From IMG/VR virus record IMGVR_UViG_3300045596_000094, positions 160,001 through 224,000 of that record: a DNA stretch of 64,000 nucleotides. The stretch is one strand, 5' to 3'. The notes under the pieces were generated by a model. It made no database searches. It was not told where the DNA came from and worked only from the letters and a program-made list of their open reading frames with translations. This document shows, in pieces, positions 1 to 64,000 of the stretch. Position 1 is the first letter of the stretch. Each line of letters begins with the position of its first letter. The DNA comes from a virus (taxonomy: Duplodnaviria > Caudoviricetes). A program made the translations under genes and the position numbers.

Positions 1-1703
1 ACCTTAAATCCAACTTGCTGTTGTTGGACATATGGGTTTTGTTGATACATGCCTTGATTTTGCATTTGGTTATTCCAACCCATTTGCTGCATTGGTTGAC
101 TTAACACCTGTACAACTTGACCCATTTGATTTACTAACAACTGCTGACCGTTCTGCCCAACAACGACCTGATGCCCTGGTGGTAACATTTGGTTGTTCTG
201 TTGTCCGCCGTATTGGTTCATCATTTGCTGTTGTGGTGATGTTGGTTGTGTATACGGGTTTACTTGCGCAGTCATCATCTGATTTTGTTGATTCATCTGC
301 GCTGCTGTACGATTCCATTGATCGAAAACCGTAGGTTGCTGTTGCTGTTGTGGTTGCACGTACCCTTGATTGATCATTGGTTGTTGAAACCCATTACCAT
401 TAGTGGGATAATTACCAAATCCAGCTACGCCGGATACACCAGTTTGATATCCTTGTTGTTGATAATTGGCTGGAGTTGTGTACGGATTTAACATCGGACG
501 TGCCTGAGCTGTCCGAGAGTCGTACGTACCGAAACCAGCCACCCCTGGAGCTGGCGGTTGTGCTTGGTTTTGTTGCTGCTGCACATAACCTGGAGCTGGT
601 TGTGAGTTCATTGGCATCTGAGCCATTGGTTGTTGCTGAGGGGGTGTTTGATAACCTTGCTGGACCACTGGTTGTGGTTGTGGGCTTTGCAACTGGGGTA
701 CATTTGCTGTATTGTTTGTTGCTTCTAAAGTAGCTGCCATACCAGGAGCAATTGAACGAGGGTTTTGCACGACTTCTTCCTTCTGTGTTCCCGCGAGCGC
801 TTCGCCGTCGTTTCCGATCATTACTGGGACAATGTTTCGATATTTACTGAGATTTGATAAACGTGGGACAAAGTCTAGATCTGCCGACACGTAATCTGCC
901 ATGCTAATAATCTCACCCGATTCTTCATCTTTATCTACGAATAAAGAACCGTAGATTTTCGTGATACGGTTTAGGGGTTCCATCACTTTGGTAAAAGATG
1001 TTGCTAATGCATGGAAGCCTGGTGCTTCCATTGAATCAGATGCTGCAGAATACGTATCTTCGACATCCCAATCCGGAAGAATGTAATCGAACAATGCTTT
1101 AAAGTCTTTCGAGTCACGTTTACGAACATCCCGATGTGCCCATGCAGTGCCTTCTGGCTTAAGCATTTCCATCAATAATGGGAAAGTGATTACAGATACG
1201 CGATTGAATACAGAACTACCGAATTTACCGCTACGTTTATTGAATACATTAACAACCCGAACATGCTTCATGTCGATTGCATCCAAAATACGCCCCAGGT
1301 TATTCTCACCTTTCTTATCCGCATCAGGTAAGATGGAAAGAATAGTGAGTTGATCCCCTGTTAGTTTATCATGTAACGATTTATCGCTAGCAATCTGATA
1401 AAGCTTTTGTGCAATATACGCAATAGAGAAACTGAGTTTAAATGTCACGACGGTTTTCAGATAATTCTGAATGGCACTATCGCCACGTGCTACGTTTTCA
1501 CTCATTGGATGAAATACTAAAGCGTTCTCAGGAACGCCGTGTAACACCGATGGTAACGGCATCAGTAAGTTGAGTTTATTTACTGATTGTGCTACTTGTT
1601 TATCTGGGTATTGTAGAAAGAGTTGCCCAGATTCATCATACGTGATGTTTAAAGCTTTTAGTAAAGGACCGTACAGTTCGGTTACAATATTTACAGGTTC
1701 CAT
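1..1703 (-). CDS. phiKZ gp70-like conserved core protein with long Q/N/G/P-rich low-complexity C-terminus (partial, runs off window)
   Basis: Not in the ORF track because it has no stop in the window. ATG at 1703 with GGAG RBS (MEPVNIVTELYGPLL...), frame open to position 1; lies directly after the gp68/gp69-like genes as in phiKZ synteny. Confidence 0.8.
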   Translation of the reverse strand, partial: MEPVNIVTELYGPLLKALNITYDESGQLFLQYPDKQVAQSVNKLNLLMPLPSVLHGVPENALVFHPMSENVARGDSAIQNYLKTVVTFKLSFSIAYIAQKLYQIASDKSLHDKLTGDQLTILSILPDADKKGENNLGRILDAIDMKHVRVVNVFNKRSGKFGSSVFNRVSVITFPLLMEMLKPEGTAWAHRDVRKRDSKDFKALFDYILPDWDVEDTYSAASDSMEAPGFHALATSFTKVMEPLNRITKIYGSLFVDKDEESGEIISMADYVSADLDFVPRLSNLSKYRNIVPVMIGNDGEALAGTQKEEVVQNPRSIAPGMAATLEATNNTANVPQLQSPQPQPVVQQGYQTPPQQQPMAQMPMNSQPAPGYVQQQQNQAQPPAPGVAGFGTYDSRTAQARPMLNPYTTPANYQQQGYQTGVSGVAGFGNYPTNGNGFQQPMINQGYVQPQQQQQPTVFDQWNRTAAQMNQQNQMMTAQVNPYTQPTSPQQQMMNQYGGQQNNQMLPPGHQVVVGQNGQQLLVNQMGQVVQVLSQPMQQMGWNNQMQNQGMYQQNPYVQQQQVGFK

Positions 1704-1716
1704 TGTTTACTCCAGA

Positions 1717-3243
1717 TTAAAATTGTGGATAAGGTTGATTTTGACCATTACCGAATACACCTAAGTTCTTTGCCATGAACTTAACGTCGCTTGCGATATT
1801 ATTTAAAACATTCTGACTACTTGTGACCATTGGTGTAAACGAAGCGTCGGCGTATGTTGGTGAGCAGTACGGTACTGGCGGTTGCCCATTGATAGAGATT
1901 TGAATATGCGAATCACCAAAAGCATCGATATGCGCAGAGATGCTAAACGGAATACCTTCTTGTAATGGCATATCACGGAAAATAGACAGCTCAGCATTAC
2001 GAACAAATGTGGCTAATGTCTGCTGGATATATCCTTGCGGTAATTCACCAAACAATGGCACAGGTGGATCTACCTGAACACTAATCTGACCAGTAGGTGT
2101 CATGTTGGTTGCGCGGATCGTGATACGACTCATCAAACTCTGTAACATGATGGCTGGTAAAGTTTGTAACAGATAAGTCGAAACAATCGCTTCCATCGAT
2201 TCATCAACACGCGCCTGCCCGCTACCCATTGGATCAAGTTGATACCACGGTTGGAAATCGCCAGCGTTAGACTGATAAATATCCAACTTCTTCGTTTCAC
2301 CCGTATTAATCACTTTTACAATTCCTTGTTGTGTGATCTCAGGGAATACATCTTTTAGTTCGTACCATGTCACATAGCCGTTTTCAACATAACCTGTGCG
2401 GCCCATTGAGATCTTCCCGATCAGCGGATCTTCGTAGAAGCTCAATTCACTTGCCCCTGCACCAGCTGCTGCTGCTGAATAAACGCCGTGATTACCACCG
2501 TTAGGATCCTCAAGCTGCACCGCGCGATATAGACTATCAAGAGAGGTCTGCAGGTATGTCGCCGGTAATTGGTTTGTTCGTCGAGACAATGAGGTTGAAA
2601 TAGCACTACGCATATCGCCAACGAACTGAGCATTCAACTGGCTAGTTTCCTGAGAAGACAAAGCGTACATTAAATCCATTGGACGAATAGTGCTTGGTAC
2701 TTGAATTGGTGCCATATTGGTTGGGTTGAATGTCGGGCGGGCCTGATTACCTATCATCTTAGGATGGATAACGTGGGAAGCATTTTGCACGTTAAAGAAA
2801 CCATTCGTATTAAATTCATTCGGCATGATTGAACTGATGGTGACACGGTTGTTCACGAACAACTGCATATTCGGATCAAAGTCATAACCACCATTTTGAA
2901 CTTGCACTACACCGGTAGAGTTACTGTAACCGGTATAGATATACTGCATTGAAGATTGTAAATTACCTGTATCAGGTACTGCGTGTAAAACAAAACGGTA
3001 ACGTTTATTTTGCCAACCGTTGGCAATGTTCACGAAACGATCCACCTGCGCTCCAGGTGTGATAATCTTCCCAGCAATCCCTGTCAGGTTGTCTGCGTGA
3101 ATCATGTCGCCCTGACGGGTCTGGTCAGCTAAAACGTTCATCATACGTTCGTCAACATGACTATTTAAAGAACGTGCGACCATATCGTTAGTTGTACCAG
3201 TTTCGATAAAGAAGATTGATGTAATGCGAAGATTAGCGTTCAT
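1717..3243 (-). CDS. picA: Phage-nucleus protein import factor PicA/Imp1 (phiKZ gp69-like)
   Basis: 508 aa, positioned between gp68-like and gp70-like genes in the chimallin core block. Assigned mainly on synteny and size. Confidence 0.7.
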   Translation of the reverse strand: MNANLRITSIFFIETGTTNDMVARSLNSHVDERMMNVLADQTRQGDMIHADNLTGIAGKIITPGAQVDRFVNIANGWQNKRYRFVLHAVPDTGNLQSSMQYIYTGYSNSTGVVQVQNGGYDFDPNMQLFVNNRVTISSIMPNEFNTNGFFNVQNASHVIHPKMIGNQARPTFNPTNMAPIQVPSTIRPMDLMYALSSQETSQLNAQFVGDMRSAISTSLSRRTNQLPATYLQTSLDSLYRAVQLEDPNGGNHGVYSAAAAGAGASELSFYEDPLIGKISMGRTGYVENGYVTWYELKDVFPEITQQGIVKVINTGETKKLDIYQSNAGDFQPWYQLDPMGSGQARVDESMEAIVSTYLLQTLPAIMLQSLMSRITIRATNMTPTGQISVQVDPPVPLFGELPQGYIQQTLATFVRNAELSIFRDMPLQEGIPFSISAHIDAFGDSHIQISINGQPPVPYCSPTYADASFTPMVTSSQNVLNNIASDVKFMAKNLGVFGNGQNQPYPQF

Positions 3244-3267
3244 GTGGGATTTCCTTTAGGATAATAA

Positions 3268-4851
3268 TTAAACGTTTGTTTTCCAGTTCTCAAGAGTTTC
3301 AAAAAGCTGATAATGCTTTTGTTGAATCTCATCGAGCTTTCCTGTAAGTAGATCAATTAGTTGATGCACTATATTTGCAGGCACAGTCATGTGACCATGT
3401 CTATCTACAGTCGGAACCATGTCTTGGGTTAAGAACCCCGGCGCTCTGATTGCTTTACGACAACGAGTAAGTCTCACACCCATCGTGTGCAAAGCAGGCA
3501 TCGCAAAGTTATTTGACTTTGCTTTCGCTACCCGGGTACGTTGTTGTATCTGGTACGGATACATTTTATCTAGTTTGTTGATGTGCTCCAAAGTTGGTTT
3601 AAGTAGGCGATTATCTAACCCAGAACCGCCACCAGATTTTAGATTCAATCCAGTAGAGATTAAAGCCAGTTCATGATAACCCCAGTGATGTAGTAAACAC
3701 TGAGTTGCAATCATTGCATTAATGTTTGTACGTTTTTCTAATACCTCGTAAAGAGTTGGTGAGATAGCAGTAGAAAGAACCCATTGCGCTAGGATGACAT
3801 TAGATTCATCATACATCTCATTTTCTAAACCAACCGTTACTTCCAATACAGCATTAACCAATTGTTCAGGAATGGTGTCATCGATTGTTCGACACATTTC
3901 GTACACATTCTCAGCGAATACGTCAGAGGTCACTAGATTACCAAAAGGTAAATCCTGTTTCACTCGGAATGTTTCTAAGAAAGATGGATCTTTCTCGCCA
4001 TCAACTACAGAAGAAGCGTTTCGTTTCTCCTGAATCACATCCCCGAATTTCTTCTCCATATTACGCATGGTTGTATCAATATAAACTGATACCTGAGAAA
4101 TCACGTTCGATACTGATTCATCTGCATGAATATTTATCATTCCTAATTTACGGACAATCAATACACCCGCGATCCATTCTGGAATTTCTTCACGACCAAT
4201 ACCACCTAAGATATTACTGATGGATTGGGCCTGTTTACTACTACGATGAGATTCCTGAATATAAACCAGTAGTCTACCAAATGCCGGGTAGTTCTTCAGG
4301 TTAGATTTTCGAATCAACTGATAGGCGCGGAATTCTTTCTGAGCATCAGGAACTGAATCTTTCGTAATACTAATGAACTCACCCCAGATCGGAATTAACA
4401 TTCGAATAGCAGATAGTAGAACCACCAACTTAATATAATCATCACGCAAATACGTTTTGTCTTTGGTAAATGATTCGTCAACCTGATTATAACTGGTTTT
4501 GACGTTACTAGGAACAATGATACCGCCTTTGATTTCTACAAAGTAATGAAACTTTGCTGGATCTATTAAATCAAATATGCGTTTAACGATTGTTTCTAAT
4601 TTGTCTTGCGTAAGTTGCATGGATAAAGGATTCAGTAATAATTCTTTTGCTGAAAGATAATGATCCCATAATTGATCTTGTTGTTGTGGGGTTAGGTTGG
4701 CTTTTATAAATCTGTTAGCAACATCAAAAACACCACCAGCATTTAAAACATTACTCGACTTATATAGTGTATTGGTTGAGAATACTAAAGCTTCCCCGTC
4801 ACTTTTAACAACCCTGACAGATTCACGGTTATTATCAAACTCTAAGAACAT
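3268..4851 (-). CDS. Non-virion RNA polymerase promoter-specificity subunit (phiKZ gp68-like)
   Basis: 527 aa, mostly helical, with TYLRDDY..L....R.LIPIWGEF motif; synteny; early-type promoter upstream. Confidence 0.75.
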   Translation of the reverse strand: MFLEFDNNRESVRVVKSDGEALVFSTNTLYKSSNVLNAGGVFDVANRFIKANLTPQQQDQLWDHYLSAKELLLNPLSMQLTQDKLETIVKRIFDLIDPAKFHYFVEIKGGIIVPSNVKTSYNQVDESFTKDKTYLRDDYIKLVVLLSAIRMLIPIWGEFISITKDSVPDAQKEFRAYQLIRKSNLKNYPAFGRLLVYIQESHRSSKQAQSISNILGGIGREEIPEWIAGVLIVRKLGMINIHADESVSNVISQVSVYIDTTMRNMEKKFGDVIQEKRNASSVVDGEKDPSFLETFRVKQDLPFGNLVTSDVFAENVYEMCRTIDDTIPEQLVNAVLEVTVGLENEMYDESNVILAQWVLSTAISPTLYEVLEKRTNINAMIATQCLLHHWGYHELALISTGLNLKSGGGSGLDNRLLKPTLEHINKLDKMYPYQIQQRTRVAKAKSNNFAMPALHTMGVRLTRCRKAIRAPGFLTQDMVPTVDRHGHMTVPANIVHQLIDLLTGKLDEIQQKHYQLFETLENWKTNV

Positions 4852-4898
4852 CTTTCACTCCAGATTAAAATAATGGATAGTTCCACCTTATCAAGATA

Positions 4899-4916
4899 AT
4901 AATGTATAGCTGAAAT
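4899..4916 (-). promoter_or_regulatory. Putative early (virion-RNAP) promoter ATTTCAGCTATACATTAT
   Basis: Member of a recurrent TACAYTAT-N5-TGA motif family found upstream of minus-strand operons. Confidence 0.65.
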
Positions 4917-4948
4917 TTCTTACGATTGAATTTTGCACGAGAGTAAGC

Positions 4949-4977
4949 TATACTAGCCCCGTGTAAGGGCTAGTATA
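4949..4977. terminator. Hairpin terminator after chmC-like gene
   Basis: TATACTAGCCC / GGGCTAGTATA inverted repeat. Confidence 0.6.
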
Positions 4978-4993
4978 TCTGTTTAGTCATTAG

Positions 4994-5740
4994 TTAAAAG
5001 TCATCAGCGAAATCGCCATCATCAAAATCACTACCACCGGCAGAAGCGCCAGAGCTACTGTTATTGTAAGCAGGTTTCTTCTGATAGCTGTTACCGCCAC
5101 CATTGTTGTTCCCGCTCCAACCACCTTTATTACCACCCTGCTGTCCACCACCAGCATTCTGAGGATCTTGACCCGCACCTGCCATTACAGCGTATACAAG
5201 GGCCATTGAACGCTCAGCAAATAAATTAGCATGGAAACGAGAGATCATACCTTTATCTAGATCGCCCGATTTAGCACGGAAACTATGATAGTAGTCGGGT
5301 TTAAAGTAAAACTTCACTTTAGGGGCATTACTCGTAACGCGATCAATTACAGAAATCCAAACCTGACCATCTTCGTCTTTACCGACCATCGTTTCAGAAA
5401 CAGTTTTTTGACGTACGTTCGGATCTGTGCGATCTTCTTTTTTGATCGGCTGCATGTTAGCAATGCTGAAAGTTTCCGGCGGTGTTGTATCTAGCGCCAG
5501 ATGTTGAATGAGTTTCATCACCACACCAAACGTGTCTAGATTCATACCTGCTGAAATACGAGAAACACCAGAACCATTATCACAGTTAGGAAAAACTGTG
5601 AATTGGGGGTTATTGCGGTAAATACCAACTTTCAACGAAGGGGGCTTGGCTCCTTTCTGTACAGGTGCCGCTGTTAAGTTTAATTTGCGCTCATCTAAAA
5701 TGGTTGTAGCGCGTGGAGCTGATTGATATTGTCCAGCCAT
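4994..5740 (-). CDS. chmC: ChmC-like nucleus-associated nucleic-acid-binding protein (phiKZ gp67-like)
   Basis: 248 aa with a beta-rich core, G/N/S-rich disordered tail and acidic end (DDGDFADDF); immediately upstream of the gp68-like gene. Confidence 0.65.
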   Translation of the reverse strand: MAGQYQSAPRATTILDERKLNLTAAPVQKGAKPPSLKVGIYRNNPQFTVFPNCDNGSGVSRISAGMNLDTFGVVMKLIQHLALDTTPPETFSIANMQPIKKEDRTDPNVRQKTVSETMVGKDEDGQVWISVIDRVTSNAPKVKFYFKPDYYHSFRAKSGDLDKGMISRFHANLFAERSMALVYAVMAGAGQDPQNAGGGQQGGNKGGWSGNNNGGGNSYQKKPAYNNSSSGASAGGSDFDDGDFADDF

Positions 5741-5764
5741 TATTACTATTCCTTCGAATGTTCA

Positions 5765-5782
5765 CTATAGGATGCTAAACGC
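5765..5782 (-). promoter_or_regulatory. Putative middle/nvRNAP promoter GCGTTTAGCATCCTATAG
   Basis: Identical 18-mer at 23989-24006; both copies sit just upstream of a start codon. Confidence 0.55.
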
Positions 5783-5800
5783 AATTATTTTTCACTGACC

Positions 5801-6655
5801 CTAGAATTGCTGGATCATTCTTGCGAGAGGCTTATCGTTTAATCGATTCATTTGAGCATCAATTAAACGATCCGTTGTTGTTTGATTCCACCGGCTAGCG
5901 ACGGAGAAATCAAGAATTTCTTGTTTTGCCTTAGGGGGCAAACCGGCAAATGTTCGACCATCTCCGAAGATTTGAATCGTTTTACGACTGAATGGAATTC
6001 TTTCCATTCCTTCGTTACCGGTCCTTCCTTTCAGCTTAGTGAACCAGCGATGCCGGTTCTTAATTGTACCAGTATGACTTTCTAACAAATCTAGATTTCT
6101 AGCATTTGCATGAGGTACAAGATCCACAGGGAAATGAGTGAGGATGATATTTCGTTCATCAGGAATAGGTACTTTAACATCACAAACCATGATGTTTAGT
6201 TTTCCTTGTTTTGCTAAACGAATAATTTGATCAACAACGTAGTACTCAATATTCTCGTAGAGGTTTGTTGGTTTTGGTTCTCTTAATTTAGCTAAAGGAT
6301 ATTCCCGTTGCAGCGTATTAAAAGTACAAACATAATAAACCACTGAAAGTTTTTCGTGAGATTGGTCCGAGATAATCACAGGAATATCTCTAATCTCTTC
6401 TAAAACCTTTTTAAGATAATGTTGAGCTGTCCATGTTGTCCGCAATTCTTTCTGCACAGCACCATGTAGATTCCGAACCAAAGTTCGGATATTAACGAAT
6501 AAATTATCGTACTGTGTATAAGGTAGTGGATTTGTAGGTTTTACGTTTTCGTTGATACCAAAGAGAGTTTCAAATGCGAGGGACGTACCGATCGAAACCG
6601 CATACTGCCCCTCTGTAATCTCATCGCCCTGAATTGCTTTAGCTAATAACGCCAA
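5801..6655 (-). CDS. Conserved core protein (phiKZ gp66-like), possibly degenerate PIN/FEN-like nuclease fold
   Basis: 284 aa; LFVNIRTL start strand and IFGD..F.GLP (H3TH-like) segment; overlaps the SbcD-like gene. Confidence 0.55.
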   Translation of the reverse strand: MALLAKAIQGDEITEGQYAVSIGTSLAFETLFGINENVKPTNPLPYTQYDNLFVNIRTLVRNLHGAVQKELRTTWTAQHYLKKVLEEIRDIPVIISDQSHEKLSVVYYVCTFNTLQREYPLAKLREPKPTNLYENIEYYVVDQIIRLAKQGKLNIMVCDVKVPIPDERNIILTHFPVDLVPHANARNLDLLESHTGTIKNRHRWFTKLKGRTGNEGMERIPFSRKTIQIFGDGRTFAGLPPKAKQEILDFSVASRWNQTTTDRLIDAQMNRLNDKPLARMIQQF

Positions 6656-7805
6656 TCATATTCTCCACAATTTTACTGCATCGAAGTGCACGTTCAGGAT
6701 TCTGGTCATTCAAGACAAGACGGATCTCATCTAGAATATTATCACGAGTAAGAATGGGTAACTGCCTCATTTGCTTCGTTGCTTCTTCCACTGTGATTTT
6801 CTTTTTATTATCAGATTCACGTTCAACCGTGAAACGAATGAAAGGGAATATATCTGCAAGACGTCTACGCATATCGCCTGCAACATCGCCCTTCTTACAT
6901 AGAAGGCGCACATTACCCGGAGATCGATTTTCACCTAGAGTTCTAGACACTAAAGCTAGAACGTCTTCTGGAGCGAAGCCGTGGACTTCTAGAGTGAGGT
7001 ATCTCATTGCACCGTAATTTTTAACAAACTGAACATTTCCGTGTAAAACTCGGATATGACCTTTATCCATTTCTTCGTTATGACTTAGCCGATCAAAAGA
7101 ACCTTGAGCTAAAATCTTACCGTGAATGGAATGTTTGTGAATATGCCCAATGTCAATGAAATGTCTTACTATCGCATTGTATTTGTCAGGATCATGAAAT
7201 CGATCCTTAATTGCTTCAATGTTGGGTAATTGGTGTGGGAAAGCGCCATGCATACAACCAATATCGACTTGAGTGATTCCGCGTTCATCCAGCAATGACT
7301 GAACAACATCCCACGTTTGTTCTGGTGTTGCTCTCGCCTCATCAGGAACATACAGTACATCAATGCCGAACTTATCGATTCGTTCAATATGAATCTGATC
7401 AATGTATTTCAAATCACACCGATAGTTATAATTGACATTCGTTTCATGGAAGATAAATGATTGATCCCAGTCATGTAAAGGTGTCCCTTTTAAAACTCGA
7501 ACCGCGATACCGCGCTTGACACACATTCCGATAAAACGTGCGACCCAAGCACGAACAGCTACCGCCGCAGAGGAATCAAATTCCATCTGAGAATCGAACA
7601 CATCTCCAGAAATGAAGATGATATCCAACTTACCTGTCTCGTCATTATCGGGAAATGCGTAAGTTTCCAAATTGTGGATAATGAAGTCTGTAGGTGTGTT
7701 GGGGTGCCCTAAATGAATATCCGATATAAAAGCCATATTCAGTTTAAGGGCGGCTGAGATTTGATCTAATGAACTTAGACCCATCTCTGTTAAAATATCA
7801 GACAT
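6639..7805 (-). CDS. sbcD: SbcD/Mre11-like metallophosphoesterase nuclease
   Basis: Motifs SDIHLG, GDVFD, GTPLHD, MHG, GHIH, QGSFDRL. Confidence 0.9.
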   Translation of the reverse strand: MSDILTEMGLSSLDQISAALKLNMAFISDIHLGHPNTPTDFIIHNLETYAFPDNDETGKLDIIFISGDVFDSQMEFDSSAAVAVRAWVARFIGMCVKRGIAVRVLKGTPLHDWDQSFIFHETNVNYNYRCDLKYIDQIHIERIDKFGIDVLYVPDEARATPEQTWDVVQSLLDERGITQVDIGCMHGAFPHQLPNIEAIKDRFHDPDKYNAIVRHFIDIGHIHKHSIHGKILAQGSFDRLSHNEEMDKGHIRVLHGNVQFVKNYGAMRYLTLEVHGFAPEDVLALVSRTLGENRSPGNVRLLCKKGDVAGDMRRRLADIFPFIRFTVERESDNKKKITVEEATKQMRQLPILTRDNILDEIRLVLNDQNPERALRCSKIVENMIGVIS

Positions 7806-8446
7806 TAGAATAACTCGTAATCGTCATCGTTGTCATCTACAGCAGAATCTTCTTCTACAGCATTGGGTTTGGTAGATTCAGCCTCACCGGGTAACGTGTA
7901 GCGTGGGAAACCGTAGTAATCGAAAATTACGTTCCATTGACGAATTTCGTCATATGAACCGGCATGTAAAATTACATTAGGGAGGATACGTTGTTTGATG
8001 AAACGATCACCTTCTGCAGGATGGACATTATACATGTTACCCGCTGTTTCAATTAATTGAAACATTTCCTCACCACCAATTCGAAGAGAGTCACGAGGTG
8101 CTCTGAAAATAGCGGGTACGGTAAACATCACAGTACCGTCAGCGGCAACAATCTCTGTAGGTAGATATGGGGACGGAACTGATTCAATCCATCGTTGCAT
8201 CATGTTACCCACTAGATGTTTTTCATCGAAATCGTAGGCATCGCCAGAAGCAGCGCGCATGTCTTGTAACATTTTATCGGCAACTTCTTTGTCCATTCCG
8301 CGGAGATCAAAGAAAGGTAAGAAGTCACGTTCAAAAATATCTTGTCGAAGTTTCTGCGCTGGTTTACGTACCAAGAAGTCCAACATCTGGGTATCTTCTT
8401 TTGTATTGTCTCTTGAAGCGGGATTGCCATCCATAGGTACTGTCAT
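7805..8446 (-). CDS. Conserved jumbo-phage core protein (probable virion protein)
   Basis: Likely start MTVPMD at 8446, right after the upstream stop; acidic tail; within the core block. Confidence 0.6.
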   Translation of the reverse strand: MTVPMDGNPASRDNTKEDTQMLDFLVRKPAQKLRQDIFERDFLPFFDLRGMDKEVADKMLQDMRAASGDAYDFDEKHLVGNMMQRWIESVPSPYLPTEIVAADGTVMFTVPAIFRAPRDSLRIGGEEMFQLIETAGNMYNVHPAEGDRFIKQRILPNVILHAGSYDEIRQWNVIFDYYGFPRYTLPGEAESTKPNAVEEDSAVDDNDDDYELF

Positions 8447-8447
8447 T

Positions 8448-8687
8448 TTAAACCATCCAAATATAAAGGGATTTAGGAACGGGATTGTTACGTATATGAT
8501 CACCAAACACCCAACCAGCTACTTGTTCAGGTAACCCTGAGGTGTTTGTTCTAATGTGAAATACCGTGCGATTATTATCACAGGGTTTGTAATCAACCAA
8601 CATGAAATTTGTTTCATTATGCGGGCAAGATTCGCTATAATTTATAGAAATCGGAGTACCCATTACATCAACTGTCATCTGACTCAT
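8448..8687 (-). CDS. Hypothetical protein
   Basis: 79 aa, fills the gap exactly; ATGA overlap with the upstream gene. Confidence 0.6.
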   Translation of the reverse strand: MSQMTVDVMGTPISINYSESCPHNETNFMLVDYKPCDNNRTVFHIRTNTSGLPEQVAGWVFGDHIRNNPVPKSLYIWMV

Positions 8688-9103
8688 CGTTTCACTACCT
8701 CAGCTATACGAAGTAACTGCGTCCCTTCAATCATTACCGTCTGATGGAGCGAACCTCGACCAGAACTGGTTGCGAACCATGCACCTAGGAGGATCTCATA
8801 GCGATTCTCTATTTCCGCACCGGTATAGGTATCTCTTACCGGCGTAAAGGTTACCTCAACCTGTGCATCATCCACGTAGTTCTCAACCATAATCAAGAAA
8901 TCATTTTGAATGCGGTTACAGGTTTCTTCAATGTTGTTTGGGTTCTGTTGGATTGCGTAAATTAATGAACAAAGTTGACCTTGGAACGTATTCGATTGCG
9001 AATAGTTGGTTCCAATATAATCCGCTAGAGCCATTTGCACTTTTTCATATGGTCCTTTCAACCAACCCGCCCGATCTAAAGTCGGGTAAACATTTTCAGC
9101 CAT
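8684..9103 (-). CDS. Conserved core protein, probable virion structural (possibly gp25-like baseplate/sheath initiator)
   Basis: 139 aa, P.L...GW and YSQS..F.G...SL.Y motifs, GGAG RBS. Function is inference. Confidence 0.55.
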   Translation of the reverse strand: MAENVYPTLDRAGWLKGPYEKVQMALADYIGTNYSQSNTFQGQLCSLIYAIQQNPNNIEETCNRIQNDFLIMVENYVDDAQVEVTFTPVRDTYTGAEIENRYEILLGAWFATSSGRGSLHQTVMIEGTQLLRIAEVVKR

Positions 9104-9164
9104 AATCTGCTCCGAAATAGAAAAAAATAATAGGACCGAAATCCTATTATTACCTAATCAACAA

Positions 9165-9800
9165 CTAAAGCATAGCATTAGCTGGTGAAGTCGGATCTTC
9201 TTTACGACGGCTAAGATGCATTTTCATATGTGCCCAGGTTTCCATGATCGCTGTTTGATCAGCTAGGTCAAGATTCATGATTTCTGTTTCTGGAGTATCG
9301 AACTCACCTAAGTACTCTACACAGATCTCCTCTTCGGTATCGCCCACTTGTTGGAATACACCATTGACCACCGCTTTATAAGCTAAGGTCTCTGTGGGAT
9401 CAATATCACGATGTTCCTGATCTACCCAACGCCCGTCATAACCAGCAATTTCTTGACGATAATACATATCACGTACACCAGGACACGCCATGATATATTG
9501 TAGCATAGTGTTTGGTGCGTTTTGCAATTTACCGATAGTATCTAGAACTTGTACATGATCAGGCATCCAGAAAGATTCCACTTTCCGTACAAGTGCCTTA
9601 GCCATACGGGTAATGTCGTTATATGCTAACGCATCAAAAACTGTACCTACTGTATTTTGGAAGAAAGTCCGTGCTTCTGGAAGCATTTGACTTTGGATTG
9701 CTTCATTCCGTTGGAGACACCATTGTGCCGTCATCGGATCTGGTGCACCACATGCAATGGCGCTAAACGTATTTGAATCACCATTAATAAATGTAAGCAT
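9165..9800 (-). CDS. Conserved core protein (probable phiKZ gp59/Imp3-like)
   Basis: 211 aa, LQNA...M..YIMA.P.VR..Y and C-terminal TW....DPTS..N..L motifs; synteny downstream of the nvRNAP beta' gene. Confidence 0.55.
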   Translation of the reverse strand: MLTFINGDSNTFSAIACGAPDPMTAQWCLQRNEAIQSQMLPEARTFFQNTVGTVFDALAYNDITRMAKALVRKVESFWMPDHVQVLDTIGKLQNAPNTMLQYIMACPGVRDMYYRQEIAGYDGRWVDQEHRDIDPTETLAYKAVVNGVFQQVGDTEEEICVEYLGEFDTPETEIMNLDLADQTAIMETWAHMKMHLSRRKEDPTSPANAML

Positions 9801-9975
9801 TAGTAGTTTCCTTTATCTTCTCCAAAGAATATGATTTACTGTCATTTTTAAATGGTCGAAAATCACTCAATTTTATTACCTCTATCACTATTCACTTTAA
9901 TATTGTATATCTAATAATTGTTTATTTATACTTCGTTCATTTATTATGAACTTGATTTAACTTCACAGGCTTAAC

Positions 9976-10575
9976 ATGAACGTTTTTATTTGTAACGGTG
10001 CTCCTTTTTCTGGTAAAGATACACTCGTAACTAAGATCCTCTCTTACTTTGGTGAGCACGGTGTACTCACTCGTTTTAAAGATCCGTTATATGCTCGTTT
10101 CTCTGAGAGACACAATCTACCTTTAGAGAAAGTTATTGAAATATGTAATGGTCCTCAGAAGGACCAACCGTGTGATCTAATCGGTGGTTTGATTCCTCGT
10201 CAAGAACTTATCGATATCAGCGAAAACGGTATTAAGAAAGAACTAGGGGAGACAGGCGTAGCTTATCTCACTGCTGAAAATATTCTTTCTACAGAAGAAC
10301 ATGGTCGAAAAACATTTGTTATGCCAGATGGCGGGTTTGAAAAAGAACGTGCATATTTACAAACAGCGTTACGCCGTTTCGGTTTGACTGGGTTATATGT
10401 TTTGCGTATCCTACGTGATGGTTATACCTTTGAAGCTGTAAATGATTCACGTAGTTTTGTTTCTAATCCTGATCTAATCATTGATAATAACGTTCACGAA
10501 TCTGAAGAAGAACGCGGTAACCATATGTTCCAACAATGGAAGGTTTGGTACGAAACTGAAATCATGCAAAAATAA
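9976..10575 (+). CDS. Deoxynucleoside monophosphate (dNMP) kinase
   Basis: P-loop GAPFSGKDT, FKDPL, PRQ.LI and PDGGF..E motifs of phage dNMP kinases. Confidence 0.8.
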   Translation: MNVFICNGAPFSGKDTLVTKILSYFGEHGVLTRFKDPLYARFSERHNLPLEKVIEICNGPQKDQPCDLIGGLIPRQELIDISENGIKKELGETGVAYLTAENILSTEEHGRKTFVMPDGGFEKERAYLQTALRRFGLTGLYVLRILRDGYTFEAVNDSRSFVSNPDLIIDNNVHESEEERGNHMFQQWKVWYETEIMQK

Positions 10576-10584
10576 AAATAGAGC

Positions 10585-10616
10585 ACATATGGAGCGGGTT
10601 TCCCCGCTCTGTATGT
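10585..10616. terminator. Bidirectional terminator between convergent genes
   Basis: ACATATGGAGCGGG / CCCGCTCTGTATGT stem followed by TTATGC. Confidence 0.7.
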
Positions 10617-10624
10617 TTATGCTT

Positions 10625-11176
10625 TTATACACAGGTGCGATTCCCCGTAATGCGGAATTGTTGTGCGTTTTGATAATTGATGGAATAACTAACAATCTCA
10701 CATCTACCATTAATAATCACGTGTGATTCGTAATTATTCATACCGTATGGGTTGTATTCTGGATCTAGGCGATATTGGTCTTCGATGTGGATTTTTGTAT
10801 GGGCTATACCTGTACGTTTTTCAGTATCTAACCAAATAAGGTCGTAAACAGTCTCCATATCCGCTTGTTCATCTGCCCCCATATCCTGCTTAAATGTGGG
10901 TGCGGGAATATCGGCTACAGGTACTTTATCGCTAGCCACTGCAGCAGCACCTATTGCTGCTAGTGCTCGGATATCTTTATCGTTAGGATTTCTATCTACT
11001 TCAATTCCAGGAAATTCTTTAGGGGTACTGTTAGCCATTTGACTATATATTGCTTCGGTTTCTTTTACCTGTTGCTTTTGGTGGTTCTGCCATTTATAAT
11101 AGCCCCAAAATGCAAGGAATATAAAGCCATAAAGGATACAACGTTGTGCTGTGAAAAATTCTTTATTTGTAGACAT
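10625..11176 (-). CDS. Membrane-anchored hypothetical protein
   Basis: AAGGA RBS before MSTNKEFF; single N-terminal TM helix ILYGFIFLAFWGYY. Confidence 0.7.
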   Translation of the reverse strand: MSTNKEFFTAQRCILYGFIFLAFWGYYKWQNHQKQQVKETEAIYSQMANSTPKEFPGIEVDRNPNDKDIRALAAIGAAAVASDKVPVADIPAPTFKQDMGADEQADMETVYDLIWLDTEKRTGIAHTKIHIEDQYRLDPEYNPYGMNNYESHVIINGRCEIVSYSINYQNAQQFRITGNRTCV

Positions 11177-11216
11177 AGCGGTTTCCTTAAATTTGATTAA
11201 TGTCATAGTAGAAGAG

Positions 11217-11238
11217 AGAGTATCCCGAAGGATACTCT
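11217..11238. terminator. Terminator hairpin after nvRNAP beta' gene
   Basis: AGAGTATCC / GGATACTCT stem with cUUCGg loop on the minus strand. Confidence 0.65.
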
Positions 11239-11245
11239 ACTCGGT

Positions 11246-12865
11246 TTATGCTGTCTTTTTACGTTTCTTACGTTTATCTCGACCACCACGTAACCAGTTC
11301 GCCATTGTGAATGTTTGTGGCGCTTGTTGCGTAAATGCTCCAGATACCGTTCTTGGATTGTCCATACTCAGTACAGAACGAGATGGTGCAAGACGAATGA
11401 AACGTTTATCCATTTCTTTATCTAGAATTAACCAGATGTGTAATGCATCGCCGTCAAAGTCTGCATTTGGCCCATTTGTGATATTCACGGACATTGAGAT
11501 TGTACGAATACGAGGATCAGTTTTGACCTTGGTAATTCGACAACGCTGCATTGACGACTTCTCTAGAGAAGGTGGTCGTTGGAAAGTACATGGGATACCA
11601 CCACCAGCTTCCATGATTAGTTCTTGAAAGATCTGATCTAGTAGTGGGTGATAGTTGTTGGTGTGATCATCAATGAACTTGTTTGCTACTTTAGGGGAGT
11701 ACCCTTTTCGCTTTAACTTATTCATGATGTGGGTTCGGAACATCGCTACTGCTGGTGCCCACGGTACATGTAACTCATCATGCTGATGGGTTTCATTGAT
11801 ACTGGTAATTACGGCACGCATAGAGAACGCTAAGCGTCCACCAAATACATGGCGTCGATATTCCCCTTGCTTAGAACCTGCAGTGCCTGAAATAAAGGCT
11901 TTACCAAATTCAGCCATTCGTTTCGTACAATGTACTGCTCGTCGATTACAGACAGAGAACTTAATCTTCTTATCTGAGTTTGCAATGGAAATCCCAATCT
12001 GTTTTACCGCATACATGGCATCGGAGGCTGTAGCCATTGAAACGTCAACCCATGTTCCAGAGTTATTTGTTTCTAATACAACCCCCAAAGAAGAAGGCAT
12101 AGCTAGATATTGAGTAAACACTCGAGTTTTATCCGCAATGTATTTTTCAATAAATATGGCTAATTTACGATCTTCTAGGTTCTTGTCACCTAATGGCGTA
12201 TTCATTAGAAGCCAAGTCCCTTCTACCTTACCTTCGCGTAGATCTTGGAAAGCGGCTGCAACATCTGCATCGGTCATACCTTCGATATTACGTGGTTTCT
12301 TACGTAATAGCATTAAAGACACAAACAGACGCATAATGGTTGCAAAATTATCATGGAAGAAATTGAGATTTCTTTCTTGCTTCGTAAGATTGAAATTCTC
12401 GAGTATCTTAGCATAATCTTTCTGCTTCTTCGGATCTGGATCTGGGTAGGAAGGATTGACAAACCACTCCAACATATTCCAACCAGTCTTTGTGAGGTAG
12501 CGTGAAGTCACTGCCCACCAACCAGGAGCAATGAACTTATTAACACCATCAGGGGTACGTACCCACAGGTTAGATTCCAAGGGTTTATCTAAAATATCTA
12601 GACATTCGGTATTACAATTCGGACAAATGAGTCCTTTATTGAATGGTCCAGACATTTCCCCACATGAACATTTTGGAACTGCTTTCATTACATCGCCTTG
12701 GTAGCGTGTATAAAGCAGCGAGTTCAGCTTATCCTGTCCTTCCTTTGTTGTAGTATCGATATCGTTTGCTATTAATACTGGATAAGTTGCCGATGCTACG
12801 ATTCTCTCGTAATCCGGAAAATCTGGCATCTCTGTTGTGGCAATAGGTGGTGGGAAACTTAACAT
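11246..12865 (-). CDS. Non-virion RNA polymerase beta' N-terminal subunit (phiKZ gp55-like)
   Basis: Zinc finger CSCG...CPNC, R..VFGGR..FS.RAVI, QRPPSL and catalytic NADFDGD; directly follows chimallin. Confidence 0.92.
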   Translation of the reverse strand: MLSFPPPIATTEMPDFPDYERIVASATYPVLIANDIDTTTKEGQDKLNSLLYTRYQGDVMKAVPKCSCGEMSGPFNKGLICPNCNTECLDILDKPLESNLWVRTPDGVNKFIAPGWWAVTSRYLTKTGWNMLEWFVNPSYPDPDPKKQKDYAKILENFNLTKQERNLNFFHDNFATIMRLFVSLMLLRKKPRNIEGMTDADVAAAFQDLREGKVEGTWLLMNTPLGDKNLEDRKLAIFIEKYIADKTRVFTQYLAMPSSLGVVLETNNSGTWVDVSMATASDAMYAVKQIGISIANSDKKIKFSVCNRRAVHCTKRMAEFGKAFISGTAGSKQGEYRRHVFGGRLAFSMRAVITSINETHQHDELHVPWAPAVAMFRTHIMNKLKRKGYSPKVANKFIDDHTNNYHPLLDQIFQELIMEAGGGIPCTFQRPPSLEKSSMQRCRITKVKTDPRIRTISMSVNITNGPNADFDGDALHIWLILDKEMDKRFIRLAPSRSVLSMDNPRTVSGAFTQQAPQTFTMANWLRGGRDKRKKRKKTA

Positions 12866-12907
12866 TATTGTTCTTCCATAATCAGATAAATAAAAAAGAG
12901 GGTATAA

Positions 12908-12935
12908 AAGAAAGCTGGCCGAAACCAGCTTTCTT
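12908..12935 (-). terminator. Terminator after chimallin
   Basis: AAGAAAGCTGG / CCAGCTTTCTT stem, U-rich 3' flank on the minus strand. Confidence 0.7.
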
Positions 12936-12955
12936 AGATCTTATTTAATTACCGA

Positions 12956-15082
12956 TTAACCGTAGAAGTTAAATGGTCGTGCTTCACCGATGTTGTAGAT
13001 TGAACCTTGAAGCTGTGAAGAAGCCTGTTGATACAAACCAGAACCTACGTTTGGATCTACCATTACAGAAGACCAATCTTGGATCGTTTGAGTGTAGACT
13101 TGTTGTTGAGAGTTTAACAAAGTATTGTTAGAGTTCAACGTGAAGCCTGTCTTCTCGATTGCTTCAACCAATGCTGTAACGAAAGCAGCAGAAAGGTCAA
13201 ATTTAGTTGTATAACCTTTTACATGTACTTCTGAGCAAAGCGCACGGAAGATACGTAGGCGGTTATCTAAACGCACCAATGGTTCTTCGATCGTAGTTAC
13301 AGTCGTAGCCAAGTAGTCCTGCACTAATTGAATATTACCAGCGGCAATGTTCAAAATAGCAAGTAAGTCTAGTTCACGTAAATCGCGGTATTCACCTTCT
13401 GGGTTTTTGTAGAAACCAGTATGGTTACGGTCACGAGTTTCACGAACAACAGGAATACCAGCTGCTGCTTCAATAGAAACACCACATTTCGCCGCGTAGA
13501 TAGAACGGAAACGACCACCCGTTAAGTTATCTGCCGCATTTACGATTGCTGCGTTTGCATTGCTACCATCAGTACCTGCAGCTTTAGCAAATACATCCAA
13601 TAACCAGCCATTAGAAGAAGCTTGTTCAATTTCTAATGTATATACTGGGCTTGGAGAAATTGCTGTTGCGATTAACTGTTGAAGTTGTTGATCAGATTCA
13701 ATAGTTAAAAGACCGGGCTGATTATCTTGAGCCAAGTGAGGAAGCTGCCAGCCCAAAGCACCAAGGTTACGTAAGTTACCACCAGTAGAACGGTTGTAGC
13801 TATCGCTCCACTGAATACCATAGCCACGGTTACGGTTCAGTGTAGTTAAGTTCGCGATACCCAATACTGCAAATTCTAAAGCAGAACCAGTCATACGTGA
13901 AACCAACTGAGTGATTGTAATACGTGGAACGTAATGGTATTGCGGTTGACCTTGTTGGAACATTGGGAAGTTGTTCGCTGCACCAAATGTTGATTGTGGA
14001 GCTGTGTATAGCAAATCTACATACGCAGCAGAATCAGTTAATTCGCGCTGAGTATTAGATTGAATCACTTGTTGCTTAGCGCTACGATACTGCATGATCA
14101 ACTTCGCAGTAATGTCAGAACGCACTGGTAAACCTGTTGCAGTGTGTTTGTCTTCATTTACAGCAAATTTACTTACGATAGAAACGTTTGGATCAGTTTT
14201 AATTTTATCCAAGTTAAATGCGTAAGCTTGGGCTTGAGGATCGCAACGACGAAGAGTAGCATCGATTGCGTCAGCAGCTTCGTTCAAGATTTTAGTTACT
14301 GTAATTTCGTCACGTACATTTGTTTGGCTGTAGATAACCTGCAGACCAGCATCAACAATGTTTGTTTCGTTTTTGTAGTAACGAGAAACTTCTTTGTGGA
14401 CCAAGTGTTTCAAATCATCTTTAAACGCATCAACCGGAGTAAGAATGATTTCAATTACATTGCCATGAACTTGCTGTGTTAAAGTTTCCAATGGTGGTCG
14501 TGAAGTTTCTAAGATCCAGCTTTGAACTGCAATTGTATTTTTGTTGTTTACTGATTGGAAAGTAGAAACAGCAAGAACAGTAAAGCTACCAGTTACCGAT
14601 TTCGGTACAACATGGAAGTTTAATACGCCTTGAGAGTTTGCACCACTAATCGTAGATTTGTCCTGAATTTCTTTTACCATTTTCAAAAGGGCAGCTGCAT
14701 CAGTATCGCCTTGGTCAGCTACTTGGAAACGTGGGTTATAATGGTCGAACATCATTTGAGCTGTGTTTGCGAAAGAGTTAGACATTGAAGGAGTCCCTTG
14801 ATATTGAGTTTGCGTTTGAGTTTGTTGAGCGTTAGTGTTATTGGTAGTAGTACGCTCCTGACTTGCTACCTTAGTTGCCTGAGCCATTGCTTGACCCATT
14901 GCCGTTTGCGGAACTGGTTCCACAACTGGAGAGACAGTTGCTTTTTCTGGAACTGGTTCAACCTTCGGTTCTGGTTGTGGCTCAGCGGTTCGTTCCTGAT
15001 GCTCGGCTTGTGCCTGAGCTTGAGCTAATGCAGCAGCATCTGCTTCACGTTGTTTCTCATTAGCTTTCTTTTGAACTGCCAT
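12956..15082 (-). CDS. chmA: Chimallin, phage nuclear shell protein (phiKZ gp54-like)
   Basis: About 700 aa; GLPVRSD, Y.PRI.IT, LRNLGALG and GFY....G..RDLRELD.LA motifs; directly upstream of the nvRNAP beta' gene; strongly biased codon use; GGAG RBS before MAVQKK at 15082. Confidence 0.88.
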   Translation of the reverse strand: MAVQKKANEKQREADAAALAQAQAQAEHQERTAEPQPEPKVEPVPEKATVSPVVEPVPQTAMGQAMAQATKVASQERTTTNNTNAQQTQTQTQYQGTPSMSNSFANTAQMMFDHYNPRFQVADQGDTDAAALLKMVKEIQDKSTISGANSQGVLNFHVVPKSVTGSFTVLAVSTFQSVNNKNTIAVQSWILETSRPPLETLTQQVHGNVIEIILTPVDAFKDDLKHLVHKEVSRYYKNETNIVDAGLQVIYSQTNVRDEITVTKILNEAADAIDATLRRCDPQAQAYAFNLDKIKTDPNVSIVSKFAVNEDKHTATGLPVRSDITAKLIMQYRSAKQQVIQSNTQRELTDSAAYVDLLYTAPQSTFGAANNFPMFQQGQPQYHYVPRITITQLVSRMTGSALEFAVLGIANLTTLNRNRGYGIQWSDSYNRSTGGNLRNLGALGWQLPHLAQDNQPGLLTIESDQQLQQLIATAISPSPVYTLEIEQASSNGWLLDVFAKAAGTDGSNANAAIVNAADNLTGGRFRSIYAAKCGVSIEAAAGIPVVRETRDRNHTGFYKNPEGEYRDLRELDLLAILNIAAGNIQLVQDYLATTVTTIEEPLVRLDNRLRIFRALCSEVHVKGYTTKFDLSAAFVTALVEAIEKTGFTLNSNNTLLNSQQQVYTQTIQDWSSVMVDPNVGSGLYQQASSQLQGSIYNIGEARPFNFYG

Positions 15083-15153
15083 TTGAGATCTCCAAATAAT
15101 AAGTTTATACAACAATATTGATCAATATTGAATAGTAACTCTACCATTCAAGT

Positions 15154-15174
15154 TTATAGTGTAAGCCTAAAAAT
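15154..15174 (-). promoter_or_regulatory. Putative early promoter of chimallin (TTTAGGCTTACACTAT-N5-TGAAT)
   Basis: Member of the recurrent motif family. Confidence 0.65.
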
Positions 15175-15313
15175 CTTTTAAATGAGATTTTTTGAGATAC
15201 TAGATTCCTGTATGCGCCCCGACGAAAGGGCATTAGTTCTATAGTATATAGTAAACGACATTTATTTTTTACACGAATACTGTGATACCCATTTAGCATA
15301 TCAGAGATTAGTC

Positions 15314-16402
15314 ATGCTTAACATATTCAATCCACCGTTCATGGGCGGTCGGACACCACCTGTTCTACCGATGTACGATTACGTCGTACGAACAATGAAT
15401 CGAGAAATGAGTCGCGTTAAAGACTACTACCGAGAGAATAACTTCTCTTTAGAGAACACGCATCGAATCATCAAATTATTGATTGATCTTCAATCGTATA
15501 TGGATTGTAGTCCGGAAACACTCGTTAGGGCTGTACGTATTGATCTACCAAGATTATGTCGAACATACGGAATTACATCTGCTTTGGGTAATGGGGGTAT
15601 CCAAACTCGCGGCGAAATGTTTAAACAAAATTGTGCTGACGTTTTTATCTCTGTAGAATACGATTTCGATGTAAAAAAATGCTATACCTATTTTCAACAA
15701 CTGCAACCCATTAAAGTTCTGAGCCATGATTTTACCGATATTGGTTTTGGCTTGGCTAATGGTAAATATAATAGTCAAGAATATGGTACATGCGTTTTCT
15801 CTATTGATATCACCATGCTCGCTTTACAGTTTAAGGCGTGGTGGGATAAAGAACGTTACATCAAAGAGCAAGACATCAATCTCCCCACCCATATTTTCGC
15901 TCAGCGTTACCCTATCGTAAATATACTTGGGACACATACCGATATTGCTATTTTCAATCGTTTAATTTCGTTATTGAAAGGTAAAGAAATTCCAAACAGT
16001 CGAAACCAACACAGTTTCATGGTGGCTGATGTTAGCCCGCAATTAGATAAAACGCATTTACAGCTAATAGATAAACTAAAAGCTACAAAAACAGATTATC
16101 TACAAAGACTAAACGCGATACCGTCACTGCAGTTCGGTTCATACTTCCGTTCAACGAATCATCCAGATCTAGCTGTCACAAGGAATAATCGTTGGGCGAT
16201 GACTTTAGCCAGATTGAACACTGTGGAGTTTCTCCTAGAAGTGGATAGAGTATCCAATAGCGAAGCTACAAATATGTACGAGCGAGAATTGATGGCTCGC
16301 GAACTTCGTATAATGTTTAATGACCGATCATTAACTCCATATTTACCTACAGTTACAGTAGATCGAATTACCCGAGTATATTCTGAAGTGAGTAGAGAGT
16401 AG
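15314..16402 (+). CDS. Conserved jumbo-phage protein (phiKZ gp52-like, probable virion protein)
   Basis: 362 aa on the opposite strand between DNA polymerase and chimallin, as in phiKZ-like genomes. Confidence 0.6.
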   Translation: MLNIFNPPFMGGRTPPVLPMYDYVVRTMNREMSRVKDYYRENNFSLENTHRIIKLLIDLQSYMDCSPETLVRAVRIDLPRLCRTYGITSALGNGGIQTRGEMFKQNCADVFISVEYDFDVKKCYTYFQQLQPIKVLSHDFTDIGFGLANGKYNSQEYGTCVFSIDITMLALQFKAWWDKERYIKEQDINLPTHIFAQRYPIVNILGTHTDIAIFNRLISLLKGKEIPNSRNQHSFMVADVSPQLDKTHLQLIDKLKATKTDYLQRLNAIPSLQFGSYFRSTNHPDLAVTRNNRWAMTLARLNTVEFLLEVDRVSNSEATNMYERELMARELRIMFNDRSLTPYLPTVTVDRITRVYSEVSRE

Positions 16403-16419
16403 CCTTAGGGCTACTCTCT
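16394..16419. terminator. Bidirectional terminator
   Basis: AGAGAGTAGCC / GGCTACTCTCT between convergent genes. Confidence 0.75.
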
Positions 16420-16431
16420 GACTTATGTCTT

Positions 16432-18651
16432 TTAATCGTCGTCCCCGTCACCCATATAGAGAACAGTATATTCCTCCTCTACCAATGGAATGCCGTAAAT
16501 CATTCCATCTTCAGGAAGAGAATACTCGTCAGATAGAATCCGTGTTTTCTTATCATTCTTCATGTAGAATCCTAAAGATTCAAGAACAATGTAGAATGTT
16601 TTCAATACTTCAGATACAATCCCACGAATATCTACCACCCCACGAATCTCTTTCGGGATACCATGGGTAGCTAAAGCTTCACGCGGTAAACGGAAAAGTT
16701 TAACATCGTTTTTACGGTTGTCCTCCACCCAACGTTCTAGATTACGACGAATCGTAATATCGTCAATTGAATCCAACCAAGCTTTTACGGCAGTCTTATT
16801 CGGAAGACTTACTGATACCTTGATTGCCCGATAAGGGGGTTCTGGCGCTTGACCGTATTTCGCACCAAACACCTCGTTCCAGAAAGTGTAACTCTGATAT
16901 GCTACTGCGTCTTCGCCTTGAGAGTACGATTCTGAACCTTTAATCTGAACACCATTCATAAACTCGAAACCACCATTATAGATATCATCAATAATACGTT
17001 TCTCTAGTTCAAGAATCGGACGAAGTGCTTGATCTACTGTAATTGGTTTATTGTTCATGATAGAATCAATAATCCAACGCATATAGTTGTGTGCTTGCTC
17101 ATTAATAAAAGGTGGTACATTCGATGAACGAAGGTTTACACCCTTCACTTCCAGAATACGTTTATTCGTCGCATACACGTTACCTTCACCCGCAGTGATA
17201 AGTGTGAAATAATGTTTGGCTAACGAGGTTAATGTATAGACTGGGAAGATATATTCATTCTTCATTTCTAACTGTGTGAGTTGAGAAGGATCAACCCCCA
17301 AGTTAGCCGAATACATCATTAGGGTATGTGTTGTTAAACCCGCAATTAAGAAAGTTACAACATATTCAATTGACATCGCCTCGTGACTGAAAGGGATATC
17401 GCCACCATACTTATCACACCAATACTGCGTTGTAAAGATCGTTGAATCTGTATCTGAAGTCGGTACAGACTTACGTCTAGAGTTCGGGAATTGTGCAATC
17501 GAGTGTGGCAGATAATCGGCTTTCAAGAAAGCAGATATAAACTTCTGGTATCTAGAGCAAACCTCTTGCATGTTCTGCGCAGTCAATGCTACTGCGTGAT
17601 ACGCTTCTGGTTTCTTCTCCTGAGCATCGGTAAGTAACATCCCTGAGATGATAGGTGAGCAGAGTAAAGAAGCAATGGCTGTGAAGTTATCATCTAACCC
17701 CTTAATAATACTTTCAGGATCGGGATGCGTACCTTCTTTCATCTCGGCTAATGACTTTAAGAACACTTTGACAAAATCACCATTATGTTTGTCAATGTGA
17801 TATAGGTCACCTGAATAAAGCCATGCTGCTCGCTCAGCATCGGTAAGTGATTTCAGTGTTTCGTAGATCTCACGCTCATGTTTTTCACTTGTCCAATAAT
17901 ACTGACTCGAATGGCGTACTGCCTCCATGCAATCATCAGCAGTTGGTCGATGAATACCCATGGTGTTGAAACATTCTTCTATCGTAGCAGTGTCGCTATA
18001 TTGCGCCGCTGTAAGAATGTGGAACGTTACAATTGCTGGAGCGTAATAGTGTCGTAACCCACCTAGAATCTTTTCATTATTCGAGTTCGCATAACTTGTA
18101 GCACAACGACAAGTGGATGTTAACGAAGAGTGTGAGGACTTATTATACCCAGGGGTACTTGAAGAAGCATGTGTTCCAGATACAGAGTTATTCTTTACCT
18201 TTCGGGATTCCTGTAAGGTTTTAAAATAAGCTGCTGCCTCATCTTCAGCACGCATACGACAAACAAACATTTGTTTCTTGTCTGCTTTACGTAAATTCAT
18301 GTTTAGCTGAATGTACTCAGCTAAAATAGATTTTTTGATCTTGGGAGGAACGTAACAGGTTAGACTTGGTGCAATGATATATCCATCGCTATTCAACGCA
18401 TCAAGGTATTCAAATAACCCACGCTCACAAATCTCACGGTCACCGTTTTCTTTTCGTCTAAGGAACATTACCTTAGGGTCTTTTAAAGCGAAAGCACCGT
18501 TCAAACCAACAACTTTATTGACATAATCCAAAGCATAGTCAAAAGTGACGTTTCTTCTTTTCATTAAGTAGAAAGCAAGATCTTTTTTGGCAATATCTAA
18601 GACATCATATTCCCGTATATATGTTTCGGGAGGGCGTGTAAAATAACCCAT
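16432..18651 (-). CDS. Family-B DNA polymerase, polymerase subunit (phiKZ gp50-like)
   Basis: Motif B K..NNSVSG, motif C SDTDSTIF, AKHY and EVKGV; no exonuclease motifs seen. Confidence 0.9.
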   Translation of the reverse strand: MGYFTRPPETYIREYDVLDIAKKDLAFYLMKRRNVTFDYALDYVNKVVGLNGAFALKDPKVMFLRRKENGDREICERGLFEYLDALNSDGYIIAPSLTCYVPPKIKKSILAEYIQLNMNLRKADKKQMFVCRMRAEDEAAAYFKTLQESRKVKNNSVSGTHASSSTPGYNKSSHSSLTSTCRCATSYANSNNEKILGGLRHYYAPAIVTFHILTAAQYSDTATIEECFNTMGIHRPTADDCMEAVRHSSQYYWTSEKHEREIYETLKSLTDAERAAWLYSGDLYHIDKHNGDFVKVFLKSLAEMKEGTHPDPESIIKGLDDNFTAIASLLCSPIISGMLLTDAQEKKPEAYHAVALTAQNMQEVCSRYQKFISAFLKADYLPHSIAQFPNSRRKSVPTSDTDSTIFTTQYWCDKYGGDIPFSHEAMSIEYVVTFLIAGLTTHTLMMYSANLGVDPSQLTQLEMKNEYIFPVYTLTSLAKHYFTLITAGEGNVYATNKRILEVKGVNLRSSNVPPFINEQAHNYMRWIIDSIMNNKPITVDQALRPILELEKRIIDDIYNGGFEFMNGVQIKGSESYSQGEDAVAYQSYTFWNEVFGAKYGQAPEPPYRAIKVSVSLPNKTAVKAWLDSIDDITIRRNLERWVEDNRKNDVKLFRLPREALATHGIPKEIRGVVDIRGIVSEVLKTFYIVLESLGFYMKNDKKTRILSDEYSLPEDGMIYGIPLVEEEYTVLYMGDGDDD

Positions 18652-18740
18652 TGTTAATTCCTTCGACTACCTTTACATACCTTAGTCAAACAGCATAAAA
18701 AATAATTACCCGACCCCATTTGGAGTCAGGTATTATCCCA

Positions 18741-19145
18741 TTAAAGACTTTTAGTCACAATGTTACTTACAGTGTAGTTACGTGAAGATAAAAGTGCTCG
18801 AATATCGTCAATATCCGAAACACCGGATCCACTGATGGTGATAATGATATCTGTTTTAGATACTGTTTTCACACTTAATGGATCAATCCATGGTAACCCT
18901 ACAGCTGTAACATCCCCGACCGCTGGGCGTATGATAGCATATAGATACCCACGATAGTCGTTAGGTGTACCTTCAGGTAAGGTCGGGTAAACTAACTGAT
19001 GTTTCACAGCTGGGTCAATATATTTCACCTGATCCCATGTCGTGATCCCTTCTAGGATAACATCTGTAAAATTATCACTAATTACTGCTTCAGGAATCAG
19101 TCGAAAGGAAACGGTTTTCCCAACCTGGTCTAATGTTAAGGACAT
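18741..19145 (-). CDS. Conserved SH3-like fold protein (phiKZ gp49-like)
   Basis: H..VYPTLP.GTP.D...Y.Y and VGLPWI motifs; adjacent to the polymerase. Confidence 0.65.
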   Translation of the reverse strand: MSLTLDQVGKTVSFRLIPEAVISDNFTDVILEGITTWDQVKYIDPAVKHQLVYPTLPEGTPNDYRGYLYAIIRPAVGDVTAVGLPWIDPLSVKTVSKTDIIITISGSGVSDIDDIRALLSSRNYTVSNIVTKSL

Positions 19146-19148
19146 TTC

Positions 19149-19463
19149 TTACTCCAAGCTCAATATTACGGTATTAGGTTCTTCAGAGACACGTATGTCT
19201 TTCAATCGGGATGCGGGAATACCGAACCCAACTATTCGACCTCTGAGTTCACAAAGTACCCGTGAAAGACGCGGGTACTGTTCGCTGTACTGTGACCCAT
19301 CAACAAGCAAATAGTGAACCAAAGAACCGAATCCCTTAGGGTGTTCCATAAAGCACTCGATTGGTTCATCACGGTATCCGTCTTGCTGAAGAAGGTCTGG
19401 TAGGTCTAAAACGATTTCCTCAGTATTGAGGGTCGTTACCTGTATTTTTATTTGTGTTGCCAT
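19149..19463 (-). CDS. Hypothetical protein
   Basis: 104 aa, tandem array member. Confidence 0.65.
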   Translation of the reverse strand: MATQIKIQVTTLNTEEIVLDLPDLLQQDGYRDEPIECFMEHPKGFGSLVHYLLVDGSQYSEQYPRLSRVLCELRGRIVGFGIPASRLKDIRVSEEPNTVILSLE

Positions 19464-19842
19464 CTGGTTTACCTAGTTGAATATGGAAAGGTCCTTCGAA
19501 TCCAACGAAACGCCACGGACATGAGCCGTCACTATCGAACCATTGGAATTCTTTAAACTTTTGTTTTAGAGCGTAGATAAGCTGTAAACAACAAGCGGAC
19601 ATGTTTTCTATTTGACCGTTACAAAACGGATAGAGGTGATATTTCATATTCAGTAAAAATAACTGAAGATCTTCTTCATATCTTGAACTACCTGCGACAC
19701 TCACGCACTCTGACACAATCGATTCTGTAGTATAGGGGATTTGTCGGTACTGTGCTGTATTGTCACCGATGGATGGTGCCATCTCCATCAGTGCGCCGTT
19801 TACCTGCAAAACCAATTCCGCTAAACCTAAAGTAATAAACAT
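19420..19842 (-). CDS. Hypothetical protein
   Basis: 140 aa, AGGA RBS, array member. Confidence 0.7.
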   Translation of the reverse strand: MFITLGLAELVLQVNGALMEMAPSIGDNTAQYRQIPYTTESIVSECVSVAGSSRYEEDLQLFLLNMKYHLYPFCNGQIENMSACCLQLIYALKQKFKEFQWFDSDGSCPWRFVGFEGPFHIQLGKPDGNTNKNTGNDPQY

Positions 19843-19856
19843 AATAAATATCCTAA

Positions 19857-20279
19857 TTAAGTAATTGTGATTTTGAGACCGTCAGTATCGAGCCTACCTG
19901 CTTTGATCTTACGACCATTGCACATAGACTGGCTGATTAACTGCGTGACGAAAGGATTGCCCGTATAAAACATACGTAGGTATTTAAAAACAAATATTAG
20001 ATCGTGAAGAAGCATACTCACAGGATCTGTATTCGGGTCAGACATTATACCTATATAAGCGGCATACACCGCGTCACTAGATTGAGATAAAACGATACTT
20101 GATGCAAACTGTCTGAGTTCAATAAATGAATCAATACGAGGGGTTAAACCCTGTATTGAGTTCAGGTAAGTGAAATAGATTAACTCTTCACTTCCAATGA
20201 GTGGGACTATTCGTTCCATTACCTTGGAATATATTCCAACATAAGGTGGGATGGGTATAGTTAATTCGATATCCGACAC
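19857..20279 (-). CDS. Hypothetical protein
   Basis: 140 aa, GTG start; LTIPIPP similar to 22465..23310. Confidence 0.7.
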   Translation of the reverse strand: MSDIELTIPIPPYVGIYSKVMERIVPLIGSEELIYFTYLNSIQGLTPRIDSFIELRQFASSIVLSQSSDAVYAAYIGIMSDPNTDPVSMLLHDLIFVFKYLRMFYTGNPFVTQLISQSMCNGRKIKAGRLDTDGLKITIT

Positions 20280-20655
20280 TTAAAAAGTCATCCTCTAAAA
20301 TTCTGATTTTAACATCAATAACTGAACATCCTTGAAAGTGCATTCTCGGTTGCTCAATAAAATGTTTAAATAGTCGGTTAAATAAATCCTCGTAAACGTC
20401 AAATGGTTCAAATCGATTGTAGACGAAATAAGCCGTAGTGGACATATCCGGATCTTTAATTTGACGCTCCAGCCAATTTGACCACCGCAACTGGATATCG
20501 TTGTTGGCTAAACCAAGTAAGATAAGATCAACAATTGATGGTACAGGTATTCCTGCGACCATCGCATCATCGATTACGCTGCCAAGTTCTGAGTCGTTGT
20601 AAGGACTCCGATACACTAGCTGGAGATCGTCTATAGTTGTCTTCTGCAAGAGCAT
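20188..20655 (-). CDS. Hypothetical protein
   Basis: 155 aa, GGAGG RBS. Confidence 0.7.
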   Translation of the reverse strand: MLLQKTTIDDLQLVYRSPYNDSELGSVIDDAMVAGIPVPSIVDLILLGLANNDIQLRWSNWLERQIKDPDMSTTAYFVYNRFEPFDVYEDLFNRLFKHFIEQPRMHFQGCSVIDVKIRILEDDFLSVGYRINYTHPTLCWNIFQGNGTNSPTHWK

Positions 20656-21013
20656 CTACCTCCACAAAGTAATTGCTGAACTGTTTTTCTGAAGTAAGTT
20701 CCACGTGTTTCACATTCCTACAATAGAAATAACACTGCATCGCTAAGGGTAGTTTAAAAAACCAAGTTTTGACCACCGCCTCAATAATCGCTAAACCTAG
20801 TTTAATTTCAGTTTCAGCATAGTTAGGATCATTCCAATGACCTCTGGCTTGAGAGATCACCTTTTCAGTATGTGTATCAAAGCAACTATCGTCCATCAAA
20901 CGAATATCTGCAAGAATTAAATTCAGGACTTCCGAGATATTCATATCTAGAAAATTGATGATAGATAGATGGTCTGGAGTGAACGGTACTGTTTCAGTTA
21001 CCAATAGTTCCAT
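20567..21013 (-). CDS. Hypothetical protein
   Basis: 148 aa, TAATG coupling. Confidence 0.7.
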   Translation of the reverse strand: MELLVTETVPFTPDHLSIINFLDMNISEVLNLILADIRLMDDSCFDTHTEKVISQARGHWNDPNYAETEIKLGLAIIEAVVKTWFFKLPLAMQCYFYCRNVKHVELTSEKQFSNYFVEVDALAEDNYRRSPASVSESLQRLRTWQRNR

Positions 21014-21471
21014 TAATGCCCTACCAATGTTCCAGCGAGATAACCGTAAGGTAAATTCCCGTACAGTGTTGTACTGTCAATCTGGTCCATATCAACCATG
21101 TAATACAGAATTAATCCTTGCTCTATTTCTTCAATTTGCATGATATCTAAATGAACCAGAAAAGAGGTTAGCAAAGAAACATTCAGATATTCGGTAAATA
21201 TCTGAAGAAGTTTCTCTCTCGCGTCAATCATACGACACTGTATCGCATCGTTGCTATGTATTGATGGATCGGTTTCATTCTCCCACGTGTCGTAAAACGC
21301 CGCCAGATCTTGTCCAGACTTACGCGCAAAAATGATTGTGTTTAACCACATGTAAGGGTCAGGATACCCTAGAACTCTTAATTCCCTGCGAAGAAAAGCG
21401 GGGAGAATCGGTTTAGGGATAATCACCGATTGCATGTTCGGAACATGACCGAGTACATCTTGATCTAACAT
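21013..21471 (-). CDS. Hypothetical protein
   Basis: 152 aa, TAATG coupling. Confidence 0.7.
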   Translation of the reverse strand: MLDQDVLGHVPNMQSVIIPKPILPAFLRRELRVLGYPDPYMWLNTIIFARKSGQDLAAFYDTWENETDPSIHSNDAIQCRMIDAREKLLQIFTEYLNVSLLTSFLVHLDIMQIEEIEQGLILYYMVDMDQIDSTTLYGNLPYGYLAGTLVGH

Positions 21472-21938
21472 TATTCTCTTCCTCTAAAATGATTGACGTG
21501 TGCAATATCAATCAAAATACCATCTTGTTCTACTGAGGCGTTAAATAATCTCAAGCCCAGAAGCTCGTATTTGAATTTTAATTTCAGAGAATTAAACATC
21601 TCCAATAAAATTTCACCAATTGAACTAAAAAGTAGAGCGGTATAATGACAAATAATCGAAACAATTTGTTTGGGTGGTAGTTTTGTATCTGCAAATAGAT
21701 ACTCGGTACGTACCCTATCAAAAACGTAACTGAGATTACCGTGTTCGATTTCTCTTTCGAGATTAAAATAATCGGGAATGTAAATTTTGCCGTCAAAACT
21801 TACCTGACCATTAAGTCGAATATGTGAAAATATGATTTCGAAGAGGTACGCTTCATTAAACCCTAAGTCAGTTATGGATTTCCACACATCGTTATTTTTC
21901 AAAGCATGGAATTTCTCAGTGGGTAATATGAACAACAT
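21471..21938 (-). CDS. Hypothetical protein
   Basis: 155 aa, AGGGGG RBS. Confidence 0.7.
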   Translation of the reverse strand: MLFILPTEKFHALKNNDVWKSITDLGFNEAYLFEIIFSHIRLNGQVSFDGKIYIPDYFNLEREIEHGNLSYVFDRVRTEYLFADTKLPPKQIVSIICHYTALLFSSIGEILLEMFNSLKLKFKYELLGLRLFNASVEQDGILIDIAHVNHFRGRE

Positions 21939-21957
21939 AAAAGCCCCCTAGCCGATC

Positions 21958-22464
21958 TCATTCGAGACCAGCTATTTCTAGGTATTTGTAAGGAACGAAC
22001 TCGTTTCTTTCCTGTGCCTTGATTACTTCTGCACGAAGAACCTCTGTAAGATTTCTAGAAGGTTCTGTGCAGTATAGTTTCACCTGTAACGTGCGCTCCC
22101 CAATCAACTGATAACTGGTGTCGACAACATAATGATACCTTAACGCTTCGATAGCTAGGTTTAGCTGATGTGCAGGGGTCAATAACGCTGATGATAACTC
22201 CATTATTAACCCATGGTATCGTTCGTAGGGGATTCTGTAATTTTGTAGAATCTCTAAAACGTCGTAATCGGCAGTTTGATAAGAAATGGTCTTTTCAATT
22301 AAACCAATAGCTGACCTCAAGAATACGAAGGCCAATGCCTGAGCATCAGTTTCGTTATTCTCAAAATCAACTGTCGGTGTAAAGAGACTTTTGAGTCCGC
22401 CGAATAACATATCCACGGGGATATTGAATATCCGTGGAATTTCTTCTGCTGGAACTGATTGCAT
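21958..22464 (-). CDS. Hypothetical protein
   Basis: 168 aa, abuts the upstream stop. Confidence 0.7.
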   Translation of the reverse strand: MQSVPAEEIPRIFNIPVDMLFGGLKSLFTPTVDFENNETDAQALAFVFLRSAIGLIEKTISYQTADYDVLEILQNYRIPYERYHGLIMELSSALLTPAHQLNLAIEALRYHYVVDTSYQLIGERTLQVKLYCTEPSRNLTEVLRAEVIKAQERNEFVPYKYLEIAGLE

Positions 22465-23310
22465 TTATAATCCTACGATTAGTTGCTGTGCAATTTCATG
22501 GTTTTTCTGAGCCTGTTCCCAAGAAACAGAACCGCGGGTTCGTTTGGATTCTCTTTTAGGAATATTTCCAATAATAGAATAACCATTTAATCGAATCCCT
22601 TCAGCTTCCATAGCTTTTGCTTCAGCAAAGGTTAGTTTAGGTGGTTCTTCATCTACGTATAGATAAAGGTCCAATCCAGAATGAATATTTCGACCTATGT
22701 GCTGTGGTACAAATTCAGCGTATCGATCCATAAGAGAAACCAGATATTCGTGACACATTGGGTTTCCTCTATAGAAAGCTTCCACCGATTTAAAAACATT
22801 GTCTAACTGTTCCTGGGTTGCTAAAAGTGAATCTTTATCAACATTAGGGAAACAGCTTTTGAAACGTTTCAGGATAACAGACTTCATTTCAGCTAGAGCG
22901 ATACAGCTATCTTCTTCAGATAGGAAGTATGTGGCTAAAATTACCATTCCAGATATTTCATCCAGTGTGGGTGCTAGGGGAACGTTATCGTGAAATTCTG
23001 TATAGCGTCGATGTTCTTTACGTATCTCACCTACAAGGAAGGTATGCGTTAAAGGATCACTATTGAGAACGATTTGCTGTTCCAAATTGCGAATATTATT
23101 TTCTACCGAGACTTTTAAATTGTCGCGTGCGGCTTTTAATTGTGTCCATTGCTCGATAGAAATTATAGATTTAAAGTACTCATTAAATTCCTTTACGTAC
23201 ACCGATCCTTCTGGTGGTAAAGGTATGGTGAGTTTAAACTGTTGTGACATCGAGAAACACTCCGTATGGCATTCGACTAATATTAAACATTCTCTCAAGA
23301 GGGATTCCAT
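22465..23310 (-). CDS. Hypothetical protein
   Basis: 281 aa (alternative start MSQQF); shares LTIPLPP and FY.GNP with 19857..20279. Confidence 0.7.
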   Translation of the reverse strand: MESLLRECLILVECHTECFSMSQQFKLTIPLPPEGSVYVKEFNEYFKSIISIEQWTQLKAARDNLKVSVENNIRNLEQQIVLNSDPLTHTFLVGEIRKEHRRYTEFHDNVPLAPTLDEISGMVILATYFLSEEDSCIALAEMKSVILKRFKSCFPNVDKDSLLATQEQLDNVFKSVEAFYRGNPMCHEYLVSLMDRYAEFVPQHIGRNIHSGLDLYLYVDEEPPKLTFAEAKAMEAEGIRLNGYSIIGNIPKRESKRTRGSVSWEQAQKNHEIAQQLIVGL

Positions 23311-23659
23311 TCATGACAACGAGACCCCTCAGATCTACATAGAGTAAGCGTGTATGGTGAATAATGGCTTCTAAGATTTTATCTTGGAATTGTAAAACGG
23401 TTAACCCAATATTTTGGAAAGTATTCCAATAATGGAACTCTATATTTGCAATAACTGTTTTCGTTCGACAAATAGTTTCTCTGAAATATTGGGTTGGGAT
23501 ATCTTGTAAAGCAGCAAATCGAAACTTACGTAAGAGATCCTGAGCGATAAAAAAGCATGTACTTTCACCAACATCTATTTTCTCTAAAAGTAATAGTTCC
23601 TTCGGTACTTTGTGTTGTTCATAGGCAGGAAGGTTTACTGCCAATTTATTTAAAATCAC
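23234..23659 (-). CDS. Hypothetical protein
   Basis: 141 aa, array member. Confidence 0.65.
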   Translation of the reverse strand: MILNKLAVNLPAYEQHKVPKELLLLEKIDVGESTCFFIAQDLLRKFRFAALQDIPTQYFRETICRTKTVIANIEFHYWNTFQNIGLTVLQFQDKILEAIIHHTRLLYVDLRGLVVMNGIPLERMFNISRMPYGVFLDVTTV

Positions 23660-23975
23660 GATACACCTCTATTCCATATAACCAATTCTCTACTACCTTG
23701 AAACGGATACCGAAGTCGTTAGAAGTCGCCTCCCTCAAAAGGTAGATGATTCTTCTAATGTCTCTGTCAATTGCAAGTTCCATCCATGTATTCCAAATAT
23801 TGGTTTGATATACTGCGGGATAGCTAAGCTCACAAGGAATCGCGTAGTGGGTATTGAGTTTATTGACTAAGATATTCAAGAGTGTGTTTGTAGCTATTTC
23901 TTCTTCATCTAGGAAACCTGGATTATGTCCTTCTAGGTATTCCATTAGATTATCTAACTGAAATAAATATAACAT
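23646..23975 (-). CDS. Hypothetical protein
   Basis: 109 aa, GGGAG RBS; first gene of the array. Confidence 0.7.
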   Translation of the reverse strand: MLYLFQLDNLMEYLEGHNPGFLDEEEIATNTLLNILVNKLNTHYAIPCELSYPAVYQTNIWNTWMELAIDRDIRRIIYLLREATSNDFGIRFKVVENWLYGIEVYRDFK

Positions 23976-23988
23976 AAAACTCCCTCAT

Positions 23989-24047
23989 CTATAGGATGCT
24001 AAACGCTGTAATTAATTACACGTATTCAGAGTGATAATGTGTATCTA
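23989..24047 (-). promoter_or_regulatory. Tandem early (24034-24047) and middle-type (23989-24006) promoters driving the small-ORF array
   Basis: TAGATACACATTAT-N5-TGAAT and GCGTTTAGCATCCTATAG. Confidence 0.6.
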
Positions 24048-24089
24048 TTTTTCTTTAGAATAGTATGATTACCGATAAGGAAACCCATT

Positions 24090-24926
24090 ATGAATCCAAT
24101 CACATTTGCGCTGAATCGGATCGTTAAATACGGTATCCCTAAACCGATTCTCCAGATGACTTTCTTGAGTCGTCATATGGTTGATCGATATACCTTGGAT
24201 ACCTTAGAATCTCAGATTCGGACTGTTGTTGTGGAAGATCGTGTATTAGAAGATTTAAACATAGTGCATGGTACGCAAATAACGGTACCGCTAGCCGACT
24301 GTAAGCGATTAGACGGTGACTTCTATACAGGTACGTGGTATGTCCCTAAAGAGCTTACTGGGGGTAAAAAGATTACCTCTGTATATCACTTGACTCAAGC
24401 AGCGGGTATGATTTCCACCCAAGCCAGTGCCAATAACTCACAAGGTATCTATACCTCTACGTTTACGAGCTTTTCAAAATCTGGTGCTTTGTTTGGCGCT
24501 GCACAACAACTATCTCGTTCTGTAGAACCGGTACATGTTGTTTCTAACGCCTTATGTTATCTCATCGGCGAAAACACAGTACACATCAAAGATACAGTTA
24601 TTGTACCTGCAACGATGCATCTACGTGTAGTAGTTGAGAACGACGATAACCTAAACCATATTCAGATCCCTTACTATACGGTTATTCATGAACTGATTGA
24701 GGAAGCTGTTAAGTCGTATATCTACAATAACTTAACCTTAGAGCAAGATAACGTCTTCATCAATTCTGGTGGTGAACTAAATAAGTTCAGAGATATTGTA
24801 GAAAGCTACAGTGACTCAGAAGCTATTTATCGTGAGAAATTGGAAGAGACGTACAAATCTCTGGCACTTAACGATTCGGAAAGCTGGCGACGTCATTACC
24901 AATCACGGTGTGGCGGTTCATGGTGA
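24090..24926 (+). CDS. Conserved virion structural protein (phiKZ gp42-like)
   Basis: MNPI..AL..I...IP..IL...F start; VPKELTGG..ITSV, LIGENTV, AVKSYIYN and GGEL..F..IVESY.D motifs. Confidence 0.7.
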   Translation: MNPITFALNRIVKYGIPKPILQMTFLSRHMVDRYTLDTLESQIRTVVVEDRVLEDLNIVHGTQITVPLADCKRLDGDFYTGTWYVPKELTGGKKITSVYHLTQAAGMISTQASANNSQGIYTSTFTSFSKSGALFGAAQQLSRSVEPVHVVSNALCYLIGENTVHIKDTVIVPATMHLRVVVENDDNLNHIQIPYYTVIHELIEEAVKSYIYNNLTLEQDNVFINSGGELNKFRDIVESYSDSEAIYREKLEETYKSLALNDSESWRRHYQSRCGGSW

Positions 24927-24948
24927 AAAATAAAACATAAATCAAGTA

Positions 24949-24976
24949 CAGTAGAGCGCCCTAGGGCGCTCTACTG
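24949..24976. terminator. Bidirectional terminator
   Basis: CAGTAGAGCGCC / GGCGCTCTACTG. Confidence 0.75.
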
Positions 24977-24977
24977 G

Positions 24978-25617
24978 TTATTCACCGAAAGGTGATATGT
25001 GCGTTAACTCGTAGCCTACAACAGGTCTACCTTTGACAAAGCTGTTATGGACTGACCCTGGCAAGATACCGGACAGCTTAGCTAGTTCGTCAGCGGTCGC
25101 AATTCCGGTCATGGTGCCGTCCACCCATAAACCATACGCACCCTTTATAATTCTCTGAGGCCAACCGAGTTGATTAAAATATCTCAATTGAAGTTCAGTG
25201 AATCTAGGTAATCGATGTGGTTGATCAGCATATCTAAAGATATATCCACTCATTGGAACCTTAGCCTCATCACGGCAAGCCGCACGAACACCGGCTTTCA
25301 AACACCCGGTAGCATCACTTGCTTCTGTTAGTGCCGGGTATGTTTTCGCCTGACCGGTTCTAAGATCTAAAGCAAGTACTGGGCGGTTAGATTTTCTAGC
25401 GCGCATCGCGTCATCCAATTCCAACCATTCCTCATCGGGGTATTTAAACCGCCATCCATCATCTATACGAATAGAGTTTCGTTTAAGCCTACCTTGAACG
25501 GTAGTCTTATCGAGTCCCGTAAGTACAGCGGCATCACCTAGTGATTTAGCTGTGAATGATTCACCAGATTTGAAAGAACCTTCGCTTTGGAGCGACTGTT
25601 CTTTTTGTTACTGCCAT
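24978..25617 (-). pseudogene. NUMOD1-repeat DNA-binding protein (homing-endonuclease-derived), frameshifted near 5' end
   Basis: ATG at 25617 with GGGAG RBS stops after 18 aa. The +1 frame is open from about 25605 to 24978 and encodes three NUMOD1/HTH-like repeats (SLGDAAVLTGL, ALTEASDATGC, TADELAKLSGI). No nuclease motif. Confidence 0.6.
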
Positions 25618-25653
25618 TGATTCTCCCGAATTAATAAAAAACATAAGTCACAG

Positions 25654-25683
25654 ATTAGAGAGTCCCCTAGGGGACTCTCTAAT
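25654..25683. terminator. Terminator hairpin
   Basis: ATTAGAGAGTCCC / GGGACTCTCTAAT, near-identical to 55779-55804. Confidence 0.7.
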
Positions 25684-25690
25684 TATGCTG

Positions 25691-26392
25691 TCATAAAGCG
25701 GTAGGGCTATATACTTTCTTCGCGGGTGGGTTTGCAATGAGATCAGCTATTTTGTCGATTAATCGATTCATTCTAGGAGTATTTCGAAATTCATCTCGAG
25801 CAGATTCAGCCAATAGACTTAGCCCCGTCAGTTTTTCAGGTAAGGCTGTCATCTCAAAGATCATATCGACTAACCCCTCACCCAAAGGAGTTTGGGCATT
25901 TGCTTTCGGTTTAATCTTAGCATTGTAATACCCAATTACGTTCGCATCAGTTTCATGATCGTAAACCACACTCCAGCTTATGAATTTAACATACTGATCA
26001 GAACTACCGGGTACACCAATATCCAACGTGATCAATGAAATACCTGCCCAAGGTAAATGGGGTACTGGGTAAACACTGGACGTTAGCATTAGTTGGAATT
26101 TCTTTTCAGCATAACCAGTGAAGTAAATACGTTTCTTCACTGTCTTATCTTTGGCATCAATACCAATACGAAATTCACGAATAATGTTAGCGAGCATTTC
26201 ACGATGTTCCGATTCTTCCAATGAAGCGTCGGCTTTAGTTAGGGTCATGTAACGATCAACTTGCTTAAAGAGCTCACCTGACATACGAACTGTCTTTGGT
26301 TTGATTCCTTTGAAGTATTCAAGTTGATACTCTTTAAATGCTGGAGTTGGGCGGAGTTTACCTTCCGCTGGTTTGTACGAGGTAGTAATCAT
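25691..26392 (-). CDS. Hypothetical protein
   Basis: 233 aa ORF. Confidence 0.75.
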   Translation of the reverse strand: MITTSYKPAEGKLRPTPAFKEYQLEYFKGIKPKTVRMSGELFKQVDRYMTLTKADASLEESEHREMLANIIREFRIGIDAKDKTVKKRIYFTGYAEKKFQLMLTSSVYPVPHLPWAGISLITLDIGVPGSSDQYVKFISWSVVYDHETDANVIGYYNAKIKPKANAQTPLGEGLVDMIFEMTALPEKLTGLSLLAESARDEFRNTPRMNRLIDKIADLIANPPAKKVYSPTAL

Positions 26393-26404
26393 TAGGTAAA
26401 TGCC

Positions 26405-26800
26405 TTATTTCAGTTTATGTTTGTATGGTCTAGAAATGATCTCACTATAGTCTCTTGGACGCATATAGTTTCGATCGATGACTTGTGCATTTTTAAATGT
26501 AAGAATGCCAACAACGTCAATAGTTTCTGTACCGATATAATTTTCATGCAAATCGACTTCACCGGGTTGGGGTTCAGTTTTGATTGTAACACGAGTCAGA
26601 AGAGTTCTCACCCCATCTGGGAAAGTCCCACGAGCAACCCATACTCGGTTACGGTACATAACTACATCACCACTTTTAATAGTGAGATGAACCGTGGGAT
26701 CGAATTTAGGTAAAGGTGCTGGAGTGAACATATCTTTAATGGTTTCTTTAAGAGCCCAAGCTTCCCCTTTGAGTATGGTGAGCTTACTTCGAAGATCCAT
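26405..26800 (-). CDS. Hypothetical protein
   Basis: 131 aa, AGGAG RBS. Confidence 0.7.
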   Translation of the reverse strand: MDLRSKLTILKGEAWALKETIKDMFTPAPLPKFDPTVHLTIKSGDVVMYRNRVWVARGTFPDGVRTLLTRVTIKTEPQPGEVDLHENYIGTETIDVVGILTFKNAQVIDRNYMRPRDYSEIISRPYKHKLK

Positions 26801-27041
26801 TAATTTTCTCCTTTAATCGCTTAGATGCGTTATGATACTGTACAATAATTAAACCCAACAGAAAATAGCAGCCGTAGTAGATTACATCAAAGAAGAAAGT
26901 CGATTCACCTTCGTAATACGCTTCATCGCCAGCTAAGCCAAATGCCCCAGCAATGTTAATAAGAAGTAATACAATAACTACCCACAATGTAACTTTCATC
27001 ACAGTTGTAGTTGAAACCCATTTATCAAACAATTTGTTCAT
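26784..27041 (-). CDS. Small two-TM membrane protein
   Basis: 85 aa, two hydrophobic helices, AGGAG RBS, early promoter upstream. Confidence 0.7.
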   Translation of the reverse strand: MNKLFDKWVSTTTVMKVTLWVVIVLLLINIAGAFGLAGDEAYYEGESTFFFDVIYYGCYFLLGLIIVQYHNASKRLKEKINGSSK

Positions 27042-27112
27042 GGTGTTAGCTCCTAGGCTTTAGATTTCATAATAAAGAGTGAGAGATAGCTTATGCTATC
27101 TCATTCACTTTT

Positions 27113-27130
27113 ATAGTGTATATCTGAAAT
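27113..27130 (-). promoter_or_regulatory. Putative early promoter ATTTCAGATATACACTAT
   Basis: Motif family member, followed by a leader hairpin GAGATAGC/GCTATCTC. Confidence 0.65.
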
Positions 27131-27142
27131 CTTTTTATTTAA

Positions 27143-27712
27143 TCATAGGTAGGTGTGGGGTGGTTCCTTTAATAGGAATCCGTTAGACACGCCGACCATA
27201 GTACCCACACTATCAATAGTTGCGAAAAATAGCTCGAGATCATTGCGAGTACAGAATAGGAAATCTCTAAGATCCATTTTAAGTGTAGCATAGAGCTTAC
27301 CTTCAGCATCAAGTTCATATTTTTCTACTAAGGCACGTAGACGCTGGTTACGGTCACGATCTACAAACTCGTCGGGAAACATTGGTGGGTCAAACCGTAT
27401 TTGCGGTTTTGCCTTTTGTAATACTGGGAGGAGTGCTTCTTTGGATTTGCACCCACAACGCACTCTAACTTTCTTTAAAAGGGATAATTCACGCGTGAAG
27501 GTTTCTAGACCAAATGCATCGATGATACTTTCGATAGTTCGATTATCGTAAGTAATATCTGTAAGTGTGCGGTTATTAAAGTATAAACGAGTTTTCCGTT
27601 CAGTACCGTCTGCGATGTTAAGTTGAAGATTTGCACCAGAACCAACGAGAAGACCGACATTGTTTGCTACTTCTTTATTAGCCTCGTTTAAAATTAAATC
27701 AATAAAATGCAT
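27143..27712 (-). CDS. Hypothetical protein, paralog of 27699..28301
   Basis: Shared N-terminal pattern I.L.L....KE.A......SG...Q....D. Confidence 0.7.
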   Translation of the reverse strand: MHFIDLILNEANKEVANNVGLLVGSGANLQLNIADGTERKTRLYFNNRTLTDITYDNRTIESIIDAFGLETFTRELSLLKKVRVRCGCKSKEALLPVLQKAKPQIRFDPPMFPDEFVDRDRNQRLRALVEKYELDAEGKLYATLKMDLRDFLFCTRNDLELFFATIDSVGTMVGVSNGFLLKEPPHTYL

Positions 27713-28301
27713 TTGGAAACTCCGTTGGGTCTTTCGGTAAAAGATAAATATTGTAAATGCCTTGGAATAATCCTTCTAGGTCCATGATTACGGGGTAAGC
27801 TTTTAATTTCAAACCTAGCTCTAGATCAAAACTAGGGCCCACTGAAACGAGAAGAGAGATTACCTCATCGTTCAGGTAAACTTTCTCCACTCGAGCGTAT
27901 GCGCTGTCATAGTCGATGACATCCAAAGCCTTCGGGTTATGTAGTGATGGCTCTCCATGGTGAAGTCTAAGGAATCTGCCTTCGCGTTCAAGATACCTGT
28001 GGATTTTATCCAGATTGAAACGACTACCATCTAGCATCAGCGGGATAACTAAGGTTTCACGCATAGACTCCAACATGGAATTTAAGCCCAATTTATCCAA
28101 AACAGTTTGGCGATTATCGACCTCTTGTTGGAATCCAGTAATGGAGCCTCGTGAGAAGTTCATGAAGGTTCTTACTCGTTCGCCATCAAAATCATCAAAC
28201 ACGATGACTTGACCTGCAGTGCCTGAGAGAATCATGGAACGTAAAGCCTGAGCTTCTTCTTTCGTTACATTACTCAGTTCAATTTGAATTTCTGTTTTCA
28301 T
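27699..28301 (-). CDS. Hypothetical protein, paralog of 27143..27712
   Basis: 200 aa, GGAG RBS. Confidence 0.7.
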   Translation of the reverse strand: MKTEIQIELSNVTKEEAQALRSMILSGTAGQVIVFDDFDGERVRTFMNFSRGSITGFQQEVDNRQTVLDKLGLNSMLESMRETLVIPLMLDGSRFNLDKIHRYLEREGRFLRLHHGEPSLHNPKALDVIDYDSAYARVEKVYLNDEVISLLVSVGPSFDLELGLKLKAYPVIMDLEGLFQGIYNIYLLPKDPTEFPNAFY

Positions 28302-28325
28302 TTATTTCTCCAGAGTTACGTAAGT

Positions 28326-28694
28326 TTATTTATTCGTTTTCAAGAATTCTTCGAAAGCCGTAAGCACCGCTTTCCCTGTTTGATAAGCTACTTGCGGTCG
28401 AAGGAAAATCTCACTATGCCATACACTACTGGCTTTATAGGTGTCAATGTGCGGCAATCTAGCGCTCACTAGAACTACTTCACTCATGGCTAGATTGGTT
28501 AGCCATAAAGCGTAATCGACCCGCTCACCATCTACCACGTAGTCTTTAGCTACAATTTCAATGTTTAGACCAGTTAACCTTTTAGCATGTTCCAACTCTC
28601 GACGAAATAGATCCATTGTATCACTAGAGATTAACTGAGGTATGTTTTCCACGTCACGCGCAACATTTTTCAAACACTTCATTTTATCGTACAT
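28326..28694 (-). CDS. Hypothetical protein
   Basis: 122 aa ORF. Confidence 0.65.
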   Translation of the reverse strand: MYDKMKCLKNVARDVENIPQLISSDTMDLFRRELEHAKRLTGLNIEIVAKDYVVDGERVDYALWLTNLAMSEVVLVSARLPHIDTYKASSVWHSEIFLRPQVAYQTGKAVLTAFEEFLKTNK

Positions 28695-28766
28695 TAATAC
28701 ACCGATGACATAAGTGAAAGGTAATGAAACCCTAAAAGAATAGCTCTAAAAGGGTTTCAAGGTTAA

Positions 28767-29141
28767 TCAAAAGTCAGGGCGGGCATATACAAGAACGAAA
28801 TCGCTAGGATCTCCGGCTTCATTCACCAAATACAATGGTACCATGGTGAGTTGATCTACCGCTTCTTGAGAAATATCGATAAAGAATCGTACTGAAAACT
28901 CTAGCTGATTGTTGATTTTCTCTACATCATCAACAACAAAGCTAGGTTCTTCAACAGATAAAAGGCGTTTTAATTTTGCCCCTGCAGAAAGAATTTCCAG
29001 GTTATTACCAGTTCGAATTTCCCCCACCAGAGATCCGTTTCTAAGCGCCTCTTGAATGATATTAAGCGACGCCTCTACTCGATTTTTTTCAAGAACATCG
29101 CCACGAATCTTAAAGGTTTCCGAAAATGACATACCAATCAC
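28767..29141 (-). CDS. Hypothetical protein, possible degenerate prohead-protease fold
   Basis: LRNGSLVGE...KRLLSVEE resembles IAGKKLFGE...IRVLTIDE of the head protease at 52645..53424. Confidence 0.55.
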   Translation of the reverse strand: MIGMSFSETFKIRGDVLEKNRVEASLNIIQEALRNGSLVGEIRTGNNLEILSAGAKLKRLLSVEEPSFVVDDVEKINNQLEFSVRFFIDISQEAVDQLTMVPLYLVNEAGDPSDFVLVYARPDF

Positions 29142-29158
29142 CCACTTTTGAAGTTAAA

Positions 29159-29542
29159 TTAATTCTTACCAAGGATCTCTATTTGAACTTTGGCAGTACC
29201 TGATTTCATCATATCTAATGCTTTAGCGGCACCTTGACTTAAATCCAATACACGATTACCGTGGAAAGGACCGCGATCATTTACCTTAGCAATGACTGAT
29301 TTCCCATTAGCTACGTTTGTAACACGTACCATTGTTCCTAGAGGGAGTGTCCGATGTGCGGCTGTTAAACCGTACATGTTGAACCGCTCACCACTAGCGG
29401 TCTTCTTACCGTGATGTGCACGACCGTACCACGATGTCATACCTGTCTGGTATATCCCTGATGCTTTCGCATGCGCTTTACTTAAAGTAAATAGTAAGGC
29501 ACTCATAAGCACCAAAAGCATTGTTCCAAAACGCTGTTTCAT
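29159..29542 (-). CDS. rlpA: RlpA-like (DPBB) lytic transglycosylase with signal peptide
   Basis: G.TSWYG..HHG..TASGE.F....LTAAHRTLPLGT.VRVTN...NDRGPF...R.LDLS motifs. Confidence 0.92.
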   Translation of the reverse strand: MKQRFGTMLLVLMSALLFTLSKAHAKASGIYQTGMTSWYGRAHHGKKTASGERFNMYGLTAAHRTLPLGTMVRVTNVANGKSVIAKVNDRGPFHGNRVLDLSQGAAKALDMMKSGTAKVQIEILGKN

Positions 29543-29574
29543 TCTAGCTCCTCGCTATTTCTGTCAACAACGAA

Positions 29575-30651
29575 TTAGACTACCTCCATCAAGTTCACAC
29601 CTAAGTATTCACTTAAACGCTCGATACAGTCTTCGTTCTGTAAATTGAATACAGGAATCCCGAAGTGGTTCGCAACATTAATTGCTGTTGCAGTACCACC
29701 TGTCTTCTTCGTTGTCTTTTCCTCTGCACCATCTGGAGTCCAGCATAGGAGAAATTCAGATGGTCGGGAGATTGAAACACCCATCACTTCAAATACATTT
29801 CGAATATGTAATTCGCGATACTCTTGTTTCAACCAACGCCATGCAGGGTGTAACTTCGATACAATTGATACGGCTAGATTATAAGCTTCTGAGTCTGGGG
29901 GCACGACTTGTGTATGTAGTGAATACGAACCTCGTCCAACTGGACCAAAACGTATTCGGTGACCCTCAAGTGCATTATCCCAGACTACCCTATCAGCACC
30001 CTCAGCATCTCCAGTACAAGCCATTAAAGCAAATCGTCTAGATAATACTTGAACAGCTGAACCAAGATCGTCTTTACCATCGAAGGTAATCTTTCGAGAA
30101 CCTACACCGGTAAAGCGAGGATGTTGTCGGTGGGTCAGATCATAACGTCTTCTAAACATATCTCTAAGTTTCTTAGGGATCTTTTCGAATCCGTATAATT
30201 CGACCGACAAATCAAAGTCTACAAATTTTAGATGGTAGATAATGAGGTGTAAGACCACTTTAGGGTCTAGACCTCCTAAACCGCAACCCAGTGCTGGAAT
30301 TGCGATACGCTCTAAACGATCGCGATAAGGATAGTTCATCAGGAAATTTCTTAGATGAAGTAATCCTTTTCGAATATAAGACAATCGTGAGGGTTTCTCC
30401 CAATCTTCCTTGGTTGGAAAATTACAGATTAACTTCTCATTCTCGTCTGTTACGAATACCCCGAAATTCGCAATCGAATAGGCATGCTGTTTACAATAAT
30501 GGATATACTCACGATCGTTCTGCTTATAGCGTTGTTTAAACTGTTTCGCTAAACCAGCACCCATTTTACCCCGAGTATTTACAGGGTTCACCAGAAGCCC
30601 AGCATCAGAGCTGAATATGCTTCCAGTTTTAAAGATAAGATGTAGCGCCAT
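29575..30651 (-). CDS. Macro domain (DarG/TARG1-like) fused to SLOG (DprA/YpsA-like) domain
   Basis: N-terminal NPVN..G.MG.GLA.QFK, NFPTK.DW and IAIPALGCGLGGL; C-terminal TGVGSR, TGDAEGAD, HPAW, RN, CWTPDG and GGTATAI..A....IPVFNL. Confidence 0.85.
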   Translation of the reverse strand: MALHLIFKTGSIFSSDAGLLVNPVNTRGKMGAGLAKQFKQRYKQNDREYIHYCKQHAYSIANFGVFVTDENEKLICNFPTKEDWEKPSRLSYIRKGLLHLRNFLMNYPYRDRLERIAIPALGCGLGGLDPKVVLHLIIYHLKFVDFDLSVELYGFEKIPKKLRDMFRRRYDLTHRQHPRFTGVGSRKITFDGKDDLGSAVQVLSRRFALMACTGDAEGADRVVWDNALEGHRIRFGPVGRGSYSLHTQVVPPDSEAYNLAVSIVSKLHPAWRWLKQEYRELHIRNVFEVMGVSISRPSEFLLCWTPDGAEEKTTKKTGGTATAINVANHFGIPVFNLQNEDCIERLSEYLGVNLMEVV

Positions 30652-30665
30652 GAGTAAATCCTTTC

Positions 30666-31184
30666 TTAGCTAATATCGTCGTCAATAACGATCAGAGCTA
30701 ATTCTATTGCATTTTGGTTTATCTCCTCACCTAAAGGAGAGATCTTTGGTGGGGTGTGGATGGTATCTAGGAAATCGCCGACAGACCGATTTAAACCTTC
30801 GTCGAAATAATAGGTTCGAATGATTCTATCTAGGTACGAATTAGGTCCGTGCGGTAGATCTTCATCTATACGAATATACGCCAACGGTTTAAAAATACCG
30901 TGATCTAGGAAACCGTAAAAATGATGTTCGCGCTTAACCACCCAACAACAGATGCGTTCACGATATTTATCCGCATCCAGATTATCCGGCGAATAACGAC
31001 AACCGCCATTTATAGTGCCAAACAGGGTGATCAGTAATTCAATCGTGGGCTCGATAGGCTGAAACTTACCCGTAGCCCAATGACTATTCAGTACTGCGGT
31101 GAGTTTTTCTAAGGTAAAAGGATGGCATGGGAACATAAATACATTCTTCCAGATATTTCTTAACCATTGTTTACGCATTTGCAT
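30666..31184 (-). CDS. Hypothetical protein
   Basis: ORF coupled to the AAA gene; start at 31184 or 31178 is more plausible than 31253. Confidence 0.65.
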   Translation of the reverse strand: MQMRKQWLRNIWKNVFMFPCHPFTLEKLTAVLNSHWATGKFQPIEPTIELLITLFGTINGGCRYSPDNLDADKYRERICCWVVKREHHFYGFLDHGIFKPLAYIRIDEDLPHGPNSYLDRIIRTYYFDEGLNRSVGDFLDTIHTPPKISPLGEEINQNAIELALIVIDDDIS

Positions 31185-32406
31185 CCCTACCGTGGACGGT
31201 GGAGGCTGAACCCGTGGCTTTGGAAAGAGAATAGTAATGATCTCTAGCGGCAATGATCTCCTTCACTTCCGCTACGGTTTCAGAACTGCGTATACTCACA
31301 ATACTGTCTAACGGTAGTTCCTTCGATTCTAAATCCTGAAGATAGGTCAACCGGGGATCGCCTTCCTCGAAACCAATAGCGTTAAGTACCGTTTCGAATG
31401 AAGGGTAACTGAGTTCAATCTTGTGATTTACGCGTCCTGGACGATAAATGACGTCTTGGATTTTGTCGATAAAGTTCGTTGTCATGAACACAACAACATT
31501 CTTTAAGGGTTTGACACCATCTAAGAAATTCAAGAAAACAGAATAGTCACCTTTATCTGTATTACGACCATAACGGTCTTCTACTTTAGGTTCTGTGTTG
31601 AGAAAACTATAACCGTCGATATCTTCAAACAAAACGATAGTATTGCGACCTTTTAATGTTGCATTTAATAACATATTTATACCAGAGATTGATTGGTACG
31701 GGCTCGCAATAATAAGATTGATTCCATATTTAGATGCGAAGTGTCTAATGAGGTTAGTCTTACCTGTTCCTGGAGGGCCGTAGAGCATGAACGTTTCTCG
31801 TTGTGGCCTCCCCACGCGCTCATACCAATCTGGTTCGTTTGTGAAACGATCCATAATGGTGTTAATGCGACTGTATATTTCTGGATCTATAAGTTGTTTC
31901 TGTTGCCCGTAGAAACTTTCCAAATAACCACTGAATGTTTCAGCAGCGATGGTGCGTTGAAAGGACCGTACATCGCTGCTGACCGAATAAACTCGGGGTA
32001 AAGTGGATGTTTGAGGGTTAATATCTGCCAATATTTCGGCTACCTTACTACGATAAATGTGTGGAATGTAAATGTCTGCAACAACATAAGGTTTTTCTGT
32101 TGTATCTATGTACTTAACCATTACGAAGACACGACAACCCGCAAAAACTGCTGTGTAAAAACCTTCCCCGGCAGATAGCCGTTCTGCATCAGTGTAAGCG
32201 TAGTCATTCACCCACATGTTACTGAAAGGGGTAGCAAACTCTTGTAGTCTGATCAGCAGTTGGTCTAAAGTCACCCTAGATACAGACCCCGCATGATCCT
32301 TGAGGGAAACCTTTATCAATAAGTTTTTAGCAATTGTATCGCACGTGGTCAAAGGATCAACATAAGCTGATTTCAGTGCTTTTTTAATGTACTTTAACAT
32401 ACCCAA
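31171..32406 (-). CDS. AAA+ ATPase (BCS1-like)
   Basis: Walker A GPPGTGKT, Walker B VLFEDID, LNFLDG, MTTN and RPGR arginine finger. Confidence 0.9.
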   Translation of the reverse strand: MGMLKYIKKALKSAYVDPLTTCDTIAKNLLIKVSLKDHAGSVSRVTLDQLLIRLQEFATPFSNMWVNDYAYTDAERLSAGEGFYTAVFAGCRVFVMVKYIDTTEKPYVVADIYIPHIYRSKVAEILADINPQTSTLPRVYSVSSDVRSFQRTIAAETFSGYLESFYGQQKQLIDPEIYSRINTIMDRFTNEPDWYERVGRPQRETFMLYGPPGTGKTNLIRHFASKYGINLIIASPYQSISGINMLLNATLKGRNTIVLFEDIDGYSFLNTEPKVEDRYGRNTDKGDYSVFLNFLDGVKPLKNVVVFMTTNFIDKIQDVIYRPGRVNHKIELSYPSFETVLNAIGFEEGDPRLTYLQDLESKELPLDSIVSIRSSETVAEVKEIIAARDHYYSLSKATGSASTVHGRDANA

Positions 32407-32409
32407 TCC

Positions 32410-33018
32410 TTATTTAGACGCGTTGTTGTGGTGATTGCCTGTGGTTTGAGCATCTTTAAAATGTCGGTAATTATCCACATGAATGAAGCCCAACAGATTC
32501 TCTCCACGCCAACGGTAGATATCTTTAATCTCTGGAGCGTAATCTGGAAGCTCAACACCCCAGATACGGTCGAAAGGTGAAGCTTCTACAAATAGAACGT
32601 TTTCAGGTTGTTTCAGTAACCAGGCTTTGAGGTCATTGTTTTGATCGAACTTAGCGCGACAAAGATCTCGCACAATCGTGAATTTATGCTGATCCCAGAT
32701 ACGGGCAATAAATCCAGATACTTGACGACCTAAGCGTTTTTGATTTGGTGGCCATTTCTCTTCAAGGATCTTCTTAGCAGTTCCAGGATCGTTGAATAAC
32801 ATGGCTTTCTTCCACATCATCCCCTGCTCAACTGAGTTGAATGTTTGTCCTTCGAATGTGAATTTTCGAATGTAATGATTGGATAAGCAGGAATTATCAA
32901 TTCCATGTTTTCCTTGTTTCGCACCCCAGAAAAACACCTTAGTGGAATTAGACCCTTCTGGATCGAATCCGTATTTATTTAAATAAGCTTCTAGAGTTTC
33001 GTTATATAGTTGAGGCAT
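32410..33018 (-). CDS. NADAR family protein (YbiA-like N-glycosidase / ADP-ribose hydrolase)
   Basis: FFW, CLSN.Y, F.SVEQ.MM..KA.LF.D, K.LGR.V, KF.QN, EASPFDRIWG and W.GENLLG motifs. Confidence 0.92.
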   Translation of the reverse strand: MPQLYNETLEAYLNKYGFDPEGSNSTKVFFWGAKQGKHGIDNSCLSNHYIRKFTFEGQTFNSVEQGMMWKKAMLFNDPGTAKKILEEKWPPNQKRLGRQVSGFIARIWDQHKFTIVRDLCRAKFDQNNDLKAWLLKQPENVLFVEASPFDRIWGVELPDYAPEIKDIYRWRGENLLGFIHVDNYRHFKDAQTTGNHHNNASK

Positions 33019-33045
33019 CTCGTTTTCTCCAAATTAAAACGGCAT

Positions 33046-33169
33046 AAAAAGAAACTCTATGGGAATATCCCCATAGAGCCTGATTGTAAATCATTAGAGA
33101 TAAGGTAAGGTTACCCGACCTTACCCGTTCAGTTATCCATGGAATAAATAACTAAGCGGTTTATCTCTA
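33046..33169 (-). ncRNA. Candidate structured small RNA / leader (three-way junction plus terminator)
   Basis: Closing stem 33095-33103/33161-33169, two internal hairpins with G-U pairs on the minus strand, CATCCTATAG promoter motif at 33167-33176, terminator 33055-33078 with U tract. Confidence 0.55.
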
Positions 33170-33189
33170 TAGGATGGTTGTCACTGTTA

Positions 33190-33573
33190 TTAATTACACA
33201 ACTTCTTGTAATTCAAACGTTCATTAAAAGAAGCTCTGGCACGACTAGCATCAAAACGATTACAGCGCTCTTCGGCTACCTGTAAATCGTAAGCCATTTG
33301 AATTTCCTCACGGCTAAATTCATTCATTAGCGCACAGATTCGATCCACCTGCTGTTCCTGCGGTTCGAGTTCTTCAGCAGTTATATCGTAGGCTTTATAG
33401 ATAACCTGTTTATTTGCGTAATTGGCAAACTTTGTACCCAACTCCCAAGAATTGATCTGAGTGGAGGATAGTCCAGCTCGTGCAGCTATTTCCTTATTAG
33501 TAAATCCTTTACTGATTCTTAAAGCACGGAGACGAATGGGTTTCCAATGTTTCAAAATGAGTTCGCGTTTCAT
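33190..33573 (-). CDS. XRE-family helix-turn-helix protein
   Basis: LRALR...GFT.KEIAARAGLS...INSWELG. Confidence 0.85.
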   Translation of the reverse strand: MKRELILKHWKPIRLRALRISKGFTNKEIAARAGLSSTQINSWELGTKFANYANKQVIYKAYDITAEELEPQEQQVDRICALMNEFSREEIQMAYDLQVAEERCNRFDASRARASFNERLNYKKLCN

Positions 33574-33884
33574 TTCATTTGCTCTCTTAGCTGGGACTCA
33601 ATAACGGAGTTAGCCATCATGATGTGTTTTGGGTCAACGGTAGCGAGTAATTTTCTCACTATCTCAACATCGCTATCCATTACTTGAATGGCTTGATTAC
33701 CGCCTAAAATAGAACTAATATTTTTTATAATCTTCTTACTCACGGGCTTAGTGCCATTTTCAATCATGGACAGATAAGTTTGTGTTATGTCCAGAAATTG
33801 ACTCACATCCTTTGCTGTTTGTTTGCTGAGGATTCTTAGAGCATGTAGTTTAAATCCTTGTAAAGTCTTTGAAGTAATTGTCAT
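33570..33884 (-). CDS. XRE-family helix-turn-helix protein
   Basis: LHALR....T.KDVS..L.IT..YLSMIENG; ATGA-coupled to its paralog. Confidence 0.85.
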   Translation of the reverse strand: MTITSKTLQGFKLHALRILSKQTAKDVSQFLDITQTYLSMIENGTKPVSKKIIKNISSILGGNQAIQVMDSDVEIVRKLLATVDPKHIMMANSVIESQLREQMK

Positions 33885-33917
33885 GGGTTTCTCCTAATAA
33901 TAATAAGGGCATAAATA

Positions 33918-33942
33918 CCTCATCCCTTTTCGGGGATGAGGA
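33918..33942 (-). terminator. Terminator after thyA
   Basis: CCTCATCCCC / GGGGATGAGG stem followed by TTATGCC on the minus strand. Confidence 0.7.
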
Positions 33943-33954
33943 TTTGTCGTTAAC

Positions 33955-35163
33955 TTATACAGATATAGGGAACTTAATCACACCTTGGTGATTATAGTTT
34001 TCTAAACCTGCGACAATGAGATCTACTGATTCTTTAGTCAAACTATCAGGGTCAGTAATGTCTACACCATCAGGGAAGGTAAACTTCGGTAATTTCGTTG
34101 GGGTACGTTTTAACTGCTCTTCCACACCTTCGAATTGATTTTCATAGATGTGTGAGTTTGCACAGGTCAATTGAAAATCACCTACAGCTAAATCACACTT
34201 CTTAGCAAGCGCATGCATCATCATTGCGTAACCCGCAATATTAAATGGACAACCCAAAGGTAGATCGTTAGAACGCATGATCAATAGACCGTTTAGCAAA
34301 CGTCGTTCGCCTGAAGTATCCACATCGAAGATAATCATCAAGTGACAAGGAGGTAATGCCATTTTCCCTTCAAGAACATTGGCATCACAACGATCCTTAG
34401 AAGTGACGATTTCAACCCCATCAACCATTTCTTTTGTGGAGTTGTCAGAAATATCGGCGGGGTTCCACCCAGACAGTATGATGCGTCGATCGTTTGGATT
34501 ATTACGAAGCTGATCTACGACTTGTTTTAGCTGATTGATCTCACGACCATCTGGAGTAGCCCATTTGATCCACTGTTTACCGTAAATTGGACCAAGGTCA
34601 CCTTCTTTACCAAAATACTTACGCTCACGTGTACTGATGTCGTATTGCGCAAGATAATCGTTTAATGACAAGGGTTCTTTGTTCTGGGTCATGAAGTTAT
34701 TTAATTCTTCATTAACCAAAACTCCACCAATTTCTTTAGTTGTACCGTTGAGTACCAGCTCATCCATAGTAGCATGATAATCGCCATACGCTGCAGCCTG
34801 TTCCTGTAGTTTGTTTAAGGCTTCTTCTACAGAGATATCTAACTTATCTGCCAAGTCTTCAGCTAAAGCTTGTTGCTCACGCGTGATCACAGAAAATACA
34901 GAGCGTGATAAACCCCATTCATCCCATACAGGGCATCCGAGAGCTCGAAACTCTTCTACAGTTGTTGCCCCTTTAAAAAAACCTACCATTTCAGCAACAG
35001 CTGCTTTGAACTGTACCTTCTTCGTAGTGAGTAAGGGAAACCCATTCTGAAGATCGCATCGGATACTTGTACCAAAAAGATACTTGGTACGCATACCTGT
35101 ACGGTTATCTTTCACTTTACCATTTTCGTAACAGTCACGTAATAAGTCTAAGTATTGTTTCAT
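33955..35163 (-). CDS. thyA: Thymidylate synthase with large insertions
   Basis: DNRTG, FPLLTTKK, WDEW, GDLGPIYGKQW, LPPCH, RSND..LG.PFN and HIYEN motifs. Confidence 0.95.
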   Translation of the reverse strand: MKQYLDLLRDCYENGKVKDNRTGMRTKYLFGTSIRCDLQNGFPLLTTKKVQFKAAVAEMVGFFKGATTVEEFRALGCPVWDEWGLSRSVFSVITREQQALAEDLADKLDISVEEALNKLQEQAAAYGDYHATMDELVLNGTTKEIGGVLVNEELNNFMTQNKEPLSLNDYLAQYDISTRERKYFGKEGDLGPIYGKQWIKWATPDGREINQLKQVVDQLRNNPNDRRIILSGWNPADISDNSTKEMVDGVEIVTSKDRCDANVLEGKMALPPCHLMIIFDVDTSGERRLLNGLLIMRSNDLPLGCPFNIAGYAMMMHALAKKCDLAVGDFQLTCANSHIYENQFEGVEEQLKRTPTKLPKFTFPDGVDITDPDSLTKESVDLIVAGLENYNHQGVIKFPISV

Positions 35164-35182
35164 TTGGATTCCACTGAGGTGA

Positions 35183-35632
35183 TTAAAGGTTAATTGGTTT
35201 TGATGGTTTGATCATGTTCTCGATCAATGCGGTTAGATCTAAAACAGAGAGTACCTTGATTCGAGGTTGTAACGCGTTTGGCGTGATAGCATCGCTAACA
35301 TGTAGGATGTAAATCTTATTACGAATTTGCATTTCATACTTCGTCACCACCTTTGATTTAAACTGTAGAGGTTCAAGTAAATTACTGATAATTGGATCTG
35401 TAAATAAGACGATTTTTTCTAAATCTGTCGATCCGGTAAGTAATCCAGGTAACCGTTGAGAAGCAATGATGTGAGTAACAAGTTCTTCTTGATTAGTGAT
35501 GCTGAACGGGGCACCTCCGCCGTGTTCAGCTAGACTGGTTACGAGTTGGACTTCGGCAGCACTTTGGTAGAACTGCAAAGCGGTCTGTTGAGCTTGTATT
35601 CTCTGTTGCATCAAATCCATAGGGTCTGACAT
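35183..35632 (-). CDS. Hypothetical protein
   Basis: Probable start MSDPMD right after the upstream stop. Confidence 0.65.
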   Translation of the reverse strand: MSDPMDLMQQRIQAQQTALQFYQSAAEVQLVTSLAEHGGGAPFSITNQEELVTHIIASQRLPGLLTGSTDLEKIVLFTDPIISNLLEPLQFKSKVVTKYEMQIRNKIYILHVSDAITPNALQPRIKVLSVLDLTALIENMIKPSKPINL

Positions 35633-35633
35633 T

Positions 35634-36170
35634 TCATTCCACCGTAAAGTATGTTGGATCGAATTGTTCATTCGAGAATTTGGGGTGAAAATAGAGCGGT
35701 TGCATGTATGTGATTAATTGATCCAGTGTTCCTGGATTATCCACTGTAGTTGCGTATTTAGCAGATAGGAAAAGTTCTTTCGCAATAAAATTAATCGACA
35801 GACGCTTTACATCGCGGATCGTCTCAATGGCAGGGATCGGTTTAACTAACCATTGTTCGGAACCGATACGTTTAAAAGAAATACCCCCTAGTGTATTATC
35901 AGCAACATGTTGTATGTTAATTTCATTTACATTACCATCAGAGTTGACCAGATGAATAGCCTGACTAAAGGTAACGGTTTGTTGCCCGTTGGTTTCTAGT
36001 ATTCTTTCACCCTGACCATCTTTCATGATACATTTCATTCTAGCCGTTAAATGCGCTATAATCCAAGCGACGTTTCTGAAACTTATTTCTGCACAACTAT
36101 TCAGTCGTACGACCTCTCTGGATATTTCTGGTTGGCTTGCTTCCACATCGAGATGAGTTGTAAGTCTCAT
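35634..36170 (-). CDS. Hypothetical protein
   Basis: AGGGG RBS before MRLTT. Confidence 0.7.
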   Translation of the reverse strand: MRLTTHLDVEASQPEISREVVRLNSCAEISFRNVAWIIAHLTARMKCIMKDGQGERILETNGQQTVTFSQAIHLVNSDGNVNEINIQHVADNTLGGISFKRIGSEQWLVKPIPAIETIRDVKRLSINFIAKELFLSAKYATTVDNPGTLDQLITYMQPLYFHPKFSNEQFDPTYFTVE

Positions 36171-36223
36171 ATTTTCCCCTATCAAATAAAAAATAAAAGA
36201 GTGTCCGAAGACACTCATTTTAA

Positions 36224-36622
36224 TTAGTCCTCTGAGTCATCCTCAACTAGACTACTCTCATCACCAATAACATCACACTCACTCGCTCTGTCTGAACGAG
36301 GAACGATATCATCTACCATAGCCTGCATTTGGTCTGCCATTTGATTGAACTTCTTATAACCCCAATCGTAGACGTCTTTCTGATTAACATCTGCATTTTG
36401 GATGAGGGTGTGTGATTGGCTACGGCAATCCCACGTACGGTCAGAAGAATCGAGTTGTCCAGTGACAACAACGAGATCACCATCTTCTTCAAGGTAGGTG
36501 ATAGTGACTTGTGCTTCAGTAACTCCAGGGTTAGTGATAGCATCATTTAAAGCAGCACCTAACCAGTTGCTTGCTTCGTCAACGTTACAGTTGGCAGCGT
36601 TATCGTGGGTATTAACTGTCAT
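36224..36622 (-). CDS. Acidic hypothetical protein
   Basis: 132 aa, D/E/N-rich, GGAG RBS. Confidence 0.75.
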   Translation of the reverse strand: MTVNTHDNAANCNVDEASNWLGAALNDAITNPGVTEAQVTITYLEEDGDLVVVTGQLDSSDRTWDCRSQSHTLIQNADVNQKDVYDWGYKKFNQMADQMQAMVDDIVPRSDRASECDVIGDESSLVEDDSED

Positions 36623-36651
36623 TTTATTTTACTCCGAGTTAATGGAAGGGA

Positions 36652-37428
36652 TTAGCCTTCGATAGCTTTTACTTCAGTTTCTATTGCACCCCCATCGATT
36701 TGCTCTAAAGCAGCATCGAAACCAGCGCACATGTTTTGGAACATTGAAGAACCCTGCGTAAACATGTAATTGTTTAATTCAGAGCGTGTCTGATTATGGC
36801 TTGTATTGAGATGACTGATATGTACAGAACCATCGTTCATTTCCGATGCCACGAGCAAACGCATCGATTTTACATCACCGTTTAAATGATCTTGGAGAGT
36901 ATCATAAACCAGATCACGAACTTCAGATGGTTTTGTATCGTTATTGGTGAATTTTGCTTGCACTAAGAAATTTTCGTCAGTGTCAGCTTGGATTGAAGTA
37001 TTGTCGATTTGAATTTGGTTTGTCATTTGCTGTTGATCCATGCGGAGTTGGTGTTCGCGTCGTGCGCGAAGGATATTGTGGTCTTGGACCATGAAATTGG
37101 AATCATCGGCGTAACCATGATTCCCTGGGTGGATTGCTGTATTGAGGTTTTCATTAAGAAGACCCCAAACATTATCTTTAGGATTATTAATTTGTTCAAC
37201 CAAATAGTCTTGCAACATATGGTCATCATGTTTACGGAAGTTGGTGATTGCTATTGCACCTTCGCTATCGCGGGTTATTACAATCACTCGACCGTCAACA
37301 ATATCGCCATCACCAACCATTGCTTGTCCGAGATGTTTGTGTGGGTGGTCGCAATCATCGGAAAGCTTGTTAATATATCCATAGGTGAACCCAGTAGTAC
37401 GTATATCTGGATTATTACTCATCGTCAC
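36652..37428 (-). CDS. Acidic hypothetical protein with internal duplication
   Basis: 258 aa, two helix-strand-(D/E)G-strand-helix units. Confidence 0.75.
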   Translation of the reverse strand: MTMSNNPDIRTTGFTYGYINKLSDDCDHPHKHLGQAMVGDGDIVDGRVIVITRDSEGAIAITNFRKHDDHMLQDYLVEQINNPKDNVWGLLNENLNTAIHPGNHGYADDSNFMVQDHNILRARREHQLRMDQQQMTNQIQIDNTSIQADTDENFLVQAKFTNNDTKPSEVRDLVYDTLQDHLNGDVKSMRLLVASEMNDGSVHISHLNTSHNQTRSELNNYMFTQGSSMFQNMCAGFDAALEQIDGGAIETEVKAIEG

Positions 37429-37741
37429 CTTCCATTTTTAGTTCAGGAGATTCACCCATGAAACTATCTACTTCTTCTTGGAAAGCAGCACCTAAACGAT
37501 TATAGTTTTCCACGTTGTTGTAGCGGGCATAAACATCTAATCCTTTTTCAGGATTATAACTTGCCAACACCGTACCAGTGATCCCTTCAGTAGATTTGAA
37601 GTTAATGGTTGCATTAAATTCATTTACGGGAGTATCTGCTGGGGTAGGTTCACCTTCACCCATGTCATTGATATTTGCTACAACATCATTTAATAAAGTA
37701 GTTACAGTTGAAGCAGCTTTTTCTTTAGAGATAAAAGTCAT
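37415..37741 (-). CDS. Acidic hypothetical protein
   Basis: 108 aa, AAGGA RBS. Confidence 0.75.
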   Translation of the reverse strand: MTFISKEKAASTVTTLLNDVVANINDMGEGEPTPADTPVNEFNATINFKSTEGITGTVLASYNPEKGLDVYARYNNVENYNRLGAAFQEEVDSFMGESPELKMEGDDE

Positions 37742-37826
37742 GTTAATTCCTTAGAATGTTTTGGTTTCATACCAGATATAAACCCCTCATTTTTTACATG
37801 AGGGCATAAGTGGAAGGGGTGACGAA

Positions 37827-38330
37827 TCACCCATTTCTCAATTGTTTGTTCATTAGATTGATAAAATGAATTAATTGTCCAGACGTTAATTCACTGATTG
37901 TCAATTCACCTGCGCGATGGCTTAAGCGTTCGTTGATCATAAAGACCAAAGTGCTGTAATACGTATTTATTAACGAATATGAAATCACCCGTACTTGGGT
38001 AGGTGTTGTTTCAAATCGAACCAACCAAGACGGTAATTCAGATCCGTTATGTAAAGTAACACCGACACCATTATCGGGTCTACCTAAGGCAAGCCATATG
38101 GGTTCAAACATAGAACCACTTACTGCGCGAGCCATACCCACCGATAACGGTTGCGCTAATCGATTACATTCGTAGATCTTTTCCAAATTTCTCTGGAAGT
38201 CGTAAATGGGATCGAATAAAGAATCAATGATTTCTATAATGACATCATGATCAGCCAATATCTGTTCAGGTGTTCCAGAAGCTGTTGTAGGTTCTTCTAC
38301 AAAAAGCTCACCGCCATATCGTTTCGACAT
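37827..38330 (-). CDS. Hypothetical protein
   Basis: 167 aa, GAGGA RBS, early promoter at 38358-38374. Confidence 0.7.
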   Translation of the reverse strand: MSKRYGGELFVEEPTTASGTPEQILADHDVIIEIIDSLFDPIYDFQRNLEKIYECNRLAQPLSVGMARAVSGSMFEPIWLALGRPDNGVGVTLHNGSELPSWLVRFETTPTQVRVISYSLINTYYSTLVFMINERLSHRAGELTISELTSGQLIHFINLMNKQLRNG

Positions 38331-38357
38331 TTAGATTCCTCTACCTAATTCAAAGGG

Positions 38358-38374
38358 ATAATGTATAGCTAAAA
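38358..38374 (-). promoter_or_regulatory. Putative early promoter TTTTAGCTATACATTAT-N5-TGAAT
   Basis: Motif family member. Confidence 0.65.
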
Positions 38375-38597
38375 ACACTTTAAATTCACAAGTTGCGCGA
38401 CGCACATCGTTTTCGTCCTAGAGTCGGACAGACTTTAATTTGCTATCGCTACTTTAAATGAATCCATAGAAAGAATAAGCTCAGTTGACAAGTAAGTTAG
38501 AAATCTTTTATCTCTTTAATCTTTGAGAGATAGCGTAAGCAATATCTCTCAATCTAATTTCTTATATATTTCTAACTCTATTTTCTTTTTTCTTTAT

Positions 38598-38637
38598 GAG
38601 TGCATAGAGCACTCCCTGTAGGGTGCTCTATGCACTC
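38598..38637. repeat. Perfect 15-bp inverted repeat in a gene-free AT-rich region
   Basis: GAGTGCATAGAGCAC / GTGCTCTATGCACTC. Confidence 0.85.
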
Positions 38638-38787
38638 TATCTAAGAATAGTTCCTCATTATATATTCAAATCTGTAAAAAAATACACATACTAGGTTTAC
38701 CGAGGGATTTATGAGGGAAACAGTAAATATAAACATAACACTCTATAGGGTCGAAACCCTATAGAAGTGATTTATGCTGTCAAATTA

Positions 38788-40236
38788 CTATTTAGGAATC
38801 TGTCGATACCAGATTACACCCTCAGTGCCAGCAGAACCCTGGTTACCATCAGTAACGCCACCAAGCCCAGCATTACCAATCTGAAGGACAATGTTGATTA
38901 GACCCGCAGTGTCGTTGCGAATGATACCGTAACAAACAGCACCACCCCCACCACCTCCACCGAAACCCTGTCCGTCATCACCAATACCAGCAGCGCCTTT
39001 ACCACCAATCCCGTATGGGGATAAGTCAGGAACATATGCGGGCAAAGCTGGGGAAACAACCCCTGCCGAACCACCCGCATTGTTTTTGGTTGCGTTGTCT
39101 GAAAAACCACTTGACCCATTGGCAAAGCGATAGGTTTCAGAAACAACCCCTGCTGGTAGTTGCGAAACATCTGCGTTAATAATGGCACCTGAACCGGCAC
39201 CACCGTTGATGAATGATAAATCGGCATTCCATTCACCAACAACCCCACCTTGTGCTGAGATATACGTGGCGATTTCGGCATTACTCACAGTAACCACACT
39301 TTCTTCTGCAGGTTGTCCGTTCTGTAAAGGATCTGCAACCCCACCACTGTTTTGAGAACCACCGCCACCACCTCCAGCTGTACATACAACGAACTCTAAG
39401 CGACCAGCTGGAGCAAGTGAGAGCATCTGGTAGACAGGACCTTCCACTACAGTTTCTTGAATAAAGTAATCATCCCAATCTACGTCCTGTGAGCCGTACC
39501 ATCTCGTTTGCCAGAATTTATCAACATACTTACCAAATGATCCGATAGTGTTCGCCACGGAACTACCGCGAGGTGTTGCTGATAATCGATACAAACCTAA
39601 ACGTGAAAACGGAACAGCCGTAATTGATGTAACGTTTGTAGCACCGCATTGAATAATTGCGAATAACGTACGGGCCAAGGTTTCATCGACTGGAACATTT
39701 CTTACTTCAAAAGCAACATTGGTTCCCGAAGGAATGGCGTACATGTAAATCTTACTATTTGCAGGATTAGCAACATACGTTGTGATATCCACTGTAGCCG
39801 CTTTAATCGTTCCTACAACACCGCCAATCAAAACTGGTATATCTGTAGTGAATCTAATTTTAAAGCTTGTAGAGGGCTTCTCAAGCGTGTCTATGGGTAA
39901 GGCGTTCAGGGTTCTCTCCCCGACATACGAGATACTCAGTTTATCGTGGCGGACACCTAATTTATCCCACCATGGCTCATCGAGCCCTAAAGAACCCGGG
40001 GAACCATCGTCAATAACACCAGCACCCACAGTAATGTAATCTTTAAGACCCGTTACCTTGAGTTTGTTTTTGTAATAGGTAGACAGAACCGAAATGCGTT
40101 CTTTGTACACACCGTAACCGGTGGTGACATTTGTAGCGTCGGGCTGACCTACCAGAAAAAGATCATCTCCAGTAACCGTACTTTCTACAGGAGACATTTT
40201 CGAATAACGAATTGTAAGGTTCGTTGGCATCTTCAT
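38788..40236 (-). CDS. Tail fibre / baseplate-associated protein with glycine-rich C-terminal domain
   Basis: Shares the PF.RLG.YRL....RG module with its neighbours; GGGGGG and GG.G..G repeats. Confidence 0.7.
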   Translation of the reverse strand: MKMPTNLTIRYSKMSPVESTVTGDDLFLVGQPDATNVTTGYGVYKERISVLSTYYKNKLKVTGLKDYITVGAGVIDDGSPGSLGLDEPWWDKLGVRHDKLSISYVGERTLNALPIDTLEKPSTSFKIRFTTDIPVLIGGVVGTIKAATVDITTYVANPANSKIYMYAIPSGTNVAFEVRNVPVDETLARTLFAIIQCGATNVTSITAVPFSRLGLYRLSATPRGSSVANTIGSFGKYVDKFWQTRWYGSQDVDWDDYFIQETVVEGPVYQMLSLAPAGRLEFVVCTAGGGGGGSQNSGGVADPLQNGQPAEESVVTVSNAEIATYISAQGGVVGEWNADLSFINGGAGSGAIINADVSQLPAGVVSETYRFANGSSGFSDNATKNNAGGSAGVVSPALPAYVPDLSPYGIGGKGAAGIGDDGQGFGGGGGGGAVCYGIIRNDTAGLINIVLQIGNAGLGGVTDGNQGSAGTEGVIWYRQIPK

Positions 40237-40282
40237 TGTCCTAATGTTTGATGGGGTTTTTTACACCCCACCTTTGTAAATG

Positions 40283-43200
40283 TTAAGAACCCATTTTCAA
40301 GAACGGACCTCGAATGTGGAGGTCACCCCATACCACATGGACCGTATTCCATCCTTCACGAACAAGAGCATCTCGATTGACGACATTACTACTTTGCCCT
40401 TTCCCTTTCCATATCTCAGTTCCATTTAAATATCCTCGAGCACCATTGGTACCGCCAGAGATATAGATTTGGAAATAAGATCCATAGCGGGAAATCGCCA
40501 ATTCTTTATCTTGAATAAAGAAAGTGCCATCCTGAGTAATGTAAACAATCTCAGCCGCCCTATCGAAACGAACGTTACCTGTCCATTTCGTCGGATCAAT
40601 GCCTGCTGAAATAGCTGCAATATCTTCCGATTCCCCAGGGAAACCAGGGGTCACCAGAATAGCTGAACCCACAGCTTCAAGAGATGTTCGTTTCGATTCC
40701 CATCGGGTAACAGGTTCTAACGTCATCTCAGTAATCTCGGTATCACTTGTTACAATACGCCCTAGATAAATACGATCGGCAGTATCCACCTGCGGGGTGA
40801 GTGAGATATCAAGTAAAGCGGTTGTACTATTTGCTGGAGCGTAAATCGCGATATGGAAGACACTGTTTCGCGCATCCGGTTTCACTGTGCGTAAATCAAA
40901 CGTTTGAATTGGTAATGTCTTAGTTGTACCGCGTACGTATACCGTGATTGGTGACGAAACCGTTAAGTTAAATCCAGCAGCAGGGCGTGCAGAACCTAGG
41001 AATATAACTGACCGAGTACTGTCGACAGCACCCCTTTCAGTCAATGGAACAAATGCGTAAAAACACCCGATACCATAACCGGAGTCAATAAACCCAAATC
41101 CGTGTTTTGAATGCCAAGTTGCAGGTTGAGTTACATTCGCAGTTTGATACCCAACAGTGGTTTGCCACGTGATTGCATTTGATGCATTAATATTAAGCAC
41201 ATGAGAACACCAACCATTATAGTTACCGTCCGCATCAGTACTCATATAGTCACCGGCACGGAAATTCACCACCCAAGAACCATCTGTTTTGATATGGCAA
41301 TACCCACCAAATCGTTCATTCTGATTACTTGCATTACGGGCATACCACTGACCGCCGTAGGGTACGCCCGCAGTATCAAGAGCATTGACATCAACGGAAT
41401 TAATAGTGGCGGTATTGTCCGCGGGATCTACTGTAACGTTACATGGTAAAGCGCCCATCCAAATAGTGCAACGCCATTCCCGCCCCGAAGGGTTATTGGT
41501 TGTAGGTTCCCCTATACGGTAGTGGGGGATAATAATCTTGACGATAGCTTTTTGTACACCAACCCCAGGGTAAGGTGCAATAAGTGTCCAGTTCCAGGTA
41601 TCTGATTTATTGACATAATCTTCAGGATACGGTAAAGTATTCCATAGATTCTCCATTGCGGTGTATACTTCAGGGGCACAATAGTAATTTCCTTTAGCCA
41701 CACCGTCAGAATCCCATCCCCATTTGCGTTTACCATTATTGGCATCCCCCTGGTTATGGTGAAAATACCCTGTATGGTAATAGGGCACATTGTCTTTCAC
41801 AACGACAAATGGCCCACCTTCCTTCCCACCTAGTGATGTTCTTTCATTATTTAACTCATAACCTGGATAACTTTTAACGGCAGTTAAATCTCCCCCCGTA
41901 TACATGGTAAACGTTTTAGCTGTTTCTGACCCAATTAATCGGTTCCGTACAACGTTGTACGAAGCTATTAATGCATTGGTCGGGCGATCTACTGTAAAAA
42001 GATTATCGTAAACAATATAGCCGGTACCGGTTGGTTTAGTCGGTGTCGGTGTACCGGCATCCCTATAGTTAGCAGTACCCCAGTTATTCACCCCACGGAA
42101 ATTGTCATCTAGCGTTCCACTAAGGGGGTCATGCTCTCCTTTTGATTTATAGGTGTAGGTTAGATAACCAACATCTGACCCGCCAGGAGTTAAATGGATT
42201 AAACGAGTACCATCACCTAAAAGTTGTGGGATATGCCCCCCAGACCAATAATGCCCACCGTTGTATTCGATCGTCCCCTTACTGTCAATTACAAGGTATC
42301 GATCTTTATTAACAGATATATCCCAACGTCGTCCAGAATTACCAGGTGCAGGAACACACGTGCGAGCAACTGGATCGATCAAGTAGAAAAATAAGGGTTT
42401 GATTGCTACAGAGTTTCGAGCAGTCGCCGATTTATAATGATACGTCGTAGCAATAATTTTACCGTCAGCAGTAACTCCACTAAAGCTAATAAAGTTACCT
42501 GGACTAACACCATTGTAACCGGGGAATATACTCACACCATCCACAACTTTGACCCAGGCATCTTTATCGTTTGGATCAACAGTGGTAAGCGCCTTATGTA
42601 AAATGAAGAGATTGTCTGAACGTGTCTGTACCCCACCCTCACAATTGGTACAGTTTGTGGAAGCAAATGGTAAGATTGCTGCGGTATCTACACTATCTAA
42701 CGATATCTCCGCCATTTTAAAAGCAACTGCGGAATTATCACTTCCTTCCCCGGATGGCGCAAGCATAGCTGCAACATAGATCTTCCCATTCACAACTGCT
42801 GCTGTTAGACCATAGGCGTGTAGTGCGATTAATCTAGCTGAAGAATACCCGGTAGATTGTCCGAGTAGGCGAGTAAAAATTTTGTCACCTAAACGAACAA
42901 CTCGATGGAATTTGGAAACCATAGTACCATTAAGAATAACAATACCATGCTCTTTAAACCCACTCCCGCTGTAGATATCAACCAACATTGCTGTTTCTGA
43001 ACAAGGATATACTGAGCGAATATATTCGCCCGCCGATAAACCGGGTGGGGTGTACGGCACATCGGTATATTGAATAGTTCTTGCAGGCATGTCCTGGTAG
43101 CTTTTCCATAAAGCGTACACCGGACGAATCTCTTCACCATTAGTAACGTGATGTAATAACCGGAGATCCCCATTACCTTCCACGAAACCCGTACTGTGAC

Positions 43201-43606
43201 AAGGTAAAGAGCCGTAAGGATAACTTACCGAGAAGTAAGAACCGGAAATAGAAAGAACAAAGTCACTAGGATCACCAACCTGAGAAATAGGGAAGTTACC
43301 CGCAGGGATATAGCGTTTATTCATCCAATCTTTATCAATTCGAATAGGGTCAGCTGAAGTCCCAGCCCCAATTATTCCACCACCTTCCTTGAATATTCCA
43401 AATTGACCAATTCCGTCTACACGGATATCGTTATAGAAATATTTCTGAATGGCAGCTAAAGTTTTATCTTTAGAGTCGAAACCCCATGGCGAAGTTGCCC
43501 CCACCGTAGATGGGGTCGATACACCGATGAGATCTGAGAGTTTCACAGCAGCAATTGGTGCGCCATTTTTGGAGAACATCTTGCTGTATTGATATTTATA
43601 AGCCAT
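40283..43606 (-). CDS. Tail fibre / receptor-binding protein
   Basis: 1107 aa, beta-rich; shares G.GT..DP.R, SQVG and C-terminal module with 43616..46588. Confidence 0.75.
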   Translation of the reverse strand: MAYKYQYSKMFSKNGAPIAAVKLSDLIGVSTPSTVGATSPWGFDSKDKTLAAIQKYFYNDIRVDGIGQFGIFKEGGGIIGAGTSADPIRIDKDWMNKRYIPAGNFPISQVGDPSDFVLSISGSYFSVSYPYGSLPCHSTGFVEGNGDLRLLHHVTNGEEIRPVYALWKSYQDMPARTIQYTDVPYTPPGLSAGEYIRSVYPCSETAMLVDIYSGSGFKEHGIVILNGTMVSKFHRVVRLGDKIFTRLLGQSTGYSSARLIALHAYGLTAAVVNGKIYVAAMLAPSGEGSDNSAVAFKMAEISLDSVDTAAILPFASTNCTNCEGGVQTRSDNLFILHKALTTVDPNDKDAWVKVVDGVSIFPGYNGVSPGNFISFSGVTADGKIIATTYHYKSATARNSVAIKPLFFYLIDPVARTCVPAPGNSGRRWDISVNKDRYLVIDSKGTIEYNGGHYWSGGHIPQLLGDGTRLIHLTPGGSDVGYLTYTYKSKGEHDPLSGTLDDNFRGVNNWGTANYRDAGTPTPTKPTGTGYIVYDNLFTVDRPTNALIASYNVVRNRLIGSETAKTFTMYTGGDLTAVKSYPGYELNNERTSLGGKEGGPFVVVKDNVPYYHTGYFHHNQGDANNGKRKWGWDSDGVAKGNYYCAPEVYTAMENLWNTLPYPEDYVNKSDTWNWTLIAPYPGVGVQKAIVKIIIPHYRIGEPTTNNPSGREWRCTIWMGALPCNVTVDPADNTATINSVDVNALDTAGVPYGGQWYARNASNQNERFGGYCHIKTDGSWVVNFRAGDYMSTDADGNYNGWCSHVLNINASNAITWQTTVGYQTANVTQPATWHSKHGFGFIDSGYGIGCFYAFVPLTERGAVDSTRSVIFLGSARPAAGFNLTVSSPITVYVRGTTKTLPIQTFDLRTVKPDARNSVFHIAIYAPANSTTALLDISLTPQVDTADRIYLGRIVTSDTEITEMTLEPVTRWESKRTSLEAVGSAILVTPGFPGESEDIAAISAGIDPTKWTGNVRFDRAAEIVYITQDGTFFIQDKELAISRYGSYFQIYISGGTNGARGYLNGTEIWKGKGQSSNVVNRDALVREGWNTVHVVWGDLHIRGPFLKMGS

Positions 43607-43615
43607 GAGTTTACC

Positions 43616-46588
43616 TTAATCCCATAATGTAAATTGTTCAATGTCTGGTCGAGGGGCTGTAACCGGTATAGATGCTCCTCGTTTGCGTGTATTCAAACGA
43701 TACACTCCTAAACGCATGAAAGGTACAGCATCAACAGTAATTGCGTTAGTGGCGTTTGTACGCACGATAACAGCAATCATAGTGTAATCTGGACGTTCCG
43801 CAGAACCCGCAGTTAATGCCGTTAGGTAAGGTTCCCCTAAACGGATACCGCAATATAAATAAAATTTAGAAGTGAGTTGCCCAGATTGATCTGCCGGTAG
43901 CTCTACCGTTTGCGGTGGTATAAATGTATTTATACCTGCCAAGAATATCGGGATATTCTCAGTAACTGCAACAGACCCAGCGGAAGCTGCCAGAGGTGCC
44001 GCTAGTAACATCGGCTCGCTAGCAGATCTCATTGCAATCATTGGACTAATTCCTTCAATATCGACGGGTTCCGACATTTGGAGAATTTTCAACCAACTAT
44101 CCTTAGTTGTAAAACTGACACCATTTACTTTATCAAGATAATAAGTTACAATGCCGAAGTTTGAACTATAGGGGGTATTTAAGATTTCGGCTTCAGAACC
44201 AAAACCAAAACGATAAATACCGTCGCTGTATTTATCCCACCCGTAACTGTACTGCGCGAGGCCAGAGTAAAAGATTGCGATCTTACCAGAAGAAGCTTCT
44301 GCAAAAACACTCACATTCGCAGTATCCGGTTGTTCAAGATCAGGTGTTACCTCGCCATTGTAAGTTTCAATAGAGGTAACTACAGAACCTTTAATTACTG
44401 CACCTAGGGTATAATCGTTATCGCCTTTGATACATTCGGTGATTAAATGAATCTTAATACACCCCACACCAATCGCACCAACTAACGACATACGAACAAA
44501 AGCCTTCCACTGCTTACCGTCAAAGAAAGGTACAACATGGAAGTTACCTTTATTTAGATAATCGTAGTTCTGATTTAACCACTCATTGATGCTACGAAAT
44601 TCCACATAGGTGTCTAATTCGTTGATAATAAGATTTTGTTTACCTGTTAAAGATCCGGTGAAATCCAACTCAACACGTTGTTGTTTGAAACGCTTACCAA
44701 TCTCTGAACGGAGTTCTTCCAATGTGAACGACATTAAACTAAAGCGAGTCGTACACGTGGTATTATCGTATCCTGAAAGGCTATTGAAAATCTCACCCGA
44801 ACTACAACTGTAGACTGTGGAATAACTACTTAAGTTTACACCATCGATATAACGCTGCTCAGTGAATCGTTCAAGATCTAGACTATAACCTTGAACCACA
44901 TCCCCTTTAGCGTTGATGTATTTGTACGTCGGTGTATCGTCAGTAGCAATGTTCAATCCACCTAATTTATACCCACCTACCTCGGTACCTGAGATAAATA
45001 CCATAGTCTGTCCATCACGTAGCTCACCGCATAACGGGATACCTGTTTGATTCGGAGCAATGGTGGCTTTATCATCACTCACGGTACGGATAGTGCATTC
45101 GGCTAGACTGTTTCCATTACTGTCACGCATTGTGACAATTGAGTTGCCCGCTGAAGTTGTCGGTGTAGTAATAGTGAAATTACATTCGCAACGTGTTTCA
45201 ATTGCGCCAGTAGCACCATTCCAATTGCTTTCCTTTGTAACTGGAACAACCATCGAGTAGCTACCATTATTGTAAACTAATTGAGGTTTACCGTCCGAAA
45301 CTGACTTCACCGTTTTATTGACTAAATCAACAACATACTCAAACGCATAGTTAACAATGAACTGTTGTCTAGAACCTGTAGATCTCCGAACATAGAAGTA
45401 AGCTGTACGCGATAGTTTTAAACCGATAGAACCATCATCGTACTGAAATACATCTAAGAACCGATCGAGTGATTGGCCAGATAAATCTAGCGCCTTGAAT
45501 TCTAAATTCTCAGCTTTTACAATACTAAGGTCTAATTCAGAACCAGCTACCCCGTATAATCCACCTGACAATACCACCGCAGAAATGTTATCTAACGTTG
45601 TGCCTTGGAATTGCGATTTAAAACCGGTTATTGGAAGTAAGCTTAGTTTCCCATCAACACCATTCAATCCTTTTAACTTATAAATTAATAAAGATAAACG
45701 ACGATCTGGTTTATCACCGAAGCTCGTGTCAAGGGGAGAGATATCAAAACGGGTGATAAAAACTTCCCCATTCGATTCAAATGCCGTATATTTGAATTTA
45801 GCTTCTATTACCTCAGCATCTAACCCCTTAGCAACATGTTTTGCATATAGGTTGTTCTCTTCCAAAAAGTAAGCGTGATGGTACGCGCCATCCAAACTTC
45901 CGTCAGTCACGACTACGGCTAATTCATCTTTACTGCGGTCACCACTATAGTGTTTTAATTTGATAACTAATAATGTTTTAGATGAAGAGAAGATCTGACT
46001 TACCGTGTAGTCTGATGGATTATATCCTTCAGGTAAGTTAGGGATATATTTATCTTCGGTCGCAGTATACGTAACAACATCATTACCTTCAATGATACCC
46101 GAACCGTAGTTATACGTCGTGTCAAACCCATTAGTGACTGGAACTAAAGTATTGAACCCACCATCTACAGTTGGCGATGCAAATGCAGCGCGCGCTAAAC
46201 CATCAATAGGATAACTGAAGCCTGTAGCACCAGATCCAATTGGTAGAGTTGCTCGAGATAAATTCCCAACCTGTGATACGTTAGTTAGTGCGGCGATAGC
46301 GTAGTTTTCCGACATCCACGGCATGTTTGCTCTTAAAGGATCGCTAGTGCCACCAGTACCTGTTAGACCACCGGCTGGATCCACTGTTCCTAGTTCGGAA
46401 GTAATTCCTGATGTTTTCAAATCTGCCATGATAGTTGTATAAACCATCTGGATAGTTGTGTTTACTGTTTTATATCCAGCTAACCCCTGTGCCCATGGTT
46501 GAGCAATCAGAATAAGGTCAGCATCTTTTAACGCCCCAGCAGCAGGTTGCTGGGAAAACGGTTGTGTGTTCTTATCTAAACCAGCCAT
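43616..46588 (-). CDS. Tail fibre / receptor-binding protein
   Basis: 990 aa; C-terminal PFMRLGVYRL...RGASIPVT typical of phiKZ-like tail-fibre paralogs. Confidence 0.75.
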   Translation of the reverse strand: MAGLDKNTQPFSQQPAAGALKDADLILIAQPWAQGLAGYKTVNTTIQMVYTTIMADLKTSGITSELGTVDPAGGLTGTGGTSDPLRANMPWMSENYAIAALTNVSQVGNLSRATLPIGSGATGFSYPIDGLARAAFASPTVDGGFNTLVPVTNGFDTTYNYGSGIIEGNDVVTYTATEDKYIPNLPEGYNPSDYTVSQIFSSSKTLLVIKLKHYSGDRSKDELAVVVTDGSLDGAYHHAYFLEENNLYAKHVAKGLDAEVIEAKFKYTAFESNGEVFITRFDISPLDTSFGDKPDRRLSLLIYKLKGLNGVDGKLSLLPITGFKSQFQGTTLDNISAVVLSGGLYGVAGSELDLSIVKAENLEFKALDLSGQSLDRFLDVFQYDDGSIGLKLSRTAYFYVRRSTGSRQQFIVNYAFEYVVDLVNKTVKSVSDGKPQLVYNNGSYSMVVPVTKESNWNGATGAIETRCECNFTITTPTTSAGNSIVTMRDSNGNSLAECTIRTVSDDKATIAPNQTGIPLCGELRDGQTMVFISGTEVGGYKLGGLNIATDDTPTYKYINAKGDVVQGYSLDLERFTEQRYIDGVNLSSYSTVYSCSSGEIFNSLSGYDNTTCTTRFSLMSFTLEELRSEIGKRFKQQRVELDFTGSLTGKQNLIINELDTYVEFRSINEWLNQNYDYLNKGNFHVVPFFDGKQWKAFVRMSLVGAIGVGCIKIHLITECIKGDNDYTLGAVIKGSVVTSIETYNGEVTPDLEQPDTANVSVFAEASSGKIAIFYSGLAQYSYGWDKYSDGIYRFGFGSEAEILNTPYSSNFGIVTYYLDKVNGVSFTTKDSWLKILQMSEPVDIEGISPMIAMRSASEPMLLAAPLAASAGSVAVTENIPIFLAGINTFIPPQTVELPADQSGQLTSKFYLYCGIRLGEPYLTALTAGSAERPDYTMIAVIVRTNATNAITVDAVPFMRLGVYRLNTRKRGASIPVTAPRPDIEQFTLWD

Positions 46589-46642
46589 AATCGTTGTCTC
46601 AAAATAAGCAATTCATAGGATATCGAAGCGACGGCATAACTC

Positions 46643-46670
46643 CAGTAGATGGGAAATACCCCATCTACTG
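46643..46670. terminator. Terminator hairpin
   Basis: CAGTAGATGGG / CCCATCTACTG, with TTATGCC downstream on the minus strand. Confidence 0.7.
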
Positions 46671-46678
46671 ATGTTTGG

Positions 46679-46963
46679 TTATACCAATTTATTGTTCAAG
46701 AAGTTAATCTTTAAACCGTTATCTAAAGTGACTTCACCAGAGAAAGTTTTGTTAGCGACTTCCCAATGTGCCGGGGATTCCACTAGAATTGTATCGTCTG
46801 ATTCATCTGCAAGATCGCCCGCGTCTACTGCGCGAATCGTATCACCCTCAATCGCATATGAAGCATCGATTTCACCTAAACCTGTACATGGGCACCAACC
46901 AGGGTTAATGCCTAAAGCCTGAGCCATTTCATGCGGGATTTTAATTTGATCCGCTTTTGTCAT
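46679..46963 (-). CDS. Hypothetical protein
   Basis: 94 aa, acidic. Confidence 0.65.
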   Translation of the reverse strand: MTKADQIKIPHEMAQALGINPGWCPCTGLGEIDASYAIEGDTIRAVDAGDLADESDDTILVESPAHWEVANKTFSGEVTLDNGLKINFLNNKLV

Positions 46964-47366
46964 CTTCGGTAGTTCCTTCGTCTGTCACAACACCCACAGG
47001 GTCAGACTCCGATTCCACAATTGGTTCTTCAATTGTATCACGACCTGAAATATCGATGCGCATAATTTTTTGTGGTTGTTTTCCAACTTCTGTTGGAAAG
47101 TATTGAATGTCAATTACATTCATACGTTTAATAAGTGTAAACTGTAATGTACCTAACCCGTTATTTGTAGCGAGCAGTGCTGCTAAAGTCAAATCCCCCA
47201 TAACGGATGTAGACTTTACTGAGTCAATAGTAAACATTCCAGCTGCATTTAGATTTTCATCTAAGGTTACTAAATCTTCCTGAGTTAGTTCAAGCGTATC
47301 TAGTAATGCAAATAAATTTCTTGAGATGACCGTATCTGGGATCAACTCTCGGTTTTTGCTAAACAT
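46941..47366 (-). CDS. Hypothetical protein
   Basis: GGAG RBS before MFSKNR. Confidence 0.7.
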   Translation of the reverse strand: MFSKNRELIPDTVISRNLFALLDTLELTQEDLVTLDENLNAAGMFTIDSVKSTSVMGDLTLAALLATNNGLGTLQFTLIKRMNVIDIQYFPTEVGKQPQKIMRIDISGRDTIEEPIVESESDPVGVVTDEGTTEDDKSGSN

Positions 47367-47439
47367 CAGATTTCTCCAATTTACGTCATAGATATAGTGA
47401 TTGCATAAACGAGTGTGGGGTAAACCCACACTCAATCTA

Positions 47440-47973
47440 TTATGCTTCCACTAATTCCTTAACCGTTTTAGTTTTAGCAGATGCGAGGGTGTAGCTCTTC
47501 AGATACTTTTCAGTAATCTCCAGATGACGACTACCCAAACTATTACCCCAGTCGTATTTCGGTTGACGGGGTGTTGCTACAAAAGAATCCTGATAAGAAG
47601 CAACATCAAAAGGAACTTCTATTGTAATAGCCCCACCAGGCAACCCTTCAATAACAACCAAAGCCGAAGCTGCAGTAGGCGTCCCGAATTGTTCTGGCTC
47701 TTCACCAACCTTACCATTCTTACGCCACTGATTCCAATACGGGAGTTCAGGACGAACGTAATTGAAACGTAGTGATGCTTGAACGAAAGGTGCGTTTGGT
47801 GCGTAATCTACGTCTTCACGTAGATAAACTGCGAAGTGTTTCTTCGCAGTAATGTTGGCTTGCATTTCTTCTTTTAAAGACTGGATTAAAGGGAGAACTG
47901 CTTCGCCATAAATCTTTTCAATGATCTTAGTAGCGTTATACGTTACTAGGTTCACATGGGTTTGTGTTGCCAT
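47440..47973 (-). CDS. Hypothetical protein
   Basis: 177 aa. Confidence 0.75.
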   Translation of the reverse strand: MATQTHVNLVTYNATKIIEKIYGEAVLPLIQSLKEEMQANITAKKHFAVYLREDVDYAPNAPFVQASLRFNYVRPELPYWNQWRKNGKVGEEPEQFGTPTAASALVVIEGLPGGAITIEVPFDVASYQDSFVATPRQPKYDWGNSLGSRHLEITEKYLKSYTLASAKTKTVKELVEA

Positions 47974-48748
47974 GATCCGTACCTTCAGTTTCTGTAGACT
48001 TGTCTATAGGATTTGCCTTAGCATTTTGTTTTACGCTAGGCAACATAGACTCACCCTTTAACCAATGTAATTTCAAACGTTCTGGTGAAATTTCTTGCCA
48101 ACGCCAAATCGCATTAATAGCGACATTACCCGCTTTCACACGCACACAAGGAACAGTGGTTGCAACATTAATTACTTTTGTTGGATCTTTCGGATTGATC
48201 ACTTGGTGATTTAAACACTCGTACCAACCATAGATAGTTTCACGATTAGTTTGCGCTTTAATAGCGATGCGTTCACCTTTGAAGATACGTTCAACAGGAA
48301 GAGCATCATAACGCCAATTCGGATCTTTATCGGTTTCTGGTTCGCGTTCAGCCAACGCTTCACGAGGGATAGCAGAGAAGTTATTGCGGATACCGATAAT
48401 GCCATTTTGCAAAATAAATTCCACAACATTATCTAGATTACGTTCTTGCAAAACATGGTATTCGAAATTCTCAACAAACTCATGTGTGTGCGCTACCGTT
48501 TTGATGTGCGCGTTTCGTAACGGAGCCAGTAAATTGACGATAGCGGTTTTACGCCCTTCTTCATCTAGCTCCTCACTTTTCATGATGTTGATCATGCCAT
48601 CAGTTACAACGTTCCAAGCAGCACCCAAACACTGCATTACAAAATCCGCGTTAGAAACCGGCGGGAAATAATCTTTTTGTTCTTCTGATACGTTTGGAAT
48701 TTCTTTAAAATCAGCGTCTACGATTTCTTGAGCTTTAGGGTCTAACAT
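47936..48748 (-). CDS. Hypothetical protein
   Basis: AAGGA RBS before MLDPKAQ; the longer start at 48835 would run through a terminator. Confidence 0.75.
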   Translation of the reverse strand: MLDPKAQEIVDADFKEIPNVSEEQKDYFPPVSNADFVMQCLGAAWNVVTDGMINIMKSEELDEEGRKTAIVNLLAPLRNAHIKTVAHTHEFVENFEYHVLQERNLDNVVEFILQNGIIGIRNNFSAIPREALAEREPETDKDPNWRYDALPVERIFKGERIAIKAQTNRETIYGWYECLNHQVINPKDPTKVINVATTVPCVRVKAGNVAINAIWRWQEISPERLKLHWLKGESMLPSVKQNAKANPIDKSTETEGTDHGNTNPCEPSNV

Positions 48749-48801
48749 GAGAGAGGTTTCCTTATTAATCGAGTTTAAACCATAGTAATACATGGCAATA
48801 C

Positions 48802-48866
48802 AAAAAAAAAATAGATAGAACAATATTGACCACATCGCCGAAGCGATGGGTCAAATTGGTTTGTTC
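48802..48866 (-). terminator. Intrinsic terminator
   Basis: GACC-CATCGC-UUCG-GCGATG-U-GGTC stem extended by GAACAA/TTGTTC, then a T10 tract. Confidence 0.8.
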
Positions 48867-49390
48867 ACTACTTCGTTCAGTTACCCCTAACACCTTACAT
48901 ATGGCCACTATGTCTAGAACATAGTTACTGTGTATCTTAGGCATTCATACTTTCTCAGTGTAGGGTTGATCTGTTGTCTTCTAAAAGACTATATAGAAAG
49001 AGATAACTCTTTTGTTCCCGCATTTAAGGGATTGGCTATTTATTAAGTTTTTGAAGTAGTAAGTCGTTATCTATTTTAGATATCAGTTTGACCTATACTC
49101 GTCCATACGAAATCCTCTTTTCCGCGGTACTGAGTATTTCAAAAGGTAAGCAGAAATCTTTAAATAAATGCTCCACTATTACAGGATAATAATGGAGTTT
49201 CTCCAAAGGGAAAGGTGTGTAGAACAACTCAAACATTTCACAGATACTGGGGAAGCTATAACATTCTTCCCTAAACTCATCTGCGATTGATCTAACCCCC
49301 ACACCTTCAAACACCTCGGAGAGCGCATCTAACAATCTAGATGTGATACGACCACTACCGAGTACGACTACTTGGATAGTGGTTTACCTG
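48802..49390 (-). ncRNA. Candidate large (about 580 nt) structured non-coding RNA
   Basis: More than 12 stems tile the interval, with nested multi-stem domains and one crossing 8-bp pairing; wobble pairs are G-U on the minus strand; ends in a cUUCGg hairpin plus U10. Confidence 0.6.
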
Positions 49391-49394
49391 CAAA

Positions 49395-49862
49395 TTATTT
49401 CAATAATTCAGCAGCAGCTTCAGCAATACCAGATTTGATACGGTTAATTGCAGCACCATTTTTAGTTGTTTGTTTAACAGTAGTATAACCAACAACTTCT
49501 TTGATTGTCGCTTCTTGACCTTTTTCTTTAGGTGGGATAGAAACTTGACCCACACGTTTAACAGTAACGTCAACAACAGAACTACCGATTTTAGTAGAAG
49601 CATTTACGTGAGAGAGTTCAGCATTTGTTTTTAATACGTCAAGACCTTTTGTACCGCCCGCATGTACAAAAGCTTCTTTATAAAGAACGTCGTGTTTATG
49701 TACGCCATCTGCTTGTTCAACACCAGTCTCACCAAATGTTTCTGGCAGTGTACCATTGTAGGTATCTTTGTCAGAAGCAAAAGTAAGTTCAGAGCCAGTT
49801 ACTTGGAACTGTTCTTGAAGAGATGCAGAAAGATCAAGGTAAGAAGTTTTAGCGTTAGACAT
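49395..49862 (-). CDS. Conserved, probably highly expressed early protein of phiKZ-like phages
   Basis: 155 aa, GGAG RBS, strong codon bias (GCT/GTT/ACT/AAA), early promoter at 49982-49995. Confidence 0.85.
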   Translation of the reverse strand: MSNAKTSYLDLSASLQEQFQVTGSELTFASDKDTYNGTLPETFGETGVEQADGVHKHDVLYKEAFVHAGGTKGLDVLKTNAELSHVNASTKIGSSVVDVTVKRVGQVSIPPKEKGQEATIKEVVGYTTVKQTTKNGAAINRIKSGIAEAAAELLK

Positions 49863-49981
49863 CGTGTCTACTCCAGTTTGAGATTTTAGAGAGTTTAATA
49901 AAACGTGTTACAATTACATAAGAACTACCACGCCATTTATTTTTAACGTGATAGTTGATATTTACATTACACTACATAAGG

Positions 49982-49995
49982 ATAGTGTAGATGTA
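49982..49995 (-). promoter_or_regulatory. Putative early promoter TACATCTACACTAT-N5-TG
   Basis: Motif family member; leader hairpin AACTATCACG/CGTGGTAGTT downstream. Confidence 0.55.
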
Positions 49996-50027
49996 TAATT
50001 TGTTTATCTTTGAATTTGGATATTCTT

Positions 50028-50585
50028 TTACCACAAACTACGAAGATTCACCGCTTGCGGATTGCCAACATGCATTTGGGTTCCTTGTTGGATTGCAGCG
50101 CGTTGTTTAGCAGCTTCAATCAATAGAGAATTGTGTTTGAAAGTCATCTCTACGATTTTGGCAAATGTTGTTTCTACACCAAAGAATGATCCAGAGATAG
50201 CTTGAAGCAGTTCCTGACGGGGAACACGATTCAGGTCATAGAACAAGGCATTTTTAGTCACACACTGGATATCAGTATCTTCGATACTTTTGACAATGTC
50301 TGATGGGAATGGTGACCAGCGTTGATTTGAACATACCAGCCACGGCTCATGCGACGATTGTTCTGATTTCGGTAATACAAGAATAGCTAGGTGTTTAAAC
50401 TTTGCTGTGAGGTGTTCCATTAGTGAAAAGAACGTAGCTTGGAGAGCCGGTTCAAAATCCACAGTATAGTAACCAATCACACAACCGTCTTCTTCAGAAT
50501 ATAGGCGAATTTCAGCAGCACCTGAGAACTCCATTACCGCTTTGTCTGGGTTAATGCTTTGTTTAATAATGTCTTGTACGTTCAT
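50028..50585 (-). CDS. Hypothetical protein, paralog family member 1
   Basis: I.LYS..D..VIG.Y...TAKF.H..IL...W....Q.W shared with 50991 and 51495. Confidence 0.75.
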   Translation of the reverse strand: MNVQDIIKQSINPDKAVMEFSGAAEIRLYSEEDGCVIGYYTVDFEPALQATFFSLMEHLTAKFKHLAILVLPKSEQSSHEPWLVCSNQRWSPFPSDIVKSIEDTDIQCVTKNALFYDLNRVPRQELLQAISGSFFGVETTFAKIVEMTFKHNSLLIEAAKQRAAIQQGTQMHVGNPQAVNLRSLW

Positions 50586-50642
50586 GTTAAATACCTTATA
50601 AAGTTAGATATGGTGTTCGAGATATTGAGGGGTAGTTATTAC

Positions 50643-50975
50643 CTACCCTTGGATGCGGATATCTTTAAAGCTTTCCAAGTAACGTGAAGTTACAAGGTGT
50701 TTCTCAGTAACCACTGGATCATCGGTAGGGTGTAACGGGTTAGTCAACATGATCGTTACAGCGTGGGTGTCGTGAATCTGGTTCACATCACGAGCTGTGT
50801 TGATTATTTCTGCTTTACCGTAGTTCTTTACCGTAACCGCCATGCTTGAATGGTTAAGTACAGTTTGCATTTTACCAGAAGAGTGTGTGGTGCCAAATAA
50901 TGATTCTAAAGTTTTCATTTTGATTACCTTGTGTTCTGTATTAAAGATAGAGTTAAAATCGTTAATATCGTACAT
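50643..50975 (-). CDS. Hypothetical protein
   Basis: 110 aa, AGGGG RBS. Confidence 0.65.
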   Translation of the reverse strand: MYDINDFNSIFNTEHKVIKMKTLESLFGTTHSSGKMQTVLNHSSMAVTVKNYGKAEIINTARDVNQIHDTHAVTIMLTNPLHPTDDPVVTEKHLVTSRYLESFKDIRIQG

Positions 50976-50990
50976 GAAAAAAACCCCTAC

Positions 50991-51455
50991 TTAAGCCAGC
51001 GCTGTGTAAATATAAGTAAACGTTGAATCAGCGATGTCAGCAGCAGGGAAAGATTCTAGAAACTTTTTTCGATAATGTCGATTGTTATCAAAACGCGACA
51101 TCTCCAAATAGGTGAGTATACCCATATCTTTCCGAACGAGACCATCGATAAAGTTACGCTCTAACCCATCCCATTGTTGATCGATTACTACCCATTGTAA
51201 CGCACTGAGATGTCCATCGCCGAGATAAGCAACATCAGGCTGGATTAGTACAACAATGTGTGGAAATTTGGCAGTAAATTTATTAATCCTTTTCATGAAC
51301 TTTTTAGAGGTTAGCGGTACTGCTATATTGTAACGGCCAATAACGACATTGTCGAGAGTACAGAATAATAACAAAGTGATAGGTCGATATGATTCACCAT
51401 CGAAGTTTTTAGGTAGATCGGTAATTGCATTTTTGATAGAAGTTAAAGAGTTCAT
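50991..51455 (-). CDS. Hypothetical protein, paralog family member 2
   Basis: 154 aa, AAGGA RBS. Confidence 0.75.
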   Translation of the reverse strand: MNSLTSIKNAITDLPKNFDGESYRPITLLLFCTLDNVVIGRYNIAVPLTSKKFMKRINKFTAKFPHIVVLIQPDVAYLGDGHLSALQWVVIDQQWDGLERNFIDGLVRKDMGILTYLEMSRFDNNRHYRKKFLESFPAADIADSTFTYIYTALA

Positions 51456-51494
51456 GGTAATTCCTTATTAAAGAGAAGGTTTAAAATATTAAAA

Positions 51495-52003
51495 TTACTT
51501 CGGATACTGCATGGTTTGTAATTGGTGAGCAACCATGTTTTTACCTGAATGGAAAGCTGCTGTAATAGTTTGATCCAGTAACCCACAAGTGCTAAATCCA
51601 TTGCTGCTAAATTCGCAACGTATCGTTGTTTCTCTGAGAATAGCGGGTATGTGATTAACGAATAAGTACACTGTATCCTGCGTAACATTACTGTAAGTAC
51701 TAAGATTCACACCTAACCAAATACCATTTAAACACATAAAGAAATTATTATCGTTGATAATTACATTATTTCTTGAAGTCAGGACAATATACTCGGGGTG
51801 TTGCTTGGTGAAAGTCTCCGCATATTGTTTAAACTCGTTCAGGTGTTTGTCGCAGTTATCTAAAGAATAGATGCCCACAATCATGTCTTCTTTTTAGAAA
51901 AAAGATAGATGTGGTTGATAATGCGGTTATTTGCGGTCAAAGAAACAACACCCTCAACGAGGTTTGTTGTAAGTTGGGTGTAACGTGATGATTTATTAGT
52001 CAT
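51495..52003 (-). pseudogene. Paralog family member 3, split by a -1 frameshift at about 51891-51895
   Basis: A 40-aa ORF (52003-51881, AAGGA RBS) plus the 129-aa ORF (51884-51495) join into IYLFSKKEDMIVGIY, aligning without gaps to IRLYSEEDGCVIGYY. Confidence 0.65.
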
Positions 52004-52058
52004 GTTTAATTCCTTAAAGTGAGTTTAAAAGATAATTTATATTACCTTATTCAAAATG

Positions 52059-52072
52059 ATAGTGTATAATTG
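52059..52072 (-). promoter_or_regulatory. Putative early promoter TATACACTAT-N5-TGAAT
   Basis: Motif family member. Confidence 0.6.
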
Positions 52073-52145
52073 TTTTTATTTTAGATTAGATTTTTAGACA
52101 GCATAAATAACCCCATAGCCTCGAAAGGCTATAAGGATAATTATG

Positions 52146-52640
52146 TTATTTTTGATGTGAACATAAACCGCGACCAATTGCCTTTTCTAAGCAAATGACT
52201 CTTACTCGAAAAGTAGGACCAAAACTTAATAACCTTAACTCATTAAGCAACATCCTCTGCCAGAGCTCAACTGTTCGTATTAGCTCTAACCCTTCATCTG
52301 CACTGAACTCTGTTTTTCCATAGAACGTTTTTAGCTGTATTCGCTTGACCAGAAAATGTATCATCAAACGAAGCTCCATAACCCCATATGTCTTCCGAAG
52401 AACAACTAACTCGCTATAGATGTGTTGCCATATCCAAACCCGTTCTGCGTCTGTGAGCAAGACAGTACGCACAAAGGTGGAGGTCATTAGATAGATGATA
52501 AACATCGCAGCTAATACACGAATACCCATAAGTAAACAACACTTTCGTTTGAATACTAAGAATAAAGCAACAACTAAAACTAAGCAGTACAGATAAATAA
52601 GATTATCGGATTGCCCCAAGGACAAACCGATAGATCCCAT
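52146..52640 (-). CDS. Membrane protein (two N-terminal TM helices)
   Basis: 164 aa, follows the head protease. Confidence 0.6.
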   Translation of the reverse strand: MGSIGLSLGQSDNLIYLYCLVLVVALFLVFKRKCCLLMGIRVLAAMFIIYLMTSTFVRTVLLTDAERVWIWQHIYSELVVLRKTYGVMELRLMIHFLVKRIQLKTFYGKTEFSADEGLELIRTVELWQRMLLNELRLLSFGPTFRVRVICLEKAIGRGLCSHQK

Positions 52641-52644
52641 TACA

Positions 52645-53424
52645 TTATTTCCAATGCGCAGAACGAGGAAGAACCGCAGCCCCTACAATCCCACGAGGAA
52701 TTTCAGGTTGGCGTTTCAAGCGTTCTAAACGTTCAACAATATCGTCAGATTCCATACCCGTAAACAAATCACGAGCACGTGCAATCGCATCGTTCAAGTT
52801 CTGTTGTGTAAAGGTGTGTAAATCTAATTGTTCTAGAGCAGGGTTATGGTATTTCGTAGCTTGCTCAATACCAGGCTCTATCACCCAATCGTAAGTTACA
52901 ATTTCCTGCATTTCTTTGGTCAATACACCGTTTACTGGATTAATGCGATCCATAGTGATTGAACGAATAGAGAATGCTGTATCTTGGTCGTTGTCATCCA
53001 AAGATAACCCTAGGCTTTCAGCAAACGGGCCAGCAGGTTTCAATCGAGCAAATACTGTAACGATGCGACCCCCGTCTTTATTACGGAACAGTGAGTCATC
53101 GATATGAAGTTCTTTGATGTGGTGAGAAACTGATTTCTCATCAATTGTTAATACGCGAATCATCCAGTCTTGTTTCGACATACCTGGGATTGGTTTTGGA
53201 TGACCAGCTTCACCAAATAGTTTCTTACCGGCAATGCGGCGTTGAAAATGGTGTGAGCTATCAAAATGCGATTTGGCGGAATTGAAGGTATAATACGCCC
53301 CAGCGCTGTTATACGTATCAAATCCTCCAACGATCATATCGTAATACCCGTCAGGATCACAACGAAGTTTTCCTTTCTTGGTAGTACCTTGAAGAATCGT
53401 TGGCTGATATGCGAAAGTAGCCAT
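52645..53424 (-). CDS. Prohead maturation protease (phiKZ gp175-like)
   Basis: NSAGAYY, GEAGHP (catalytic His), AFSIRS (catalytic Ser) and TYDWVIEPGI motifs. Confidence 0.92.
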   Translation of the reverse strand: MATFAYQPTILQGTTKKGKLRCDPDGYYDMIVGGFDTYNSAGAYYTFNSAKSHFDSSHHFQRRIAGKKLFGEAGHPKPIPGMSKQDWMIRVLTIDEKSVSHHIKELHIDDSLFRNKDGGRIVTVFARLKPAGPFAESLGLSLDDNDQDTAFSIRSITMDRINPVNGVLTKEMQEIVTYDWVIEPGIEQATKYHNPALEQLDLHTFTQQNLNDAIARARDLFTGMESDDIVERLERLKRQPEIPRGIVGAAVLPRSAHWK

Positions 53425-53472
53425 GATTGTTCTCTGAAGATTTCTAAAGTGGGCAAATGCTCATAGCATTTA

Positions 53473-54729
53473 CTAGAGGTTCGTTGTGCGAGGCATTTTC
53501 AGTCTCGGGAGAACGGGTTGTTTGCGTGGACAATGGGCATCTGACAAACGAATTAATCCGAGTGTCATCAGATCCACAGGGAAAGATTCTAGATTGTCGT
53601 AAATGCTTCGTTCGTTCATGACACAAAGCTTAATACGTTCTTCGGCATCTTCGCCCAATTCCTCACCACGCTTCACTTTATCCATAATGAAATTGAACTC
53701 TTCTAAGGTAAGTTCTAAAACAAAAGGAATAATAAGGTTAATCGCAAAGATCGCGTACGGTTGAATACTAGCAAGCTGTTTTAGACGATCTTTCTCATTG
53801 ACTAGGTCTATACCAATCTCTTCGTAAAGTTCCTTAGCTGCGTTATCACGCGGTTCCAGACCCTTTTCCCATGACCCACCAGGAAGTTCGTAAACATAAC
53901 CTTTCTTATTGGTTGATGTGGAACGAAAATCACGCACTAGAACATAACTACGAGAACCATCTGGATTTGTAAAGAAAGGTACCGTGTACGTTGCGTGGGT
54001 TCTACTGAAGATCCACTCACAGCTCTTTTCCCGATCCTCATTCTTGATCCAAATAGATACCCATGCTGAGAAACCAAATAGTTCTTTAAAGTTGTCTAAA
54101 GTAATAACGGACTTTACTTCAAAGGCGAGAACACGGTTCCCTTGATTCTTGTGGGTAATCCACCAATCTTGAAATTGATCTGACTTCCAGAATAGCAAAG
54201 GGATCTTACACTCTAAACCTTTACGTTCTGCACCTTCGCCAATACGCTCTACTGCTTGTTTTAGGCCGTTCTCTAGTTCAAAACATTCTACCTTAAAGCG
54301 TTTAGCCAGATCATCCAAATAACGAACGCTGATGGCGTCATGTGGTCTTGCATAAACCACGCGTCCAGAATCAATGTATCGACCAAACTCAATGTTTGTA
54401 GTAAGTCCAGGGTTTTCTTCAGTTCGAGCAACATAGAAGAAAATAACATCGGCACGATCTAAAGCGGTCTTTTCCCACTCTACTTGATTTTCGTAATCGT
54501 ATTCTTCATCCAACACATTCCCTAATTGAAAATGTTTTTCAGGAATAGGAATATAGATTGTTCCATCGTAACCTAGATTACGGAGTGCCTCTACAGCAAC
54601 ATGTCGCCAAGTTGAACCCATGGTATCACCCACACTGGAGCGAGGGGTGGGTCCCGCAAGGAAGATAGATTTTGTTACGGTATCAGTATCCTGATCATCA
54701 AAATAACTATCGCTATACTTAATAAACAT
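53473..54729 (-). CDS. Nucleoside 2-deoxyribosyltransferase-like domain fused to Nudix hydrolase
   Basis: IFLAGPTPR, TWR, QVEWE...L.RAD.I.F, PG.TTNIEFG; Nudix box ELPGG.....PRDNAAKELYEEIG; GGAG RBS before MFIKYS. Confidence 0.85.
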   Translation of the reverse strand: MFIKYSDSYFDDQDTDTVTKSIFLAGPTPRSSVGDTMGSTWRHVAVEALRNLGYDGTIYIPIPEKHFQLGNVLDEEYDYENQVEWEKTALDRADVIFFYVARTEENPGLTTNIEFGRYIDSGRVVYARPHDAISVRYLDDLAKRFKVECFELENGLKQAVERIGEGAERKGLECKIPLLFWKSDQFQDWWITHKNQGNRVLAFEVKSVITLDNFKELFGFSAWVSIWIKNEDREKSCEWIFSRTHATYTVPFFTNPDGSRSYVLVRDFRSTSTNKKGYVYELPGGSWEKGLEPRDNAAKELYEEIGIDLVNEKDRLKQLASIQPYAIFAINLIIPFVLELTLEEFNFIMDKVKRGEELGEDAEERIKLCVMNERSIYDNLESFPVDLMTLGLIRLSDAHCPRKQPVLPRLKMPRTTNL

Positions 54730-54743
54730 CACTTTCTCCAGAT

Positions 54744-55043
54744 TTAAATGCGACGACAACCGCGTGTACTTACAACAAACGCGGTGGACTCAGGGATTTC
54801 TTTATAACTTGACCAGGCAGCCTGATCAACATAGCAGTTAAAGCTATAGCCGTTAATGTGGGTGGTTTTAATATCACCGCTAAACCCCATCGAAAAAGCA
54901 ATATCGACCGTATTGTTAGATACTACTTTACTCGGATCTAGAAGTAAAGAAGCGGCATTACCTGCTACTGCGAAAAAGACACGACTGATTTTATTCTTAT
55001 CTGCAAACTCATTGATTGCTTCAATTAACGCTACACGTTCCAT
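54744..55043 (-). CDS. Hypothetical protein (weak resemblance to a minimal nucleotidyltransferase)
   Basis: FAVAGNAASLL....T.VDI pattern; probable start MERVAL. Confidence 0.55.
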   Translation of the reverse strand: MERVALIEAINEFADKNKISRVFFAVAGNAASLLLDPSKVVSNNTVDIAFSMGFSGDIKTTHINGYSFNCYVDQAAWSSYKEIPESTAFVVSTRGCRRI

Positions 55044-55135
55044 AACGGTCACCAATAGACAAAATTCATAGAATGCCAAAGAAAAAAGATAATGGAGAAA
55101 AACCCAGACCACCCGAAGGTAGTCTGGGGATGTTG

Positions 55136-55309
55136 TTAGTTATTACCGCGTAACTGGTTAATCGTTAATGATGTCGAAGCAACAATAAAAGTTGCAACTA
55201 ACACCGTGCGAGCAATTATGCAAGGGCCTTTTAAGGATACCTGCGCAGCTATGTGCGCGGCTGATAAAAGTGCAATCTTTTCAGAATGATCTAATTTACG
55301 TTTAGTCAT
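55136..55309 (-). CDS. Small hydrophobic protein (57 aa)
   Basis: MTKRKLDHSEK...; AAGGA RBS; below the ORF-track cutoff. Confidence 0.6.
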   Translation of the reverse strand: MTKRKLDHSEKIALLSAAHIAAQVSLKGPCIIARTVLVATFIVASTSLTINQLRGNN

Positions 55310-55406
55310 TGCGTTTTTCCTTCTTGTATCGGTTACCGGTGCGTTTGATTTTACCTTGGCTAATGTTGCGATATATTTCTTTTAAAGCAAGTACAAGAAT
55401 ATCCAT
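55302..55406 (-). CDS. Small basic protein (34 aa)
   Basis: MDILVLALKEIYRNISQGKIKRTGNRYKKEKRND; TAATG coupling with the upstream gene, GGAG RBS. Confidence 0.5.
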   Translation of the reverse strand: MDILVLALKEIYRNISQGKIKRTGNRYKKEKRND

Positions 55407-55672
55407 TAGTTTGTCTCCACGCAAGTATTAGTGAGGATGTTTAATTTGTCATTGCGTCTTTGAGTGATGATTCTGCAGTGACGATCATAGGTCAGAATGA
55501 ATACGTCATCTTTCAGCGATTCTTCGAGTCGTAACGAGGTTGGTTTAATACCTTGTTCAACCAAAGCGGTAACTGCTAATAATCTAACAGTTTTAGATTT
55601 GTTTGCATATGCGTAAGTTACACTGATAAGTCCGATAACAACTAATGCTAAAATTGCGTATAATGTTTTCAT
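55406..55672 (-). CDS. Small membrane-anchored/secreted protein
   Basis: MKTLYAILALVVIGLISV signal/TM segment; AAGGA RBS. Confidence 0.7.
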   Translation of the reverse strand: MKTLYAILALVVIGLISVTYAYANKSKTVRLLAVTALVEQGIKPTSLRLEESLKDDVFILTYDRHCRIITQRRNDKLNILTNTCVETN

Positions 55673-55731
55673 GATAATTTCCTTAAAGAGAAAGTAGAAG
55701 AAAGAAAGCATATACTTTCCTATTCACTTAG

Positions 55732-55749
55732 GTAATGTGTATCTGAAAT
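55732..55749 (-). promoter_or_regulatory. Putative early promoter ATTTCAGATACACATTAC-N5-TGAAT
   Basis: Motif family member; closest to the phiKZ early consensus TATATTAC. Confidence 0.65.
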
Positions 55750-55778
55750 AATTTTAATTGAGACAAAAGACAGCATAG

Positions 55779-55804
55779 CTAGAGAGTCCCTAGGGACTCT
55801 CTAG
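55779..55804. terminator. Terminator hairpin
   Basis: CTAGAGAGTCC / GGACTCTCTAG. Confidence 0.7.
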
Positions 55805-55811
55805 TATTGTG

Positions 55812-56513
55812 TTATTTACGTAACATGTTCTCAATAGCTTCTGGTTTCGTTGTAGGGGACACTAAGGCTGATGTGACACCATCCTCAAGGTTAGCCCCTA
55901 AAAGCTTCGCTGTCGTGCTTGAGGCGTTAAATAGAACACTATTGAACGGTACAACCACCGCAGGCTTATCCATTGGTCCATGTCGCCAGAATTTAAACTT
56001 ATCTTCACTATCGTGACTGATAATCGAAGTAACGATTTCAAACGGTACGTTGTTAGGGGAAATGTTCAACCCACCATATTCACGGTGAAGTGCAAATAGA
56101 TTCCCCATATCGTCCTGTGTCATAAAGTCTGGTGCCCGACCATTTGAATAGAAGTATTTGTTCATCTCGTAAAGTAAGTCAGAATCTTTGACAATCGTTC
56201 TGTCAGAGATTACTGGGGAACCCGCTTCAAAAGAGAACTCAATCCACTCAGTACCATTTGTCTTTACTTGTCGGGTTTGATCTGGTTTAATGTCAATAGC
56301 ACAACAGCCATTGAGTACACCATATCGATTTCCCACAACAAAAGCCGCAACAGCCAAGATCGTGACTTTCTCACCCATCTTAGCCATGCGGTATGACAAA
56401 TAGTTATACGGGATAACAATCTTACAAGCCTGCTTTGCGATATATTGCGTCTGCGTTTCCACGAGAGTATTTTCAATGAGTTTATAATCTCGTGTTAGCT
56501 TAGTAAAATCCAT
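55812..56513 (-). CDS. Conserved virion-associated protein (phiKZ gp176-like)
   Basis: 233 aa, T.AKL.G.....G..SALV.P......IE.MLR ending; synteny with the vRNAP genes. Confidence 0.7.
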   Translation of the reverse strand: MDFTKLTRDYKLIENTLVETQTQYIAKQACKIVIPYNYLSYRMAKMGEKVTILAVAAFVVGNRYGVLNGCCAIDIKPDQTRQVKTNGTEWIEFSFEAGSPVISDRTIVKDSDLLYEMNKYFYSNGRAPDFMTQDDMGNLFALHREYGGLNISPNNVPFEIVTSIISHDSEDKFKFWRHGPMDKPAVVVPFNSVLFNASSTTAKLLGANLEDGVTSALVSPTTKPEAIENMLRK

Positions 56514-56514
56514 C

Positions 56515-57969
56515 CTAACCTCGTGGCAGTTGTTTTACTTCAACATGATCCATAGACCATTGAACTAACCATTCAATGATACCCAACTCTAGGGCTTCGT
56601 CAAATTCAACACCTTCGAGCTTATCACACACCGCATCTACTGCTTTCAAGACAGCGTTGTAATCGGTATCTGGCCAAAGTGCATCGATCATGATACTGCG
56701 TGTTTTGATAAAGGCATCAGATGGCGCCAATACGAAACTACGCTCATACATGTCATCAATTGCAGCGGTATTGAGTTTAATACCATGCTCTTCACTATAC
56801 TTGTAGAGTTCACGGCGAAGTTCATGTACGAATTTACGTTGGAAATCATCTAGATTAGAACTTTGGGCAATTTGCACATGCGTCAACCACTGCTGTTCTA
56901 AACGAGGACCATCTGCAAGAATTTCATGCATACGTCGTTCTTTAGTACCTACATAGCTACCGTAGATAGCGTCAACAGAACCGCCTTGATCTAAGAACTT
57001 GTTATAAGCAACACCACAAACAACGATAGCCTTAGAAGAGTCGTACATTGAACCATCAGATGGGAACGAGATGATTAGGCGATCTGCCTGAGCATCCAGA
57101 AGATAACCTTGAACTGTTTCAACAATGTAATTCGCATGCCAAGCAGCAACCGCACCCAATTCATTGCGGTAAGCATCATGTTCCATTCCGTAGCAACCTT
57201 CAGGGATATTTTCCATGAAGTGGATGACCATAAAGAATGCAACAATAGATTCAGGTAATTGACCTTGGCCCGGGTAACGTGTCGCTTCCTTTACATTGAA
57301 GATTTCACTGTAAGTATGTTCAACTAAGTTTGCAAGGTTGTATTCGGATAAGAACTCAGCCACCTCAGCATCAATCAAACCATTCCCGGTTTTAATTGCT
57401 GCTACTAAATTATCTACAGCCATTTCAGGGAAGGTGATATCCGTGCTAATGCACTGATGTGAGTTTTTGTCAACGTAGTGCGCGAGAAGCTCACCGAAAG
57501 CTGCATTAGACCAAAGCGCTAATTCTGATTTGTTGGTTTCGATTGAAAGTTTCACACCACCAGTTTCCACCATATCAGAAACGCGGTTATACGCATTTTC
57601 AAAGATAGTTGAAATGGTTGGGTTAACATTGTTTTTCAAACCGTCAACAATACCAAGTACAATCGGTTTTAATTCTGCAACAGCTTTCAGACAAAGTTCG
57701 TCGTAGAATACACCCGCTTTAACTTCTTCTGCTTCTTCAGCACTTTCGAAAGAAGCTGCAAAAATAGAAGGGTGTTTGTTATCGAAGTTCGCATTGATCT
57801 GAGCTACGAAAGATTCAGTAGAAACATCTTCTGTAAATTCTGCTTCTGCTTCTTCAGCCAACGCTTCTGCTAAGGGTGCGAAAACACTATTTGGTTTGGG
57901 TTGAATATATAAACCGATGCTGGTTAAATAATCAGTCAATTGACGAGAAATAGGTTTAATCGTTTGCAT
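56515..57969 (-). CDS. Conserved virion/head protein (phiKZ gp177-like)
   Basis: 484 aa, acidic N-terminus with STE/SFE putative protease sites; Y.KFL..GGS.DAIYG motif. Confidence 0.7.
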   Translation of the reverse strand: MQTIKPISRQLTDYLTSIGLYIQPKPNSVFAPLAEALAEEAEAEFTEDVSTESFVAQINANFDNKHPSIFAASFESAEEAEEVKAGVFYDELCLKAVAELKPIVLGIVDGLKNNVNPTISTIFENAYNRVSDMVETGGVKLSIETNKSELALWSNAAFGELLAHYVDKNSHQCISTDITFPEMAVDNLVAAIKTGNGLIDAEVAEFLSEYNLANLVEHTYSEIFNVKEATRYPGQGQLPESIVAFFMVIHFMENIPEGCYGMEHDAYRNELGAVAAWHANYIVETVQGYLLDAQADRLIISFPSDGSMYDSSKAIVVCGVAYNKFLDQGGSVDAIYGSYVGTKERRMHEILADGPRLEQQWLTHVQIAQSSNLDDFQRKFVHELRRELYKYSEEHGIKLNTAAIDDMYERSFVLAPSDAFIKTRSIMIDALWPDTDYNAVLKAVDAVCDKLEGVEFDEALELGIIEWLVQWSMDHVEVKQLPRG

Positions 57970-57971
57970 GA

Positions 57972-58160
57972 TTAGCTCTCCACCGTTTGATGTTTAGCGG
58001 CATGCTTACGGATAGAAGCTACCACCTTTTGTTCAGTCACGACGTCACGCGCCTGTGACTGGCGCTCAGGATTTCTCACTGAGGCAGTCAGGCATGTGAT
58101 GAGATGAACTAAACTCTCAGTAGTCGCCAATGACTTGAGATACAGAGGGTTCGGTTTCAT
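57972..58160 (-). CDS. Small conserved hypothetical protein
   Basis: 62 aa, AAGGTG RBS, fills the gap in the operon. Confidence 0.65.
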   Translation of the reverse strand: MKPNPLYLKSLATTESLVHLITCLTASVRNPERQSQARDVVTEQKVVASIRKHAAKHQTVES

Positions 58161-58171
58161 GTTTCACCTTT

Positions 58172-61100
58172 TTATTTAGATGGGTTGTCCAATGGTTTTC
58201 CATAGTAAGCGTCTACCACTTCTTTTTCAATCAATGAAAGAACGGTATTGGTTGTTGCAATGAGATCCATGGAGTTAACGATACGGTTTGCAATAGATTG
58301 ACGAGAGAAGGCTACATCAATCACATCACCACGTTCTGACACATACGGTTTATCGACCACTTTAGAGATGATAGACTTCATTTGATTACCAAATACAAGT
58401 TTATCCCCCACACCTGCCCCTACCGTTTCGGTAACGTAGAAACAGATAACGACATGGTCTTTTGTAATGTCAGTATTGTTGATGCGATATGATGGATCAA
58501 CATAAGCTGATTTGACAGGAATACCCAGAGCTTTATTTTCACGATACAGTTCAGCATCTGAACGAGATACAATTTCTTGTAGTGATTCAGACATGTGATC
58601 AATATCACCAGTATAAATTACTTCCATCCGGTCAATGATCCCGTGATGGTCTGCTCGTGGTGTTAAGGTGTTCAAGAGATCCAATGCTTCTTTTGCATCT
58701 TCACTATAATGATTACCTAAACCTGACATAGGGGGTCTTAAATTACATAGAATTGTCTCGTAATCGACCTTATCCCCTACTTTTGCTATTAGTTCCACGT
58801 CATGGTCAAAAGGAATTTTAACGTAACGTTTCTCTGTAGCGCCAGTCGTCAACTTACCACCAAACCCACGAGATACGGAACACGCATCCTCTAGGGTCTC
58901 AGTACTTTCAACCATCAACATCTTAGCAGTCATACCGCGTTTAAAGATGATCTGTCTAGGATCAATCGTGTCTGGTTGGAAATAATGGGAGTTATAAGTC
59001 AGGATATCATCCTTCTCAAACTTCTCCCCTACCTTGACATGTGAAACAATGTCGTGCGGTAGAATCTTACCAGACCACGTACCGAACTTACGTCCGATCT
59101 TAAAGACCTCCTCAGTGCCATCATCGTAAATAACCTCTAAGAACTTAGAACTTACCGATTTGACTTTCCCGCCCATTTGAGCGACATTCACCCAACTACT
59201 ATTTGTACGGTAGGCGATCGTTAATTCACCACCAGTACGAACACGGTTTGGTACAGAATTATAAAGGAAAGTAGACGAGGTCATCATCACATTGGTAAAT
59301 GTTACACGCTTACTGTCATCGGTATCAGACCCAGCCGAGATTAACATCGCTGTAGATTGCAGTTTAGTTTTTCCAGCGCTAGCAGGATCTTCTAAAGGTT
59401 TATTGATCCCAGATAAGCTAACAATGTTTGGATCTGCAGTAAGGTACGTTACTGTACCAACTGACCCGTTATCCACGTTTGCTTCTGAAACCACACCCAC
59501 AGCATCCTTAGCGAACTGACGGTGTTTAGCTGTCATCGAGTCAGCAGAACGCCCACCCGCACCACGGAATACCACAACCTCTTTCTCTTTGATCGCATGA
59601 ATTGGATTCGATTCTTCAATCGGTCCAACGGTTTGATCTTGGATAATAGAGAACCATACAGCTTTAGGGTTTAACTCTAAGCGGGAACTCTTCGACAGCG
59701 GTGCGTTGTTATAACGACGAATCTCTTTAAAGAGTTGTTCATACATCATTCCAACAATTCGACGATATCCACGAATATAAGAACCTTCAATACCGTTAGG
59801 GTCTTTATGTTGATCATCTGCAAGCTTATCTACAGCTGATAAGAACAACAAAACCATATCGGTCGGCTCTTCCATCTCGATCAGTAGTTCTCGAGTCATA
59901 TGGTCAACCCAAGAACTGTACATCAAATCGTAAAACTTCGTATGTCTGAATTCTCCACCTAGCGCTTTAATACAACGAGCGTATATATCAGGTTTATCAA
60001 AAGAATAAACCGACAACCCTTTGATTACGTTTTTCAAACGGTTTAACCCATTAAAGATTAATTCCGCTTTACGCTCACGCTTATCGAAAACTAAGATTTC
60101 ATCTTCGAAATAAACAGGGAATTCATAGTCAGCAAAGATGTTTCCTTTACCACGACGAGGTAAACGTCTACAAGTTACCCCTGTTGTTTTGATGAGGTTA
60201 CCCAAACCGATTTTGTACCCTAATAAGAATACCACTGGTACAGGTGTACCCATCAACCGAACTTCAGCATATTCAACTGGGCGCTTAGAGGATTCCATTC
60301 CTAAGAATCGAGGGATATCGCCCAATGACTCCACTTTACCTGAATTGATGTAACGAACAAAAAGCTCGTCATTCTGCTCAAGATAAAGTACAGCTGATTC
60401 GGAACTACCCTCACGATACCCTACAGGAATCTGCTTTTCTATATTCAATAGTTTCAACACAGATTCAGGGAACACGATTTGGATGTTTGCGTAGTTAAAT
60501 GAAAGTTTAGTTTCGCCGTAAGACAACGCGGAAATATGCCTAGCAATAGATGTATAGCTGTAAGGTAGTTTTACATCGCGGTTAAACACATCCTCGTAAA
60601 TCACTTCGCCCACTTTAGAATTAGGGTCCATAGCAGCAAGGTTAATTTGCTGGATGATCCATCTTTCAAAATTGAACTGCATTCGATCAGTACGATTCAC
60701 AAACATCTTAGAGAAATAGGAAGTGAGCGCTACTGAATTCTGGGCAACTTTACGAATCGGAAGGTCAACTCGCTGAGATCTCATTGAATAGAGTACATTA
60801 TTTGCTTTGAAAATACCGTCTTTATCGGGAATAGGGAACGACATCTTAACGGTAGTAGGTGAGCCCACCAGTGGTGTGAACTGAACACTTAACTCCATAA
60901 CGGAGCTGAGATAATCATCCTTACGTTCAGCTTTAAAGTCTGTTACAGCAATACCTGATTGCTGTACATGAAGCATACAGTTCTCAATGTCTTTAGATAA
61001 CACATCTTTAATGTAGCGACTACGAAAGTCTTTTAAAGAATAGTTCATCATGGACTTATCGAATACACCCACTAAGTCACGCTGTAGTAAGCGAGTAGAC

Positions 61101-62644
61101 TCTGGAGTAATCTTTAACTCTTCAGCAGAAATAGGGGCGTGTTCTGCGATCGATTCCGTGGCACTGAATGGGGATGGGAGTTGTTCAAAACGACGAGCCA
61201 GACCTTTTGCTCTTCGGATTTCAGCTGCAGACAATAAACCCTCTGACGCAAGGTTATCTGCCAAACGATCAATGCGTTCCGTATGGCTGAACTCTTCAGG
61301 TTTATAGGTGACGTAATCGCGATGAACATCTAGAGCATCAGCCTCACGCTGAGCATCTAAAATCTCCAACTGCTTCAGGTCATCTTCCATTTGCTGACCA
61401 AGTAACTCGTTTTCAACTAAGTCACCAACATCGGGATTATCGTATTTCCCAACCTGATCCGCCAAACCACGTTCAACCCCTGTAACATCACGACCTTTTG
61501 GCTCTGTCTTTTTAATGTTTACATTAATTGGAGCTTTTGTGATGCCGGTGGCGTCGAGTTTGATGTCGGTAGTTGGATCGAGTTTATTTTCTAACAAGAT
61601 ACGGGTGGTTTCACTTAACTTTTCTTGTTGTTCTTCGGTTAAGGCAATGCCCGCCTTCTGCATTTCTTTAATTTCTTCAACCGTATCTTCATCTACAATA
61701 ACAACATCATCAGCAACAGTACCAAATTGTTGTAAAGACATGAAGTGTCGAAGAATAACCAATTGCGCGCGGTCTTCAGAGATAGAACCTTTGTCCTTAA
61801 CATCACGTTTAATCCATGACGCCAGTTTCCCTAAGTTCAACACAGAGAAACGATCATCTACAGCAACCAACAGATCCACACGAGAATGTAGTTCTTCAGG
61901 GATACGGTCAAAAATCGATAGATGATGGTTTTTACCGGCGTACAACCACAATTGGAGAATCCAGAATCGCCCATCGGTCGCGAAGTTTTCACGACGCATT
62001 TGGTCTAATGGGATTTCCTTGTCCTGATTCTTTAACCATTGATTTTCAGCTTCTCTTAAACGGGAAGCAGCTGGGATAGTCGATGGTGTTTCGATTAATA
62101 GGAATTGTTGGCGAGCACTATTATTCAACTCTTCTACCAAACCATCAATGACTGCAGAGAAATAGTTGTATCGGCGAATGAAGTAGATCCCTGGCGCAGT
62201 TTTATAGCGATAAGAATCATCTATGGCCGAATAACTAATAACCTTAGGAACAACTCTGAGTTCTTCCAATGCTCGGTTTGCCATCACGTATTTGAAACGA
62301 GTATTTTTCGCAACAAACTTACGAATCTCTTTTACAAAGAGGCGTGTTTTACGAATAGGTTTACCAATAACATTATTACCGTAGAAGCCTACAGCATCGA
62401 ATGCAATACGGTCACCCATATTGACCAGTAGAGGGTCATCTTCAGTAATACCAAAGGCACTATTTTCACGAGGGGTGTAGTGTAGTGTGGAATATAAAGG
62501 CATGACGAAACCGTCAAGTTTATTTTTTCGAAGATTGACTAATTGAGACGTACTTCGAATCCCGTGATTCCGGTAGAACTCATTGTACTGGGGAAGTGAA
62601 GCCTCTAAAGAAACTTCTAGATCCGTCAAGTGATTAGAGATCAT
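58172..62644 (-). CDS. Virion RNA polymerase beta subunit (phiKZ gp178-like)
   Basis: About 1490 aa; QRVDLPIRKV, GGRS, SEANVDNG.VG, TLED and GDKLVFGNQMKS motifs; start TAATG-coupled at 62644 (ORF track: 62656). Confidence 0.92.
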   Translation of the reverse strand: MISNHLTDLEVSLEASLPQYNEFYRNHGIRSTSQLVNLRKNKLDGFVMPLYSTLHYTPRENSAFGITEDDPLLVNMGDRIAFDAVGFYGNNVIGKPIRKTRLFVKEIRKFVAKNTRFKYVMANRALEELRVVPKVISYSAIDDSYRYKTAPGIYFIRRYNYFSAVIDGLVEELNNSARQQFLLIETPSTIPAASRLREAENQWLKNQDKEIPLDQMRRENFATDGRFWILQLWLYAGKNHHLSIFDRIPEELHSRVDLLVAVDDRFSVLNLGKLASWIKRDVKDKGSISEDRAQLVILRHFMSLQQFGTVADDVVIVDEDTVEEIKEMQKAGIALTEEQQEKLSETTRILLENKLDPTTDIKLDATGITKAPINVNIKKTEPKGRDVTGVERGLADQVGKYDNPDVGDLVENELLGQQMEDDLKQLEILDAQREADALDVHRDYVTYKPEEFSHTERIDRLADNLASEGLLSAAEIRRAKGLARRFEQLPSPFSATESIAEHAPISAEELKITPESTRLLQRDLVGVFDKSMMNYSLKDFRSRYIKDVLSKDIENCMLHVQQSGIAVTDFKAERKDDYLSSVMELSVQFTPLVGSPTTVKMSFPIPDKDGIFKANNVLYSMRSQRVDLPIRKVAQNSVALTSYFSKMFVNRTDRMQFNFERWIIQQINLAAMDPNSKVGEVIYEDVFNRDVKLPYSYTSIARHISALSYGETKLSFNYANIQIVFPESVLKLLNIEKQIPVGYREGSSESAVLYLEQNDELFVRYINSGKVESLGDIPRFLGMESSKRPVEYAEVRLMGTPVPVVFLLGYKIGLGNLIKTTGVTCRRLPRRGKGNIFADYEFPVYFEDEILVFDKRERKAELIFNGLNRLKNVIKGLSVYSFDKPDIYARCIKALGGEFRHTKFYDLMYSSWVDHMTRELLIEMEEPTDMVLLFLSAVDKLADDQHKDPNGIEGSYIRGYRRIVGMMYEQLFKEIRRYNNAPLSKSSRLELNPKAVWFSIIQDQTVGPIEESNPIHAIKEKEVVVFRGAGGRSADSMTAKHRQFAKDAVGVVSEANVDNGSVGTVTYLTADPNIVSLSGINKPLEDPASAGKTKLQSTAMLISAGSDTDDSKRVTFTNVMMTSSTFLYNSVPNRVRTGGELTIAYRTNSSWVNVAQMGGKVKSVSSKFLEVIYDDGTEEVFKIGRKFGTWSGKILPHDIVSHVKVGEKFEKDDILTYNSHYFQPDTIDPRQIIFKRGMTAKMLMVESTETLEDACSVSRGFGGKLTTGATEKRYVKIPFDHDVELIAKVGDKVDYETILCNLRPPMSGLGNHYSEDAKEALDLLNTLTPRADHHGIIDRMEVIYTGDIDHMSESLQEIVSRSDAELYRENKALGIPVKSAYVDPSYRINNTDITKDHVVICFYVTETVGAGVGDKLVFGNQMKSIISKVVDKPYVSERGDVIDVAFSRQSIANRIVNSMDLIATTNTVLSLIEKEVVDAYYGKPLDNPSK

Positions 62645-63999
62645 TATTTTCTCCACATTAATCCAACAATAACACGTTCCACTGTTTCCACACGTGGTGA
62701 GTTTAAGAACGAGCCTTTAGGGTTGAGGTATGAGTTGGCTTTAGAAAGATAATCGTTGACTTTACGAATAGATTCATCCATGTATAACCCAATCTGTGAC
62801 ATAGTGTCACCATCGAAGTCACCACCCAACCCAGCTAGTCGCGACGGGTTTGGTGAAGCGGTTTCAACATACGTACCCACATCAAAATCTGGATACTCGT
62901 AAGCGTGGTCAATCGGATTGTTGTCGAAGAACTTCTTCAAATTCCATTCTTCATCTAATTCCCAACGAGCAACCCCTTGAGTGGTGGTCTTCACGTAGAA
63001 ATAAGAAACATAAATCGAACCTAAGCCCGCTACAGGGTAACGAGTAGAGGTCATCGGATATTTGTTCCACTCACGATAACCTGAAACATACAGAAGTTCA
63101 GCAAAAGTGATTGGATGTACATCACGACGAGGTAATTCAGTGGGTAGTTCATCTATATCGTTAAAGAAACGAAATACATTCTTACCGTTTTTCTGACCAC
63201 GATAAACTAAACCGAGGTAGTTACCCGCAATTGTAACAGGTGCACCACGAACAGAACGGTCAAAGAAATTAGAGATGATTTTCTCTATCCCTTCAGGGGT
63301 GTTGAATCGGTCAAACTCTTTACGAGGTACGTTAACAACCTCACGTTTTAATGTTTTCGGGTTGGTTGTATACGCACGCCCGTCACCAGCTTCAAACGCA
63401 TCCTTTAAATATCCGTTTAAGATCAAATGCTGAGCCACTGGTAGTAGTGCTTTCAATGTTTGATACAAACCAACAACGGTACTGTTTAGTTTTGGGGCAT
63501 TCTTATCGCCCAAATGTCTAACAGAGGTATCCATCGCCGAGATAACATTTCGCGTACCATTAAACACACCGCGAGAATAATATCGCTTATATGCAAATCC
63601 ACGTTTACCTTCGTAGAGATTCCAAAGATATTCAAAGATAGCATTAAAAGCATTCTGCATGGTAAGGCGTGTGGTGTTAAAAGCACCAGAAGTAGAATCA
63701 GCATTATCTGGAATCGCATTTGCCGAAGCTAATAACGAACGATAACGTCCGTTGATCTCATCCTCGTTAGTTCTTCCATCCGCCCCAATATAGGCGTCAC
63801 GCAAACCTGCTGGAATAACTGGAATCAAACGGCAGAAAGCACGACCACTCTCTAAAGCGTTAGTAACTGTCTTTACGCTTTCTTCACGTTTGGCCGAACC
63901 CGTGAGTTTGAATTCTATTTTTGGTAAATGGTTTAAAAAGAAAGCATAGCCCGTTTGACCAGAGATCATATCTGAGGGTTCGAGGTCTTTTGTAACTGG
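62644..63999 (-). CDS. Virion RNA polymerase beta' subunit (phiKZ gp180-like), partial at 5' end
   Basis: PVIPAGLRD, R.VFNGTRNVI, TRYPV and catalytic GGDFDGD; frame open to the window edge. Confidence 0.93.
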   Translation of the reverse strand, partial: PVTKDLEPSDMISGQTGYAFFLNHLPKIEFKLTGSAKREESVKTVTNALESGRAFCRLIPVIPAGLRDAYIGADGRTNEDEINGRYRSLLASANAIPDNADSTSGAFNTTRLTMQNAFNAIFEYLWNLYEGKRGFAYKRYYSRGVFNGTRNVISAMDTSVRHLGDKNAPKLNSTVVGLYQTLKALLPVAQHLILNGYLKDAFEAGDGRAYTTNPKTLKREVVNVPRKEFDRFNTPEGIEKIISNFFDRSVRGAPVTIAGNYLGLVYRGQKNGKNVFRFFNDIDELPTELPRRDVHPITFAELLYVSGYREWNKYPMTSTRYPVAGLGSIYVSYFYVKTTTQGVARWELDEEWNLKKFFDNNPIDHAYEYPDFDVGTYVETASPNPSRLAGLGGDFDGDTMSQIGLYMDESIRKVNDYLSKANSYLNPKGSFLNSPRVETVERVIVGLMWRK

Positions 64000-64000
64000 A

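Follow-up and report, generated by a model that had tools for sequence, protein, structure and literature searches.

Type I 3'UTR small RNAs (sRNAs) of bacteria, e.g. DapZ and MicL, have an internal promoter and use the terminator of the upstream mRNA, and three-way junctions with two functional distal loops are known from the phi29 pRNA and from purine riboswitch aptamers. In 201phi2-1 and phiKZ, short units in which transcription starts and then terminates yield sRNAs, intergenic or derived from 5'UTRs, that were mapped by ONT-cappable-seq, including 11 sRNAs of 201phi2-1 (among them sRNA005) and an sRNA upstream of gp182 in phiKZ (PMC11512511). The late promoters of phiKZ read T-3 A T G+1, and the TATG is strictly required by the phiKZ nvRNAP in vitro (PMC7598289).

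The DNA analysed here (henceforth the window, 64,000 nt) is part of a complete, terminally redundant phage genome of 269,038 bp. The phage is a chimallivirus, i.e. a nucleus-forming jumbo phage, as shown by its genes for a nuclear shell protein (12956-15115) and for beta-like subunits of a phiKZ-type multisubunit RNA polymerase. On the minus strand, a gap of 171 nt separates the HTH127 gene (33190-33573) from the NADAR gene (32410-33018). An earlier note, made from the sequence alone, had placed in this gap a three-way-junction RNA with its own promoter and terminator, to be read either as a stand-alone sRNA or as a riboswitch- or attenuator-like leader of the NADAR/AAA/Macro-SLOG operon. All elements that it described were located where claimed, on the minus strand, and the locus is composed as follows:

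33570-33884, minus strand: HTH104, an Xre-type HTH paralogue of HTH127 that opens the transcription unit.
33190-33573, minus strand: HTH127, an Xre/controller-protein-like HTH gene (Pfam HTH_19, HTH_3) directly upstream of the RNA.
33185-33198, minus strand: TGTAATTAATAACA, a near-palindrome of the TGTA-N6-TACA type that overlaps the HTH gene stop codon; candidate operator for an HTH dimer.
33167-33187, minus strand: promoter-like block ACAGTGACAACCATCCTATAG, whose consensus is common to the window sites and the relatives.
Roughly 33167 to 33046, minus strand: small-RNA gene of ~125 nt.
33095-33169, minus strand: three-way-junction domain, from the MFE fold, covariation in 8 variants and the independent score of variant L055.
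33169-33161 with 33103-33095, minus strand: helix P1, UAGAGAUAA/UUAUCUCUA.
33159-33125, minus strand: helix P2, in which 33159-33144 pairs with 33140-33125.
33137-33148, minus strand: loop L2, UUUAUUCCAUGG, with the core UUCCAUGG invariant in 8/8 variants.
33124-33105, minus strand: helix P3, in which 33124-33118 pairs with 33111-33105.
33112-33117, minus strand: loop L3, with CGGGUA in the window, CUGGGUAA in most of the relatives and an invariant GGGU core.
33081-33093, minus strand: linker with a small UGAUU/AAUCA hairpin peculiar to the window.
33080-33052, with a U tract to 33046, minus strand: intrinsic terminator with a 12-13-bp stem and a 4-nt loop, which covaries in relatives.
33043-33046, minus strand: TATG within TTTATGCC, a candidate nvRNAP promoter core for the NADAR operon, with G33043 as +1, 25 nt before the ATG.
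32410-33018, minus strand: NADAR gene, which leads the downstream operon and stands next to the RNA here without being its constant partner.

By RNAfold, the whole 171-nt gap adopts a three-way junction followed by a strong hairpin at -51.2 kcal/mol (z -4.72). The junction domain alone (79 nt) reaches -29.6 kcal/mol (z -5.63; 0 of 200 shuffles as good), and its minimum-energy structure equals the centroid structure. A terminator-like site was called at 33081-33052, the sole such site between the HTH127 stop codon and the hairpin, and its U tract ends (33046) 28 nt ahead of the NADAR ATG at 33018. The position given for the terminator in the earlier note was right, but its stem has 12-13 bp rather than 9 bp; the UGAUU/AAUCA stem does exist in the window, but it is the only described element that is not kept in relatives.

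The genome holds one copy of the RNA (paralogue search), which belongs to no catalogued family: the Rfam comparison proposed in the earlier note gave no match at gathering thresholds for the 64-kb window (Rfam 15). At permissive E-values the best hit was trpB (25.9 bits versus a threshold of 59), covering P3 and the terminator only, and the homologues L018, L025 and L052 (see below) gave inconsistent sub-threshold matches, mostly to the terminator hairpin. ARAGORN called 0 tRNA or tmRNA genes in the window, and the RNA has three helices, not four. On neither strand of the RNA locus was a conserved ORF found; ORFs from the loop AUG comprise 2-10 codons and are not conserved (translated by eye), and a small peptide was rejected as the product.

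No close cultured relative of the phage was found, and megablast and blastn of the RNA locus against 50,697 phage records gave no match. Protein-guided scans of IMG/VR (NADAR, HTH, AAA, ThyA) returned distant relatives or none, the RNA being absent from all of them, and the locus was identical in four other sequencing runs. The phage recurs in SRR16378896, ERR11489636, ERR11456352 and ERR11489681. The route to relatives led from thymidylate synthase (ThyA) homologues to syntenic contigs of uncultivated phages, which yielded seven more sequence variants of the RNA (ThyA 45-68% identical): L018/L019, L023, L024, L028 and L055, with ThyA ~67-68% identical, and L025 and L027, with ThyA 45-48% identical. 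Each of the seven folds alone into P1-P2-P3 and a terminator. A covariance model from the window sequence alone retrieves the close variants, and a second model retrieves L025 (22.7 bits) and L027 (20.6 bits) at the expected places and scores L055, which had been left out of model building, at 73.8 bits.

The three-way junction seen in the earlier note is thereby found again, with covariation, in all seven variants. In the alignment of eight sequences, which represent one narrow clade, standard pairs occupy 91.1% of cells and 24 of the 31 pairs have changed on both sides, a count that is inflated for P1, since the alignment was made by fitting to the model and four of its rows are 2 nt out of register at the 5' end. 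When partners were slid by 1-3 columns as controls, 35-44% of cells paired and 4-9 pairs were doubly changed; none of 500 column shuffles reached the observed pairing and covariation. The 5' shift leaves two helices unaffected: in the distal part of P2, 7 of 12 pairs are compensatory (95.8% paired), and in P3 all 7 are (91.1% paired). For P1, a TATAG-anchored comparison by eye showed swaps between G-C and A-U in both directions between the close group and L025/L027. P2 also holds three invariant tandem U-G pairs. The covariation in related phages that the earlier note had named as a check is therefore present.

The functional form is RNA of the gene-sense strand, the only strand that folds well. 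In L018 the antisense strand reaches -25.7 kcal/mol versus -36.6 kcal/mol for the sense strand, and in L025 the values are -8.6 kcal/mol (z +0.49) versus -27.4 kcal/mol (z -4.27). Nucleotide identity to L018 is 0.72 for the RNA, compared with 0.57 for the HTH gene and 0.66 for NADAR. We conclude that the gap ahead of NADAR encodes a real, conserved folded RNA, beyond chance.

Conservation is concentrated in the distal loops L2 and L3, the only invariant parts of a junction whose strands vary in length and sequence among the variants. L2 reads UUUAnUUCCAUGG in the conservation table, and its core is kept even where ThyA is 45-48% identical; L3 has GGGU in 8/8 variants and YUGGGUR in 7/8, the window having CGGGUA. 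The terminator is conserved in shape and variable in sequence, and the linker of the relatives is unpaired, 11-19 nt long and often contains UCGUC or UCGGUG. P1 to P3 would serve as a scaffold that shows UUCCAUGG and YUGGGUR to a protein or RNA partner, the RNA acting in trans.

At the same genomic place, L052 and L053 carry a larger, four-way-junction RNA (z -8.06) with a similar linker and the P3 loop ACUGGGUAG. This RNA (~170 nt; L052:11733-11925 and L053:2487-2740) has an extra arm, a CUGGGUA loop and, in place of UUCCAUGG, an L2 loop CCUCC. The covariance model did not detect it, and it is a probable distant homologue. A scan with the pattern TATAGA-N-TTTANTTCCATGG-N-GGGT returned 1 IMG/VR and 19 JGI metagenome stretches, mostly gene starts; these were rejected as chance matches, since they neither adopt the fold of the RNA nor score with the model.

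Candidate partners were sought among phage mRNAs and in E. coli rRNA. Duplex energies of L2, L3 and the linker at all translation-start regions of the phage were no better than the coding background, and the complementarity of the loops to E. coli rRNA was no better than that of shuffled loops. A pairing of UUCCAUGG with E. coli 16S rRNA positions 1411-1418 was rejected as chance, shuffled loops doing equally well. Identities of both loop motifs in 23S rRNA (691 and 710) were also rejected as chance: their structural context differs, and shuffled loops performed equally well (fractions 0.78 and 0.55). The two motifs, CCAUGGG and UGGGUAAC, lie within 27 nt of each other in E. coli 23S rRNA (691-717, helix 34 region), with weak statistics, and their joint occurrence there is probably a coincidence.

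In size, in its closing stem of 5' and 3' ends and in its two arms with conserved loops, the RNA resembles the phi29 pRNA and the purine aptamers, and as in these its loops could pair mutually (UCCA with UGGG, 3-4 bp). Unlike that of the purine aptamer, however, its junction is not conserved, and its arms are unequal (~15 bp versus 7-9 bp). A pRNA role is unlikely in view of these unequal arms and of the terminase with which the phage packages its DNA. A conserved L3-linker pseudoknot or L2-L3 kissing contact is at most a possibility: judged by eye, such pairings would comprise only 3-5 bp, are inconsistent across lineages and would join unequal arms.

The start of the RNA is marked by repeated sequence. 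The element CATCCTATAG at 33176-33167 has 3 copies in the 269-kb genome (window 5765, 23989 and 33167), each of them in an intergenic position on the minus strand, with ~0.1 exact copies expected in the window; the promoter-like repeats that the earlier note had reported at 5765 and 23989 are exact copies of it. A longer consensus, TTACAG(C/T)G(T/A)nnA(G/C)CAT-NN-TATAG, is found at window 5765 and 23989 and in the relatives L018, L023, L024, L028 and L055. TATAGA is invariant in 8/8 variants, and P1 starts at its G in every lineage. In close relatives the order is TGTA-N6-TACA, 7 nt, (G/C)CAT, 2 nt and TATAG, with fixed spacing: the palindrome stands at equal distance from TATAG as TGTA-N6-TACA in L018, L023 and L055 and as AGTA-N6-TACA in L028. 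It is not evident before TATAG in L025 or L027.

At window 5765-5782 and 23989-24020 (minus strand), an identical 18-nt proximal block, GCGTTTAGCATCCTATAG, precedes two genes, and site 23989, unlike site 5765, also has TTACA and the perfect palindrome TGTAATTAATTACA, spaced from TATAG as at the RNA locus. Of the genes behind these blocks, one codes for a 248-aa phrog_3284 protein and the other leads an array of small paralogues. Since site 23989 lies in a divergent gap, the minus-strand gene there needs a promoter, and together with the RNA site the two would make up a rare, three-member promoter/operator class. Genome-wide, TGTA-N6-TACA is not enriched (9 found versus 7.0 expected), and it was rejected as a general operator; for this reason its candidacy as an operator at the RNA locus derives from co-occurrence only.

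TATAG is TATG with an extra A, and it is mildly enriched in upstream gaps (36 versus 25.8 +/- 4.4). L052 has a canonical ACTATG at the 5' end of its four-way-junction RNA, in the place equivalent to TATAG and behind an unrelated 113-aa gene. The invariance of TATAGA, the recurrence of the block at two gene fronts and the TATG of L052 all support a start at TATAG, and transcription probably begins at or next to G33167. It would be carried out by the phage's own RNA polymerase, with TATAG as a variant of the phiKZ-type TATG(+1) core. A different, long and conserved motif, AATTAAAATATTTTCAcaTATACACTAT-N4-TTGAAT, stands before genes at window 15156, 27113 and 52059 (-) and at ~7 further genomic sites, and looks like the early (virion RNA polymerase) promoter of the phage. 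The sequence TACACTAT is intergenic in 10 of its 17 genomic copies.

With a terminator ~120 nt after TATAG, the RNA falls within the limit of 250 nt between start motif and terminator used for sRNA units of chimalliviruses. It shares with the sRNAs of 201phi2-1 and phiKZ the kind of phage (own RNA polymerases, phage nucleus), the short unit and a conserved secondary structure. It differs from them in that there is no sequence or positional homology, those sRNAs preceding a tail gene and this one following an HTH regulator in an accessory island, and in that the window RNA is known from sequence alone, with strong covariation and two invariant loops. Because units of start and termination are documented sources of sRNAs (PMC11512511), we regard it as a new family of a known kind, and the best reading is that of a new small-RNA family of a chimallivirus clade.

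Directly upstream of the RNA, a homologue of HTH127 is found in L018, L023, L028, L055 and L025; in L025 the upstream gene is 47% identical to HTH127 over 85 residues, and gene and RNA have been relocated as a pair. The upstream gene of L027 is probably homologous too, by profile comparison (hhalign probability 76%, E 2e-5). The linkage from HTH127 homologue to RNA is strict in 6/7 lineages, the exception being L052/L053, in which the upstream gene has no detectable homology. Judged by gene order, the constant neighbour of the RNA is the upstream HTH gene and not NADAR.

A single-sequence search with the HTH protein found no relatives. By profile, the best PDB matches of HTH127 are C.BclI (E 1.8e-4) and C.AhdI (2.8e-3), and Foldseek with its predicted fold (pLDDT 86.6) retrieved C.AhdI (1y7y, TM 0.79 on the target, 29% identity). 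HTH127 has the same five-helix, DNA-binding C-protein/Xre fold as the controller (C) proteins C.AhdI, C.BclI and C.Esp1396I (PDB 1y7y, 2b5a and 3clc), and beyond the HTH domain it has a conserved C-terminal long helix and a basic tail. In controller units, as at the RNA locus, a palindromic box stands just before the promoter of the next unit. The controlled unit of those systems is a nuclease gene, whereas here it would be a non-coding RNA; the candidate box TGTA-N6-TACA is unlike known C-boxes in sequence and spacing, and no restriction-modification genes are adjacent to HTH127. The HTH127 homologue of L023 (8899-9702; 267 aa in total) has a 140-residue N-terminal extension that is absent from the others.

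The distance from the HTH127 stop codon to the G of TATAG is 23 nt, and the HTH-HTH unit and the RNA end at the same terminator (33046-33080). Like bacterial 3'UTR-type sRNAs, the RNA stands directly behind a coding gene with its own promoter-like element, no intervening terminator and a common terminator. Its promoter would be of the phage-polymerase type, as opposed to sigma-70 or sigma-E, and its conserved parts are hairpin loops rather than a single-stranded seed; no Hfq-type seed was identified.

We consider it fairly probable that the RNA is a stand-alone sRNA, started at TATAG as part of a module with the HTH regulator and predicted to act in trans through its loops, and that it is no riboswitch of NADAR. 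The first of the two options in the earlier note agrees with the invariant TATAG(A), the conserved block before it, the covarying terminator, the conservation of the RNA and its single copy. The adjacent HTH protein or proteins would bind TGTA-N6-TACA before the 20-nt conserved block and so time or tune expression of the RNA. As no terminator separates the HTH genes from it, the RNA would also form the 3' end of the HTH mRNA, and it may be made in two ways: as this 3' end and from its own, HTH-controlled TATAG promoter.

The same arrangement would suit a cis-acting 3'UTR element of the HTH-HTH mRNA that protects or processes its 3' end and has neither an independent promoter nor a function in trans. 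The stretch from the HTH127 stop codon (33190) to the junction is free of terminators, the RNA stays behind an HTH127 homologue even where the pair has moved, and TATAG is weakly enriched as an upstream motif. Yet a mere stabiliser has no need of two loops that stay invariant in sequence over a ThyA range of 45-68% identity, the conserved, non-coding 20 nt ahead of TATAG are seen again in front of two genes, and the RNA of L052 has a canonical TATG at its 5' end behind an unrelated 113-aa gene. We hold this explanation to be unlikely.

Decidedly improbable, in our estimate, is a two-part switch of gene and RNA, in which HTH127 or HTH104 would be bound or titrated by the RNA. The strict linkage in 6/7 lineages speaks for such a switch, as does the conserved C-terminal long helix of HTH127 with its basic tail, but the HTH127 domain has the standard DNA-binding Xre/controller fold with no sign of RNA binding, and the L052 variant lies behind a gene that lacks detectable HTH127 homology.

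The stand-alone sRNA must also be set against the second option of the earlier note, a riboswitch or attenuator leader through which an NAD- or ADP-ribose-related ligand or a protein would control read-through into NADAR/AAA/Macro-SLOG. RNA and terminator indeed abut NADAR on its upstream side in five lineages (the window and four related ones). In L025 and L027, by contrast, the RNA lies downstream of NADAR and precedes an unrelated gene of 112-114 aa. The junction nucleotides are not conserved, and no conserved antiterminator pairing exists across the homologues: AUAGAG in the 5' region is partly complementary to the 5' arm of the terminator in the window and L018, and this is lost in L023 and L027 (by eye). 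None of the marks of a riboswitch was found, be it a conserved ligand-binding core, a conserved antiterminator or a constant 5'UTR position, and no homologue tested matched an Rfam riboswitch.

Moreover, the terminator and the TTATGCC behind it are a general cassette of this genome. TTATGCC has 29 genomic copies, and a hairpin lies at most 12 nt before 17 of them, versus 20% of random positions. In gaps upstream of genes, TATG is found in sense orientation in 82 of 135 (58.8 +/- 5.4 in shuffles; antisense 49), mostly 15-65 nt ahead of start codons. TTTATG(C/T) follows the terminator, and a TATG core lies between the RNA and the next gene in all lineages. Since the cassette recurs, TATG is sense-enriched before genes and the motif is that of phiKZ, the TATG at 33046-33043 is a good candidate for the NADAR promoter, from which NADAR and the genes behind it would be transcribed separately. 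Throughout the genome, terminator hairpins often have ATAGAG...CTCTAT arms with TTATGCC directly after them (e.g. window 33908-33941, 33041-33081 and 46633).

In favour of the leader it can be said that promoter activity of the intervening TATG is itself predicted. Nevertheless, given this TATG after the terminator, the placement in L025/L027 and the lack of a conserved pocket or antiterminator, the NADAR leader proposed in the earlier note is unsupported, and we rate it as very unlikely. Finally, it is barely credible that the region acts at the level of DNA, as an operator cluster, a cruciform or a recombination site, or that the fold arose by chance in an AT-rich spacer: the region does contain palindromic DNA, and the ATAGAG/CTCTAT arms of the phage terminators resemble P1, but compensatory changes preserve the pairs, G-U is accepted on just one of the strands and the fold is lost on the antisense strand, and this covariation and strand asymmetry refute such a reading in practice.

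The RNA sits in a variable, anti-defence-type island that extends from the thymidylate synthase to the Macro genes and contains, around the RNA, genes for NADAR, an AAA ATPase and a DarG-like Macro-SLOG protein. The gene content of this ThyA-to-Macro island differs in nearly all relatives. In a related lineage (L049:15489-16430; also L050 and L051) it holds Tad3 (Thoeris anti-defence 3, PF25185) and an AAA ATPase, without the RNA. The thymidylate synthase of the window (33955-35163) owes its length of 402 aa to a large insertion that the 266-position Pfam model lacks, and this insertion is common to ~30 phage-type homologues of 387-419 aa.

As the island is anti-defence-like (NADAR, AAA and Macro-SLOG here, Tad3 in the RNA-less relative), a counter-defence role of the RNA is possible but unsupported. 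In its fullest form, which we think quite unlikely, HTH gene and RNA would be a portable regulatory or counter-defence module, the HTH protein switching on a rare promoter class with three sites per genome and the loops of the RNA capturing a host factor, e.g. an immune protein or RNA for which they would serve as a decoy. If this were true, the RNA would be an RNA-based anti-defence element of a nucleus-forming phage.

The analysis adds a structured RNA family that is well supported: it has eight variants, these covary clearly, and a covariance model describes them. It comes from jumbo phages with a nucleus and their own transcription, in which non-coding RNAs are nearly unexplored. It also corrects a tempting view: the link of this RNA to ADP-ribose erasers is unsupported, and the testable link is that between the HTH protein, a rare promoter block with a palindrome and a two-loop RNA. 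The purified enzyme by itself does not recognise the middle promoters of phiKZ (PMC7598289). If the HTH protein drives the promoter class described here, it would offer a first way into the factor-dependent promoters that chimallivirus RNA polymerases use.

Follow-up and report, generated by a model that had tools for sequence, protein, structure and literature searches.

A new structured RNA element with a hidden open reading frame, located 3' of a 155-aa gene in a jumbo phage

The window analysed here is a stretch of 64,000 nt from an uncultivated jumbo phage, and all positions given below are those of the window. The phage had been taken to be nucleus-forming in the first-pass annotation, and this is borne out by the presence of a chimallin gene (PF25677, E 9e-37) in its genome. 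Between two genes of this phage, coding for proteins of 155 and 270 aa, lies a conserved and heavily folded unit of about 590 nt on the minus strand, which belongs to no known family. This unit is a real, new structured RNA element that carries a hidden open reading frame (ORF). The genes and features of the locus are as follows, in the 5' to 3' order of the minus strand.

49395..49862, minus: 155-aa gene, directly upstream of the unit, of a conserved chimallivirus protein family with no function assigned.
49345..49388 (core 49352-49382), minus: hairpin A, a bipartite hairpin of 12-21 bp, a few nt past the upstream stop codon and enclosing the candidate start codon.
49093..49377, minus: hidden ORF of 94 codons, from AUC (49377-49375) to UAG (49095-49093), in a frame that opens at 49383.
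49200..49323, minus: domain C, a long irregular hairpin of the minimum free energy (MFE) fold within the ORF, hypervariable in sequence.
49171..49197, minus: hairpin C2, 12 bp with a 3-nt loop, within the ORF, as seen in the fold of the window.
49091..49147, minus: S domain, a long hairpin with an apical stem of 6-7 bp.
49068..49082, minus: linker hairpin L, with the motif GGUCAAACUGA just upstream at 49083-49093.
49016..49031, minus: hairpin H1, a stem of 4-5 bp with the 8-nt loop UUAAAUGY, almost invariant (C for U in one lineage).
48997..49012, minus: hairpin H2, a stem of 5-6 bp with a 4-nt loop.
48976..48989, minus: hairpin H3, a stem of 5-6 bp with a loop of 4-6 nt.
48885..48965, minus: M domain, a long hairpin of several helices (Ma, Mb, Mc, and Md), variable at its tip and conserved in its internal loop (UGAGAAAG / GUAA).
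48866..48884, minus: A-rich tail (GUAACUGAACGAAG...), conserved and single-stranded, which can pair with the U-rich tract past the terminator.
48826..48854, minus: terminator-type hairpin with a UUCG loop and a 12-bp stem interrupted by one bulge; a U-rich stretch comes next.
48802..48811, minus: U10 run, located past the hairpin by 14 nt (U-rich) and kept as T9-T11 in relatives.
48780..48791, minus: promoter-like motif GTATTACTATGG, between the U-run and the 270-aa gene and outside the RNA unit.
47936..48748, minus: 270-aa gene, downstream of the unit, with its own ribosome-binding site AAGGAAA.

The 155-aa protein gave 138 clusters in a profile search and an AF2 model of pLDDT 92.9, for which PDB held no match; its BFVD matches came from jumbo phages, among them KTN4, Noxifer, PhiEaH1, and RSF1, and are uncharacterised. 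The protein is also present in more distant relatives without the RNA unit. A role as the RNA-binding partner of the unit is not claimed for it, the similarity to levivirus coat proteins being non-significant (E ~0.1, TM < 0.2) and PDB offering no match. The 270-aa protein gave no match in Pfam, PHROG, or tblastn against phages. The 155-aa gene and the unit are probably carried on the same transcript.

Nine related lineages, all metagenomic, possess the unit between the same two genes. Since more distant relatives have at the same place only 100-130 nt with the terminator, the unit is a clade-specific insertion of about 520 nt, the insertion point lying between the stop codon of the 155-aa gene and its terminator. 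The covariance model R1, built for the unit, found the unit once at each clade locus and nowhere else in the 269-kb genome, and self-blastn over all 269 kb together with this model gave no paralogue or repeat. Another hairpin-dense gap in the same genome (L022) is unrelated to the unit. Among 50,697 isolate phage records, no match was obtained by blastn with the interval or by tblastn with the 155-aa and 270-aa proteins, and no relative was found in IMG/VR using both proteins and both alignments. The combined sequence pattern of H1 and H2 had no match in viral, metagenome, or genome contigs. The M-domain pattern gave three new loci in metagenome contigs besides L018 again, and the three are attributed to chance because none of them matches model R1. 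Sub-modules of the unit are exchanged mosaically among the lineages, L020 having L002-like ends and an L007-like M domain. No RNA data set was listed as containing the stretch. Two wastewater runs labelled RNA-Seq yielded one contig each, of 213 nt (48886-49097) and of 160 nt (49079-49238); these may derive from DNA, and contigs cannot show expression.

Folding of the minus-strand RNA of 48795-49394 gave an MFE of -181.3 kcal/mol against -139.8 ± 6.3 kcal/mol for dinucleotide shuffles (z -6.56), none of the 100 shuffles reaching the same level; the plus strand gave z -7.69. The two halves fold independently, with z -4.6 for the ORF half and -4.95 for the tail half, and 29 random 290-nt stretches, taken as the genome background, showed a mean z of -0.77 (sd 1.43, minimum -3.8). 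The interval, proposed earlier to be highly structured, is thus structured beyond both shuffles and background. Across the lineages, z for the ORF half lay between -4.6 and -5.4 in four, was about -3 in two, and was weak in two.

Most of the stems listed in the first-pass annotation are present in the MFE fold and are kept with compensatory changes in relatives. These are 49351-49359/49375-49383 (hairpin A), the nested stems within 49200-49322, 49171-49181/49187-49197 (C2, listed for its place in the fold), 49109-49117/49132-49140 (the apical stem of the S domain), 48976-48980/48985-48989 (H3), 48885-48893/48958-48965 enclosing 48907-48913/48919-48925 (M domain), and the cUUCGg hairpin. Two pairings of that list did not stand. 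In place of the stem 49001-49007/49066-49072, all lineages form the local hairpin H2, which covaries, and the pseudoknot is unsupported because the 8-bp pairing on which it was based, 48867-48874/49053-49060, has a good score in the window alone (z -2.7, against +1.8 to -1.2 in the others); as a long-range pairing, the closing helix or pseudoknot was discarded as window-specific. The 5' arm of H1 might pair with UAAGG in the M domain, but the near invariance of both partners leaves covariation silent on this.

Covarying hairpins persist in the coding RNA of the 5' half. Hairpin A is found in all nine lineages despite differing sequences, and a long hairpin of about 120-130 nt, equivalent to domain C, occurs in most lineages despite unalignable sequence, being least clear in L005 and L006. 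The proportion of paired cells was 83% for hairpin A (22-74% when slid), 92% for the S domain (28-44% when slid), and 87-91% for the 3' core (37-57% when slid). Counted over nine lineages, several of them close kin, and against shuffles without correction for relatedness, the covariation score of hairpin A was 0.73 (0.42 in shuffles), the S-domain cells changed on both sides numbered 20 (7.5 ± 2.0 in shuffles), and 13 of the 32-35 pairs of the 3' core were changed on both sides (5-6 in shuffles), each value being reached by 0 of 500 shuffles.

Selection at the RNA level on the minus strand had been proposed on the ground that A-C mismatches on the plus strand are G-U pairs on the minus strand, and this proposal is upheld by 36 G-U pairs in the modules folded, one of which, in the S domain, is invariant in 9/9 lineages. 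It is highly improbable that the locus functions at the DNA level, as a replication origin, a packaging site, or a nucleus-anchoring site, or that it is the relic of a mobile insertion with a functionless RNA. Such a view could account for the insertion relative to more distant relatives, the good folding of both strands in the window, and the mosaic exchange seen in L020, but it is at odds with the conserved G-U pairs, with one-sided changes that keep pairing on the minus strand only (C-G to U-G and A-U to G-U in helix Ma), with the better folding of the sense than of the antisense strand for the 5' half in 7/8 lineages, and with the absence of a second copy or repeat in a genome-wide blastn search.

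The 5' half of the unit is occupied by the hidden ORF, which measures 85-103 codons across the nine lineages. Its frame contains no stop in 9/9 lineages, whereas every other sense frame contains 4-13 stops (about 7). The start position is aligned in eight lineages, where it is AUC, AUU, or UUG at 11-17 nt past the upstream stop, and the start of L006 is GUG at 10 nt past that stop. Comparison of the start region across lineages showed neither an ATG start nor a Shine-Dalgarno (SD) sequence, and in the window a canonical start first occurs with TTG at 49335, on the downstream side of a conserved N-terminal motif. The substitutions are of a coding type: all three differences between L002 and L003 are synonymous, dN/dS between L007 and L008 is 0.36, and 6/7 changes in the conserved ends of L002 and L020 fall on third positions. 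The segment PFPL[ED]KL is kept in the window and L007 with codons that differ mostly at third positions, as read by eye from the alignment, and one variant carries an in-frame codon deletion. On the codon score, genes reach 0.30 ± 0.095 and out-of-frame sequence -0.59/-0.91; the ORF, at 0.10, falls below 98.5% of true gene segments.

In the first-pass annotation, the interval was taken for a large non-coding RNA of about 580 nt in the size class of ROOL, OLE, and GOLLD, perhaps of a new family. It does contain coding sequence, and is not a purely non-coding RNA of that class. A real coding role of the 80-aa ORF had been set beforehand as refuting this idea, and that ORF belongs to the frame open in 9/9 lineages with coding-like substitutions and codon usage; the 5' ~285 nt being such an ORF, the non-coding part amounts to only about 230-290 nt. 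A single non-coding RNA of full length, serving as a scaffold, a decoy, or a component of an RNP with its open frame untranslated, is accordingly improbable. The structure kept over the whole length including the ORF, the lack of both ATG and SD, and a product that is poorly conserved and without a confident fold are what such an RNA would display. A stop-free frame in nine diverged lineages is unexpected for an untranslated RNA, however; the third-position and synonymous bias, the in-frame indels, the coding-like codon usage, and the fixed frame in which the ORF passes the S loop (alignments and folds read by eye) also speak against it.

The product of the hidden ORF in the window shares 19-28% identity with those of the other lineages. 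It has no match in Pfam, gave an AF2 model of pLDDT 46 from an alignment of eight sequences, and formed 4 clusters among 5.8 billion proteins, all within this clade. In view of the low identity, the absence of a Pfam match, the poor model, and the low codon score, the act of translation may matter more than the protein itself. As to how translation might take place, the start is found 10-17 nt past the upstream stop and has no SD; folds read by eye place it, in every lineage, either in the 5' arm of hairpin A or in its internal loop. A start without ATG and SD, placed inside a hairpin shortly after an upstream stop, suggests that the hidden ORF is translated by termination-reinitiation. Downstream, the ORF crosses the loop of the S domain, which is conserved, purine-rich, and SD-like (AAGAGGA, 49113-49119), in a fixed frame, and terminates in the 3' arm of the same domain. 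Three other coding arrangements were discarded: an ORF reinitiating past the SD-like S loop, for which start and frame were inconsistent across lineages; a frameshift or read-through fusion with the 155-aa gene, for which the frame relation varied (+2, +1, or in frame with two stops); and a second small ORF of 59 aa in the M domain of the window, the frame of which, in aligned sequences translated by hand, is lost in L018 and L019 through a 1-nt difference in spacer length and in L007 through a stop.

The 3' half (~49092..48826, minus) consists of the hairpin array L, H1, H2, H3, and M, followed by the terminator. The nucleotide identity to the window is 65-82% for the 3' core, 62-80% for the flanking genes, and 59-63% for the ORF. 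The motif GGUCAAACUGA at the entrance of the array is conserved at the RNA level, because it is read in different frames, or lies past the stop, depending on the lineage. The stem base of H1 changes from U-A to G-C in L007 and L008 (folds read by eye). H2 is 96% paired and shows changes on both sides in two pairs (A-U to G-C, and A-U to U-A in L006); H3 is 94% paired in a model-based alignment, its stem occurring as GUCUU/AAGAC, GUUCU/AGAAC, and GUACUU/AAGUAC. In the M domain, three pairs of Mb and five of Md are changed on both sides.

The array raises the possibility, which we rate as rather unlikely, of a dual-function RNA, in which the ORF is translated and in addition the 3' domain (L-H1-H2-H3-M plus terminator, ~270 nt) is freed, or produced on its own, as a stable trans-acting RNA that would bind a phage or host factor. 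It could act, for instance, by SD/anti-SD mimicry, UAAGGUG and AAGRGGG motifs being complementary to CCCUUA in H1, and these SD-like and anti-SD-like motifs are directly visible in the sequence. The conservation of the 3' core to the level of neighbouring genes, its invariant loops, and its significant covariation agree with such a function, as does the production of short terminator-bounded RNAs derived from UTRs by phiKZ-like phages (PMC10914365; PMC11512511). On the other side, a conserved promoter motif was not recognised inside the unit, the sigma-70-type promoter scan being at chance level and uninformative for this phage, and contacts of the H1 loop lack covariation, the Y position of the loop not covarying with the candidate partner (read by eye).

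The array ends in a strong hairpin in every lineage, with differing sequence. The proposal of a cUUCGg terminator with U10 holds for the hairpin but not for the direct adjoining of U10, which sits 14 nt beyond; the efficiency of the terminator is thus uncertain, and the hairpin at 48826-48854 was not called by a simple terminator scan. In distant relatives that lack the insert, the hairpin is likewise separated from a T-run by ~15 nt. Past the terminator, GTATTACTATGG is identical in eight lineages and absent in L018, and has one other, partial copy of 10 nt in the 269-kb genome; it is likened to a promoter by reference to what we take to be the phiKZ early (TATATTAC) and late (TATG) motifs. 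With the element placed immediately 5' of the terminator and upstream of a co-directional gene block, and with the next gene of L018 following the terminator without a promoter-like motif, the unit might be a transcription attenuator or an element of processive antitermination that controls whether transcription runs on into the 270-aa gene and those that follow. We consider this quite unlikely, since an invariant promoter-like motif is located past the terminator in 8/9 lineages, the terminator arms vary by lineage without a covarying upstream partner, the sole long-range pairing is window-specific, and distant relatives keep the same terminator layout without the RNA.

The reading favoured here, tentatively and at slightly less than an even chance, is that the interval is the structured 3' part of a minus-strand transcript starting at the 155-aa gene, composed of a hidden coupled ORF and a non-coding recognition array. 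In this model, hairpin A would bar free ribosomes from the near-cognate start (AUC in the window; AUU, UUG, or GUG elsewhere), and only ribosomes finishing the 155-aa protein would melt the hairpin and then reinitiate, with the outcome that little of a fast-evolving protein is made. The coding RNA is folded into the conserved hairpin domains A, C, and S. The array of ~230 nt, with L, H1, H2, H3, and M, invariant loops, the A-rich tail, and the terminator hairpin, would form, at the 3' end of the mRNA, a platform for sequence-specific recognition, to which a conserved protein could bind for protection of the transcript and/or for setting the usage of the hidden ORF. The sequence-specific conservation of the 3' core exceeds what a generic stabiliser needs, which counts against this model. 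A large bipartite phage RNA of a new family, in which the ORF product or the passage of ribosomes through A-C-S remodels or binds the invariant 3' domain to give a self-contained clade-specific RNP or switch, is unlikely.

Translational coupling by a start-masking hairpin is known from the coat, lysis, and replicase genes of the ssRNA coliphage MS2 and from many bacterial operons. The present locus is similar to these in that a stable hairpin, a few nt past a stop, contains the downstream start, which has no SD of its own, is weak, and is set in structured coding RNA. It is different in that the start of the putatively coupled ORF is non-AUG in every lineage, that a long conserved non-coding domain follows the ORF, and that the phage is a dsDNA jumbo phage with mRNAs made inside the phage nucleus.

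With respect to known structured RNAs, the covariance-model scan of the 64-kb window against the Rfam 15 families, which took in ROOL, GOLLD, OLE, tmRNA, RNase P, 6S, group I/II introns, ribozymes, and riboswitches, gave no match at gathering thresholds. Within 48600-49600, a lone match to STnc350 was obtained at E <= 10 with Rfam cmscan, at 15.6 bits versus a threshold of 60, and ARAGORN found no tRNA or tmRNA gene in the window. The earlier statement that tRNA, tmRNA, and RNase P signatures are lacking is hence correct and extends to any Rfam family. The unit resembles ROOL, GOLLD, OLE, HEARO, and raiA in being several hundred nt long and multi-domain, as RNAs that are in part phage-borne and were unassigned in function at discovery. 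Unlike them, it gives no cmscan match to these families at E <= 10, is an ORF for half its length, has no neighbouring tRNA genes, and is arranged as successive hairpins, with no long-range or multimeric fold demonstrated.

Dual-function RNAs such as SgrS/SgrT, RNAIII/hld, and SR1/SR1P are base-pairing regulators that encode peptides with canonical starts. They share with the unit the combination of conserved structure and a small ORF on one RNA; no target pairing is known for the unit, whose ORF, at about 94 codons, is far longer and begins at a non-canonical codon. The candidates for UTR-derived RNAs in phiKZ and 201phi2-1 are less than 250 nt in length (71 and 141 nt in phiKZ), located in 5'UTRs, and free of ORFs (PMC10914365; PMC11512511). 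They are chimallivirus transcripts from intergenic or UTR positions, as is proposed for the unit, and are delimited by intrinsic terminators, to which the terminator-type hairpin of the unit would correspond; one of them is conserved across genera. They differ in gene context, the gap upstream of phiKZ gp182 being only 55 nt, and model R1 had no match in phiKZ in the 72 kb around gp153-gp239.

The unit represents a comparatively supported case of an Rfam-absent structured non-coding domain that is conserved like neighbouring genes. It is at the same time a gene that is missed, or started at varying places, by standard gene callers, because it lacks ATG and a ribosome-binding site and lies inside conserved hairpins. 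In nucleus-forming jumbo phages, transcription is kept apart from translation, so that their mRNAs can fold before the arrival of ribosomes, and to our knowledge very little is known about control at the RNA level in these phages. Since the clade is small and uncultivated, the immediate impact is limited. If the 3' domain is trans-acting, it would be a new phage RNA; and if the coupling model is true, a classical gene control in the style of RNA phages would operate in a giant DNA phage.

The interval on the minus strand at about 48802-49390 is a real, conserved and strand-specific structured RNA unit of no known family, half of which is a hidden, putatively translated small gene. The surrounding virus record (269,038 bp with direct terminal repeats; the window is positions 160001-224000) carries genes for chimallin (12956-15115; PF25677, E 9e-37), a divergent family-B DNA polymerase (16432-18651; PF20286, E 4e-223) and an RNA polymerase Rpb1-domain-2 protein (11246-12865; a beta'-like gene), clustered in the upstream part of the window, and these three together justify the label of nucleus-forming jumbo phage given in the first-pass annotation. 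The best-matching public DNA sample was a bioreactor sludge metagenome, possibly the source sample. Elsewhere in the window, a 990-aa protein (43616-46588) matched hypothetical proteins of Salmonella and Klebsiella jumbo phages of about 340-360 kb through its C-terminal 100 aa or so (35% identity, E 4e-5), and gave no match outside that part.

In a collection of 5.8 billion proteins, six close relatives of the 155-aa protein encoded upstream of the unit and six further relatives of the 270-aa protein encoded downstream were identified, and the contigs of these relatives (L002-L009 and L018-L021) together with the window gave nine lineages. A gap of 580-700 nt separated the same two genes in all nine. 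The elements of the locus are as follows.

49395-49862, minus strand: 155-aa gene, upstream neighbour of the unit
646 nt, between two minus-strand genes: intergenic gap with the unit
49345-49388, minus strand: hairpin A, bipartite, 12-21 bp, in nine of nine lineages with differing sequences
49200-49323 in the window, minus strand: domain C, a central long hairpin within the hidden ORF
49091-49147, minus strand: S domain, an apical 6-7-bp stem with the conserved purine-rich loop A/U-AAG-R-GG
about 49092 to the terminator, minus strand: 3' half, in order linker hairpin, H1, H2, H3, M, A-rich tail, strong hairpin, U-rich stretch and U-run
within the 3' half, minus strand: H1, whose stem of 4-5 bp carries an 8-nt loop, UUAAAUGY, the sole loop change being U to C in L018
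within the 3' half, minus strand: M, a multi-helix domain with a conserved internal loop
real start at 48748, minus strand: 270-aa gene, downstream neighbour of the unit

The more distant relatives of the 155-aa family make up 138 clusters. In three of them (L013, L016 and L017) the synteny with the prohead protease is kept, and the sequence 3' of the 155-aa homologue measures just 100-130 nt and consists of a terminator hairpin, about 15 nt and a T9-T11 run; the unit is thus an insertion specific to its clade that places about 520 nt between stop codon and terminator. IMG/VR, JGI metagenome contigs, GTDB genomes and isolate phages yielded no relatives, and the unit is confined to a small, uncultivated clade of chimalliviruses. 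The 155-aa protein has a confident alpha/beta predicted structure (pLDDT 92.9), with no solved relative and with structural matches to uncharacterised jumbo-phage proteins only. Since it exists without the RNA in the distant relatives, an obligate ribonucleoprotein of the two is unlikely. The gene of about 150 aa forms two adjacent paralogues 3' of the prohead protease in distant relatives, as follows.

L013, 2466-3453: 147 and 150 aa
L017, 2345-3477: 158 and 158 aa
L010, 138-1248: 154 and 149 aa

The heavy structure claimed at first pass was confirmed by folding of minus-strand RNA 48795-49394 (-181.3 kcal/mol; shuffles -139.8 +/- 6.3; z -6.56), beyond the range of 29 randomly chosen 290-nt segments of this genome (mean z -0.77, sd 1.43, minimum -3.8). 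The halves folded separately gave z -4.6 and -4.95, each being structured alone. Rfam gave no match at gathering thresholds and a single 15.6-bit chance match at E <= 10, and ARAGORN found no tRNA or tmRNA, in agreement with the absence of such signatures noted earlier. No second copy in the genome was detected by blastn or by covariance model. A second ORF-free, hairpin-dense region of 640 nt with C5 tracts lies outside the window (genome 121046-121685; about 1547-2186 of L022); it has no sequence relation to the unit and no match to R1, the covariance model of the 3' core.

The unit had been taken as purely non-coding. This does not hold for the 5' half, as the 80-aa ORF noted there forms the 3' end of a frame that begins right after a stop codon at 49383, closes at 49093 and is free of stops over 90-105 codons in all nine lineages, against 4-13 stops in the other two sense frames and 2-13 in the antisense frames of this region, which diverges between lineages at about 40% of nucleotides, plus indels. 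When codon usage was scored, with 87 long genes from the phage's own genome as training set, the hidden frame reached 0.10, real gene segments 0.30 +/- 0.095 and out-of-frame segments -0.59 and -0.91; the other two frames of the region scored like out-of-frame sequence. All three differing sites between L002 and L003 are synonymous third positions, L007 and L008 gave a dN/dS of 0.36, and six of the seven differences in the conserved ORF ends of L002 and L020 are at third positions. The motif PFPL[ED]KL is common to the window and L007, its codons differing mainly at third positions (lineage alignment read by eye), and a database variant of the product, P0154, carries an in-frame one-codon deletion. 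A pure non-coding RNA, proposed on the strength of the folding, is accordingly less likely. The product shares 19-28% identity between the window and other lineages, with no Pfam match, homologues in four clusters only of the same protein collection (all of this clade) and a low-confidence predicted structure (pLDDT 46). Neither ATG nor Shine-Dalgarno sequence was found for the ORF in any lineage. The candidate start occupies one aligned position, two codons 5' of a conserved V[VI][IV]LG motif and 10-17 nt 3' of the upstream stop codon; eight of the nine have AUC, AUU or UUG there, and L006 has GUG. Frameshift or read-through fusion with the 155-aa gene was excluded because the relative frame differs between lineages.

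In another public run, a 95-99% identical strain shows seven differences within the unit (48799-49372). Among them are a synonymous CAA to CAG at 49372, in codon two of the hidden ORF, and a replacement of Cys by Ser through two base changes at 49240/49242. The ORF middle is hypervariable even where the ends are near-identical: between L002 (4486-4767) and L020 (1900-2181) about 170 nt of the middle are unalignable. L020 also carries the variant M domain of L007 and L008, and together these mosaics suggest inter-lineage recombination within the unit.

The ORF half is itself folded. Hairpin A, which contains the candidate start codon, showed 83% pairing and scored 0.73 for covariation (0.42 in shuffles), and a hairpin like domain C appeared in the folds of most lineages despite unalignable sequence, weakest in L005 and L006. 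The stem arms of the S domain differ in nearly every lineage, and yet 92% of cells were paired (28-44% with slid partners), with two-sided changes in 20 cells against 7.5 +/- 2.0 in shuffles and one G-U pair unchanged in all nine lineages. The ORF crosses the S loop in constant frame, its stop varying in position within the S 3' arm. Directly 3' of S, GGUCAAACUGA is kept in four lineages (window, L002, L020 and L005); it is read in differing frames or lies 3' of the stop, indicating that it is conserved as RNA.

The 3' half is non-coding, with a layout common to the lineages; a second small ORF in M was rejected as not conserved after hand translation of the aligned sequences. With a plain MAFFT alignment and a structure hand-written after the fold of the window, 87% of cells in the 3' core were paired (40-57% when slid) and two-sided changes occurred in 13 of 35 pairs, against 5.9 +/- 1.8 in shuffles (0/500); alignment to R1, which is biased towards structure, gave 91% and 13 of 32 pairs. 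Identity to the window was 65-82% in the 3' core, 66-80% in the 155-aa gene, 62-69% in the 270-aa gene and 59-63% in the ORF region, so that the core is conserved equally to or above both flanking genes. A DNA-level element is less likely: the plus strand of 48795-49394 also folded well (z -7.69), but several one-sided changes (C-G to U-G, A-U to G-U) retain pairing on the minus strand alone. Of the individual pairings drawn earlier, the local, covarying H2 takes the place of the stem 49001-07/49066-72, and the 8-bp partner of the supposed pseudoknot is strong in the window alone.

Past the U-run, the 12-mer GTATTACTATGG (48780-48791) is shared without change by eight lineages, L006 as the most distant among them; it was found at the equivalent place in L002-L008, L019/L021 and L020 and is absent from L018. 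Its single further copy in the 269-kb genome, a partial one of 10 nt, lies within the other hairpin-dense gap. The 12-mer may be a promoter of the phage RNA polymerase.

Placement in the size class of ROOL, GOLLD and OLE was not sustained, as the non-coding length is not comparable. The unit has no tRNA neighbours. Short terminator-bounded, UTR-derived RNAs are described for phiKZ and 201phi2-1 (PMC10914365, PMC11512511), and phiKZ non-coding RNAs are mentioned briefly in a recent review (PMC13282480). Unlike the unit, the UTR-derived RNAs are below 250 nt, lie in 5'UTRs and contain no ORF, and the phiKZ locus 5' of gp182 has a 55-nt gap and a different gene context. R1 found no match in 72 kb of phiKZ, including the 502 nt that lack annotation between PHIKZ178 and PHIKZ179 (186158-186659; 28159-28660 of segment L040).

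The best-supported reading, proposed from comparison of sequences and folds, is that the unit is bipartite and cis-encoded on the transcript of the 155-aa gene. Stop-to-start coupling is familiar from the coupled genes of RNA coliphages and from many operons. Hairpin A (-16 to -24 kcal/mol) and a weak non-AUG start without ribosome-binding site would block free initiation, and a ribosome that reaches the stop codon 10-17 nt upstream would open the 5' arm of hairpin A and might reinitiate at the hidden ORF, which would give a low yield of a fast-evolving protein. An attenuator, with the strong hairpin and U-run standing before the 270-aa gene, is less likely. The invariance of the 3' loops points to a conserved partner that recognises specific sequence, and not to stability alone. 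Acting in cis, the 3' domain may protect or gate the transcript, at nearly even chances; action as a released RNA is the second-ranked reading, at a lower probability.

Follow-up and report, generated by a model that had tools for sequence, protein, structure and literature searches.

A small open reading frame and a structured RNA core as a probable accessory module behind a conserved gene of a phiKZ-like jumbo phage

The sequence behind one conserved gene of an uncultured phiKZ-like jumbo phage (genome of 269 kb, 243 ORFs) had been presumed to be a single RNA of about 550 nt. Here, we show that it is composite: a small unannotated open reading frame comes first and is followed by a structured RNA core of about 160 nt. 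The initial annotation had described a structured RNA following the gene with no gap, but positions 49093-49377 are a conserved open reading frame, not plain RNA. All the features that we could confirm in the window (the whole stretch of 64,000 nt that was analysed) lie on the minus strand, i.e. the promoter, the leader hairpin, the gene for a 155-aa protein and the hairpins downstream of it. We think it rather likely that the locus is made of a conserved part (promoter, leader and 155-aa gene) and of an accessory module (small ORF and RNA) in the 3' UTR, the whole forming one unit from promoter to hairpin, with coupled restart of translation and an RNA that acts from the sense strand. The promoter family, the covariation of the hairpins, the coding selection on the small ORF, the covariation and strand of the core, and the distribution of the module among relatives are backed by computation.

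The distribution of the module shows which parts belong together. The small ORF and the RNA are both present in the clade of the window, in L002 and in L018; both are absent from the P0145, P0009 and P0011 clades and from the phages RAY and phiKZ, all of which keep the 155-aa gene. The RNA thus co-occurs strictly with the small ORF and not with the 155-aa gene. On the protein tree the module is patchy and two changes are needed, and a single origin is also compatible. So far the module is known only from metagenomic contigs. Among GenBank phages we found no match with the DNA of the locus, with the 155-aa protein or with its relative P0145, and among IMG/VR viral contigs there was none by protein or by RNA pattern. 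A search of metagenome contigs with the RNA pattern gave three matches, all inside coding regions, which we attribute to chance.

The region folds better than expected from its composition. A 611-nt stretch has z = -6.9 relative to shuffles, and 200-nt windows in the region reach z = -3.9, -4.05 and -4.4, whereas the mean of the scan is -1.0 (sd 1.46, 233 windows). The antisense strand of the stretch has an even lower value (z = -9.6 vs -6.9 for the sense strand), so that thermodynamic z-scores are uninformative on strand. The core (48872-49034, minus strand), as described by an RNAalifold consensus and the covariance model R1, has three short hairpins, H1, H2 and H3, and then a long irregular hairpin domain, P4-P6. 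The H1 loop, UUAAAUGY, is nearly invariant, and the unpaired stretches CUGAGAAAG, UAAGGUG and CUGAACGAA are conserved. The model finds one copy in the genome (E = 1.6e-33) and no second one, and it matches ten related loci. Fourteen of its 41 pairs change on both sides (1-5 in slid controls), 92.5% of the cells are paired (34-53% in slid controls) and the covariation score is 0.202 (0.024-0.082 with slid partners, 0.115 with shuffling, where none of 500 shuffles comes up to the real score), numbers which must be interpreted with care since they come from only 10 sequences of some eight lineages and from an alignment fitted to the model. The conserved G-U pairs of the core are mismatches on the opposite strand, and stops in all three frames leave it without a coding frame. 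We read these patterns as those of a structured non-coding RNA on the sense strand, and the clear compensatory changes with the nearly invariant loop make the core a candidate new RNA family.

Taken alone, the core is not unusually stable (z of +0.2 to -2.3 across lineages). We discarded the long closing stem UUACUACUUC/GAAGUAGUGA of the minimum-energy fold of the window, which is not kept in other lineages. With Rfam 15 the core region had no match in the window (E up to 1), and six related loci gave no consistent one even with E raised to 10. No tRNA or tmRNA gene was detected, nor any tandem repeat in 48700-49400. A type III toxin-antitoxin of the ToxIN kind, in which an antitoxin RNA made of tandem repeats adjoins an endoribonuclease toxin, was also considered and rejected: this interval has no tandem repeat, and neither the small ORF nor its neighbours have a PADLOC or Pfam match.

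In the transcript, the core would be the 3' end, just ahead of a GC-rich hairpin with a UUCG loop (48826-48854, minus strand). This hairpin was read from the sequence and presumably ends the early transcript; relatives have a hairpin of other sequence in the same position, e.g. GAGACAGTGC-TTCG-GCACTGATCTC. Between it and a downstream promoter-like motif there is a run of ten T (T10; 48802-48811, minus strand), invariant in relatives including those without the insertion. Canonical intrinsic (Rho-independent) terminators have a GC-rich stem with a U tract within 0-2 nt. Here, 14 mixed bases separate the hairpin from T10, hence this is not such a terminator and our terminator scan did not list the site. 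Signals of another kind may stop phage RNA polymerases (PMC11512511). The suggestion that the only strong terminator lies about 550 nt downstream is thus right as regards the next strong GC hairpin, about 545 nt off, but not as regards a canonical signal, T10 being non-adjacent.

The promoter-like motif, TATTACTATGG (48780-48790, minus strand), is of the TATG type, lies 32 nt upstream of the ATG of the next gene (48746-48748), is unique in the genome and is kept at the corresponding position in relatives, whether or not they have the insertion. The late promoters of phiKZ are of the TATG type, and by analogy the motif is a candidate late promoter belonging to the next gene itself. This gene (47936-48748, minus strand, 270 aa) is syntenic in all relatives except L012 and has no match among Pfam or PHROG families.

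The order of core, hairpin, T-rich run and gene makes one wonder if the core is instead a cis-acting leader or attenuator of the downstream late, structural-looking genes, controlling read-through of the UUCG hairpin as phage antitermination RNAs or riboswitch-type leaders do. In L012, where no promoter motif intervenes, the core hairpin directly precedes the ribosome-binding site and the ATG of a different gene, an arrangement that fits a leader role as well as one in a 3' UTR. Small RNAs of 201phi2-1 and phiKZ also come from premature termination in 5' UTRs (PMC11512511). Yet, in the P0145, P0009 and P0011 clades, which lack the core, the 155-aa gene is directly followed by the hairpin, the T run and a CTATG-type motif ahead of the same downstream gene, which indicates that this gene does not need the core. 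Besides, the core travels with the small ORF, and we found neither an alternative antiterminator pairing nor complementarity to the downstream translation start (z = -0.55 to +1.2); the pairing of the core with the start regions of the 155-aa gene and of the downstream gene was no better than that of shuffled sequences (z = -0.9 to +1.5). We thus regard a leader role as unlikely and place the core in the 3' UTR of the upstream gene.

The upstream end of the unit is a promoter (49972-50015, minus strand) that is a diverged copy of a repeated motif, TAAAnnATTTTCAnATATACAYTATnnnnTTGAAT, with the core CTACACTAT at 49982-49990. We judged about 20 of the 69 one-mismatch core matches in the 269-kb genome to be full members of the motif, all of them on the gene-sense strand, and the motif is kept upstream of the orthologous gene in L002, L003, L005, L008, L015 and L017. 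What had been noted as an early-type promoter at 49982-49995 is indeed the core of a repeated, positionally conserved family. The early promoter motif of phiKZ is T-rich with an extended -10 element (PMC8244752). Because of the analogy with this motif, and since phiKZ gp186 is an early transcript, the promoter is probably of the early class used by the virion RNA polymerase. The 5' UTR carries the expected leader hairpin (49924-49955, minus strand), with a 9-bp stem and an A-rich loop of 14 nt. Its stem shows compensatory substitutions across lineages (CTATCACG/CGTGGTAG, CTATTACG/CGTAATAG, CTATAACG/CGTTATAG and TGTAATG/CATTACA), its loop keeps AAAAAT.A.T, and the 200-nt window of the leader region (49801-50000) has z = -4.4.

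This layout fits the proposal of the initial annotation that gene and RNA form one early transcript. The repeated family supplies a single promoter, no repeated promoter-like motif ahead of the core could be recognised as an internal one, and the first hairpin after the stop codon has no U tract. Co-transcription is something that we infer, as are translational coupling and any function of the RNA; termination at the first hairpin, processing or an internal start may be alternatives to a full-length transcript.

The 155-aa gene (49395-49862, minus strand) has the strongest codon bias in the genome (ENC of 34.8 vs a median of 50.3, rank 1 of 243), in line with the bias reported for it, which argues that its product is needed in large amounts. 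The protein would thus be very highly expressed. The gene does not end in TAATAA, as had been thought, but in AAA TAA TTT. Homologues of the protein are 53-79% identical to it. The view that its family is conserved in phiKZ-like phages is borne out by a profile search, which returned 138 cluster representatives spread through the phiKZ-like jumbo phages, and by BFVD, where the matches are hypothetical proteins of jumbo phages. The protein aligns with gp173 of Erwinia phage RAY (hhalign probability 98.8%, E = 9.5e-17, 138 columns) and, over only 77 columns, with PHIKZ186 (93.4%, E = 2.5e-7). Searches of the whole records gave these two proteins as the sole match in each (RAY gp173, E = 1.3e-22; phiKZ gp186, E = 3.3e-8). 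By these profile comparisons the 155-aa protein is a remote homologue of both. Their sizes are like its own (134-165 aa), and their sequence identity to it is only about 20%. In RAY and metagenomic relatives the family gene is found a few genes past the prohead protease, as at this locus, whereas the neighbourhood of the phiKZ gene differs. Downstream of the family gene, both phiKZ and RAY lack the small ORF and the RNA core. In phiKZ, gp186 is reported to be transcribed early, and knocking it down strongly lowers plaques and ChmA levels, a phenotype of the essential type (10.1101/2024.07.31.605949; PMC12571901, Table 1).

The initial annotation had regarded this protein and the ~550-nt RNA as one system, i.e. 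a dedicated RNP in which an abundant protein binds or chaperones an RNA from its own transcript. The two are adjacent and probably co-transcribed, and the AF2 model of the protein (mean pLDDT of 74) has the Lys-rich arm foreseen for it, a long beta-hairpin with the tip PPKEKGQEA, as well as the C-terminal helix. No solved fold matched this model. Foldseek gave nothing at E <= 0.001 against solved structures (IHF at E = 0.12), the best hits of a wide VIA-align search were DHHA1-type domains with a Z score of 5, and ESM Atlas scores were 0.81 at most. The resemblance to the nucleic-acid-binding IHF and DHHA1-type domains is thus weak and non-significant and no solved fold backs RNA binding; for lack of a convincing match we dropped an HU/IHF-like reading of the protein. 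Its Pfam matches were noise only, and PHROG gave weak matches to three families of unknown function. Against a dedicated RNP also stands the fact that half of the stretch is a coding ORF. Homologues were expected to be followed by long structured gaps, but relatives lacking the module (the P0145, P0009 and P0011 clades, RAY and phiKZ), which keep the promoter, the leader and the synteny downstream as well as the gene, have a gap of only 100-250 nt with no match to the RNA model. Since these five groups keep the gene and have neither small ORF nor RNA, an obligate pair of 155-aa protein and RNA is unlikely. The protein is also far better conserved than the RNA. Altogether, we consider that such an RNP is improbable, and we infer that the core most likely partners with the small protein inherited along with it, or with a factor of the host, rather than with the 155-aa protein.

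The accessory module begins with H0, a two-tier hairpin (49352-49382, minus strand) that starts 12 nt past the stop codon of the 155-aa gene, lacks a U tract, as had been observed, and holds the start of the small ORF in its 5' arm. H0 is predicted in eight of the nine folded sequences (absent or weak in L018), with stems that differ by lineage (CCACTA/TAGTGG, CTGACA/TGTCAG, CGCTGCC/GGCAGCG) and z of -2.7 to -7.9 in seven lineages. The small ORF (49093-49377, minus strand) has 94 codons from an ATC at 49375-49377 to the stop TAG at 49093-49095; from its first canonical start, a TTG at 49333-49335, it would encode 80 aa. All ten lineages that carry the module have the corresponding frame open over 85-105 codons, with a chance of 0.003-0.014 per lineage according to shuffles, and the other two frames are full of stops. 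Differences between the close pair L005 and L028 are mainly at third codon positions (4/3/15 by position) and dN/dS is 0.13; between L003 and L004 it is 0.36. Gene callers independently called the ORF in three lineages. This suggests a protein-coding gene under purifying selection, and an apparently fast-evolving one of about 94 codons, with protein identities between clades of 18-31%. It has no match among Pfam, PHROG or PADLOC families, and its AF2 model (mean pLDDT of 46) is too low in confidence for a fold search.

These low identities and the poor model might also be expected if the whole 550 nt were a non-coding RNA, its open frame either following from constraints on the RNA or being left from a gene in decay that is not translated any more. 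Several lineages also have structure in the body of the ORF (z as low as -3.4), and in four lineages no canonical start codon precedes the conserved N-terminus, part of whose conservation may come from the H0 hairpin itself. But this would be at odds with a frame open in every lineage, with the third-position differences and the low dN/dS, and with the independent gene calls, so we see little chance that the stretch is non-coding throughout. That the small ORF and the RNA are what is left of a mobile or selfish insertion and at present serve the phage in no way, as the patchy distribution of the module on the protein tree and its place between conserved genes might suggest, is very unlikely given the purifying selection on the ORF, the compensatory changes and nearly invariant loops of the RNA across lineages whose 155-aa proteins are down to ~35% identical, the single genomic copy, and the lack of repeats and of a nuclease, integrase or reverse transcriptase nearby.

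How is the small ORF translated? Readthrough or frameshifting from the upstream gene is excluded, since the frame of the small ORF relative to the 155-aa gene varies (0, +1 and +2), and does so even between L003 and L004, which are nearly identical. The aligned start lies 11-17 nt past the upstream stop, inside H0, and is UUG or GUG in four lineages and AUC or AUU in four others; Shine-Dalgarno-like GGU or GGUG precedes it in only three lineages and none is conserved. Since four lineages have no canonical start, translation of the whole frame is only predicted. Yet, with a weak start codon in an arm of H0 so close to the stop, the small ORF would most likely be translated only by coupling: ribosomes ending the 155-aa gene would open H0 and reinitiate at the weak AUC (AUU or UUG in relatives).

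What the module does is a matter for tentative suggestion. The small protein and the core might together make up a protein-RNA module of two parts, not described before, that has inserted itself behind the most highly expressed early gene of a nucleus-forming type of jumbo phage, in the 3' UTR, borrowing the promoter of this gene and, through the hairpin-masked AUC, AUU or UUG restart, its ribosomes. Acting early in infection, the module could, for instance, soak up an RNA-binding factor of the host or the phage, as decoys or sponges do, or supply an RNA for counter-defence. The core would act as sense-strand RNA, either as a protein-binding 3' domain of the mRNA or as an RNA released from its 3' end. 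Only a handful of structured RNAs have been described in phiKZ-like phages. The small ORF shows that a gene can be hidden within an apparent structured spacer and, should the AUC and AUU starts prove real, it would be an example from nature of a gene that depends on coupling to the one upstream. As for the 155-aa protein, it ties an uncultured phage clade to phiKZ gp186, among the strongest uncharacterised hits of the knockdown screen.

Small RNAs of giant phages have been identified by ONT-cappable-seq, namely sRNA005 of 201phi2-1 and an sRNA upstream of gp182 in phiKZ (PMC11512511). Like the core, they are short structured RNAs next to conserved genes, bounded by terminators and conserved in position and fold between genera. 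Unlike it, they are products of premature termination in the 5' UTR, upstream of a tail gene, whereas the core sits in the 3' UTR of an early operon, behind a small ORF. We rejected the phiKZ sRNA as a counterpart: its locus is not comparable, and the covariance model of the core has no match in 73 kb of phiKZ including the gp182 region.

Termination-reinitiation coupling with a start codon masked by a hairpin is found in the coat-lysis pair of MS2 and in many bacterial operons. The likeness here lies in the 11-17 nt between stop and restart, the start within a conserved hairpin, the weak or absent Shine-Dalgarno sequence and the weak AUC, AUU and UUG starts. But AUC and AUU starts are rare, coupling at this locus is predicted from the sequence, and H0 might just as well stabilise the 3' end of the upstream mRNA or serve in its processing. 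Bacterial small RNAs derived from 3' UTRs, such as CpxQ and SroC, offer another comparison. The core differs from them in having no complementarity to the neighbouring translation starts and in a U tract that does not adjoin the hairpin. Yet, it shares with them a structured RNA at the 3' end of an mRNA, a terminal hairpin, and conserved unpaired stretches that are possible binding sites.

What the initial annotation described as one large structured RNA behind an abundant early gene is largely real but mis-parsed. The element is a composite: its 3' part stands as a non-coding core, whereas its 5' half is a protein-coding small ORF. Direct reading of 48300-50400 together with the ORF listing put all the features discussed here on the minus strand. 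The 155-aa ORF (49395-49862) ends in the context AAA TAA TTT, not in the previously reported TAATAA, and 646 nt without a called long gene separate it from the next ATG (48746-48748), that of a 270-aa gene. At the far end lies the 3' hairpin with a UUCG loop (48826-48854), which is no textbook terminator, since the T10 tract (48802-48811) begins 14 nt beyond it. We consider this anatomy very likely correct. We computed how the parts are laid out, what selection acts on each, which strand the RNA belongs to and which relatives carry the module (small ORF plus core); the rest of the mechanism we infer.

We aligned the gap with orthologous loci from eight further lineages. The DNA of its 5' half is weakly conserved. 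In every lineage one frame is open for about 90-105 codons right past the upstream stop while stops crowd the other two, and a frame of such length stays open in 0.3-1.4% of shuffles per lineage. Within this small ORF (49093-49377 in the window), the closely related loci L005 and L028 differ at 4/3/15 sites in codon positions 1/2/3 (dN/dS 0.13), dN/dS is 0.36 between L003 and L004, and gene callers report the ORF in three lineages. The N-terminus of the small protein is conserved (V-V/I-I-L-G-S-G). Its aligned first codon, AUC in the window, L012 and L013, AUU in L003 and L004, and UUG in L005, L008 and L026, lies 11-17 nt past the upstream stop, within the 5' arm of a two-tier hairpin, H0 (49352-49382), whose stems vary in sequence with pairing kept across eight lineages (z -2.7 to -7.9). 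Compared with the 155-aa gene, the small ORF lies in frame 0, +1 or +2, with a difference even between L003 and L004, which excludes readthrough or frameshifting from that gene. The simplest reading would be a translationally coupled gene: ribosomes terminating 11-17 nt upstream would open H0 and translate the small ORF. Family searches gave no match for the small protein, and no confident fold was obtained. Its C-terminal 33 residues are very basic in two loci (KRWRRFTKRGKWRSS; L005:5700-5764 and L026:2715-2779) and differ there at one position, the middle of the protein being strongly diverged; the window's C-terminus is not basic.

The core (49034 to 48872) has no open frame, and its conservation far exceeds that of the small ORF. 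Its RNAalifold consensus shows three short hairpins (H1-H3) followed by a long irregular one. From six sequences we built a covariance model, which finds a single copy in the genome (E = 1.6e-33) and matches orthologous sites in ten loci. In the alignment 92.5% of cells pair; with slid partners the figure is 34-53%. Both sides have changed in 14 of 41 pairs, against 1-5 with slid partners, and no shuffle reached the observed covariation score. Folded separately in nine lineages, H1-H3 recur throughout, with stems that differ widely in sequence (AAGAG/CUCUU, GUGAGA/UCUCAC and GGGUGU/ACACUC for H2; GUCUU/AAGAC, GUUCU/AGAAC, GUACUU/AAGUAC and CAUCGA/UCGAUUG for H3). The H1 loop UUAAAUG is near-invariant, even in L018, whose 155-aa protein has just about 35% identity. 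In most sequences several of the pairs are G-U, so the fold belongs to the sense transcript rather than to DNA or the opposite strand. Support for the core is evolutionary, not thermodynamic: alone it is not unusually stable (z +0.2 to -2.3), and the high z-scores noticed initially come largely from H0, from pairings within the small ORF that are lineage-specific, and from the 3' hairpin. Rfam 15 holds nothing resembling the core, a candidate new structured RNA motif that falls in no described RNA family.

The earlier description of the module's host gene as encoding an abundant early protein of a family of phiKZ-like phages is supported. Its effective number of codons (34.8, median 50.3) is the lowest among the 243 genome ORFs of at least 120 aa, and its GC3 is 0.18. 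The next most biased ORFs, of 739 aa (genome 105128-107347, ENC 35.8) and 708 aa (172956-175082, window 12956-15082, ENC 38.4), probably encode major structural or nuclear-shell-type proteins. All close homologues of the 155-aa protein, at 53-79% identity, come from metagenomic contigs, and a profile search of 1.8 billion representatives retrieved 138 proteins of about 150 aa. The profile matches gp173 of Erwinia phage RAY (hhalign 98.8%), three genes past the RAY prohead protease, and more weakly phiKZ gp186 (93.4%, 77 columns); we place the protein in the gp186 family. The phiKZ gp186 transcript is described as expressed early, and its antisense knockdown as strongly lowering plaques (10.1101/2024.07.31.605949); its score is +++/+++ (PMC12571901, Table 1). 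In the AF2 model (mean pLDDT 74), two helices and a long central helix are joined by a long beta-hairpin with a Lys-rich tip (PPKEKGQEA) and a C-terminal helix, the last two as foreseen earlier. The model matches only uncharacterised jumbo-phage proteins in BFVD, and a search of solved structures gave no convincing match. The virus record itself is 269 kb with direct terminal repeats, and the window spans its bases 160001-224000. The prohead protease encoded three kilobases upstream shares 35-44% identity with its counterparts in Erwinia, Pseudomonas, Xanthomonas and Salmonella phiKZ-like jumbo phages; in relatives of the locus Pfam Peptidase_S80 is found at the same position.

The promoter at 49982-49995 proved to be the core of a repeated motif, TAAAnnATTTTCAnATATACAYTATnnnnTTGAAT. 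About 20 of 69 one-mismatch core matches in the 269-kb genome were judged full motifs, all on the gene-sense strand; copies in the window lie on the minus strand around 4907, 9908, 15164, 27121, 38366, 49990 and 52067, with about 13 elsewhere. All relatives examined retain the motif 5' of the orthologous gene, and the leader hairpin (49924-49955) keeps its A-rich loop and shows compensatory substitutions in its stem. Several copies (e.g. genome positions 14353 and 26316) directly precede a GC-rich UUCG stem-loop, which suggests putative 5' leader hairpins on early transcripts. Outside the window, palindromic GCCCTAGGGC-type hairpins flanked on both strands by TACTCTAT and then TATG (genome 21833/21846, 54844/54861, 111493/111508, 237072/237083, 248532/248547 and 253464/253479) resemble terminators acting in both directions, coupled to a start motif.

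The module is present in the window clade, L002 and L018. Three clades of relatives (P0145, P0009 and P0011) retain the protease, promoter, leader, 155-aa gene and downstream genes around a gap of only 100-130 nt, made of a hairpin, a T run and a CTATG-type motif; the gap is 253 nt in RAY and 121 nt in phiKZ. The core model has no match in any of them. Since hairpin, T run and motif occur in relatives lacking the module, the hairpin, T10 and TATTACTATGG motif form a conserved backbone; the small ORF and core therefore either entered the site between stop codon and 3' hairpin or were lost from it repeatedly. On the protein tree the distribution needs two changes, and a single origin is possible. 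The arrangement of T10, 15 bases and TATTACTATGG ahead of the 270-aa gene (48780-48811) is unique in the genome and kept at the orthologous site with or without the insertion; it is a predicted locus-specific promoter or control site. In L012 (1002-1090) AGGAAG, a spacer and another gene's ATG come directly after the 3' hairpin, and T10 and the TATG motif are missing.

What might the core do? A single transcript would run from the promoter to the UUCG hairpin, with the core as an RNA domain at its 3' end; no internal promoter was found. The most likely function, which we predict only tentatively, is that of a protein-binding or decoy RNA whose partner would be either the small protein inherited along with it or a factor of the host. 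Same-sense short words are common to the 155-aa leader and start (49870-49900) and the core (48930-49030), also in L003, L008 and L018: CUCUUAAAU in H1 of L003 and L018, and UAGACAU in the P6 loop and the start of the 155-aa gene. They bring to mind a decoy or mimic and could be chance, about 0.6 shared 7-mers being expected. The main rival, a leader or attenuator for the downstream genes, seems to us unlikely. No antisense pairing of the core to the two neighbouring translation starts was found. The dedicated RNP of 155-aa protein and RNA put forward by the initial annotation is unsupported, the main counter-argument being that relatives keep the gene without the module: neither small ORF nor core stands behind the homologues in the P0145, P0009 and P0011 clades, RAY or phiKZ. 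This favours an accessory module borrowing an early promoter. The reanalysis leaves a small gene that had been hidden and, with it, a candidate new structured RNA motif. The two make up an accessory module within the 3' UTR of an early gene that is highly expressed and comes from an essential-type family.

The coupling proposed for the small ORF is arranged much as in textbook cases of termination and reinitiation. For the core, the nearest counterparts in the literature are small RNAs described from phages 201phi2-1 and phiKZ as products of premature termination within 5' UTRs (PMC11512511). The core differs from them in position and its model does not match them, but they share with it the phage group and the general form.
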